Source: an uncultured Gammaproteobacteria bacterium (GTDB lineage Bacteria; Patescibacteriota; Patescibacteriia; 2-12-FULL-60-25). Taken from it: a stretch of 30,649 bases of DNA. Within the stretch, counting starts at the first letter, position 1. Every line of letters begins with the position of its first letter. The stretch is taken from positions 1 to 30,649 of the forward strand of contig CAZIMD010000006.1 of NCBI GenBank assembly GCA_964540365.1, written 5' to 3'. Under the pieces are notes generated by a model. The model saw nothing but the letters and a program-made list of their open reading frames with translations, was not told the DNA's origin and made no database searches. Positions 1 to 30,649 of this stretch are shown in pieces. Both the position numbers and the translations under genes were made by a program.

Positions 1-1511
1 CGCTCACTCTGGCTGGGCGGACGGCGATAGATCCAGACGGGACCGGTCCCCGCCTTGAGGAAGCGACGGATCTCCTCGACGGGAGGCATGGGAGAAGCGG
101 CCGCCCGCGTCGGGAAGACGATCTTGTCCGAACGGTCCGAAAGCCAGACCGTCGAGGGAAGGCTTTCACGCTCGACGACCTCACGGACCCGCGCATACGC
201 TTCGCGCTCGCGGCGATTCTGAAGGATGCCGTCAACCGCATCCGTATATGCCCATACTGCCCCACCGACGAGATGCCCAACCGCCAGCACGGCGAACGCG
301 ATCCGACGAGCGCGTCCGGCCGTCTGCGCATGTACCAGCCAAAACAGCCAAGCCGTCCAAGCGACGAAGGCGGGCGTCAGATAGCGGAATAACGAGCTTC
401 CCAAATGGAACGGCTCGCCGCCGATATGGTCGGCGTAGCGACCTTGGCCATAATAGACGCCCAGCCAAAGCGTCAGGAGGCAGAGACCGGCGAAGGCGCC
501 TCGCTCCGCCCGAGAGGCGTTCGGACGGCCCTTCCAAAGCCAACCGAGTGCGGCTCCGATCCAGGCGACCATCCACGGCCACCAGCCAAGCGACCACATC
601 CCTTGCAGATTTTCCCACGCCTGCCGCCAGGAAAAGCCGTACGGAAAGAAGGCGCGCCAATGGGCGACGGGAATCGGCGCCGCGACAACGGATGGGTTCG
701 GCACGGCCGGCAGGTCACGCAAGAAATAGCCGATGGCGAAGGGGGAACCATAGACCCACGCATGCAGGCCGGCGACCGCGCCCGCCACGAGGAGAAACCC
801 GATCGACCAAGCGAACATCCCCCGGCGAAAAGGGACCCCAAACCGTTCGCGAGCCCAAACGAACACGGCCAACAATCCGGGAACGATCCAAACCCCTTCG
901 ATGGGGCGGATCCCCACGGCGACGGCGGTCACGGCCCCCGCAGCGAACGCCCCTCCCCACCCGCGAATACGCAGCGTCGCCCAAATCGCCCACACGACCG
1001 CCGCGAGTTGCGGGACAAGCCCGAAGAGGCTGCGGTTTCCATACAAGACCATCGTCGGGAGGGCGGCGATCGACAGGGACGCGGCAAGCGCTTCGAACAC
1101 GGAGAAGGCGCACGCCCGTCGCAGGACACGCATCAACGCCATGACGATGGAGGCCGCAAGAAGGACAGGGATCCAAACGATCGCCCCTTGGCCCAGGAAC
1201 GCAAAGGTCCCCAACACGAACGGCCACAACGGAAAACTCACCGGCAACAGGATTCCCTGCTGCGCGACGAAGCTGCGCGGGTGCAGCCAAGGGAACTCCG
1301 TGGCACGGGATTCGGTGAGCGTCAACTTCCCCGTCTCCACGAAGGAATCCGCCGTCGCGAAGGTCGCCGTCTCGTCGGGGGACATGAACGGCAAGGCTCC
1401 CTGAAAAGCCAAGGCCCCGTACAGGACCACGGCGACCGCAAAACCGACCCCAAGCGGAAGCAGGGATCGCCAACGTGATGCGGACACGGCCGGAAGAGGA
1501 GGCCAATGCAT
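1..1511 (-). CDS. GT-C-fold (ArnT/PMT-like) membrane glycosyltransferase, partial; runs off the window start
   Basis: Not in the ORF track. Manual translation from ATG 1511 (MHWPPLPAVSASRWRSLLPLGVGFAVAVVLYGALAFQGALPFMSPDETATF...) shows no in-frame stop down to position 3. It has many hydrophobic segments, an acidic DE motif after the first TM helix, and a late 'SLFRYLTP' motif. TAAGCT lies 7 nt upstream of the ATG. Confidence 0.65.
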   Translation of the reverse strand, partial: MHWPPLPAVSASRWRSLLPLGVGFAVAVVLYGALAFQGALPFMSPDETATFATADSFVETGKLTLTESRATEFPWLHPRSFVAQQGILLPVSFPLWPFVLGTFAFLGQGAIVWIPVLLAASIVMALMRVLRRACAFSVFEALAASLSIAALPTMVLYGNRSLFGLVPQLAAVVWAIWATLRIRGWGGAFAAGAVTAVAVGIRPIEGVWIVPGLLAVFVWARERFGVPFRRGMFAWSIGFLLVAGAVAGLHAWVYGSPFAIGYFLRDLPAVPNPSVVAAPIPVAHWRAFFPYGFSWRQAWENLQGMWSLGWWPWMVAWIGAALGWLWKGRPNASRAERGAFAGLCLLTLWLGVYYGQGRYADHIGGEPFHLGSSLFRYLTPAFVAWTAWLFWLVHAQTAGRARRIAFAVLAVGHLVGGAVWAYTDAVDGILQNRREREAYARVREVVERESLPSTVWLSDRSDKIVFPTRAAASPMPPVEEIRRFLKAGTGPVWIYRRPPSQSE

Positions 1512-1634
1512 GATCGGGAGCTTAGGTGAGGGAAAAAATAGCTATCTTCACGGCGAGCCGGGAGCCGTTTCCACTCATTCAGCGCATAGCATCGCAAGTT
1601 TCCATCCGGTTGTCACCATGCTAGGCTGGCAGGC

Positions 1635-3122
1635 ATGAAACGCGTTCTCGCCGCGATGCTGATCGCCTGCCTGGTGAGCCCCTCGGGCGCATCCTTCGTG
1701 CGCGCGCAAGAGGCGCTCTCGGCACCCCCGACACCCGCCGGCTTCAATCCGAACCTCGTGCTTGACGACAGCGACCTATTCGACCTCGGCGATTGGGACG
1801 CGGAGGATATCCAGCGTTTTCTCGCCGCCAAGCGGAGCGCGCTCGCGACCAGGACGCTCACCGACATCGACGGCATCGAGAAACGGCCCGCCGACATCGT
1901 GTGGCGCGTGGCCGGATCATACCGGCTGAATCCAAAATACCTGCTCGCCCTGATGCAGAAGGAGCAGAGCCTCATTGAAGACGCCTCCCCGACGCAACGG
2001 CAGCTTGACTGGGCGATGGGCTTTGGCGTGTGCGACAGCTGCGCCATGGATGATCCCGCGATCCAGGCCTACAAGGGGTTCGCAAACCAGGTGGAATATG
2101 CCGCGAAACAGCACCGCGAACGCTACCTCTTCCAGCTTCTCAGCCGCGGGACGACCGTGAGCGGACATGCGCCCGGCCGGACGAGCCTCATCGATCGCGT
2201 ACCCGTCACGCCCATAAACCAGGCAACGGCCATGCTTTATACGTATACGCCGCACATCCATGGGAACCTGCTGCTGTGGCAGATCTGGCGACGCTGGTTT
2301 TCGCGGGCCCTGCCAGACGGGACGCTCGTCGCCAGCAAGGAACATCCCCAACAGCGTTACCTGATCCGGCGCGGCGAGCGGCGGCCGCTCTCACCCGCCG
2401 TCTTCCTCAGTCTCGCGAACGGAACCGACAAGGTTGCCTCCCTCAGCGCATCCGACCTCGCCGCCTACCCCGAAGGCGAACCGTTGCGGTTCCCCAACTT
2501 CAGCCTTGTCGAATTGCCGACTGGCGCCCGCTACCTGTTGAGCGGCGAGCAAAAACGGCTGATCGTTTCGGCAAAGGCCTTCCGGACGCTCGGCTTCCAA
2601 GAAGATGAGGTCATGCCCGCGGCACCGGAAGACCTGGCCAGCTACACCGATGGTCCGGACCTCAGCGAACAGAGCCGCTATCCCACCGGACTGCTCGCAA
2701 AAGACAAGAAAGGCGCCTATTGGTATATCGAAGATGGCGTCCGCCACCCGATTCCCCATCCGGCCCTCCTCAAGCTCTATTTCCGTGGCCGCCCCGCGAA
2801 GACCTTGAGCGCAGCGGAAGCCCAAAGCTACCCCGTTGGCGAGCCGTATCGCCTGCGCGACGGCGAGCTGGTTCGCAGCGCAACGCACCCGGCGGTCTAT
2901 GCGATCGACCAGGGACAGCGGCGCGCCATCCCGAACGAGGAAGTCTTCGTTTCCTTGGGGTACGCCTGGAAGAATGTCCTGACCCTTCCCGAAGCCCTGC
3001 TGGCGGATTACCCTGAAGGCGAACCCCTCGAACCGGCTTGGCATCCCACGTCCCTCGCGAGCGACGTGACGCCGCTCAGTCCGGAAGCCGTTCCCACCCC
3101 TACGTCCTCCCCTTCCCTATGA
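1635..3122 (+). CDS. Secreted protein: lysozyme/SLT-like N-terminal domain plus four C-terminal repeats
   Basis: Signal-peptide-like start (MKRVLAAMLIACLVSPSGASFVRA). 'LNPKYLLALMQKEQSLI...AMGFGVCDSC...GFANQVEYAA' resembles lysozyme-like cell-wall hydrolase domains. Four repeats of about 58 aa follow. Confidence 0.6.
   Translation: MKRVLAAMLIACLVSPSGASFVRAQEALSAPPTPAGFNPNLVLDDSDLFDLGDWDAEDIQRFLAAKRSALATRTLTDIDGIEKRPADIVWRVAGSYRLNPKYLLALMQKEQSLIEDASPTQRQLDWAMGFGVCDSCAMDDPAIQAYKGFANQVEYAAKQHRERYLFQLLSRGTTVSGHAPGRTSLIDRVPVTPINQATAMLYTYTPHIHGNLLLWQIWRRWFSRALPDGTLVASKEHPQQRYLIRRGERRPLSPAVFLSLANGTDKVASLSASDLAAYPEGEPLRFPNFSLVELPTGARYLLSGEQKRLIVSAKAFRTLGFQEDEVMPAAPEDLASYTDGPDLSEQSRYPTGLLAKDKKGAYWYIEDGVRHPIPHPALLKLYFRGRPAKTLSAAEAQSYPVGEPYRLRDGELVRSATHPAVYAIDQGQRRAIPNEEVFVSLGYAWKNVLTLPEALLADYPEGEPLEPAWHPTSLASDVTPLSPEAVPTPTSSPSL
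2310..3030 (+). repeat. Four intragenic protein repeats of about 58 aa
   Basis: Approximate consensus GxLv...[RY]Y.I..G.rR.i.....f..LG.....v..l....la.YpeGepl, seen four times in the translation. Confidence 0.75.
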
Positions 3123-3904
3123 TCGTCTTCTCCGCCATCGTCCCGCATGCCCCGTTCTTGGTCCCCAGCGTCGGCAAGGATGCGTATGACCAGGTGAAAC
3201 GCACCGTCGAGGCCCTGAAACAGGTCGAGGAGCGCCTCGCCCTCGCCAAGCCGGACACGATCGTCGTGATCTCGCCGCACGCCCCCCGCTACCCTGACGC
3301 CTTCAGCGCCAACATGTCGCCCCAGTTCACGGCCCACATGCAGGATTTCGGCGACCACGAGACGACCGTGCCTGCGCGCGTCAACTACCTCCTGCTCGAC
3401 CGGGTGCACCGCGCCATGCGTGAGGAGCAGATCCCGTTCACCCTCCGCAGCGGCGAGGCGCTGGACTATGGGTTCACGGTCCCCCTCCTCTACCTGACCA
3501 AGCACCTGCCCGCCTGGACCCTTTTGCCGCTCGCCCCGAGCGATCTCCCCCTTGAAACGCACGCCCAGTTCGGAGAGGCGCTTTACCGCACGCTCCAGGG
3601 CGAGGATGCGCGCATCGCCATCCTAGCCTCCGCCGACCTCTGCCACCATGGCAAGCCGGGCGACAAGAACCAGATCTCCCCCGAAACCCAGGCCTACGAT
3701 GACCACCTGCGGGCGGCGGTTGCCGCAAAAGACCTCTCGCTTCTCGCGCAAGCCCCTCTTGCCGCCGAACGCCGCCCATGTGGCGAACGCCCGGTCGCGA
3801 TCCTCCTCGGTGCGCTGAAAGAACTGAACACGCGCACGGAAGAGCTCTGTTACGAGGCGCCGTTCGGCGTCGGCTACCTCACCGCCCTGTTCCATATCGC
3901 CTAA
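3119..3904 (+). CDS. MEMO1 / class III extradiol dioxygenase LigB-like protein (AmmeMemoRadiSam protein B-like)
   Basis: Motifs 'AIVPHAP', 'PDTIVVISPH', 'LDYGFTVPL', 'ASADLCH', 'CGERP', 'YEAPFGVGY'. Start placed at ATG 3119 because of the ATGA overlap with the upstream stop. Confidence 0.75.
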   Translation: MIVFSAIVPHAPFLVPSVGKDAYDQVKRTVEALKQVEERLALAKPDTIVVISPHAPRYPDAFSANMSPQFTAHMQDFGDHETTVPARVNYLLLDRVHRAMREEQIPFTLRSGEALDYGFTVPLLYLTKHLPAWTLLPLAPSDLPLETHAQFGEALYRTLQGEDARIAILASADLCHHGKPGDKNQISPETQAYDDHLRAAVAAKDLSLLAQAPLAAERRPCGERPVAILLGALKELNTRTEELCYEAPFGVGYLTALFHIA

Positions 3905-3913
3905 CCCGGTCCC

Positions 3914-5623
3914 ATGCCCCGCTTCGCGCGCATCGTCCCCCTGTGCCGGACGCCGGTAGGGATCGACGCGTTCGATTACGTCTTGCCAGACGGCACGCGC
4001 TGGCTCCCCGGTGACCTGGTCCGCATCCCCCTCCGCGCCCAAACGGTGGAAGGGGTGATTTTGCACGTCTTGGAAACGTCACCATTTGCCGCGAAAGCAA
4101 AACCGATCGCCTCGAACGCTCCCCTGACGCGCTTCGGGCAGGATTGGGTCGACCTGGTCGAATGGCTGGCCGCACGCACGTTCCAGTCGACCGCCAGCAT
4201 CGCCAAAGCGTGGCTGCGCCTCCTTCCGAAGAAGCTGGAACCATGGAAAACGCACGCGGCCGAACGGCCCCAGGCCGGGGGCCTCGAAACGCAGTGGGTC
4301 GCGAACCCGGAAGGCCTGGTCAAGGACCATCTCGCCGAACGCGGACGCACCCTCATCGTCGCCCCGTTCGCCCAACAGGCGGAACGGCTGGCCGCCGCCC
4401 TTGATTGCCCAACGCTCCTCAGCGACGACCCGAAGACGGTCGCGACCGGCACCTGGCGCTCGTTCCTCGAAGGGACGACCCAGACGCTCGTCACGACCCG
4501 CGTCGGTTGCTGGTTGGGGCTCTTTGCCGAGAAGCTCATCCTCCTCGAGCCCGAACAGGACGAGCACAAGCAGGACGAGAGTTCGCCCCGGTTCGACGCG
4601 CGGCTTGTCGCGGCGTGGCTGCACCAGCGCAAGGGGCTCGCGCTCACGGCCATCGGACGCACCCCGCCGATCCATGTCGACCAGGGGGCGGCGACGATCC
4701 CCATCCACCCGCGGCTGAGCATCCGCCACGCCCACGGGCGCAGCGGCGTCCCAGGATTGAACATCGACACCCTTGAAACGCTCCTCGAAAACACGGAGGA
4801 ACGGCCCATCGTCGTAATCCACCCCATCCGCGGGTTGCGCGCGCGCTGCCAGTGCCGGACCTGCGGGTTCGTCGTGGCCTGCACGCGTTGCGGGACGGCC
4901 TTGCGCCGGCAGGAGACGAGCGGCTGGTGCGACCTCTGCCACCTCACCCAGTTCCTTCCGGAAACCTGCCCGCGCTGTGACGGGTTTGATTTTTCCGGCT
5001 CCCCGCCCGGGCTCGACCTCTTGAAACGCGAATGGGCGAAACACGGCTATCCTCCCTGCGCCTGGCGCGACGGCTCCCCCCTCGCCCTCGACCTCCCCTT
5101 TCCCCACCGCGCGCTCGTGCTCGTGACCGAACCGCACCTGCTGGGCGGGTTCGCGGAGGACATTCGCCGCACCGAGCGCCTCTGCCGCACATATCGCAGC
5201 CTCGCAAGCCGGGTGGCCGAGGCGGAGGGCGAGCTGATCCTCCAGGTCCATGATGGGGACACCGACCGGTGGCTCACCTGGCTCACGGCCGACGGGGTCC
5301 GCACGCTTAACCTCGCCGAACGGACCGCACGCGCCGCCTTCCGCTATCCGCCGAGCGTCCGGTTGGCCAAAATCCTGCTGGAAGGGTCGGAAGAGGGCGC
5401 AGCGCGAACATGCAACGAGCTCCAGGCGGCCTGCGCCGCCGACCCGGCCTTCCTCGAGCTCCGCGGCCCCTTCTTGGCGGAAGGCCGGGTCCGGACCCGC
5501 GCCCGCTGGGTGGCGCACCTCCTCTTCCGTCCCGAAACCAGCGAACAGGCGCTCCTCGCGCGCCTCCGCCCGTGGGCCCGGCACGCGAAGATCGACCTTG
5601 ACGCCGTGGCGTTTTTGCGCTAA
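3914..5623 (+). CDS. priA: Primosomal protein N' (PriA)-like, shortened, with degenerate helicase motifs
   Basis: N-terminal 'FDYVLP...PGDLVRIPLR...GVIL' 3'-binding domain; four CxxC pairs (CRTC, CTRC, CDLC, CPRC); 'SPRFDAR'; C-terminal 'FRYPP'; upstream of def-fmt. No GxTGSGKT Walker A, and the DEEH position reads EPEQ. Confidence 0.75.
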   Translation: MPRFARIVPLCRTPVGIDAFDYVLPDGTRWLPGDLVRIPLRAQTVEGVILHVLETSPFAAKAKPIASNAPLTRFGQDWVDLVEWLAARTFQSTASIAKAWLRLLPKKLEPWKTHAAERPQAGGLETQWVANPEGLVKDHLAERGRTLIVAPFAQQAERLAAALDCPTLLSDDPKTVATGTWRSFLEGTTQTLVTTRVGCWLGLFAEKLILLEPEQDEHKQDESSPRFDARLVAAWLHQRKGLALTAIGRTPPIHVDQGAATIPIHPRLSIRHAHGRSGVPGLNIDTLETLLENTEERPIVVIHPIRGLRARCQCRTCGFVVACTRCGTALRRQETSGWCDLCHLTQFLPETCPRCDGFDFSGSPPGLDLLKREWAKHGYPPCAWRDGSPLALDLPFPHRALVLVTEPHLLGGFAEDIRRTERLCRTYRSLASRVAEAEGELILQVHDGDTDRWLTWLTADGVRTLNLAERTARAAFRYPPSVRLAKILLEGSEEGAARTCNELQAACAADPAFLELRGPFLAEGRVRTRARWVAHLLFRPETSEQALLARLRPWARHAKIDLDAVAFLR

Positions 5624-5635
5624 GCTAGGCCAGTT

Positions 5636-6115
5636 ATGGAACTCTTCTCGATCGTCACGCACCCGGCCGCGAGCCTCCGCGTCCGCTCCCAAGAGATCGA
5701 TCCCGCCGAAGTCACCACTCCGGCCTTTCAGGCGTACCTCGACCAGCTGACCGAGACCATGCATGTGAAGGACGGCATCGGCATCGCCTCGCCCCAGGTG
5801 GGCCGCAACATCCGTGCGGTCGTGTGCGTCCTTGACGGCGAGGCGATCTGCCTCATCAACCCCGTGATCACGAAGGCCTCGGAAGCGCGCATCGAGAGCG
5901 AGGAGGGCTGCCTCAGCGTGCCCGGCGTCTACGGGATGGTCGAGCGGCACAAGCGGATCACCGTCGAGGCCCTGAACCGCCACGGCCGCCGCATCGAGCT
6001 CGACCTCCGCAACTTCTCGGCGATCGTCGTGCAGCACGAGATCGACCACCTCGACGGCATCCTGTTCATCGACAAGATGGAGCAGCCCGCCGCCGCGGCC
6101 GCGAAACAGATCTGA
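5636..6115 (+). CDS. def: Peptide deformylase
   Basis: GIGIASPQVG, EGCLSVP and QHEIDHLDG signature motifs. Confidence 0.97.
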   Translation: MELFSIVTHPAASLRVRSQEIDPAEVTTPAFQAYLDQLTETMHVKDGIGIASPQVGRNIRAVVCVLDGEAICLINPVITKASEARIESEEGCLSVPGVYGMVERHKRITVEALNRHGRRIELDLRNFSAIVVQHEIDHLDGILFIDKMEQPAAAAAKQI

Positions 6116-6120
6116 CCCCC

Positions 6121-7047
6121 ATGCCCGCCCGCCTCGTGTTTTTTGGGACGTCCTCCTTCGCCGTCCCCCTGCTCCGCCGGCTGGCCGCTGATCCGCGTTT
6201 TTCGATCGTGCGGGTCGTGACGCAACCGGATCGGCCCGTCGGGCGGCACCAAGAATTGACGCCACCGGAAGTGAAGGTCGCGGCCTTGGAGCTCGGCCTC
6301 CCTGTTTTTCAACCTGAAAAGATCAAATCGCCGGAAGCGCTCGAAGCCCTCCGCGCCGAACCTTTCGATGCGGCGGTCGTCGCCAGCTACGGGCAGATCC
6401 TGCCGCAAGCCCTCCTCGACCTGGCCCCGAACCGGTTCGTCAACCTGCATGGCTCGCTCCTGCCGGCCTATCGTGGCGCATCCCCCATCGCCGAAGCCAT
6501 CAAGAACGGCGATCCGGAAACGGGCGTCACCGTGATGCTGATGGATGCGGCGATGGACCATGGGGCGATGCTTGCGCGCTTCAACACGCCCATCCGGCCG
6601 GACGACACGACCGAAACGCTTTCCGATCGGCTCGCCCACCTTGGCGCCGAAACCTTCGCCGAGGTCTTGGCCGGATACCTCGACGGGACGCGCGCGGCAA
6701 CGGAGCAGCCGCATGAGCAAGCCACGTTCTGCAAGCTCATCAAGAAAGAAGATGCGCGGCTGGATCCGACGACACACACGGCCGTCGAGCTGGAGCGGCG
6801 CGTGCGGGCCTACTCGCCCTGGCCGACCGCCTTCCTGCCGCACATCGAGAAACGGCTGAAGGTGCTCGTGAGCCGCGTCGTCGCAAGCGCCGCCTCCACC
6901 CCCTCGCCAGGGACGCTTTGGCTCGAAAGGGACGCGCTCCTGCTTTCCTGCGCCGACGGGACGGCCCTCGAGCTCGTCTCCGTGCGTCCGGAGGGCGGCA
7001 AAACCATGACGGGTGCCGCCTATTTCCACGGGCAGAAAATTTCCTGA
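6121..7047 (+). CDS. fmt: Methionyl-tRNA formyltransferase
   Basis: 'VFFGTSSFA', 'VVTQPDRPVGR', 'VNLHGSLLPAYRGASPI', 'ETGVTVMLMDAAMDHG', 'RAYSPWP'; adjacent to def. Confidence 0.96.
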   Translation: MPARLVFFGTSSFAVPLLRRLAADPRFSIVRVVTQPDRPVGRHQELTPPEVKVAALELGLPVFQPEKIKSPEALEALRAEPFDAAVVASYGQILPQALLDLAPNRFVNLHGSLLPAYRGASPIAEAIKNGDPETGVTVMLMDAAMDHGAMLARFNTPIRPDDTTETLSDRLAHLGAETFAEVLAGYLDGTRAATEQPHEQATFCKLIKKEDARLDPTTHTAVELERRVRAYSPWPTAFLPHIEKRLKVLVSRVVASAASTPSPGTLWLERDALLLSCADGTALELVSVRPEGGKTMTGAAYFHGQKIS

Positions 7048-7056
7048 TACAGGCCA

Positions 7057-7092
7057 CCCTCGTCTGGGACCCGTTCCTGGACGAGGGTTTTT
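7057..7092 (+). terminator. Intrinsic terminator after fmt
   Basis: CCCTCGTC...GACGAGGG stem followed by TTTTT. Confidence 0.7.
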
Positions 7093-7095
7093 GGA

Positions 7096-7124
7096 TTGAC
7101 AAACGCCCGGCTTTACGCTACCAT
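7096..7124 (+). promoter_or_regulatory. Sigma70-type promoter
   Basis: TTGACA-17 nt-TACCAT, with AGGAG at 7136-7140 before ATG 7149. Confidence 0.7.
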
Positions 7125-7148
7125 CGGCCACGCACAGGAGCGAACAGG

Positions 7149-7913
7149 ATGGAACAGACCACGACGCCTCTCAGCCCCAGCGAACGACTCCGGCAAGACC
7201 TCGCGCGCGCGATCGAGCGCGACTGGGAGAGCGATCCGCACGGCGGCCTGCGCACCCTGACGGACGCGGTGTCACGAATGCTCGCCTGCAAGCCGAGGTC
7301 GCTCCCGCAACGGATCCGGCACCTGACCGCGCTCGTGCGCGAATGCCGCCAGGCGGCCGCCCAGGCCCCGGCCAAGGTCCGCGACGCGATCGCGCTCACC
7401 CTCCTCAACGCCTGCTACGACCGCCCCGGCTGGTCGGCGATGTTCGCCTGCGTGTGGGAACCGGACGTCTGGCGACGCCTCGGCGGCGGGTACCAGTTCA
7501 GCCTGCGCCTGGCCCGCAAAGCCCTCGAGATGGCCCGGGCACTGCGGGCAAGCGCGCGCCCCTCGGCATCCACGGAGCGGCTCAGCCTGCTCGCCATCGC
7601 CCGCTCGACCCTCGCGCACGCGCGATACGGATTCTTCCAGGCGGGACCGAACGTGAAGGGCGTACGGACATCGCGCCGCTTCGCGGAACGGGCCGTCCGG
7701 CTGCTCGAGCGGCTGGCACGCGAATCTGGCCTGACGATGGACCGGCTGACGGCAGGATGGTTCCTCGAAGGAACGCGGCGCACGCTCCTCGAAGCGCGAC
7801 AGCAGCGGAAGCGCGAGCTGGTCCTGCACTCGATGCTCGCCCCCTTCGCGCTCGGCGAAGCCCGCGCCCGTCCCTGGTTTCACCTCAAGGACCCGGTCAC
7901 GCTGGTCCACTGA
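7149..7913 (+). CDS. Hypothetical alpha-helical protein (254 aa)
   Basis: Start moved from the ORF-track 6918 to ATG 7149 because the promoter and RBS lie there. No recognisable motif. Confidence 0.6.
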   Translation: MEQTTTPLSPSERLRQDLARAIERDWESDPHGGLRTLTDAVSRMLACKPRSLPQRIRHLTALVRECRQAAAQAPAKVRDAIALTLLNACYDRPGWSAMFACVWEPDVWRRLGGGYQFSLRLARKALEMARALRASARPSASTERLSLLAIARSTLAHARYGFFQAGPNVKGVRTSRRFAERAVRLLERLARESGLTMDRLTAGWFLEGTRRTLLEARQQRKRELVLHSMLAPFALGEARARPWFHLKDPVTLVH

Positions 7914-10119
7914 CCCCCGCCTCGGCGCCTCGCCCGAGGCGTTTTTCGTTCTGCAAAAAGACCTCCAGGAAGATTAGGAGCCCAATGCCGAGCGGATGGT
8001 TGAGGTATGGCGTGAAGACGTGCGTGACGGCGAGCAGCAGGGCGCTCCCCCAAACGAACAGGCGAGCGGCAAGATCGAGCGCGCGTGCCCGCACCACGAG
8101 CGAGCCAAGCACGAGCACGGGAACGATCACCCCCATGACGCCCAACTTGTACCACAGGTCCAGCCATCCCCACTCAAACGCGAAGGTCGTATACAAGCCC
8201 TTCCCTTGCTCCACGAGGCGCGGGTCGCTCGTGGGATATGTGAGCGTCGCCCCGAACCCCGAACCGAGAAGCGGATGCGCACGGATCCCCGACCACATGA
8301 TAGGCAACAAGGACCAGCGGCTCGCGGCGGCGGGCTCTGTCGTCAAAAAGCGCCCCCCGATGACGCCGGTCACCGCGAAGGAGGCGATGGAAAACAGCAG
8401 CGCCAAGGACCCCACAAGGGCGATCAGCGGACGACCAAATACCCGTCGGAAGATCCATAAATCAAGGGCTTTTCGCGTTTCCCAGAGGATGGCTGCCACG
8501 ACCGTCCCCGCCGCGACCGCGAGCGCCAGCCAAAAGCTCCGCGAGAACGAGGCAAGGATCGCGGCCCCCACCACGATCCAGGCGACCCACGCGCGCCATG
8601 AGAGCGGACGACGATCCACCGCGCCCTGGATCAGGAGCCAAAGCCACGCGGGCAGCAGGAAGAACTGCGACTGCAAGAAAATGCGTGAGACGCGATACGC
8701 CGTCTTCGTGATCTCGCCGAGGCCGGATTGGCGGACCCAGCGGTAGACCGCCTCCAGGGCATCGGCCGGGAACGGGATGGCCCGGCTAAACAGGATGAAG
8801 AGAATCAGGGTGAGGACCGTCAGCGCCCCCAAGCCGGCTCGCAGCGCCGGACGCAGTTCCCGCCAAAGGGATCCGGAGTCTTGGCGCGCGAGCACGGCGG
8901 CCGGCACAAGGAGGGCCAGGAACCCCCACGCGTTCGCATCGGCAACGAGAAACGCCGAAGCGTTCCCCAGCGAACCCCCGCGCACCGCGCCCCAACCGAC
9001 GACCGCGGCCAGGGCCGCATACGGATACACCCAACGCGCGCGCCCCAGGGCCGGCACGGAACCCCAGGATTTCGTCCGGAACAGCGAAATGCCCCACCCC
9101 ACGAAAAACGCCGTGAAGAGAAGGATGCGGATGCCGATCCCGCCATCATTCACGGCATCCGAACCGAGTTTCACCCACCCGCCTTTCGAGCCCACGACCA
9201 ATTCGAACGCCAGGACGGCCAACGCGAAGGGCGGGCGCCACGCGGCGAGCGCAAGCACGGCGGCCGCGAACAGGCAGGCCGCGAACCCGTTGGCAGGCGT
9301 GCCGATGGCAAGGGCGGACCCGAGCGCGAGAAAGACCCCCATCCCGAACCAACGGGCAGTCGAGACCGTCGGGGCCTGCGCAAGGGAGCGCTTCCCCATC
9401 TCGGCGAACCAAGCCGCGTGCTTGGTCCGGATGACCCGTTCGGCGGTCCGGTACCGTTCCACGGCCATGGGCGTCCATCCGAGCGAGCGCCAGGGCAAGC
9501 GATACGCGAACGCGGGGATCCAGCGGCTCATCCCTCCCGTCTTCCGTTCCTCGATGGCGAGCAGCGCTTCCGGAACGAAAACGCCCGCACCTCCCGCCTG
9601 GGCGATACGGATCCACAGGTCCCAATCCTGGAACCTGCGGAGCGACGGATCGAATCCGGGGAACGCGTCACGACGGATGAGGGCGCTCGTATGGATGAAA
9701 TTCCCTTCCGCCAACGCCTCGGCGGCGAAGGGGCGGCTCGCGAACGTCTTGCGGCCGAAACGGAAGGCGCTGTACGCGAAGGCGGCTTCCGGATGGGTGT
9801 TGAGCGCCTCCGAGAGCAAGGCCAACGCATCTGGACGGAGCGCGGCATCGGCATCCAAAAAGAGGACCGACTGGCCCGTGGAGGCGGCGAATCCCGTGTT
9901 GCGGGCGACGGGAGCGCCTTGGTTCGTGTCCAGCGCGAGCCAGCGCGTGACCAGCAGGCGCACGCCGGCAGCGGTCACCGCGGCCTCGGGCGCGTCCGTG
10001 GAGCCGTCATCGACGACGATCACCTCATCAGGCGGGCGCGTCTGGCGCGCGATCGCCTGAAGCGTCCGCACGAGGGCATCGGCATGGTTGTAGACGGGGA
10101 TGATGAGGGAGAGGGTCAT
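7897..10119 (-). CDS. GT2 glycosyltransferase fused to an O-antigen ligase/polymerase (Wzy_C-like) membrane domain
   Basis: N-terminus 'LSLIIPVYN...VIVVDDGSTD...ARNTGF...LFLDAD...FQDWDLW' is GT2. The C-terminal ~480 aa are multi-TM with 'ILASFSRSFWL', 'SRWSLLPIMWSGIRAHPLLGSGFG' and 'LWYKLGVMG'. Start at ATG 10119 (ATGA overlap). Confidence 0.8.
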   Translation of the reverse strand: MTLSLIIPVYNHADALVRTLQAIARQTRPPDEVIVVDDGSTDAPEAAVTAAGVRLLVTRWLALDTNQGAPVARNTGFAASTGQSVLFLDADAALRPDALALLSEALNTHPEAAFAYSAFRFGRKTFASRPFAAEALAEGNFIHTSALIRRDAFPGFDPSLRRFQDWDLWIRIAQAGGAGVFVPEALLAIEERKTGGMSRWIPAFAYRLPWRSLGWTPMAVERYRTAERVIRTKHAAWFAEMGKRSLAQAPTVSTARWFGMGVFLALGSALAIGTPANGFAACLFAAAVLALAAWRPPFALAVLAFELVVGSKGGWVKLGSDAVNDGGIGIRILLFTAFFVGWGISLFRTKSWGSVPALGRARWVYPYAALAAVVGWGAVRGGSLGNASAFLVADANAWGFLALLVPAAVLARQDSGSLWRELRPALRAGLGALTVLTLILFILFSRAIPFPADALEAVYRWVRQSGLGEITKTAYRVSRIFLQSQFFLLPAWLWLLIQGAVDRRPLSWRAWVAWIVVGAAILASFSRSFWLALAVAAGTVVAAILWETRKALDLWIFRRVFGRPLIALVGSLALLFSIASFAVTGVIGGRFLTTEPAAASRWSLLPIMWSGIRAHPLLGSGFGATLTYPTSDPRLVEQGKGLYTTFAFEWGWLDLWYKLGVMGVIVPVLVLGSLVVRARALDLAARLFVWGSALLLAVTHVFTPYLNHPLGIGLLIFLEVFLQNEKRLGRGAEAGVSGPA
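7918..7946 (+). terminator. Intrinsic terminator
   Basis: CGCCTCGG-8 nt-CCGAGGCG-TTTTT directly after the stop codon; overlaps the 3' end of the convergent gene. Confidence 0.7.
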
Positions 10120-11207
10120 AGGCGGGAAAGGACCGAGTGGACGCGCTCCCAACGGTCCGCCCAACGGAAGGCGCGGAGGGCGCGTTCGCGCCCTTGCCGA
10201 CCGAGGCGTGCCCGGAGCTGCGAATCCAAGAAAAGCTTGAAAAAGGCTTCATTGAGGGAAATATCATCCGTCGGTTCAACCAGCAGGCCCGTCTCCCCCT
10301 CGACCACGGCTTCCGGAACGCCGCCGCTGCGACCCGCGAGAACGGGCAAGCCCGCCATGGCGGCTTCGAGACACGCGAGCCCAAACCCTTCGAGGTCGCT
10401 CGGTTCCTCGCGCGCCAAAAAGACGAAGAGGTCCGCCGCCGCCAACCAACGATCGCGCTCGGCGTCGTCGGCACCATGGAGGAACGTCACGCGATCGGCG
10501 ACGCCGGAGGCATGCGCAAGGCCCTTGAGCCGGTCGCGGTCCGCCCCATCACCGATCACGACATACCGCACGGACGCCGGAAGCGATGGCAGCCGCCTGA
10601 TCATCGTATCGATTCCCTTGCGCGGGACGAGGCGCGCGACCGTGAGGCAGATGAAGGCATCGGCGGGTACGCCGAGACCTGCGCGGGCTTCGACCCGCCC
10701 AAGGAACGCCCGCGGCTGCACGCCGGGCGTCACGACCGTGGGCCGCAGGCACGCATCAAGGGCACGGACCTCCGCCGCGACCGCCTCGGAATTCGTCAAC
10801 ACGGCGCCCGCTTGGCGCAAGACCAGCCGTGCCAACCAGCGGCGATGCCGCCGTCGCACCGCCAAACGCAGATCCAGCCCGTGGACCAGGACGGCATACG
10901 GAAGCCCGCCCGCCAAACGCGCAAGCAGGGCCGCCGTCCCCACCGGCAACACGTGGCTCACGAGCAGCGAACGGTATCCGCGCGCCCGCAGGCGGCGCAA
11001 TGAACGCACCAGCGGACGCCAGGGGGACGGACCGGTCGCGAAGCTCTTCAGGGTCTCGACCCGCCCCGGACCGGTACACGCATGCGTCTCCGGGACGAAC
11101 ACGTCCATGCCGCCCTTGGAAGCCTCGACCAGGTCGCCCAGGTACCGCGCGACGCCGCCCCGTTCCGGCGGATAATCCAGGGTGTATAAGGCGTGCTTCT
11201 CGCTCAT
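10116..11207 (-). CDS. GT4 family glycosyltransferase
   Basis: 'YPPERGGVARY', 'LVHGLD', 'VARLVPRKGID', 'EGFGLACLEAAMAGLPVLAGRSGGVPEAV'. Confidence 0.9.
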   Translation of the reverse strand: MSEKHALYTLDYPPERGGVARYLGDLVEASKGGMDVFVPETHACTGPGRVETLKSFATGPSPWRPLVRSLRRLRARGYRSLLVSHVLPVGTAALLARLAGGLPYAVLVHGLDLRLAVRRRHRRWLARLVLRQAGAVLTNSEAVAAEVRALDACLRPTVVTPGVQPRAFLGRVEARAGLGVPADAFICLTVARLVPRKGIDTMIRRLPSLPASVRYVVIGDGADRDRLKGLAHASGVADRVTFLHGADDAERDRWLAAADLFVFLAREEPSDLEGFGLACLEAAMAGLPVLAGRSGGVPEAVVEGETGLLVEPTDDISLNEAFFKLFLDSQLRARLGRQGRERALRAFRWADRWERVHSVLSRL

Positions 11208-12652
11208 ACGGGTTTGGTGCGACGCCGGATCCAGCCGCGGGCGGCGTCAAGGTCGTCACGGCGGACCAGCCGCAGGATGACGGCTCCGGCAAGCGCCGCA
11301 AGCGGGGCAAGGCCAAGGGCGACGGCGAGCGGGAGCCCGGCAAGGGCCGTCCGGATCACTCCCCAAACGGCGATCCCCAACGCCAACCCCCGCAGCGCCA
11401 CGGAAACGGCCGTCGCCGAGAAAAACACGGAACGCGCATACCATCCGCCCACGAGCAGCAGCACGATGAACCCGATCAGGGCCGACCAAGCCGCCCCCAC
11501 CCCACCGAGCGTCGGGACCATGGCCACATTACACGCCGCATTTACCAGCATGGCGATCCCCATGGCGGCGGTCTTCTGCTTCGCGCGGTGGGTGGCGTTC
11601 AAATACGAACCGACCGGGAAATCCAGGAAAATAGGGGGAAGGACCCAGGCCAAGACGGCCAGGATCGGGCTCGCCGTAGCGAACTCGGCCCCATACACCC
11701 ATGGAAGCAGGCGCGGCGCAAATCCGGAAAGGGCCGCCGCCAACGGGAACCCAAGCAACGCCAGGAACCGCCACGAGCCGAGGGAGGTATGGACGAGGGC
11801 CGGCTCGTCGTTCCGCGCATATGCCGCGCTCAGGGCCGGATAGAGCGCCGCCACAAAGGCGAGCGGCAGGAATTGGAGGGCGTACGTCATCTTATACGCG
11901 ACCGCATATTGCCCCACGACAGCCGCACCGTGCCAATATTTCAACAACAGCGAGTCGACCGACGAGTAGACGCGCACGAAAATCCCGGCAAGCGCGAAGG
12001 GCCAGGCGAACTGGAAAAGTCGCTTCCAAGGGTATTTCGGCAAGCCGGATGGGATGCCCCCGATCTTGCGGACCCACCAGGCGCTCCAGAGGACGTGCCA
12101 GGCGCTCCCGCACACCAGCGCCCCCAAGGCCCCGCCCACGCCCCATCCGGCCCACACGGCAAGCACCAGCAAGCCGCCGGAAAGGAACTGGCCGAGGACC
12201 ATCCCCAACGACTCGATATCCAGCCGCTGGCGGCCGCGCAGGATGCCGTATCCCAACAGCGAAAAGGCATCCTCGGCCATCACGAGCAGGGCGAGCCCCA
12301 GAAAGGGCAGAAGCGTTGCCCCGATCCCGCCAAATCGCCAGCCGTAGGCAAGGGCCGCCAGGGCGGCGAGAGGGATCAGGAACGTCTTGGCGCGGATCGC
12401 CGCAAAGACGAGCCGCCACCCCTCCTCTTCGGACGAGGAGAAGGCCCGGATGATGACGGGCGTGCAGCCGAGGTCCGTCCACGCGCCGGCAAGCGAACTG
12501 AGGGAGAGGACGTAGAAATAGGTGCCGACGCCTTCCGCCCCCAACCGATAGGCGGCATAGGTGAACGCCAAGAACGAGATCAGCTTCTGCAACGTCGACG
12601 CCGTCATGAGGAAGGAGGCCTGGCGGGCGACGGTCTTGGCGGTCTGTGACAT
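11204..12652 (-). CDS. Oligosaccharide flippase (Wzx/MOP family)
   Basis: Many TM segments; 'RLGAEGVGTY', 'DLGCT', 'VYSSVDSLLL...VGQYAVAYK'; located in a glycosyltransferase operon. Confidence 0.88.
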   Translation of the reverse strand: MSQTAKTVARQASFLMTASTLQKLISFLAFTYAAYRLGAEGVGTYFYVLSLSSLAGAWTDLGCTPVIIRAFSSSEEEGWRLVFAAIRAKTFLIPLAALAALAYGWRFGGIGATLLPFLGLALLVMAEDAFSLLGYGILRGRQRLDIESLGMVLGQFLSGGLLVLAVWAGWGVGGALGALVCGSAWHVLWSAWWVRKIGGIPSGLPKYPWKRLFQFAWPFALAGIFVRVYSSVDSLLLKYWHGAAVVGQYAVAYKMTYALQFLPLAFVAALYPALSAAYARNDEPALVHTSLGSWRFLALLGFPLAAALSGFAPRLLPWVYGAEFATASPILAVLAWVLPPIFLDFPVGSYLNATHRAKQKTAAMGIAMLVNAACNVAMVPTLGGVGAAWSALIGFIVLLLVGGWYARSVFFSATAVSVALRGLALGIAVWGVIRTALAGLPLAVALGLAPLAALAGAVILRLVRRDDLDAARGWIRRRTKPV

Positions 12653-12656
12653 AGCG

Positions 12657-12761
12657 CTAGTCGAGGACCGTCGTCAGCCACGCGATAAACCCGACCACCA
12701 TCAGCACGCAGGCGACGATGAGGGCGACCGAGATCATCGAGAGGATCATTTCCGTGGGCAT
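12657..12761 (-). CDS. Small single-TM protein (34 aa)
   Basis: Manual ORF MPTEMILSMISVALIVACVLMVVGFIAWLTTVLD, packed between the 76-aa ORF and the flippase. Confidence 0.45.
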   Translation of the reverse strand: MPTEMILSMISVALIVACVLMVVGFIAWLTTVLD

Positions 12762-12762
12762 A

Positions 12763-12993
12763 TCAGGCGGTGGGCCGCGGCTGGCTGGCGGGGGCGTAGA
12801 GGATCACCTGGTAGGTCTTCCAGGGGGCGGGCTGGCCACAGGCGCAGGTCAGCTCAGGGGCGGCGAGCAGGTCGAGAAAAACGCCTCCCTCTCCGGCAGA
12901 CTGCCGTGCGACCGAGGTGGCTCGCTCCAGGACCTCCCGTTCGGGCACGGTCGGCTCGACATGGATATGCTGCGTCGCATCGATGGTCCACAT
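12763..12993 (-). CDS. Hypothetical protein (76 aa)
   Basis: Fills the gap on the operon strand; TG-C-TAGGAT lies 6 nt upstream of the ATG. Confidence 0.5.
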   Translation of the reverse strand: MWTIDATQHIHVEPTVPEREVLERATSVARQSAGEGGVFLDLLAAPELTCACGQPAPWKTYQVILYAPASQPRPTA

Positions 12994-13101
12994 ACGCCCA
13001 TCCTAGCAGAGAGCCGGAAAAATGCCAGGAGTTGGCGCTTTTTTCAGCAATGCGGAAACCGGCTGTTTTCCCCTCCCCTCGGACCCGGTACACTGCCGGC
13101 G

Positions 13102-13971
13102 ATGCTTTCCCTCCTATCCCGCTCGCGCCCCCGTTTCTGGATCTACCTGCTTGGGCCGTATTTGTTGGGCTGGACGGCGGCGACGTCCATGCGCGCCGTC
13201 TCGCCGCCCGGCTGGGTCCTTTTTTTCCTGGGATTGGTCTTTTTTTCCTTCCCCGCGAACCTGTTCATCTACGGCATCAACGATCTCCATGACGAGGCCA
13301 CGGACCGGCTGAACCCGAAGAAGCAAGGATACGAGCAGGCGATCACGCGCCAGGCGCGAACCGCTTTGCGACGCGCGTTCCCCCTCATCCTCTTGCTTGC
13401 GATTGGCGCGGTCCTCGGAATCGGCGCCCTGACGCGCGCGTGGATGCAAACGGCCGAGGCGGCGGTGGGAATGTTCGGCCTCTTCGTTTTGGGCTGGCAG
13501 TATTCCGCCCCTCCCCTCCGGGCGAAGGCGCGGCCGTTTTGGGACAGCGCGTTCAATGGGCTGTACCTGTTTCCCGGATTGGTGGGGCATGCGTTGGCGA
13601 ATGCGGACGGACGGTTTCCAAATCCCCTCCTGATCGCCGCCGCCTGGAGCTGGTGCGCCGCCATGCACGCGTTCAGCGCGGTTCCGGATATCGCGGCGGA
13701 TCGGGAGGCGGGGGTGGCGACGGTGGCGACGCGGCTCGGAAACCAAAAAACCCTGCTCTTGTGCGGGGTCCTGTATGGGGCGGCGGGGATGTTGGCGGGG
13801 ACCATTTCAGACCTCCGTTGGGTCGTCGCCCTCGCCACGCCCGCCTACCTCCTCCTGCTTTGGCTCGCTTCACGCGCACCATCAGACGAGCGCCTGTTCC
13901 GGATCTACACCTGGTTCCCGTGGCTGAATACGGTCGTCGGGTTCCTGCTCTGGACGGCCATCGTCCATTAG
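13102..13971 (+). CDS. UbiA-family prenyltransferase (lycopene-elongase-like subgroup)
   Basis: 'YGINDLHDEATDRLNPKK', 'YSAPPLRAKARPFWDS' and 'AVPDIAADREAGVATVA' aspartate-rich motifs; multi-TM. Start placed at ATG 13102, 7 nt after TACACT. Confidence 0.82.
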   Translation: MLSLLSRSRPRFWIYLLGPYLLGWTAATSMRAVSPPGWVLFFLGLVFFSFPANLFIYGINDLHDEATDRLNPKKQGYEQAITRQARTALRRAFPLILLLAIGAVLGIGALTRAWMQTAEAAVGMFGLFVLGWQYSAPPLRAKARPFWDSAFNGLYLFPGLVGHALANADGRFPNPLLIAAAWSWCAAMHAFSAVPDIAADREAGVATVATRLGNQKTLLLCGVLYGAAGMLAGTISDLRWVVALATPAYLLLLWLASRAPSDERLFRIYTWFPWLNTVVGFLLWTAIVH

Positions 13972-14246
13972 GGACGTTCGCCCATCTGGGACCGGCAGGC
14001 CTCATAGGCCCGGAGCGCCTCTTCTGCGGCGCGTTCCGCCTGCACGCAAAGCGCCTCCAGGCGTAACGCGAGCGGATCACGAGGATCGAGAACCTCCGTC
14101 CTCAGGGCACGGACCGCTTCCAGTAAGGCGCGGTTGCGGGCAAGCTCCTCGCGCAGGACCTCCCGATGCGCTTCCAACGAGATGGGTTCCGCGGAAGGGC
14201 GTTCGGGACGGCGGGCGGGTGGGCGGCCAAAGGCGGGTGACATCAT
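13968..14246 (-). CDS. Hypothetical coiled-coil protein
   Basis: Helical 92-aa ORF translationally coupled (ATGA) to the upstream ORF. Confidence 0.5.
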   Translation of the reverse strand: MMSPAFGRPPARRPERPSAEPISLEAHREVLREELARNRALLEAVRALRTEVLDPRDPLALRLEALCVQAERAAEEALRAYEACRSQMGERP

Positions 14247-14410
14247 ACGCGGGCGGATTCGCTTAAGATTTGCTTCACGCGCTCAAGCGCGCGGTTGGCG
14301 CGATGGAGCGCCTCGAGCGAACGGCGGAGCTGGTCGAGGACGTCCTCGTCGGACACGCGGGGACCACGGGCGAAGGGCGAACGTCGGCGCGGCGGAAAGG
14401 GCGAGCGCAT
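14243..14410 (-). CDS. Hypothetical protein (55 aa)
   Basis: ATG 14410 lies 8 nt after TG-C-TATCCT; C-terminal half is heptad-like. Confidence 0.45.
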   Translation of the reverse strand: MRSPFPPRRRSPFARGPRVSDEDVLDQLRRSLEALHRANRALERVKQILSESARV

Positions 14411-14430
14411 ATGCGGGAAGGATAGCACGG

Positions 14431-15414
14431 TTACGGGCGGCCGCCCAAGAAGCGGACTTCGGGCTCTAGGGCAAGGCCGGTGAGGGCAGCAACCCGTTCG
14501 CGGACCTCTTCAGAAAGCGTTCGGAGGTCGCGGGAGGTCGCCCCCGCTTGGCAGACGGCAAAGTTCGCATGGCGTTCGCTCACGTGGGCCTGCCCGCACG
14601 CGAACCCCTTCAGGCCGGCGCGCTCGATCAGCCAGCCGGCAGGGATGCGGTTCGGAGCGCCGGATTGCATAGGGATGGGACCGAATCGCGTTTCGATGCG
14701 AGCTCGCGTCAGCTCATCGACGTCGAGATTCTTGAAGAGGCAACCGGCGCTGGCGGAACCGAGCGGCTGATGCGCCTTGCGTTGGGCGAGGATGTCCTTC
14801 AGGCGAGCCTGCGACGCGAGCGGATCGGTTGCCGGAGAGAGTTGCCAGGCGGCTCGCAAGACCAAAAACGGCTCGCGTTTGAAACGGCTGTCGCGATAGC
14901 CGAAACCACACGCTTGGGCCTCGTACCGCTTCACGGCCGCATCCTGCATGGACCAGCCCTCGACCCAAACGAGGCCGTCCCGAGTCTCCCCGCCAAAACA
15001 GCCGGCGTTCCCGACGACCGCCCCACCGATCGTTCCCGGGAGGCCGATTCCCCATTCCCAACCCGTGTAGCCGGCTTCGGTGACCTTGCGGGCGAAGAGC
15101 GCCGTTATGACCCCCGCTTCCGCCGTGGCGAGGCCATCGGGACGTATTTCGTATTTGGAATGTCGCGGGCAAATGACGACGCCCTCGTACCCCTCGTCCG
15201 CCGCCACGATATTCGAACCACCGCCAAGAACGGTCCAAGGCAAGCCCCGCTCGGTGAGGAATGCGTGCAAGGCAGGGACCTGATCCGCGTGGTCGACCTC
15301 AAGGAACCAGCGGGCTGGGCCGCCAAGGCGGAGCGTCGTGTGCCGGGAGAGGAGTTCGCGCTCGCGGACGCGACCAAAGCGGGCGAGGGCGGAAGGGATG
15401 GCGGCAGGATCCAT
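14431..15414 (-). CDS. murB: UDP-N-acetylenolpyruvoylglucosamine reductase
   Basis: 'HTTLRLGGPA', 'LGGGSNI', 'GLPGTIGGAVVGNAG', 'FGYRDSRFK', 'QPLGSASAGCLFKN', 'VSERHANF', 'LEPEV'. Confidence 0.95.
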   Translation of the reverse strand: MDPAAIPSALARFGRVRERELLSRHTTLRLGGPARWFLEVDHADQVPALHAFLTERGLPWTVLGGGSNIVAADEGYEGVVICPRHSKYEIRPDGLATAEAGVITALFARKVTEAGYTGWEWGIGLPGTIGGAVVGNAGCFGGETRDGLVWVEGWSMQDAAVKRYEAQACGFGYRDSRFKREPFLVLRAAWQLSPATDPLASQARLKDILAQRKAHQPLGSASAGCLFKNLDVDELTRARIETRFGPIPMQSGAPNRIPAGWLIERAGLKGFACGQAHVSERHANFAVCQAGATSRDLRTLSEEVRERVAALTGLALEPEVRFLGGRP

Positions 15415-15484
15415 ACCGAGAAGATAGCAATTGCGTAGGGAGCGAGAAATAGGGCTATGATTAGGGAAAAATGGGTGAAATAGG

Positions 15485-15513
15485 TTGACAATCCGCCGTT
15501 TTTCTGGTATACT
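15485..15513 (+). promoter_or_regulatory. Near-consensus sigma70 promoter
   Basis: TTGACA-17 nt-TATACT. Confidence 0.8.
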
Positions 15514-15645
15514 CTAACTCTAGACAGACCTTCCATGCGAGGCGAAAAGAAGCGTTTTTTCGCCTTATATGGCGCCGCGATCCATTGATCGTGGGGCATC
15601 GCGAACCGGTTGCCTAAGCGGGAATCCCCCGCACGGAGATCACAC

Positions 15646-16008
15646 ATGAAGAAGCTCGTTGTCACCCTTTCGGCCATCATCGGCGGCCTCCTGACCGTGA
15701 TCGGAGACCTGGTCGGGAGCCGGGACCACCACCACCTCGTGCCGGTGATGGTCCTGCTCCTCTGGTGCGGGCTCGTGTACGCGGTCCACGACACGTTCGG
15801 AGCCAAGCAGCCCTACTGGACCTGCGTGGTTTCGGTGTCGCTGCTGGGCGGGGCGGCCAGCACCGTGATGCTGATCGCCCTGGCGGCCGTGTCCAAAGAC
15901 CCGCGCCCCGGCGACCCGCTCGCGTTCGCGGGCCTGTTCGCCTGCATCGTCACGGCGGTGGCGACGATCCTCGCCAACCTCGGCGAGCCGAAGACCAAGC
16001 AGAGCTGA
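15646..16008 (+). CDS. Hypothetical membrane protein, about 4 TM (120 aa)
   Basis: GGAGA RBS before ATG 15646; four hydrophobic stretches. Confidence 0.65.
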   Translation: MKKLVVTLSAIIGGLLTVIGDLVGSRDHHHLVPVMVLLLWCGLVYAVHDTFGAKQPYWTCVVSVSLLGGAASTVMLIALAAVSKDPRPGDPLAFAGLFACIVTAVATILANLGEPKTKQS

Positions 16009-16059
16009 CCCTTCCTGAAGCCAGACGCCGTTCCGCGTCCCCCGCCGGCTTCTCCCCCT

Positions 16060-16096
16060 CCCCGCAGCGCGAACCCGCCTGCGGGGTTCTTGTTTT
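16060..16096 (+). terminator. Probable intrinsic terminator
   Basis: CCCCGCAG...CTGCGGGG stem followed by TTCTTGTTTT. Confidence 0.5.
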
Positions 16097-16128
16097 CCTG
16101 TCCTCGGGTGCATGATATCTTAAGACAC

Positions 16129-17493
16129 ATGGAATCCGTCCGTGCCACGCCCGCCGCCGAGGCCCCTCAGCGCGAACGCGCGCCGTTCGCCGTGAACCGC
16201 GTCTTGTGGACCGATGCGGATTACGAACGGAAACACGAGGAGATGAAGGACCTTCCCTGCCTGCGCGGGGTAGAGACCTACGCCAGCATCCGTGACACCC
16301 TGCACGACCTCCGCACCGTGCACGCGGATGACCCCGCGTTCGCCTGGAAAGAAGGCCTGGGCGCTTTCGAGCCTCAACGGGTTGCCATGCGCTACAACGG
16401 GGAGGATTGGTCGCACCGGTTTCACAAGCAACCGAAATATGGCGCCAAGGAAGGTGAGGGGGACGAATCGTCGGTGACCTGGATCGCCAAGCACCTCGTG
16501 CGGCGGATCTCCGAGCTGACGCGCGCTTGCAAAAGGCGGCTGGAACAAGAGCCGGATGAAGGCGAACGGGAGGCGTTAAAGAAGGGGCTCGTGCAGGACG
16601 TCGAACAGACGGTTTCCCTCTTTTATTACAGCGACAAGGACAAGCGCGGGAACGTTTCGGTCATGGAACTGCACGGGCCACGAGGGCCGATCTACCTCTC
16701 GTCGGACGGGAACCATCGGCTGGCGGCGGCGAGGCTGATCGGACTGCGGAAGGTGCGCGGAAACATCACGCGGATCGAGGACCCGGTTGCGGCTCAGGCG
16801 TTCTGGAATGAGCTGCTGGTCATGCTTCCCCCAACGGTCGCGGCAGAGGTGCGGGAGTTCTACGACCAGCTCTATCCGCCCTCCGAGGAACAGCGGGCCG
16901 CGGAAGCGGCCGCACGGAACGCAACGGAGGGGCGAATGGAGGCCCTCAACGCCAAGCTTCTCGGCATCCGCCATCGGGAGCATATGGCAGCCTACGACAC
17001 GAAGCAGAAACAGGCGCGGGAGGAAGCGGAGGCAAAGCAGCGCTACGCGCTCGTGGAGAGCGCGTACGCGACCTTTGAACAAGCTCCGGGATTCAAGCAG
17101 ATGCTCCACCAGACCGCCCTAGACTATTTTTGGAACGCAAAAGATGACTATGTTCGAAAGCGGTACCGGCGCGAGGTGTCGGAAAACGGAATGATGCCGG
17201 CTCTCGACGGGAAAGACGAGGCGCATGTCCTGCACGTCAGCGTAGACGCGTGGCCGCGTGATACGGCGAAAGAGATCCAGTATGCGGCGATAAGGGCCTA
17301 TCAGCAGGCCCATCCCGAGATGGCGGGGGTCGGGGAAGAGCGGGCTCCACGCCCCGAAGCGACGACGGAGACACGGTCCACGCCGGAAATATCGAAATCG
17401 ACGCCTCCCCTCTCACACGTTAACGCCGGGGCCTGGCCGACGAGCGCCCCCAAAGACGGAAAGCCGATGCGCGCGGACGAGTACGGGGTCTAA
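16129..17493 (+). CDS. Hypothetical protein with a ParB/Sulfiredoxin-like motif and coiled-coil C-terminus
   Basis: 'IYLSSDGNHRLAAARLIG' matches the ParB/Srx DGxHR-x-xA motif. Start ATG 16129 lies 7 nt after TG-A-TATCTT. Confidence 0.55.
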   Translation: MESVRATPAAEAPQRERAPFAVNRVLWTDADYERKHEEMKDLPCLRGVETYASIRDTLHDLRTVHADDPAFAWKEGLGAFEPQRVAMRYNGEDWSHRFHKQPKYGAKEGEGDESSVTWIAKHLVRRISELTRACKRRLEQEPDEGEREALKKGLVQDVEQTVSLFYYSDKDKRGNVSVMELHGPRGPIYLSSDGNHRLAAARLIGLRKVRGNITRIEDPVAAQAFWNELLVMLPPTVAAEVREFYDQLYPPSEEQRAAEAAARNATEGRMEALNAKLLGIRHREHMAAYDTKQKQAREEAEAKQRYALVESAYATFEQAPGFKQMLHQTALDYFWNAKDDYVRKRYRREVSENGMMPALDGKDEAHVLHVSVDAWPRDTAKEIQYAAIRAYQQAHPEMAGVGEERAPRPEATTETRSTPEISKSTPPLSHVNAGAWPTSAPKDGKPMRADEYGV

Positions 17494-17509
17494 CTCGTCG
17501 CATCGCTCG

Positions 17510-18622
17510 TCAGGCACGAAAGAACCGGCGCGCCAAGAACGCGATCACCTGATCTTGGCCAGGAGTGCGTTGGAGGACGCCTTCCTCGTTGCGTTCGATG
17601 GCCTCCGCGAATTGGGGCAGGCCGCGCAAGAACCGTGCCAACGGCTCCGCTTCGAGCGTCGGATGCGCGATGCCAAATCCGTATTTCGCAATAACGTGTG
17701 CGTTCATGGCCTGTTCGTAGAGCGGCAACGGCAGGGCGTAGACGGGGATCCCGAGATGCATCGCTTCGGAAAGGAGCGTATGGCCGGCGGTTGAGATGAG
17801 GCCGTAGCAGGTCGAGAGGACGTCCGTGAAGCGCGGGTCGCCGTGGGCATAGAAACGGATCTGTTCCGGCAGCGGGGACGGGCAGAGACCATCGGGTGAG
17901 AAGAGATGGAAATCGGTGTCGGTATGGGGAGCCAAAACGCGGACGAGCGCGGCGAGATCCTGGGAGAACTCACGTTGCGAGGAAAGGTACAGGAGAACCG
18001 ACGGGCGCGCCGAAGGGCGCCGAACCATCCGGATGATGGATTCTTTTAGGATGGGTGGACAAAGCAGCACCCCCTCATGGGCATCGGCACGTTCGGCGAC
18101 GCGGAAGAACGAGCAGGCGATGCGCGCTTCGGCACGCGGGAAGAAGAGACGGAGGCGCTCGACCTCATCGCGGAAGCCCTGTCCCATGAGGCGTTCGGGG
18201 AAATCGCCGCAGAGATACTTGCTCTGCTGGTCGATGGTGACGAGGGGTGCGCCCTTGGCATAGGCATAGCTGGCGCTCACGGGCTCGTAGTCGGAGATCA
18301 CGAGGTCCGGGACCCCGAGGAGGCGCTGGGCCGTCGCCATCGCTTCGGCGTTCACGCGGAAGAAGTCGGGAGCGAGGGGCTGGCGGGCGGTGGCGAGGAA
18401 ATCCAGGCCGTCGGGCGTACCCACGTAGAAGGGGACGACGACGGGAACGACGTGGACCGAAGGGACGTCGCGGAACCGTTCGCGGTACACCCGCTCGCTC
18501 TCGCCGTACGCGAACAGCACGATCCGGCTGGAACGCGCGAAATGCTCGACGATCGGGAGCTGGCGGGAGGCGTGGCCGCGGCCGATCCCGCAGATGCCGT
18601 ACAGGATTTTGTGGAGTTTCAT
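17510..18622 (-). CDS. GT-B glycosyltransferase, MJ1255/VC2487-like
   Basis: 'ILYGICGIGRGHASR', 'PDLVISDYEP', 'ISTAGHTLLSEAMHLGIPVYALPL..YEQAMNA'. Start at ATG 18622 (ATGA overlap). Confidence 0.75.
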   Translation of the reverse strand: MKLHKILYGICGIGRGHASRQLPIVEHFARSSRIVLFAYGESERVYRERFRDVPSVHVVPVVVPFYVGTPDGLDFLATARQPLAPDFFRVNAEAMATAQRLLGVPDLVISDYEPVSASYAYAKGAPLVTIDQQSKYLCGDFPERLMGQGFRDEVERLRLFFPRAEARIACSFFRVAERADAHEGVLLCPPILKESIIRMVRRPSARPSVLLYLSSQREFSQDLAALVRVLAPHTDTDFHLFSPDGLCPSPLPEQIRFYAHGDPRFTDVLSTCYGLISTAGHTLLSEAMHLGIPVYALPLPLYEQAMNAHVIAKYGFGIAHPTLEAEPLARFLRGLPQFAEAIERNEEGVLQRTPGQDQVIAFLARRFFRA

Positions 18623-19509
18623 AGGGTCACGATCGTTTCCGTCACAAAGACGGGCGAACCGGCGATGGCGTAGACAGGAATCCGTTGCGTGACGCGCGCC
18701 AGGGCGGACGCAAGCCACTCCTGTGTTCCCGATGGAGGCGTGCCCGGCAGGATGGCCCGGCCGCCGCACAAGACGATATCGGCGTTCACCGCATCGAGGA
18801 AAGACGGATAGAGGGTATGGAGGGCGCTGAGCGGCGAGAGGCGGACGCATTCCTCCACGCCGTCATTCAACCGCGGGAGGACGATCGCGCGGATGCGGAC
18901 GGAGGCTTCTCGGGCCTGGAAGGCCGGGTCGAGAAAGAAGGCGTAGCGCGTTCCGTACGCGATCCCGGAGCCGATGAGGGGCCCGTGCTGGTCACGATCA
19001 ACGAGGCGGATCGTCGTTGTTTGGGTGCCCGCGGTGGCGATGAGGGAATCGTCCGCATCGAAAGTGACGACGGTCTTGTTGCCGGAGAAGAGGCGCCAGC
19101 CAAAGTCCCGGAGGAGGCGAAGGGTGAGGGTGGTTTTACCGGTTCCCGATGGCCCGGCAAGGAGCACGTAATCCCCATCCCCCACGCAAGCGGCGTGCAC
19201 GCAAAACACGTGGCGCTCAAGGAGCAGTCGCCGAAAAAGCCCGTAGATTGCATAAAATCCATCCATGGCGATCTCGCCGTTCCAGGCGTCATGGATCGTT
19301 ACCGTGTCGCCGTCGCAAACGGCCTCGGGCACGAGGGACTCGACATGACGGACCACCAAATCAGGTGGTGAAAAGGGTTCGGCCCGTAAGCGCGCTCCGG
19401 GCAAGTACGCGTGGAGGAGCGCTTCCGCCTTCGCGTCAAAACGGAGGTCGCGATCGCTCGTGAGGAGCGCCTGCACATTCCCCGGCAAGGAAAGATGGAA
19501 CTGGCTCAT
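18619..19509 (-). CDS. HPr-kinase-related P-loop protein
   Basis: 'HAACV...VLLAGPSGTGKTTL' (lHAa motif before Walker A), typical of HprK/PEPCK-like kinases. Start at ATG 19509, 6 nt after TG-G-TACAGT. Confidence 0.65.
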   Translation of the reverse strand: MSQFHLSLPGNVQALLTSDRDLRFDAKAEALLHAYLPGARLRAEPFSPPDLVVRHVESLVPEAVCDGDTVTIHDAWNGEIAMDGFYAIYGLFRRLLLERHVFCVHAACVGDGDYVLLAGPSGTGKTTLTLRLLRDFGWRLFSGNKTVVTFDADDSLIATAGTQTTTIRLVDRDQHGPLIGSGIAYGTRYAFFLDPAFQAREASVRIRAIVLPRLNDGVEECVRLSPLSALHTLYPSFLDAVNADIVLCGGRAILPGTPPSGTQEWLASALARVTQRIPVYAIAGSPVFVTETIVTL

Positions 19510-19565
19510 AGGGAAACTGTACCATAGAATGGTTGGGAAACGCTTCCACTTCACCCCTCATTTTT

Positions 19566-20696
19566 ATGCTTGTCACCGAACGCGTCCGCACCCTCGTCCA
19601 CCAGATCGACCTTGAGACAAATCCGTCTCGCCGTGACCATTGGCTCCACGAATTGATCATCGCCTTACGTGACGCCTGCGCACGCCCCGCGGCACGAGAC
19701 CGGTACGCGTCCCTCGCGCACGCTTCTGGGATGCCCTCCCCCTACCCCACCGATGCCGACGGCTACGCCCGTTCCTTCGATCCGCTCGAAGACGAGGAGG
19801 GGTTCATCGCCGCCTGGGAACGCCATGGGATCGTCGTCGGACGGCAGGTGATCCCTTCAGGACTTCGCAACGCGGCGATCGAACGGCTGCATGAGCTCGT
19901 CCTTGAATTAAGCGACGGCACTTGTGACCTGACGCGACCGGAAACCTGGAACGACCTCCCGACGGATGCAGCCGGCGTGCCCGTCTTGACCCGAGGGTTC
20001 TTCGAGATCTATCATGACGCGTTGCTCGCAGAGTTGCGGCAATCCGTGCGCATCTACGTGCACCACGTTTTACTATGGGGACGAGCGGAACTGTGGACGA
20101 GCTTTGACCGGTTCGGGATGAAGCTGCCGGGACACGTCGAGTCGCGCGCCCTGCCGTTGCACGTGGACCAAAATCCGCTCATCCATCCCGATTTTCGGAC
20201 AATCCAAGGCGTGTTGGCGTTAAGCGATTGCCCCGTGGAGCGTGGGACGTACGTCGGCGTGCCTGGGTCAAAGGCCTTGTTTCCCGGCTATGCCTCGATC
20301 GCTCCGGAGCGGGGCGAATACGTGGAGCTCTTGCCCTCCGCCGAGATCGCGCCGACCCTGGCGCACTTGGCCCAGCCCTTGCCGTTGCGTGGCGGCGACC
20401 TGGTCTCGTGGGACAGCCGGACGACGCATGCGAACACCGAAAACCGGTCGGACGACATCCGGATGGTCGCGCTGATCGCGGCGGGTCCGGCGCGCGAAGA
20501 TGACCCGTCGGCTGTCACGGCTCGAGAAGACGCCTTCCGGAGCGGCCTCGGCAGCAACGTCCGCGACGCGCTCATGCACGCCAGCAAGAAGCCCCGATTT
20601 ACGGACCCCATAGCGGCCAACCGCGTGCGGATCCCGGAACGGCTCACCCTGCTCGGCCAACTCCTCTACGGCCAACGCTCATATGAAACGCTCTAA
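19566..20696 (+). CDS. Fe(II)/2-oxoglutarate dioxygenase, phytanoyl-CoA dioxygenase (PhyH)-like
   Basis: 'LPLHVDQNP' (HxD), 'IQGVLALSDC...VPGSK', 'GDLVSWDSRTTHAN' (distal His), 'RMVALI'. Start uncertain (19533 or 19566). Confidence 0.8.
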   Translation: MLVTERVRTLVHQIDLETNPSRRDHWLHELIIALRDACARPAARDRYASLAHASGMPSPYPTDADGYARSFDPLEDEEGFIAAWERHGIVVGRQVIPSGLRNAAIERLHELVLELSDGTCDLTRPETWNDLPTDAAGVPVLTRGFFEIYHDALLAELRQSVRIYVHHVLLWGRAELWTSFDRFGMKLPGHVESRALPLHVDQNPLIHPDFRTIQGVLALSDCPVERGTYVGVPGSKALFPGYASIAPERGEYVELLPSAEIAPTLAHLAQPLPLRGGDLVSWDSRTTHANTENRSDDIRMVALIAAGPAREDDPSAVTAREDAFRSGLGSNVRDALMHASKKPRFTDPIAANRVRIPERLTLLGQLLYGQRSYETL

Positions 20697-21807
20697 CCAG
20701 CGCCTCCTCCTGAACGCCGAGCCGTTCGGGTTCGGCCCGAGCGCCGCCATCGCCACGTTCTTCCCCTTCCTGCGCGAACGGTTTTCCTGGATCGGCTATC
20801 TGGGGAGCGGGCACACGCTCGACCTCCAACGACCGCTCCCTTACGACGAGATCATCGACTCGACGGGATTTTCTGAAACCGAAGAATCGCAGCTCATGAC
20901 GGAACTCGGCGAACGATATGACCTCCTTTTAACGGCCCTAGACTTCCGCATCGCCGAACAGGCTAAACGGGCGGGCCTGGTCGCCTGCGTCTACGATCCC
21001 ATCACTTGGTTCTGGAAAGAGATCCCTCCGGCCGCACGCGGTTGCGACCTGTATATTGCGCAAAACTTTATCGGCGTCGAGGCGCGCCTCGAACGCGAAC
21101 GCGACCGGTTCCCCCGTACCGTCCTAGTGCCCGCGATCGTGGAACCGAACATGGGCGGACCGCGGACACGGGAGCGCGTCCTCATCAACCTGGGCGGCCT
21201 ACAGAACCCGTTCTGGACGATCCAGGATGCCGCGCATTATGCGCGCGAGACGATCCGCGCCCTCAGACAGGTGCTTCCAAAGGACCTCCCCATCACGATC
21301 GCGACCAGCCAGGCAGTCGTCGATGCGCTCGGCGATCCCGATGCACAGCCCTACCGCCGCGCGGAAATGGAAACGCTCATGCGGACGAGCGCCTATGCCT
21401 TCATGACTCCCGGACTTGGGAACATCTACGACAGCGCCTGCCATGATCTTCCCACCGCCTGGCTCCCCGCCGCGAACGACAGCCAGGGGCAGCAGGCGGA
21501 TCTGCTGGAACGCGAAGGCCTCTGCGACGCGCGTCTCGACTGGAAGGACCTCCTTCCGGGACAACCGTTCTCGTATTGGGGCGAACAGGCGGAGGCGCTT
21601 AAACGGATCACGGCAGCCGTCCAGCAGCTGACCGCGCGGCCAGAAGCGCAACAGCGACTGGAAGACGCCTGTCGGCAAGCGATACAAACTCTTCAAAATC
21701 GGCCCGGAACGAGTGGCCGCGCCCTCCTAACGCGGTTCGGGACCGGTGGGGCGCGGCAGGTGGCGGTAGCCGTCTTCGAGCTGGCCGAAACGGATGCGAT
21801 TTCTTAG
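20683..21807 (+). CDS. Putative GT-B glycosyltransferase, possibly related to cytosylglucuronate-synthase-like enzymes
   Basis: N-terminal 'LLLNAEPFGFGPSA' glycine loop, mid 'VLINLGG', C-terminal 'TPGLGNIYDSA...PTAWLPAANDSQ' donor-binding pattern. Subfamily call is from memory of motifs only. Confidence 0.5.
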   Translation: MKRSNQRLLLNAEPFGFGPSAAIATFFPFLRERFSWIGYLGSGHTLDLQRPLPYDEIIDSTGFSETEESQLMTELGERYDLLLTALDFRIAEQAKRAGLVACVYDPITWFWKEIPPAARGCDLYIAQNFIGVEARLERERDRFPRTVLVPAIVEPNMGGPRTRERVLINLGGLQNPFWTIQDAAHYARETIRALRQVLPKDLPITIATSQAVVDALGDPDAQPYRRAEMETLMRTSAYAFMTPGLGNIYDSACHDLPTAWLPAANDSQGQQADLLEREGLCDARLDWKDLLPGQPFSYWGEQAEALKRITAAVQQLTARPEAQQRLEDACRQAIQTLQNRPGTSGRALLTRFGTGGARQVAVAVFELAETDAIS

Positions 21808-21845
21808 AGATTACGCCGAAAAAGCGACGGGGAAGGCTGCACGCC

Positions 21846-21874
21846 TTGCCTTCCCCGCCCCGTCCGGGTACGAT
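21846..21874 (+). promoter_or_regulatory. tRNA promoter
   Basis: TTGCCT-17 nt-TACGAT, 21 nt upstream of the tRNA. Confidence 0.55.
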
Positions 21875-21895
21875 GGCCCGGCACGAAAAACCCAT

Positions 21896-21969
21896 AGGGG
21901 CGTCGTATAATGGTAGTACAACGGTCTCCAAAACCGTTAGCGTGGGTTCGATTCCCCCCGCCCCTGCCA
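21896..21969 (+). tRNA. trnW: tRNA-Trp (CCA)
   Basis: Acceptor stem AGGGGCG/CGCCCCT, discriminator G, encoded CCA end; anticodon arm ACGGT-CTCCAAA-ACCGT; T loop TTCGATT. Confidence 0.96.
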
Positions 21970-23454
21970 CGCCGAACACTCGTCAACCGACGAGTGTTTT
22001 GCTATCGAAAAAAACGGTTGTTTCAGCGTAAAATCAGGCACAGAATCCTTGATCGTGGAGTTCGATAGTAAAAATTGGAGTAGTTCGCGTTTTTCTTCTG
22101 GTTTCGCTTGTTCAAACAGTTTTCCTGCGTTTTTTGCGAGTTCTAAAATCTTTCGGCCAAACTCGTAATAACCGATGTCTGCCTTGTTGTGTAATGCGAT
22201 GCGTTCGGCAAGATCGTCGAGACGGGTTTTATACTCGGCATACTTGGAATCGTAGAACTCATCGCTCACTCGACCATCGAGTTTATCTTCGTACATCTTG
22301 TCGAGCCTATTTTTGAGCATGGAGTGCTCCCGAACGAGCATGTCGTAGTCTTTGTCGTGCGTAGCCCGCTTCTCTTCTAACGACTGTTTCAAGCCCGTCA
22401 CGACATAAGCAAGGCCGTTCTCGCTCAAATGGACTTTATCAAACAAAGTGCGCGTTTCAACGTCGATAACCTCTTCACGGATCGGCTTCTGCGAACAGGC
22501 TGTCTCGAACTTGGTACAACGATAGTAAACGTATTTCCCTTTCTTGATCTCAGCCGTGATCGTGCGGTCACATTCACCACAAGCGAAAACACCCTTATAA
22601 ACAAAGGGCTTGATGTTATGTCGCTTGCATTTGTTCAGATTCTTGCCGCTTAGAACGTCCTGTACGGCTTGCCACGTCTCCAAATCAACCAACGGGGCAT
22701 GCTTGCCGTCGTAGAGTTTGCCCTGCCATATGAACTTGCCGATGTAAAAAGGATCGTGAAGCATCCGAGACATGACGGACTTCTTTAGCTCGCAGCGACC
22801 AATGGGCATGTCCTTGGCCAATTTCAAATCCTCAACGTATTGGACGATGCTTTTTAGCGAATGTTGCCCCGTCGCATACACGTTGAAAATCGTTTGTATG
22901 AGCTGTTTATTTCTCTCGTCGATAATGATGATCGACTTTTTCGTGATCGGGTCTTTAGCGTTTAGGTATCCGAGGGGAGCTTGATGCGGATACTCCCCGA
23001 GCCGCAGCTTCTCTTTGATGCCTTTGTCTACCTCTTCTTTGAGGTTGTCGATAAATCCCTTCGCCATGACGGTTTTCAGGCCGTGCATGAGCTTATCCGA
23101 CGCCTTGCTGTCCGTGCCGATGCTCTGACCTTCTTTGACGAGGTGAACGGTTACGTTACATTCCTTGATGAGCTCTTCAACAGTCACGTAATCGCGGAAG
23201 TTTCGATGCAGGCGATCCGTCTTTTCGACGAGAATAAACTTGATACCGTGCTGGCGAACGTAGGCGAGCATCTTGTTGAACTCCTTGCGCCCTGCTTCCT
23301 TAGCCGTTTCAGCCTCTTCAAACTCTTTGACCACGTTATAGCCATTATTGCGCGCAAAGTCCCACAGGAGCCGTTTTTGGGCACCAAGTGAATTGCCCAG
23401 CTCCTGCTGTTCACGGCTTGATACTCGGACGTAGGTAACGGCTTTATTAAACAC
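21937..23454 (-). CDS. Large serine recombinase (resolvase + recombinase + Zn-ribbon/coiled coil)
   Basis: 'YVRVSSREQ' catalytic Ser motif, 'EKTDRLHRN', 'APLGY', 'GKHAPLVDLETWQAVQ', 'CGEC...YYRC'. GTG start. The last 11 codons are the tRNA antisense strand. Confidence 0.95.
   Translation of the reverse strand: MFNKAVTYVRVSSREQQELGNSLGAQKRLLWDFARNNGYNVVKEFEEAETAKEAGRKEFNKMLAYVRQHGIKFILVEKTDRLHRNFRDYVTVEELIKECNVTVHLVKEGQSIGTDSKASDKLMHGLKTVMAKGFIDNLKEEVDKGIKEKLRLGEYPHQAPLGYLNAKDPITKKSIIIIDERNKQLIQTIFNVYATGQHSLKSIVQYVEDLKLAKDMPIGRCELKKSVMSRMLHDPFYIGKFIWQGKLYDGKHAPLVDLETWQAVQDVLSGKNLNKCKRHNIKPFVYKGVFACGECDRTITAEIKKGKYVYYRCTKFETACSQKPIREEVIDVETRTLFDKVHLSENGLAYVVTGLKQSLEEKRATHDKDYDMLVREHSMLKNRLDKMYEDKLDGRVSDEFYDSKYAEYKTRLDDLAERIALHNKADIGYYEFGRKILELAKNAGKLFEQAKPEEKRELLQFLLSNSTIKDSVPDFTLKQPFFSIAKHSSVDECSAWQGRGESNPR
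21963..21971 (+). repeat. attL core CCTGCCACG
   Basis: Overlaps the tRNA 3' end; identical copy at 30103-30111; coincides with the composition shift. Confidence 0.75.
21975..22000 (+). terminator. Terminator-like hairpin directly after the tRNA, inside the recombinase CDS
   Basis: AACACTCGTC-AACC-GACGAGTGTT-TT, a perfect 10-bp stem. Confidence 0.6.
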
Positions 23455-23465
23455 ATTGATTACGT

Positions 23466-26057
23466 CTATACGAGTACGACGTGCGATGGTCTCTTTGGAG
23501 GAATGGGGTAATGCAAGTCCTTGTTCGTCGTCATTGAATTTACCTTAGATGGAATATTTGGTACTCCAAAAGCCAAACTGTCGATATAAGGCTGCAACTG
23601 CTTCCGCTCTTCATCTGAGAGCTCGGCAATAAGAACTTGATGCGCATCTTGAATAGTGATTTCCGCAAGACCATCTGACCCTCTGGCCATGGCTCGCATC
23701 TGAACCGCGTAGGCTTCTGTGCATAAGAATGCGCAGAGGTCCGTAATGAGATGCTCTTTCCCTTTTTTTAATCTCATCCTGTGACAGCCGTTTGTAAAAA
23801 CTATCCGTCCACTACATTCGTTGGGAGCAATACACCATTTTGTAACGCTTCCCCATATAGATCCGATAAAAATGTCTCCCGGTTCAGCAAAGTGCTTAGC
23901 ACGCTGAGGCAGCTCCCATCCTCTTAGTTCTGTTGAAGAAAAGTAGCCTTCTCCAATATCTTGTATCTCAACGTAATTGTATATACGATCAATTTTTTTC
24001 TTATTTTTTTCGCCAGCCGCAGTAGTATTTTCGTCGATAAAATCAACGACGTCCCCAAGCTTGAAATGCTTTCGGTTCTGCATCTGGTCTCTTAGATTCC
24101 TATATTTTTTACAATATCGTTTTGGGTCAAGTGTGAGATCATTATCCGTTAGGACATCTAGAATAGGCACGCTCCAGCCACACTGCTTAACAGGTTTTTC
24201 ATGTCCCTGAACAAGCCAAGGGCTTTCTAGCGCAGCCTCGCTACTGCGTAAGCCCTGTAAAGCTGATTCAAAATCAGAATCCAACTTTTTATTTCCTTCA
24301 TCGTCAATAATATAGCTACCGTCTTCTGCGTTGCGTAGATACCTAGGGTCAGCCTTCTTGTCGCCTAAATTCCAGCCTACGTTTTCAATCATTTCAACAG
24401 CAAAACCGTAGTCTCCTTCGTCATGAATGGACTCAAGGGCGACTTCTCTTTTTTGAAAATAAACAACGCTTGCACTTACATCGGCTCCACTAGTTTTGAA
24501 TGTGAATCTTGGGAATGAGCATATGGCCACAAGACGACAATGACGTAGCAGCCAGTCTCTGAGGAGCCTGTATCTCTGGGATCTATTACCCAGATAACCG
24601 TTAGGCAGAATGATGGCTATTCTCCCACCTGGTTTAGCTTGTTTTACACATAACTCAGCAAAGAGGATGCCTGTCTGCTGAGAATCTAATAGTGCATCCT
24701 TTTTATTGAATTTTCCGTCGGAAAGCTCCTCCCACTCATGACCCATGTCGAATTTTCTTAGAGTGGCCGTATTTTTTTCGGTGATTTTTACACCAAATGG
24801 TGGGTTGCAAACAACGATTTCATATTGATCTTCTTTTTCATCTACAACGGCAAGAGAATCTTCTTCAATTATGTTCGATTTCCCATCACCATTTAGCATC
24901 ATATTAAGTATCGCGACCTGTACAGCGTTTTTGGAGTTGTCTGCTCCCCAAATACAGCTTGCGTAATTAGGATCAGAATCTCGGCGCCTATGAAATGCGG
25001 CGGTTAAAAAATCTGCACTTCCGCATGCGGGGTCTTTAATATGCTCACTAAATTGCGGGTTTAGGATGTCTACAATAAAATCCGTGACTGTAGGAGGCGT
25101 GAAATATTGAGCCAGATCCCATTTGTAGAGACCTTTCGCAAACTTCATGTAGAAAGACTGTACCACCTCTCTTTTTGAGGCCGTAATCCTGATAGGCGCA
25201 AGTACCCTACAGATTTCAAAAAAGATTTTGATTGTTACTTTGCTCGATAGCCTTGTTTCGACGGGCCGAGGCAAATGGCGCTGATAGTAGCTAACTGATT
25301 TTTCTAGAGTATCGTTAAACTGCCTAAGCGCAGAGGCTCCATCGTAGCCCAAAGATTCATAATCTTGTATGTTTAATTCTGAAGATGGGCTACTCTGATG
25401 ACCGTGCTCATCAAAAAGTTTAGCGAGAATCAACTGCAGAATAATACCAAAACGCTGCTCTGGATCGATCGACCCACTATGAAGCAGATTCTCAATTCTA
25501 TCGAATAGGGACAATAAGTTCTCTGAGGCCTTGGTATCTTGATAAGCGAGAGGCTTTAAGGAAATCGCTCCTCCGAACCTCGGCAAAATGGCCAATGGCC
25601 CCTCTTTAACTTGTTTTTTTCCTTGAAAGCGCTCATGCCAGAACACCCTCTGGTCAACATTATCCCAATATAGAGCGATGCATCTATCAAGTTTTGCAAA
25701 GTCCAGCAAGGGTTTTACCTGTGTATTTTTTACGTATTCATGATTTGCGTTTTCTCGTTTTACTTCACATAGCAGGATCGCATGTTCGAGCAAGGTATCA
25801 ACATCACCGGCAGGGATAGAATCAACTGGAACATCTAGAACGGCAAAATCGGCTCTCACGCTATTCCTGCCAGAATTACCGAATTGTTTTACAACCACTT
25901 CAATCTTAAAATGGCCTCTTGGGTATCCAAGCCTAAGTAGGTATTTAATAGCCTCAACCCGATAACACTCCTCAAGCGGCCCTAAGCCATCCCTGCTGGT
26001 TGTCCTGGCCTTTAACGTGCCGCGAATAGGACATTGCAGCGTAAGAGGTGATTGCAT
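23466..26057 (-). CDS. Type IIG-like restriction-modification fusion (PD-(D/E)XK nuclease + amino-MTase + TRD)
   Basis: N-terminal 'RADFAVLD...LLCEVKR'; 'AQYFTP', 'DPACGSADFL' (motif I), 'NPPF' (motif IV); C-terminal specificity-like domain 'FKLGDVVDF...YVEIQDI...PGDIFIGSI'. Confidence 0.85.
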   Translation of the reverse strand: MQSPLTLQCPIRGTLKARTTSRDGLGPLEECYRVEAIKYLLRLGYPRGHFKIEVVVKQFGNSGRNSVRADFAVLDVPVDSIPAGDVDTLLEHAILLCEVKRENANHEYVKNTQVKPLLDFAKLDRCIALYWDNVDQRVFWHERFQGKKQVKEGPLAILPRFGGAISLKPLAYQDTKASENLLSLFDRIENLLHSGSIDPEQRFGIILQLILAKLFDEHGHQSSPSSELNIQDYESLGYDGASALRQFNDTLEKSVSYYQRHLPRPVETRLSSKVTIKIFFEICRVLAPIRITASKREVVQSFYMKFAKGLYKWDLAQYFTPPTVTDFIVDILNPQFSEHIKDPACGSADFLTAAFHRRRDSDPNYASCIWGADNSKNAVQVAILNMMLNGDGKSNIIEEDSLAVVDEKEDQYEIVVCNPPFGVKITEKNTATLRKFDMGHEWEELSDGKFNKKDALLDSQQTGILFAELCVKQAKPGGRIAIILPNGYLGNRSQRYRLLRDWLLRHCRLVAICSFPRFTFKTSGADVSASVVYFQKREVALESIHDEGDYGFAVEMIENVGWNLGDKKADPRYLRNAEDGSYIIDDEGNKKLDSDFESALQGLRSSEAALESPWLVQGHEKPVKQCGWSVPILDVLTDNDLTLDPKRYCKKYRNLRDQMQNRKHFKLGDVVDFIDENTTAAGEKNKKKIDRIYNYVEIQDIGEGYFSSTELRGWELPQRAKHFAEPGDIFIGSIWGSVTKWCIAPNECSGRIVFTNGCHRMRLKKGKEHLITDLCAFLCTEAYAVQMRAMARGSDGLAEITIQDAHQVLIAELSDEERKQLQPYIDSLAFGVPNIPSKVNSMTTNKDLHYPIPPKRPSHVVLV

Positions 26058-26071
26058 AGAGTTGATGGATT

Positions 26072-26245
26072 TTAGTTTTTGGTAGCCTCAATGAATTCGT
26101 TAAATGTTTTGCGACTAATGCGGTATTCCTTACCAATTTTGGAAGCAGTCAGCTTTTTTGCCTTAATCCAGCGATAGATCGTCATCTTGTTTACACGGAG
26201 TTTTTCTGCCAGTTCCTCAACCCGGTAAAAATCCAGCTCATTCAT
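26072..26245 (-). CDS. Excisionase-like HTH DNA-binding protein (57 aa)
   Basis: Manual ORF MNELDFYRVEELAEKLRVNKMTIYRWIKAKKLTASKIGKEYRISRKTFNEFIEATKN, matching the HTH_17/xis pattern. Confidence 0.85.
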   Translation of the reverse strand: MNELDFYRVEELAEKLRVNKMTIYRWIKAKKLTASKIGKEYRISRKTFNEFIEATKN

Positions 26246-26258
26246 AGTTGATAATAGC

Positions 26259-27446
26259 TTACATTGTCACGCTCGTTTCAGCAACGCCCCCGAGCATAAG
26301 GTCAAGGTCTTCTGGGAGGATTGGCGTAAAGGTTTTAAGTTTCTGGTGAAGGTAGGCTAAAACGTTGATCTTGTCCTTTGATGCCTTGGCGTCGAACAGG
26401 ACTGCTTCAACCAGCTTGCGGTAGCGATTTGCGGATGACTTGCCTATCGCGTCTCGCAACTCATCGGTCGCCCGCTTTAGCCCGAGTTTACGAACACGGT
26501 GCGCCAATAGGTACAAAGCCCCCTGCTGACCAAACCCTCGTACGCTGGTCTTTATGACGTTATACAGCTCCGCGTCCTTTAGTCCGCCCAGATAGACCAG
26601 CCCGCCATACCCTTGAATGTAAATCTGCTCGAACGTCCGCAAGAGCATGGCTTGGGAGATGTCCGTCCGTAGCGCTTCGCCTAACGTAAAATCCTTCTTC
26701 TTGTTCGGATAGTACTTTCGTAGAGTCGCCTCAACCGTCTGCTTCAATTGCAGCGACAGCTCCATACGCAGTGCTCCCCGCTGGAACTTGCCTTGCGCGT
26801 AGTGCTGCTTGACCTCCCTCTCTACCAGCGTTGACCCGTTGGCGCAGATTTCCTCGAACTTATCGTAGATCACAAAGCCTTGAGACGAGTTGAAGAACTT
26901 GAGATAGAACCCGTCTTTTCCGTGGTGATAATTGACCTTATTGAAATCGGAAGACTGCTTGCGATCATGCTCCGATAGCGCACGGATAATCGCCGCCGTA
27001 CTCCCGTAACTTGGGCTAATCTTGAGTATCTTTGAGTAATCAACGCGCTGAACGATTGCGTCCATAACCGCCTCTTCTGACACTCCTATCTTGATTTCCG
27101 CCAACGCAGTCTTGAGCTTGGAGGCGATAAGGGGCAAAAAGCGAGAGTCGATGTCGAAGAGGCTGATGCCGTAGATCAGTTTGGGGAGGGATACCTGTAC
27201 GAGTAGATGCTTCTCATCTGTGAACTTTCCGCACGAGCCCTTGATAAGCCTTTGGTCGTACATGATGTTTACCTGCGGGAAGTACCGACCCTCAGTCTTG
27301 GCTTTGGTTGGATAGTCAGTAAAGCGCGTCCAATGCCTCCCCACAATCCCAAACTTGCCGCGAAACTCCTGCATCTTTGCCTTTGAAAAGCGTTCGTCCG
27401 TATAGAGGATGAAGTCCTTGATCTTGAGAACGACGGAATCAATCAT
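26259..27446 (-). CDS. Rolling-circle replication initiator/relaxase-like protein (Rep_trans / phage gene II-X superfamily)
   Basis: 'MIDSV' start, 'QVSLPKLIYG', 'VQRVDYS', 'FVIYDKFEE' (Y-x-K-x-x-E, candidate catalytic Tyr), 'ALRMELSL', in the order typical of this superfamily. Confidence 0.65.
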   Translation of the reverse strand: MIDSVVLKIKDFILYTDERFSKAKMQEFRGKFGIVGRHWTRFTDYPTKAKTEGRYFPQVNIMYDQRLIKGSCGKFTDEKHLLVQVSLPKLIYGISLFDIDSRFLPLIASKLKTALAEIKIGVSEEAVMDAIVQRVDYSKILKISPSYGSTAAIIRALSEHDRKQSSDFNKVNYHHGKDGFYLKFFNSSQGFVIYDKFEEICANGSTLVEREVKQHYAQGKFQRGALRMELSLQLKQTVEATLRKYYPNKKKDFTLGEALRTDISQAMLLRTFEQIYIQGYGGLVYLGGLKDAELYNVIKTSVRGFGQQGALYLLAHRVRKLGLKRATDELRDAIGKSSANRYRKLVEAVLFDAKASKDKINVLAYLHQKLKTFTPILPEDLDLMLGGVAETSVTM

Positions 27447-27604
27447 AGTGTCGGCTGTGGTTTATTGATACGGCGTTCGATGTTGTATAGGGTCTCAAAG
27501 AATCCGATCAGGTTTTTACCCGCGTCTTTGACTACCTCTGCGGGTATCCCGAGCTCTTCAAGAAGATACCGTTTTGCCAATTGGTCGGCATTTTCGGACA
27601 ACAT
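27443..27604 (-). CDS. Small hypothetical protein (53 aa) coupled to rep
   Basis: Manual ORF MLSENADQLAKRYLLEELGIPAEVVKDAGKNLIGFFETLYNIERRINKPQPTL; GGAG upstream; ATGA overlap with rep. Confidence 0.65.
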   Translation of the reverse strand: MLSENADQLAKRYLLEELGIPAEVVKDAGKNLIGFFETLYNIERRINKPQPTL

Positions 27605-27719
27605 AAAACTCCGTAGGGCTTAGCCACACGGAGCTTGTTCGGATCGTATACGGCTTGCCGCTTGCGCGTAGCCGCTCTATAATCCGTTTGCGTGATGCTT
27701 CCGTAAGGAATCGTCCCAT
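27558..27719 (-). CDS. Possible small basic protein (53 aa)
   Basis: Manual ORF MGRFLTEASRKRIIERLRASGK...; overlaps the next ORF by 47 nt; weak support. Confidence 0.3.
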   Translation of the reverse strand: MGRFLTEASRKRIIERLRASGKPYTIRTSSVWLSPTEFYVVRKCRPIGKTVSS

Positions 27720-27783
27720 TAGATCGCCTGTTACAGCAGGCGGTTTATTTGTTATTGAGTGAATGGTAGTGCATATAGGCTAC

Positions 27784-28473
27784 TTAGAAGGGTAGATTAT
27801 CCCAGTCGATTGCCGAGAATGACCATTTCAGCCTGTACTGGTCTACGCAGATTTCCATCGTTTTAGGCGAGACGCAGAACGTATCGGCCAAGGTACGGAT
27901 GTCCTTTTCCCGCTTGTAGGCATCCGCGAGCAGAGGCGCGGGGACGAGGTAGTACGACGCGATATTTTCTGCGATACGCTCGATCAGCTTCCCTCGCACT
28001 TCGGCTGACGGCAACGCTTCCATGGAAGACCGAAAGTGCGGGTCAAGGCGCTGGTATACGTGGATGAACTCGTGAGCAACCGAGAAACGTTTTCTGGTCT
28101 GCGGACAGTTCGAGGCGTAGTAAATCTTGATCGTGTCTCCCTCGATAACATGACAGCCATGGACTCCGGGAAGGGTCGTATTATCGAAACCGTAATACTC
28201 GATCTTGAATCCGCTCAGGTAACGCTCAAAGGGCTTGAAGCTGATAGGGATCGTCAGGGTTGGATCAGCAATCAAGATATTGTCTATAGCCTCTCGAAAA
28301 TAGGCTTGCCAGTGCTTGAGCTGGGAGTAGTAGAGCTGCTTCAGCGGGTACGGAAGATGGAACGACTTATGACGTAATGCATGGCTGTATGAAAGGTCGG
28401 AGAAGTCGTATAGCCAGAAATCGAGAGGATCAGCTTGTTTAGTTTTTGCGCTTATGACGGATAAACTCGACAT
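27784..28473 (-). CDS. ImmA/IrrE family zinc metallopeptidase
   Basis: 'RKRFSVAHEFIH' (HExxH) and 'ERIAENIASYYLVP'; directly downstream of an XRE gene. Start uncertain. Confidence 0.88.
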   Translation of the reverse strand: MSSLSVISAKTKQADPLDFWLYDFSDLSYSHALRHKSFHLPYPLKQLYYSQLKHWQAYFREAIDNILIADPTLTIPISFKPFERYLSGFKIEYYGFDNTTLPGVHGCHVIEGDTIKIYYASNCPQTRKRFSVAHEFIHVYQRLDPHFRSSMEALPSAEVRGKLIERIAENIASYYLVPAPLLADAYKREKDIRTLADTFCVSPKTMEICVDQYRLKWSFSAIDWDNLPF

Positions 28474-28786
28474 ACTGGATTACATCCTTGACTTCTGGAA
28501 CGGTCAGGCCGAAACCGTCGCTACGCAAGGCATTTTGAAGAATTAGACTGGTGTTAGGGGTCTTGTCGTCTTCAAGCAGGCCGATGTCGGACAAAAAGTC
28601 CTTCAACGAAAGCTCAAGCCCCTTAGCCAATTTTTGACACACATCAAGAGTGAGGCTCTGGTAGCCTCCACTCTCAAGACGACTTATATACGCGACGGAA
28701 ACGCCGGCGGCTTTTGCGAGTTCGGTCTGGGTTAGGCCAGATTTCTCTCGCATAGTCTTCATTTGCTTGGCAATGATGTTACTCAT
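28439..28786 (-). CDS. XRE-family HTH repressor (ImmR-like)
   Basis: 'MKTMREKSGLTQTELAKAAGVSVAYISRLESG...LTLDVCQKLAKGLELS', with a C-terminal helix 'VKDVIQYVEFIR'. Confidence 0.92.
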   Translation of the reverse strand: MSNIIAKQMKTMREKSGLTQTELAKAAGVSVAYISRLESGGYQSLTLDVCQKLAKGLELSLKDFLSDIGLLEDDKTPNTSLILQNALRSDGFGLTVPEVKDVIQYVEFIRHKRKN

Positions 28787-28794
28787 ACTACAAC

Positions 28795-28828
28795 ATAGTA
28801 AAAGATGACTTGCCGATTGTCAAATCGG
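28795..28828 (-). promoter_or_regulatory. Leaderless repressor promoter with overlapping palindromic operator
   Basis: Minus strand TTGACA (28823-28818)-17 nt-TACTAT (28800-28795)-8 nt-ATG. The inverted repeat CCGATT-GTCA-AATCGG (28813-28828) covers the -35 box. Confidence 0.75.
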
Positions 28829-28874
28829 ACTACGCAGTTTGTAAAAACGTGGCTCCTTGTGGTAGCCTCAAAAC

Positions 28875-30014
28875 ATGGGAACACATATCACGCTTAATTT
28901 GGGGGAGCTCAATATCCACTGGGGGAAAAACGAATGCTGGTTTGACCATAGCCCCTTATTTCAGGTAAACGACGTAAAAAAGAGCCTAGATAGCCAGATC
29001 GACGCGAGCGAAACAGAACAACCGACAGAAAGAGAGATCTGCACCAGAAGGCTCCGGGACGTAGCTCCTCGTTTAGAATTGCTCGGCTATAGCAAGGATT
29101 CACTACGTCGAGACTTCCGTGGCTTGGAGATAGATGGCAAAAAGATAAAATCATTCAAGAGAATCGAGGATGCTTTCCTGAAAACATCGGCGTCAGGTTG
29201 CCAAGGGTACTTCTTGGAAAGCGAAGGCATCGTTATTGATCCGTGGATCGTCTTACGGCTTTTAGCCCTAAATAAACAAAATCTTGATGTACCGCTTTCA
29301 TGGAACTTTCATGACTGGGTCGAAAATGGCTGGGGCAATAGAAGCTGGATCATGCAAGGATTGCCAGATGCGCAAAAGTTCTTGCTTTTGACGGAAGGCA
29401 AATCTGATGCAGATATTCTCAAAAAGGCATTCGATCTTTTGCGGCCTGACGTTGCTGATTTCTTTAGGTTTGTGAATATGGAGCGCCACCCTTTTGGTGG
29501 CGAAGGAGGGCTACGCAATTTTTGCCGAGGGCTGGTAAACATCGGCCACAGCAACTTCACACTTGCTATCTACGACAATGATACGGCTGGCATCGGTGGT
29601 ATGCTCGACAGTAAAAATCTAAAAATGCCAAAAAACATGCGTGTAATGAGCCTTCCAAGTATGAAGGAATTCAGCCGCTTTGCGACCCTTGGCCCAAACG
29701 GAGAACGTAAAGAGAACATCAATGGACGAGCTGTAGCCATTGAATGCTTTCTTGATTTGCATCATGGGGGCATGGAAGAGCCAAAAGTTCGCTGGAAAGG
29801 CTTTGATGAGAAGGCAGGCAAGTATCAGGGTGAACTCATCAATAAACATGAATACGCAAAGGAGTTTTCAAAACTAAGCACAAGAGATCGTGGCTATTCT
29901 TTTGAAAAACTTGAGCATCTACTAGACGCGATTATCGCGGAGTGCGTTGGTATCGCAGGCGATTTGCGACGCCATGCATGGAATCAGGCAGCTTTCGATA
30001 ATGCCACTATGTGA
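28875..30014 (+). CDS. HEPN/Toprim-associated N-terminal domain + TOPRIM (OLD-like) nuclease, candidate defence protein
   Basis: N-terminus 'MGTHITLNLGELNIHWGKN...DHSPLFQ..D' resembles HEPN/Toprim-associated N domains; TOPRIM motifs 'LLTEGKSDA', 'FGG', 'IYDNDTAG' (DxD). Confidence 0.7.
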   Translation: MGTHITLNLGELNIHWGKNECWFDHSPLFQVNDVKKSLDSQIDASETEQPTEREICTRRLRDVAPRLELLGYSKDSLRRDFRGLEIDGKKIKSFKRIEDAFLKTSASGCQGYFLESEGIVIDPWIVLRLLALNKQNLDVPLSWNFHDWVENGWGNRSWIMQGLPDAQKFLLLTEGKSDADILKKAFDLLRPDVADFFRFVNMERHPFGGEGGLRNFCRGLVNIGHSNFTLAIYDNDTAGIGGMLDSKNLKMPKNMRVMSLPSMKEFSRFATLGPNGERKENINGRAVAIECFLDLHHGGMEEPKVRWKGFDEKAGKYQGELINKHEYAKEFSKLSTRDRGYSFEKLEHLLDAIIAECVGIAGDLRRHAWNQAAFDNATM

Positions 30015-30109
30015 TCTTCGAGCTGACAAGCGAAAACCGGGATACGTTGGAGCTGGCGATAAATAACTCCCCAATCCAAAGTTCCGAAATCGTCTACTAT
30101 GGCCTGCCA
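29984..30109 (-). other. Detached alternative 3' end of the recombinase gene, used in the excised/attP form
   Basis: Reads WQAIVDDFGTLDWGVIYRQLQRIPVFACQLEDHIVALSKAA-stop, starting in the same att-core codons (TGG CAG) as the LSR's WQ at attL. Confidence 0.6.
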
Positions 30110-30111
30110 CG
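30103..30111 (+). repeat. attR core CCTGCCACG
   Basis: Exact copy of 21963-21971, followed by a terminator hairpin as the tRNA copy is. Confidence 0.7.
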
Positions 30112-30112
30112 G

Positions 30113-30145
30113 AAAAATATCCGCTAGAACAAGCGGGTATTTTTT
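30113..30145 (+). terminator. Intrinsic, possibly bidirectional, terminator after attR
   Basis: AAAAATATCCGCT-AGAACA-AGCGGGTATTTTT-T. Confidence 0.7.
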
Positions 30146-30202
30146 AGAGGAGGAGGAAATTGAGCTTCCCTGAAGCATGTCGGGGTACCCATTCCGTAAA
30201 AG

Positions 30203-30628
30203 ATGCCCGTATTGAATGAGTCTGGTATTTTAAGAATGACGAATATGAAGATTTCAAACGCCGTGGGAACGAAAAGCCCTTTACTCGTTATCAGTTTATG
30301 TATAGGTCTTTTTTTCGCCATTGTGACTCGAGCATCCTTTTTTGTTATTTCATATGACCTCGCTTATATCCAAGTGAGAAATATTTATTTGCGTCCTCCC
30401 CTTAAAGAGTTCGATATAACGAATAGAGGTAAAACCGTTTTGGGTCTGTCAGGTTTTCCGTTTAGGACATATTCAGATTGTACGATAGGCATCCACGGAA
30501 CGCTTCCAAAACCAGCCTGTGAAAGAACATCTCTTATTGGCGAGTTCTCGATTCTGTTCAATATCCTTTTCTGGAGCGGGGCTGTGTATTTGTTTTTAAG
30601 ACTACTGGGCCATCTCCGATCGTCCTAA
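30203..30628 (+). CDS. Hypothetical two-TM membrane protein
   Basis: N- and C-terminal hydrophobic helices around a loop containing 'GFPF'. Start uncertain (30203, 30236 or 30245). Confidence 0.6.
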   Translation: MPVLNESGILRMTNMKISNAVGTKSPLLVISLCIGLFFAIVTRASFFVISYDLAYIQVRNIYLRPPLKEFDITNRGKTVLGLSGFPFRTYSDCTIGIHGTLPKPACERTSLIGEFSILFNILFWSGAVYLFLRLLGHLRSS

Positions 30629-30640
30629 CGTTCATCACGA

Positions 30641-30649
30641 GCCCCTGCC
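30641..30649 (+). repeat. Third att-like copy of the tRNA 3' end, truncated by the window edge
   Basis: GCCCCTGCC is identical to tRNA 21960-21968. The minus-strand reading (W)QGLVMNVRT parallels WQAIVDDFGT at attR. Confidence 0.5.

Follow-up and report, generated by a model that had tools for sequence, protein, structure and literature searches.

What becomes of an integrase gene whose own reading frame contains the site of recombination? The question is raised by a 30,649-nt stretch of DNA (contig CAZIMD010000006.1; hereafter the window) from a host with a small genome of about 1 Mb, in which an 8.1-kb mobile element adjoins the CCA end of a tRNA-Trp gene. This element, here element A, extends from 21972 to 30102 together with one 9-bp core (Table 1). 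It is a small integrative element and is probably capable of replication too. The account that best joins the evidence, and that we hold to be very likely, is that attP lies in the 3′-end of its serine integrase (LSR) gene, that the element is inserted at the CCA end of tRNA-Trp, and that the enzyme exists in a long circular and a short integrated form. Element A would have been inserted there by its own LSR; the circle would encode a 536-aa LSR, and the integrated copy a 505-aa LSR that takes its last eight residues and stop codon from the antisense strand of the tRNA gene. Integration would then be the task of the long form, expressed by the circle, and excision that of the short form, expressed from the chromosome, probably with a 57-aa HTH protein as directionality factor.

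Table 1. Features of element A and its flanks (positions in the window).
Feature	Position	Strand	Evidence
tRNA-Trp(cca), CCA encoded	21896-21969	+	ARAGORN; same tRNA present in relatives
attL core CCTGCCACG	21963-21971		Direct repeat
Integrated-form LSR gene, 505 aa	21937-23454	-	ORF, domains, homologue alignment
Hairpin and U-run within the LSR 3′-end	21975-22003	+	Fold score, covariation
N6 DNA methylase, Eco57I-type domain, 863 aa, cargo	23466-26057	-	Domain search
Excisionase-like HTH (HTH_17), 57 aa	26072-26245	-	phrog_66, E = 2e-9
Replication-initiator-like protein, 395 aa	26259-27446	-	Similarity to L002 protein
ImmA/IrrE-type M78 peptidase	27784-28473	-	Domain search
XRE HTH_3 regulator	28439-28786	-	Domain search
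HEPN/Toprim N-terminal domain protein, cargo	28875-30014	+	Domain search; convergent with tail
Stored C-terminal tail of excised-form LSR, WQ + 39 residues + stop	29984-30109	-	
attR core CCTGCCACG	30103-30111		Direct repeat; X4 relative's contig ends at 30109
B′ arm, terminator hairpin	30113-30145	+	Near-identical hairpin at empty sites
Adjoining one-gene module, outside element A	30112-30649	+	ORF 30203-30628, 141 aa

In its integrated form the LSR ends in ECSAWQGRGESNPR, followed by a stop codon. As an earlier reading of the sequence alone (the sequence-only reading) had described, its frame crosses the 9-bp core onto the antisense strand of tRNA-Trp and stops at 21937. The last 10 sense codons and the stop are antisense to the tRNA, the tryptophan codon TGG being the antisense of CCA. 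The B arm of attB is the tRNA gene itself, which is left intact by integration. Resolvase, Recombinase and Zn_ribbon_recom domains were found in the protein, and the resolvase domain (PF00239, E = 8e-24) places it in the serine rather than the tyrosine recombinase family. Across 40 homologues, S12 is invariant and S13 nearly so; PF07508 and PF13408 are also present, with C292, C295 and C313 invariant and C320 nearly invariant. In an AF2 model of the homologue P0054, helices 345-392 and 398-449 form a long coiled coil. Among integrated copies the body of the enzyme evolves with a dN/dS of only 0.05-0.12, and from this strong purifying selection on integrated-form genes it follows that the short form is in use.

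In a relative from another metagenome (run X4), other DNA takes the place of the methylase region of element A. The 57-aa HTH_17 protein is a candidate recombination directionality factor; PF12728 is on record for the same gene in loci L163 and L164. The replication-initiator-like protein shares 39% identity (E = 1e-109) with a Phage_CRI-annotated protein of the circular contig L002. The XRE gene is intact and lies about 1.3 kb away from attR.

The two copies of the core are 8140 bp apart, and at the second copy the minus-strand frame from 30109 to 29984 encodes WQ and 39 further residues ending in ALSKAA and a stop, both as the sequence-only reading had proposed. Joining the two ends rebuilds an LSR ORF in frame, 536 aa long, with a tail that begins AIVDDFGTLDW; integration exchanges the last 39 residues for eight from the tRNA antisense strand. 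The crossover most likely falls within CCT at 21963-21965 (AGG on the LSR strand). The cores of Trp-targeting sister elements intersect on AGG, and L005 needs a crossover after a C/T mismatch.

The window sequence by itself does not exclude chance for the core repeat and the open tail frame. At least one 9-mer in common with the tRNA end arises in 33% of shuffles, an open frame of 39 codons is available from 34% of the element's minus-strand positions, and G+C is still low (0.42) beyond 30111. The repeat might then be a coincidence, with the true right end lying beyond the end of the contig, but this reading is extremely improbable and is already contradicted by the relatives. Tail homology starts exactly at the core. 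Sequence homology with the X4 relative stops at both cores, and the flank differs past 30109. Empty sites in the relatives G005, G003 and G007 consist of the tRNA-Trp CCA followed by a terminator hairpin near-identical to that at 30113-30145. Past 30111, the low G+C belongs to a different att-bounded module, behind which come a relic of an LSR 3′-end and then DNA of G+C 0.60-0.68; G+C was dropped as a boundary marker on this account. Comparison with relatives settles that repeat and tail are no accident, and the right boundary first proposed from sequence is borne out by the empty-site terminator, the start of tail homology and the end of the X4 contig. A search of the host MAG for a second copy of the tRNA end or a continuation of the contig found neither.

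An excised form is represented among the relatives. The two ends of contig L002 (10.7 kb) overlap by 30 identical nucleotides, in keeping with a circle; the contig lacks a tRNA and carries a syntenic gene set with an uninterrupted 528-aa LSR bearing the same tail. Run X4 contains a relative, about 95% similar, whose contig spans exactly 21963-30109; one loose end enters a host flank of different sequence (attR) and another the 3′-end of the relative's own LSR gene (an attP-type junction), and an attL unitig is also present. The attP-type junction could stem from a head-to-tail tandem instead of a circle. For element A itself, neither the attP junction nor an empty site was found in the contigs of its two source runs, X1 and X2 (Logan contigs from SRR11567528 and SRR11567520); such contigs drop rare variants. 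Pattern scans for the attP junction, exact for element A and at family level, gave no hits in JGI metagenome contigs and IMG/VR; the family-level pattern fits the L002 attP sequence by eye. The proposal that attP lies inside the LSR gene and that circularisation rebuilds a longer enzyme is supported by the in-frame 536-aa ORF and by long-form homologues that carry the tail.

The same layout, with an in-frame tail at the far end, is found in element A and 11 integrated sister loci. Cores are 7-9 bp long in eight elements (element A, L003, L006, L008, L010, L012, L099 and L103), whose rebuilt LSRs are in frame at 523-550 aa, and 3-4 bp in three others (L005, L007 and L009), which are in frame by hand alignment and out of frame with the automated core calls. 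L100 carries a variant tail, GLVEDVRTL. An LSR overlaps the antisense strand of a tRNA in 57 of 81 homologous loci, covering nine amino-acid specificities, and the encoded CCA is read as an in-frame Trp codon TGG at 48 of 50 ends. As judged from these sequences, the placement of attP in the LSR gene is not a matter of chance and is common to many relatives.

The far-end tails share the motif [GA]-[LI]-x-D-D-F-[RG]-T-[LFM]-D-W. An HMM built from five long-form tails, that of element A included, matches the tail of element A at E = 5e-20. With E from 1e-17 to 1e-4 it also picks up ORF fragments that lie upstream of the LSR gene, on its strand, in L003 and L005-L012. It is blind below about 43% LSR identity and to the GLVEDVRTL variant, so the fraction of elements with tails is a lower bound. 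The conserved start of the tail (about 11 codons) appears to double as the P arm of attP and would thereby play two roles, as peptide motif and as DNA site; part of the conservation of the motif therefore lies at the DNA level. The last 10 codons of the tail overlap the convergent HEPN/Toprim gene, an overlap already given as a caveat in the sequence-only reading.

We prefer a reading in which the tail would act on the long form alone, altering its directionality or its lifetime, and would be dispensable for catalysis. It is quite possible, if somewhat short of an even chance, that the swap is real and the tail nevertheless has no isoform-specific function, attP overlapping the 3′-end of the gene for compactness or to place the terminator and P′ arm in coding DNA. 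The apparent conservation of the tail would then reflect the P-arm DNA site and the need for some open frame. Consistent with this, dN/dS is 0.36-0.81 in the tail and only 0.05-0.12 in the body of the enzyme, and the tail's synonymous sites are unusually conserved (dS lower than in the body); of the conserved far-end tail under purifying selection that had been predicted, the in-frame motif is present in homologues, but selection is weak overall. The distal part varies in sequence and length (tails of about 24-39 residues) and may be flexible, with AF2 pLDDT below 50 in a tail alignment only four sequences deep. P-type arms of LSR-less modules carry TTAGRAC at the same spacing, with the LDW codons lost. 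P0004 (on L161), an LSR 91% identical to that of element A, has an unrelated 14-residue tail, so the specific peptide may not matter. Against a tail without function stands its codon periodicity: entropy across DDFRTLDW is 0.44, 0.05 and 0.66 at codon positions 1, 2 and 3, and in the hydrophobic (Leu/Ile/Val) columns the second base is invariant while the first and third are free. The LDW codons are retained solely in arms that complete an LSR, and in the two other arm families the codon differences are likewise synonymous or conservative, for example AAG in place of CGG (R to K) or CTG in place of TTG. Moreover, all the elements that were examined keep the frame open, and the design is kept across many phyla and across LSRs only 35-40% identical.

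If the tail does act, it might do so in cis on the coiled-coil and zinc-ribbon regions, with the long form favouring attP x attB and the tail-less form carrying out attL x attR, so that gene topology would be a built-in directionality switch comparable to Mx8 IntP/IntX; we regard this as tentative and rather unlikely. In its favour, only the long form can come from the circle and only the short form from the chromosome. The strong selection on integrated-form genes fits such a division, as does the change of integrase specificity without inactivation on Mx8 integration (PMC6070905). On the other side, the tail is unplaced in the AF2 model, a conventional excisionase-like candidate factor is also encoded, and tails are interchangeable between close LSRs. 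More doubtful is a degron, in which an ssrA-like AA end would send the long form to ClpXP and keep the integrase short-lived until integration removes the tag. The tail of element A does end in LSKAA, the host encodes ClpP, and its tmRNA tag as predicted by ARAGORN ends in PVLA. AA tags on integrases are known from phages with integration-dependent immunity (PMC8092301). Of the 23 long-form LSRs in a more distant, phage-borne clade found on viral contigs, 19 have an [AVCI]-Ala end (LAA, LVA, KCA, DVA), against a background of 4.5% of ORFs in the same contigs, and their integrated cousins cross into the tRNA before this end; the 23 represent only a handful of subclades and are not independent. 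Among close relatives, comparative support for the ClpX proposal of the sequence-only reading is lacking, with AA in 2 of 19 near-clade tails. The closest ends are VTT (91% LSR identity), RIG (81%) and LSK (75%), and the final codons overlap another gene. The L103 tail stops two codons short of the AA of element A, which makes the AA a recent gain or loss.

Mx8 targets tRNA-Asp genes, and its integration replaces about 112 Int residues with 13. The Mx8 int gene contains attP, and on integration it becomes a recombinant gene whose 3′-end is new and whose product is changed yet still active (PMC6070905, citing Tojo 1996 and Magrini 1999). Element A likewise has attP within the integrase ORF and a 3′-end changed by integration. 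Mx8 has a tyrosine recombinase, whereas element A has a serine recombinase that exchanges 39 residues for eight at cores of 7-9 bp, and its design is the rule for a large LSR clade; it works like Mx8 IntP/IntX but is no member. Archaeal SSV-type integrases also have the recombination site inside their own reading frame, and as in element A the gene is changed by integration (PMC7253208). These are tyrosine recombinases whose gene is split in two and disrupted, whereas element A swaps the extreme C-terminus only and retains a complete 505-aa ORF under the selection given above. In BPs-type integration-dependent immunity, attP lies in a coding gene, viral and prophage C-termini differ, ssrA-like tags occur, and tRNA genes are often targeted (PMC8092301; PMC4557955). 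There it is the repressor that changes, and the integrase is a tyrosine recombinase; in element A, by contrast, the XRE regulator gene is untouched, the LSR is swapped and the AA end is shared by few near-clade tails. The closest precedents are tyrosine integrases (Mx8 IntP/IntX and SSV-type) and not only the BPs repressor, and the statement of the sequence-only reading that precedent exists for a repressor and not for the recombinase disagrees with what is reported on Mx8 int and SSV-type integrases (PMC6070905; PMC7253208).

With the phage-type LSRs of A118/LI, Bxb1, phiC31 and SPbeta SprA, the enzyme of element A shares resolvase, recombinase, zinc ribbon and coiled coil, short att cores and an expected directionality factor partner; it targets a tRNA and has attP within its ORF. 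The serine integrases described to date use insertion sites inside protein-coding ORFs (PMC8092301), and reports of tRNA targeting are sporadic, such as phage Pami6 in tRNA-Met (PMC6536676). The literature searched yielded no description of attP inside an LSR ORF. For serine integrases it is unusual to target the universal tRNA CCA end with very short cores, as this clade does, and the trait bears on genome engineering with such enzymes. Control of integration versus excision in these enzymes is still solved case by case via directionality factors; in element A, the two reactions would have to fall to two isoforms of one enzyme, which is testable with two constructs.

Element A is not alone at the locus, which is a tandem array of att-bounded modules. 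The module at 30112-30649 terminates with a third core and a P-type arm that has diverged, where the contig breaks off; a look-up of its 141-aa ORF gave no record. What follows the third core is not another complete LSR gene but a relic of about 38 codons (tblastn E = 3e-7), and after it comes DNA of host-like G+C. In such an array more than two tails are possible, which corrects the two-isoform switch first proposed. It is speculative, and in our view improbable, that gene topology in the tRNA-targeting LSR clade as a whole acts as a directionality or lifetime switch, the tailed long form being specialised for integration and the tRNA-tailed short form for excision, and that LSR-less modules are in addition mobilised by the same enzymes into tRNA-linked cassette arrays. 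If true, LSR-less one-gene modules with a P-type and a terminator-like arm would build arrays comparable to integrons behind the tRNA genes of ultra-small bacteria.

The hairpin inside the last 15 or so codons of the LSR (IAKHSSVDECS) is probably a replacement terminator for tRNA-Trp, which the element would thus supply from within its own coding sequence. It has a 10-bp stem and a U-run on the tRNA-sense strand, with a fold z of -2.9. The embedded hairpin was not flagged by a simple terminator scan, and the call rests on covariation: in 10 sequences all cells are paired, five pairs show double changes, and the score was reached in 0 of 500 shuffles. Three functions, the LSR C-terminus, an attP arm and the host tRNA terminator, fall within about 100 bp.

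The window is an entire contig (30,649 bp) of a MAG of 1.06 Mb in 71 contigs with ~63% G+C. At ~21970, G+C falls from 0.64 to about 0.45. The gene of a large serine recombinase (LSR) terminates here within a tRNA gene, its terminal codons W-Q-G-R-G-E-S-N-P-R-stop being the antisense of the tRNA CCA end, acceptor stem and T arm. At the second core copy, the LSR frame runs on for 39 residues (AIVDDFGTLDW..ALSKAA), with a stop at 29984. The coordinates given by the sequence-only reading were all correct on rechecking, and its claim that integration swaps the C-terminus of the LSR is real on comparative evidence, the predicted function of the tail aside. The attP site lies inside the LSR ORF, and the excised enzyme is the longer isoform (536 versus 505 aa). 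Chance tests on the sequence alone were not decisive: a 9-mer was shared in 33% of shuffles, and a frame of at least 39 codons was open at 34% of minus-strand positions, so that tail openness alone does not decide. Comparison with relatives settles, on five counts, that the predicted layout is more than chance.

Features of the element and its right-hand neighbour (window coordinates)
Feature	Position	Strand	Description
tRNA-Trp(cca)	21896-21969	+	predicted tRNA gene
LSR ORF, 505 aa	21937-23454	-	three domains of large serine recombinase
9-mer core CCTGCCACG	21963-21971, 30103-30111		two copies
10-bp hairpin then UUUUGCUAU	21975-21998 (with U-run to 22003)	+	tRNA-sense strand
One-gene module, 141-aa ORF	30112-30649	+	att cores at its borders

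Among the 120 best LSR homologues, whose C-termini were inspected, most finish with W-x-G and then ..(E/D)SNP-like strings, the antisense of a tRNA T arm. Four longer homologues (P0009, P0025, P0054, P0065) carry tails resembling that of the window (..DDFRTFDW..Y..L..FP..). P0054 is encoded on a Logan contig of 10,695 bp (L002), which has no tRNA and whose two ends overlap exactly over 30 nt, as those of a circular k=31 unitig would. Its genes are syntenic with those of the window element (HTH, M78 peptidase, replication initiator, HTH_17, methylase), and its replication initiator is 39% identical to the 395-aa protein of the window. L002 is consistent with a circle: a sister element in its excised state, with a long and uninterrupted LSR.

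A tail HMM built from five tails, the window's own included (it scores 5e-20), found one significant ORF fragment each in L003 and L005-L012 (E = 1e-17 to 1e-4), on the LSR strand and upstream of the integrated LSR. A motif search located tails in the close relatives L099 (91% LSR identity) and L103/L104 (75%), and L100 (81%) has a variant tail (WQGLVEDVRTL..) 6.2 kb away. In the window element and in L003, L006, L008, L010, L012, L099 and L103, a core of 7-9 bp is repeated at both ends, and joining the ends of these eight elements (6.8-10.9 kb) yields an in-frame LSR of 523-550 aa. L005, L007 and L009 are in frame with 3-4-nt cores by hand alignment, the script's core calls being out of frame. 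The expectation of an in-frame tail at the far end of homologous elements was borne out in 11 integrated sister loci (L003, L005-L010, L012, L099, L100 and L103). In the host-side flank of attR in L103 (L103:1260-1400), tandem repeats of ~45 nt each hold TGGCAGGCCA and translate in the LSR frame as repeated GGRPRRSRRKLITSY.

Junctions of a relative were found in run X4, an activated-sludge metagenome. One contig matches the element at about 95% identity, has other DNA in place of the methylase region, and covers exactly 21963 to 30109. Other contigs pass from 30109 into a different flank (attR), and one leads on past 30111 to CGGAACACTCATCAACCGATG, the counterpart of 21972-21992 in the relative, which makes an attP-type junction; attL is given by a 56-nt unitig. 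The contig covering 21963 to 30109 stops at both cores, as it would if several junction types coexisted, and the attP-type junction could also come from a tandem, not a circle. The empty site that had likewise been predicted is seen in the same-genus genomes G005, G003 and G007, where the hairpin directly after tRNA-Trp, a terminator, is almost identical to 30113-30145; this match places the right boundary where it had first been set.

Integration leaves tRNA-Trp intact. Its native terminator is displaced 8 kb, and a hairpin inside the LSR gene is therefore read as a putative replacement terminator (21975-22003). It is antisense to the last ~15 LSR codons (..IAKHSSVDECS), with the conserved I-A-K codons forming a U-tract on the opposite strand. 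A simple terminator scan did not flag it. Across 10 elements, two attP forms among them, all cells are paired, and five pairs show double (compensatory) changes; the covariation score was matched by 0/500 shuffles.

Among 185,579 species genomes scanned, 563 stretches encode an LSR relative. In the best 80 of these plus the window, the LSR ORF terminates inside an antisense tRNA at 57 of 81 loci, overlapping tRNAs for Gln, Asn, Asp, Trp, His, Glu, Arg, Met and Ser, and an encoded CCA is read as in-frame TGG in 48/50 cases. Hosts named in the record titles include Patescibacteria, Alphaproteobacteria isolates (Mesorhizobium, Bradyrhizobium, Rhodopseudomonas), Omnitrophota, Planctomycetota and Acidobacteriota. 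An IMG/VR clade with LSRs 35-40% identical has long forms with tails of 30-45 residues, and its integrated cousins enter the tRNA at the same point. By these comparisons, the design of an LSR spanning attP is widespread.

Substitution patterns mark the tail as both a protein feature and a DNA site. Per-position entropy in DDFRTLDW is 0.44/0.05/0.66 (codon positions 1/2/3), and in several hydrophobic columns the second base is invariant with the first and third free, which is a coding-sequence pattern. Third positions are far more conserved in the motif than downstream (0.66 versus 1.68), and tail dS (0.35-0.63) falls short of body dS (0.96-1.58) among the three closest sequences; together, these point to extra DNA-level constraint, as expected of an attP arm. 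Other arm families likewise differ by synonymous or conservative codon changes. Tails are not tied to the enzyme: P0004, a 91% identical LSR, has a different tail (..GIKELVRNFEGVYA, at L161:1560-1760), and L100 has GLVEDVRTL.. (..GLVEDVRTLVMAEPQMHIARIG at L100:5255-5330; 81% LSR). In L161, a further P-type arm lies ~130 nt beyond the first. In the window, a 64-aa ORF (29984-30178, minus strand) has its ATG in the host-side flank and crosses attR into the tail, so that an integrated element could, in principle, produce the tail as a peptide of its own; the ORF has no obvious ribosome-binding site, and its flanks vary among relatives.

The long form encoded by the circle would carry out integration, and the short form encoded by the chromosome would carry out excision, probably with a 57-aa excisionase-like HTH protein; the tail would modulate the long form only. 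Of three readings of its effect, the highest ranked, though still tentative, is that the swapped tail is a by-product that changes nothing. Purifying selection on the tail, one of the checks first proposed, is weak overall (dN/dS 0.36-0.81 versus 0.05-0.12 for the enzyme body); the sequences place integrated LSR copies under strong purifying selection. An AF2 model of P0054 gives a mean pLDDT of 87 for the body and <50 for the tail, a value that does not imply disorder, as the tail alignment is four sequences deep. That the tail alters directionality ranks second and is somewhat doubtful.

An altered lifetime through a C-terminal degron ranks third and is unlikely. The ClpX degron suggested by the -AA end is unsupported for the window element, since -AA occurs in 2/19 near-clade tails (window and L022) and the nearest relatives have -VTT, -RIG and -LSK instead. 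For the superfamily it is possible: in the distant viral clade (L107-L145, IMG/VR contigs, 35-40% identical), 19/23 long-form LSRs, which fall into just a few subclades, end in [AVCI]-Ala (..LAA, ..LVA, ..KCA, ..DVA, ..KAA, ..AAA) against 4.5% of ORFs on the same contigs. These endings resemble ssrA-type C-terminal tags. The host encodes ClpP, and two tmRNA-like genes are predicted by ARAGORN, with the tags ..AAPVLA (G000 C3:35772-36184) and ..SSSGP (C46), both unrecognised.

The precedent had been thought to concern a repressor rather than a recombinase, as in BPs-type phages with attP in the repressor gene (PMC8092301). Mx8 int itself holds attP and gains a new 3′ end on integration (PMC6070905); in SSV-type integrases, the reading frame of the enzyme contains the recombination site (PMC7253208). 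All three systems use tyrosine recombinases, whereas the window enzyme is a serine recombinase, a variant of the same principle. In the papers covered, serine integrases are described as inserting into ORFs (PMC8092301), with one case targeting tRNA-Met (PMC6536676). Full-text searches turned up no account of an LSR gene that spans attP, and the design is apparently undescribed.

G+C remains low beyond 30111, and the final 9 bases of the window form a third, partial core (GCCCCTGCC), in which the end of the contig leaves CCTGCC of the 9-mer. A contig from the source run (L164) extends further. After the third core it holds a relic of ~38 codons from the 3′ end of a different LSR, which has a hairpin variant of its own (L164:2700-2815; tblastn E = 3e-7); beyond it G+C is back at 0.60-0.68 and a gene for a PIF1-like helicase comes next. 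The relic is evidence of an older insertion, mostly deleted. This order makes 30112-30640 a separate one-gene module, whose ORF has no family match, and module and relic account for the low G+C past the boundary. LSR-less arrays of 2-5 modules follow tRNA-Trp in G002 (L159, C7) and G003 (L160, C6). Each module has a terminator-like arm first and a P-type arm with CCTGCCA last, before the next terminator. Aligned on the core, module arms keep TTAGRAC at the spacing of LSR tails and have lost the ..LDW codons. These modules look like cassettes mobilised in trans.

Three direct copies of a 20-mer resembling TACTATGGCCTGCCACGGAA occur in the window (21869-21888, 30095-30114, 30481-30500; 75-100% identical), one of them just upstream of the tRNA, possibly by chance. 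In L087 (G017:C42) and L092 (G007:C11), a partial second copy of the tRNA-Trp 3′ half, ending ..CTGCCA, follows tRNA-Trp within about 100-330 nt.

Follow-up and report, generated by a model that had tools for sequence, protein, structure and literature searches.

Elements of the SCC and SCCmec type are integrated by CcrAB or CcrC at the 3' end of rlmH, with repeats separating their tandem units, and pseudo-SCC units that lack a recombinase can be excised by the Ccr enzyme of a neighbour. Integrons hold compact, mostly single-gene cassettes that point in one direction, and clusters of such cassettes without an integrase are known as CALINs. The CIMEs of Streptococcus are several kb long and come from ICEs with tyrosine recombinases; their mobilisation has been demonstrated. 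Tycheposons of Prochlorococcus integrate successively at tRNA genes, pushing older elements inward and leaving partial tRNA repeats and remnants, and tyrosine recombinases are found in 910 of 937 of them (10.1101/2020.12.28.424599). The closest published match to the locus described here is the set of ssrA islands of Dehalococcoides, which lie in tandem between 20-bp repeats of the tmRNA 3' end, each repeat being preceded by a conserved 15-bp motif (McMurdie et al. 2011, PMC3146451). Their large serine recombinase (LSR) is encoded by dsiB, a gene that overlaps attL and extends into the target gene. Some islands have no integration module and were proposed to be cis-mobilisable; the islands span many kb and need a second small serine recombinase, DsiA (PMC3146451).

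The locus analysed here lies in a window, by which we mean the whole stretch of 30,649 nucleotides under study, that is one whole contig of a 1.06-Mb MAG (87% complete) from an ultra-small bacterium of the Patescibacteria. It has the hallmarks of an LSR array: the LSR gene is found at the attL side, where it overlaps the target, and the units are split by repeats of the target's 3' end. From tRNA-Trp outward, an 8.1-kb LSR island is followed by a 541-bp one-gene unit and then by a relic of the 3' end of an LSR gene. We assign a probability of about 0.6 to the reading that this arrangement arose by serial site-specific integration at the core CCTGCCA, with the one-gene cassette dependent on an LSR acting in trans.

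Organisation of the tRNA-Trp locus

The features of the locus, with the evidence for each in brackets, are the following.

21896-21969, plus strand: tRNA-Trp (CCA), the anchor of the array (ARAGORN; Rfam tRNA, 62.3 bits)
21937-23454, minus strand: large serine recombinase (LSR) gene, 505 aa (Pfam Resolvase, Recombinase and Zn_ribbon_recom; translation)
21960-22014, plus strand: first copy of the 55-bp repeat, comprising core, CG, terminator hairpin and A run (sequence; fold)
21970-30102, no strand assigned: 8.1-kb LSR island (Pfam; GC step; core-to-core span of a 95%-identical element in run X4)
30076-30102, plus strand: right arm of the LSR island, type P2, AAAGTTyCGAA ... TATGG before the core (87% match in the relic of genome G017)
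30103-30111, plus strand: second core copy, CCTGCCACG, island attR and left boundary of the mini-cassette
30112-30145, plus strand: left-end hairpin of the cassette, terminator-like (fold, -18.1 kcal/mol, z -4.95, 0 of 200 shuffles as good)
30203-30628, plus strand: cargo gene, small membrane protein with two hydrophobic segments (sole sizeable ORF)
30622-30643, plus strand: right arm of the cassette, type P1, GTyCTAACGTy....CAC.AGC before the core (motif in 18 of 127 family genomes)
30641-30649, plus strand: third core copy, at the contig end (sequence; Logan contig of run X1 continues with A, CG and a hairpin)

The shared 7-bp core CCTGCCA forms the final bases of tRNA-Trp, and its copies lie at 21963, 30103 and 30641. 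The longer string GCCCCTGCC occurs within the window only at 21960-21968 and 30641-30649, the latter being the third copy of the tRNA 3' end that the original prediction had placed 541 bp past attR; the distance from CCA end to CCA end (30109 to 30650) is indeed 541 bp. The tRNA is the sole Rfam match, so the third core copy is not a tRNA-like gene. Base composition changes sharply at the anchor: GC content is 0.656 in the host part upstream of tRNA-Trp versus 0.467 in 21970-30100, and the cassette segment (30103-30649) is likewise low, at 0.43 versus 0.656 in the host.

The LSR ORF (23454-21937) runs across the core into the antisense strand of tRNA-Trp. The segment 21960-22014 thus serves two roles, as the left arm (P') of the island and, on its opposite strand, as the last codons of the LSR; the hairpin within it folds with -19.7 kcal/mol (z -6.68). 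The LSR is the sole PF00239 match and the sole serine recombinase detected in the MAG. Other island cargo includes an N6-methyltransferase, an unknown 395-aa protein, an IrrE/M78 peptidase and HTH protein, and a HEPN/Toprim protein. An LSR element of 95% identity in run X4, from a different study, reaches exactly from one core to the other (21963-30109) and has other cargo where the window island has the methyltransferase. The contig of this element ends exactly at both cores; beyond the right arm the assembly branches, with one path leading to a chromosomal hairpin and the other back to the left arm of the element itself. Such a contig graph is the pattern that would be expected if integrated and circular (or tandem) forms of the element coexist; an array junction of the same composition could conceivably produce the same branching.

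Membership of the LSR in CcrA, CcrB or CcrC was considered and rejected, as its scores of 76-88 bits for the NCBIfam Ccr families fall far under the family cut-offs of 700-900. A search of IMG/VR for close relatives returned matches at 22-29% identity only, and the predicted attP junction of the element had no match in viral or metagenome contigs. Within the family, LSR genes occur in 72 of the 127 genomes, with up to eight matches per genome, and several distant LSRs (25-29% identity) adjoin tRNA-Trp in the same manner. The nearest orthologues (in G103, G073 and G138) are 56-59% identical; CCTGCCA is absent near their 3' ends, and they are therefore uninformative on the tRNA-Trp site.

The third core copy

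The third core copy stands exactly at the end of the contig, and might be taken for a chance 9-bp match or an assembly artefact. By chance, 0.74 copies of GCCCCTGCC are expected, and 20 of 100 shuffles of the window contain at least two; the bare 9-mer match alone is not significant, which agrees with the caution of the original prediction that nine bases may match by chance. An independent assembly from run X1, the probable source sample, nevertheless gives the same order: a 14.6-kb Logan contig covers 21913-30640 and then carries a second copy of 21960-22014 (core, ACG, hairpin and A run), so that the match grows to 55 identical bp. The A/ACG and hairpin that had been proposed to follow position 30649 are thereby found in place. 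Past the 55-bp repeat the X1 contig diverges into 5.8 kb, which is absent from the MAG and from JGI metagenome contigs. The end of the window at 30649 is accounted for by an assembly break at the 55-bp repeat. Read in antisense, this repeat encodes the final codons of the LSR, so that an older LSR element has left its stub, an LSR relic of 46 bp, directly after the third junction.

The sequence before the third copy provides further evidence that it is real. The 27 nt ending in this core match the motif YCKRAYRTYNNNNACNAKYCCCTGCCA, which has 25 sites in 18 of the 127 family genomes and in 13 of the 33 genera, against 0 for the reversed control. In a species-representative collection, the right-arm motif is found in 53 stretches, mostly from Patescibacteria, and the few matches in other phyla are likely due to chance. 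With the continued contig and the relatives pointing the same way, the earlier view of the third copy as another element-derived right arm gains firm footing, and we regard chance or artefact as wholly improbable. One supporting argument of that view fares less well: the minus-strand frame does read (W)QGLVMNVRT, as claimed, but its likeness to WQAIVDDFGT at attR is weak (4 of 10 residues).

The one-gene cassette

The content of the cassette is as the original prediction described it, with a terminator and a single membrane-protein ORF whose stop lies 12 nt before the core copy, and without any recombinase gene; a Pfam search found no recombinase domain in 30110-30650. Just past the hairpin, positions 30147-30156 form the purine-rich GAGGAGGAGG, and hairpins of the same type stand downstream of the tRNA or of cores in G002, G003, G005, G020, G078 and G087. 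The true start of the cargo gene is probably 30236 or 30245. Its TAA stop (30626-30628) falls inside the conserved right arm, 12 nt upstream of the third core copy. A scan of 29900-30649 with the sigma-70 consensus gave no promoter-like site, other expression signals being outside its scope.

The cargo protein matches no Pfam or NCBIfam family. Exact look-up with three alternative starts retrieved no record, a word-based homologue search returned nothing, and an Atlas feature search gave unnamed clusters only, while an exhaustive search among 1.8 billion proteins assembled a family of 31 representative clusters. Those homologues that could be placed (the three best and two in the family) lie outside core-bounded junctions. 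No second copy of the cassette appeared in the protein look-ups, the homologue searches or the family genomes. The cargo gene was also absent from a search of eight same-genus genomes; together with the GC content of 0.43 versus 0.656, this indicates that the cassette is not fixed host DNA, an objection that had been foreseen.

Units and arrays in related genomes

Comparison of the tRNA-Trp locus across relatives, proposed at the outset as a way to look for variable units bounded by the core, yielded 43 non-redundant units in the relatives and the window. The loci contain rows of units, joined by a conserved arm, CCTGCCA and a terminator-like hairpin. Most units measure 0.45-1.5 kb and carry one ORF in the direction of the tRNA, which begins shortly past the hairpin and usually stops no more than about 100 nt from the arm; four cassettes, that of the window included, have a main ORF that ends on the TAA within the arm itself. 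An intact LSR is present in only two of the 43 units, the 8.1-kb island of the window and an 8.8-kb island of G078, both of which adjoin the tRNA. Genome G002 has at least four units at tRNA-Trp. Three cassettes are common to different genera at 76-85% nucleotide identity, with the homology ending at the junctions and the neighbours differing. The tandem cassette array originally suspected at tRNA-Trp is thus seen both in the relatives and in the X1 contig, with defined boundaries, conserved arms and a family-wide spread of units with varying cargo, and we hold it to be very probable that 30110-30650 is a unit of a site-specific array.

Relics of LSR elements occupy the same arrays. In G017, the tRNA is followed by a 698-bp one-gene unit encoding a P-loop kinase and then by the core with 289 bp of the 3' end of the window LSR; past this remnant, the sequence matches the right arm of the window island at 87%. 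The G017 remnant is a true deletion relic of the window's LSR element. In G020, the tRNA is followed by an acyltransferase-like unit, a second unit, and the core with a 79-bp LSR stub; the second unit is homologous to the window cassette in its left hairpin and its right arm, but the gene between them is unrelated. LSR stubs occur in G019, G020, G073 and G137 as well; a cassette arm is joined to an LSR stub in G017, G020 and G137, and tRNA-Trp is already trailed by a stub in G019 and G073. Several genomes (G014, G019, G020 and G110) have arrays and no LSR match. LSR genes are found in 13 of the 18 genomes with the P1 motif versus 59 of the 109 others, a difference too small to be read as an association, given that the genomes are related.

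These relics (289 bp of the LSR 3' end plus arm in G017, 46 bp in the window), the stubs in other genomes, the arrays lacking an LSR match and the fact that movement of the cassette was not seen in run contigs could all be accommodated if the cassette were an immobile scar, that is, the rest of an autonomous element after an internal deletion, kept for its terminator hairpin and a useful or neutral gene. The cassette, however, contains no remnant of a recombinase, and its hairpin leads directly into the gene. Independent deletions should rarely spare both ends together with one gene in the tRNA direction, yet this is the commonest type of unit. The same two ends surround an unrelated gene in G020, and whole cassettes with breaks at the junctions are common to several genera. 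The original prediction had allowed for either a cassette mobilised in trans or a relic. Conserved ends around unrelated cargo, compact one-gene units and cassettes found across genera favour a cassette family over random deletion relics, and we consider the scar an unlikely account of 30110-30650.

Arm types and geometry of the attachment sites

Two types of right arm precede the core. The P1 consensus stands before CCCTGCCA, and P2 ends both intact LSR units (of the window and G078) as well as several small units without a recombinase. In none of the 43 units does an intact LSR occur together with a P1 arm. Outside the core, the P1 arm of the cassette agrees with the arm of the window LSR at 8 of 23 positions. 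With their cores superimposed, P1 and P2 have their best match at the in-register offset (p 0.0004 there, 0.024 over 17 offsets). Each of them matches the T-loop motif of the tRNA best at an outward shift of 5 bp, with p of about 0.005 for that offset and 0.08-0.14 after correction for 17 offsets; the shift was noticed before it was tested, and is therefore suggestive only. For serine integrases, the motif bound by the zinc-ribbon domain reportedly lies 5 bp further out in attP than in attB, a result attributed to Rutherford et al. in 2013. The outward shift of the arms may correspond to this attP-versus-attB geometry.

A junction as a whole consists of a non-palindromic 27-nt arm, the 7-bp core and a near-perfect terminator-like hairpin. 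Between lineages the hairpins that follow the core are highly variable, and inside one genome they are often near-identical. Real joints could also arise by another process: a tyrosine recombinase of the host (Xer-like) might make them, or DNA that was taken up might be exchanged by RecA, with the conserved junctions of about 80 bp as portable homology. The near-identical repeats of core and hairpin within a genome (55 of 55 bp in the window) would be ample for homologous exchange, the differences between lineages look as if the hairpins were host-specific, and proteins with PF00589 are encoded in 121 of the 127 family genomes. Phage_integrase (PF00589) has no match among the island genes scanned or in the MAG (87% complete); as the domain is present in 121 of 127 relatives, its lack in the MAG is probably a gap due to incompleteness, and was not used to exclude tyrosine recombinases. 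On the other hand, no tyrosine recombinase gene lies in or beside the arrays examined, nor was one found in the MAG, and by eye the junction shows no dif/Xer-like two-fold symmetry. All recombinase genes seen within arrays encode LSRs and run through the core, and the right arms are conserved across genera far past the level of the flanks, a pattern more in keeping with a site for protein binding than with neutral homology. A tyrosine recombinase or RecA as the source of the joints seems quite improbable to us, while an LSR is a probable candidate for the enzyme that makes them.

Serine integrases of the classical kind are not known to accept attL as their target, whereas Ccr-type enzymes do use such sites. 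Repeated entry beside the tRNA amounts to an attL-like target, and would therefore need a less strict enzyme of the Ccr kind.

Discussion

Serial integration with an LSR in trans would account for the locus as follows. The segment 30110-30650 would be a non-autonomous, single-gene integrative unit, the second in a tandem array at the 3' end of tRNA-Trp, and the array would have grown through repeated site-specific recombination within the 7 bp of CCTGCCA. Every unit would follow one plan, with a terminator hairpin at the left, cargo in the direction of the tRNA, and a right arm of about 27-33 bp that ends in the core. Each new unit would enter beside the tRNA and shift the older ones outward, so that the order in the window would read, from newest to oldest, as the intact LSR island, the membrane-protein cassette and the older LSR relic. 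In such a history, the first event would have been the integration of an LSR element at tRNA-Trp, of which decay left only a stub; next, the membrane-protein cassette would have entered between the tRNA and this stub; and the present LSR island would have come in last, beside the tRNA. As a variant, island and cassette may conceivably have come in jointly, on a single composite circle, when the tRNA was already trailed by the stub.

The recombinase would most likely be an LSR supplied in trans, here that of the neighbouring island, with the cassette providing sites only. We infer that an LSR makes the joints, that the window LSR accepts the cassette arm, and that the cassette can still move. 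No circle of the window cassette, composite junction or empty site was present in the contigs of four runs compared with positions 20700-30649; contigs drop rare forms, which makes the missing circle and empty site a weak negative. Since neither form was seen for the cassette, its movement is a matter that we infer, and the proposal that the window cassette is still mobilisable is a tentative one. Only small parts of the stretch are represented in runs X3 and X5-X12, and the pieces from X3 do not cover the cassette, so they allow no statement on its habitat or spread.

Patescibacteria may possess a gene-capture platform, integron-like but with another class of enzyme and with single-gene cassettes; we put this forward as a possibility that is rather short of even odds. 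A cassette of this platform would contain a single ORF and little else besides a terminator hairpin and some 30 bp of serine-integrase half-site, and LSRs from transient islands would insert and excise such cassettes singly at the 3' end of tRNA-Trp. Patescibacteria have tiny genomes, in which the gain of accessory genes is poorly understood. If the platform exists, it would let them gain genes by a compact route that parallels integrons but differs in mechanism, and it would supply minimal natural attachment sites (about 30 bp plus a 7-bp core) for diverse serine integrases, a class of enzymes with practical interest for genome engineering. Enzyme, cassette and old scar would then stand side by side in the window. 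It is a convenient test case, since within 9 kb there are an intact LSR with both of its sites, an old scar and a cassette whose arm is of another type.

Comparison with known systems

A literature search found no description of such rows of one-gene cassettes. New in this locus and its relatives are the scale and regularity: one-gene cassettes with an arm of about 30 bp and a terminator, at tRNA-Trp, across a family of Patescibacteria. Each known system shares part of this plan. Like integrons and CALINs, the arrays consist of compact cassettes in one direction with a conserved end site that includes or adjoins a hairpin, and some arrays are free of recombinase genes. Unlike integrons, they have no IntI tyrosine recombinase, attI or Pc promoter; a tRNA gene heads the array, the associated recombinases are serine recombinases, and the hairpin resembles an intrinsic terminator rather than attC. 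With tycheposons they share the newest element beside the tRNA, the degraded remnants and a streamlined host genome. The repeats of tycheposons, however, are partial tRNAs, in contrast to the 7-bp core and non-tRNA arm found here, and one-gene cassettes with conserved ends are not described for them.

CIMEs resemble the cassette in being att-bounded, devoid of recombination genes and in tandem with an autonomous element. The core of the cassette is likewise that of the LSR island, with P1 in register with P2; mobilisation, demonstrated for CIMEs, is putative for the cassette. Composite SCC islands, which together with the ssrA islands are the nearest published analogues, have in common with the locus an LSR acting at the 3' end of a conserved gene, units separated by repeats, and members without a recombinase. 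Their target is a protein gene and their units are large, whereas here the target is a tRNA, the cassettes hold one gene and the LSR is not of the Ccr type. With the ssrA islands of Dehalococcoides the likeness extends to the tandem arrangement at a tRNA-like gene, the 3'-end repeats with an upstream motif and the LSR gene that reads into the target. The present arrays differ from these islands in that no second recombinase is evident, the anchor is tRNA-Trp, the core spans 7-9 bp, and the units are mostly single-gene segments of 0.45-1.5 kb, each with its hairpin.

Cassette hairpin and right arm

The hairpin and right arm of the one-gene cassette also occur together in a different context in the probable source sample. 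Sequencing run X2 contains an 800-nt contig, at a depth of 8 versus 20, in which other upstream sequence is joined to a cassette-type hairpin. The joint consists of the cassette's own 28-nt right arm plus ACA, followed by the hairpin; the sample therefore holds another array, in which a different cassette precedes this hairpin type. In four cassettes—that of the window and those in the array loci L022, L050 and L051—the main ORF ends on the conserved TAA of P1, the cassette-type right arm that precedes the core.

Cassette features in the window
30113-30142: hairpin, matched by the X2 contig
30203-30247: start-site region of the membrane-protein ORF (+)
30622-30649: right arm, matched by the X2 contig
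30626-30628: TAA stop codon within the arm

Membrane-protein gene and its homologues

Alignments with homologues of the cassette ORF begin at its residue 24-28, opposite residue ~10 of the homologues themselves. Because of this offset, the true start is probably the ATG at 30236 or 30245 rather than 30203. One homologue, at locus L138, shares 58% identity with the membrane protein, and two bases past its stop codon comes ACGTTCATC, the P1 arm's distal half (1843-1870 of the locus). No core follows ACGTTCATC at this locus, and the gene sits among small genes that all run in the same direction; for these reasons the site may be an eroded junction.

Other tRNA sites and record names

A second tRNA-anchored island is present in the same MAG (G000), outside the window, on contig C11, whose start lies within a tRNA.

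Second island in the MAG
C11, 1-4750: tRNA-anchored island

The 3' end of the tRNA is repeated directly over 28 bp (TTCGATCCCCACCGGTCCCACCACGCAA), with the second copy at 4671; both copies are followed by a hairpin, and ~4.6 kb of DNA with 45% GC lies between them. Several further contigs (C13, C23, C40, C44 and C46) have an end that coincides exactly with the 3' end of a tRNA. The sequence of C23 opens with CCGCCA, followed by CG and a hairpin and then by 2 kb of ~50% GC. In this MAG, tRNA genes appear to be general contig break points, and probably insertion points as well. No match to Phage_integrase (PF00589) was found across the whole MAG, which is 87% complete. The domain is present in 121 of the 127 family genomes, and its absence here is probably a gap in the assembly.

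Several Patescibacteria-type array contigs, among them L080 (JAGOLG010000100.1), are titled in their records as, for example, Rhabdochlamydiaceae or 'uncultured Gammaproteobacteria'. All three listed junctions of L080 and their flanks are identical to those of contig C10 of genome G086, with shifted coordinates. The names or binning of L080 and similar records look unreliable.

Variation and remnants of the LSR island

In run X4, from another study, the LSR island recurs at 95% identity, but window positions 23445-26282, the stretch holding the N6-methyltransferase gene, are replaced there by 2266 other letters. The difference is a cargo swap within an otherwise conserved LSR element. Stubs of the 3' end of the window LSR, 78-290 bp long and 77-95% identical to it at the protein level, are kept directly after a core in five other genera.

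Loci with LSR 3' stubs (genome)
L014 (G017)
L015 (G020)
L027 (G019)
L124 (G137)
L125 (G073)

The hairpin within these stubs may have been kept as a terminator for any sequence upstream of them.
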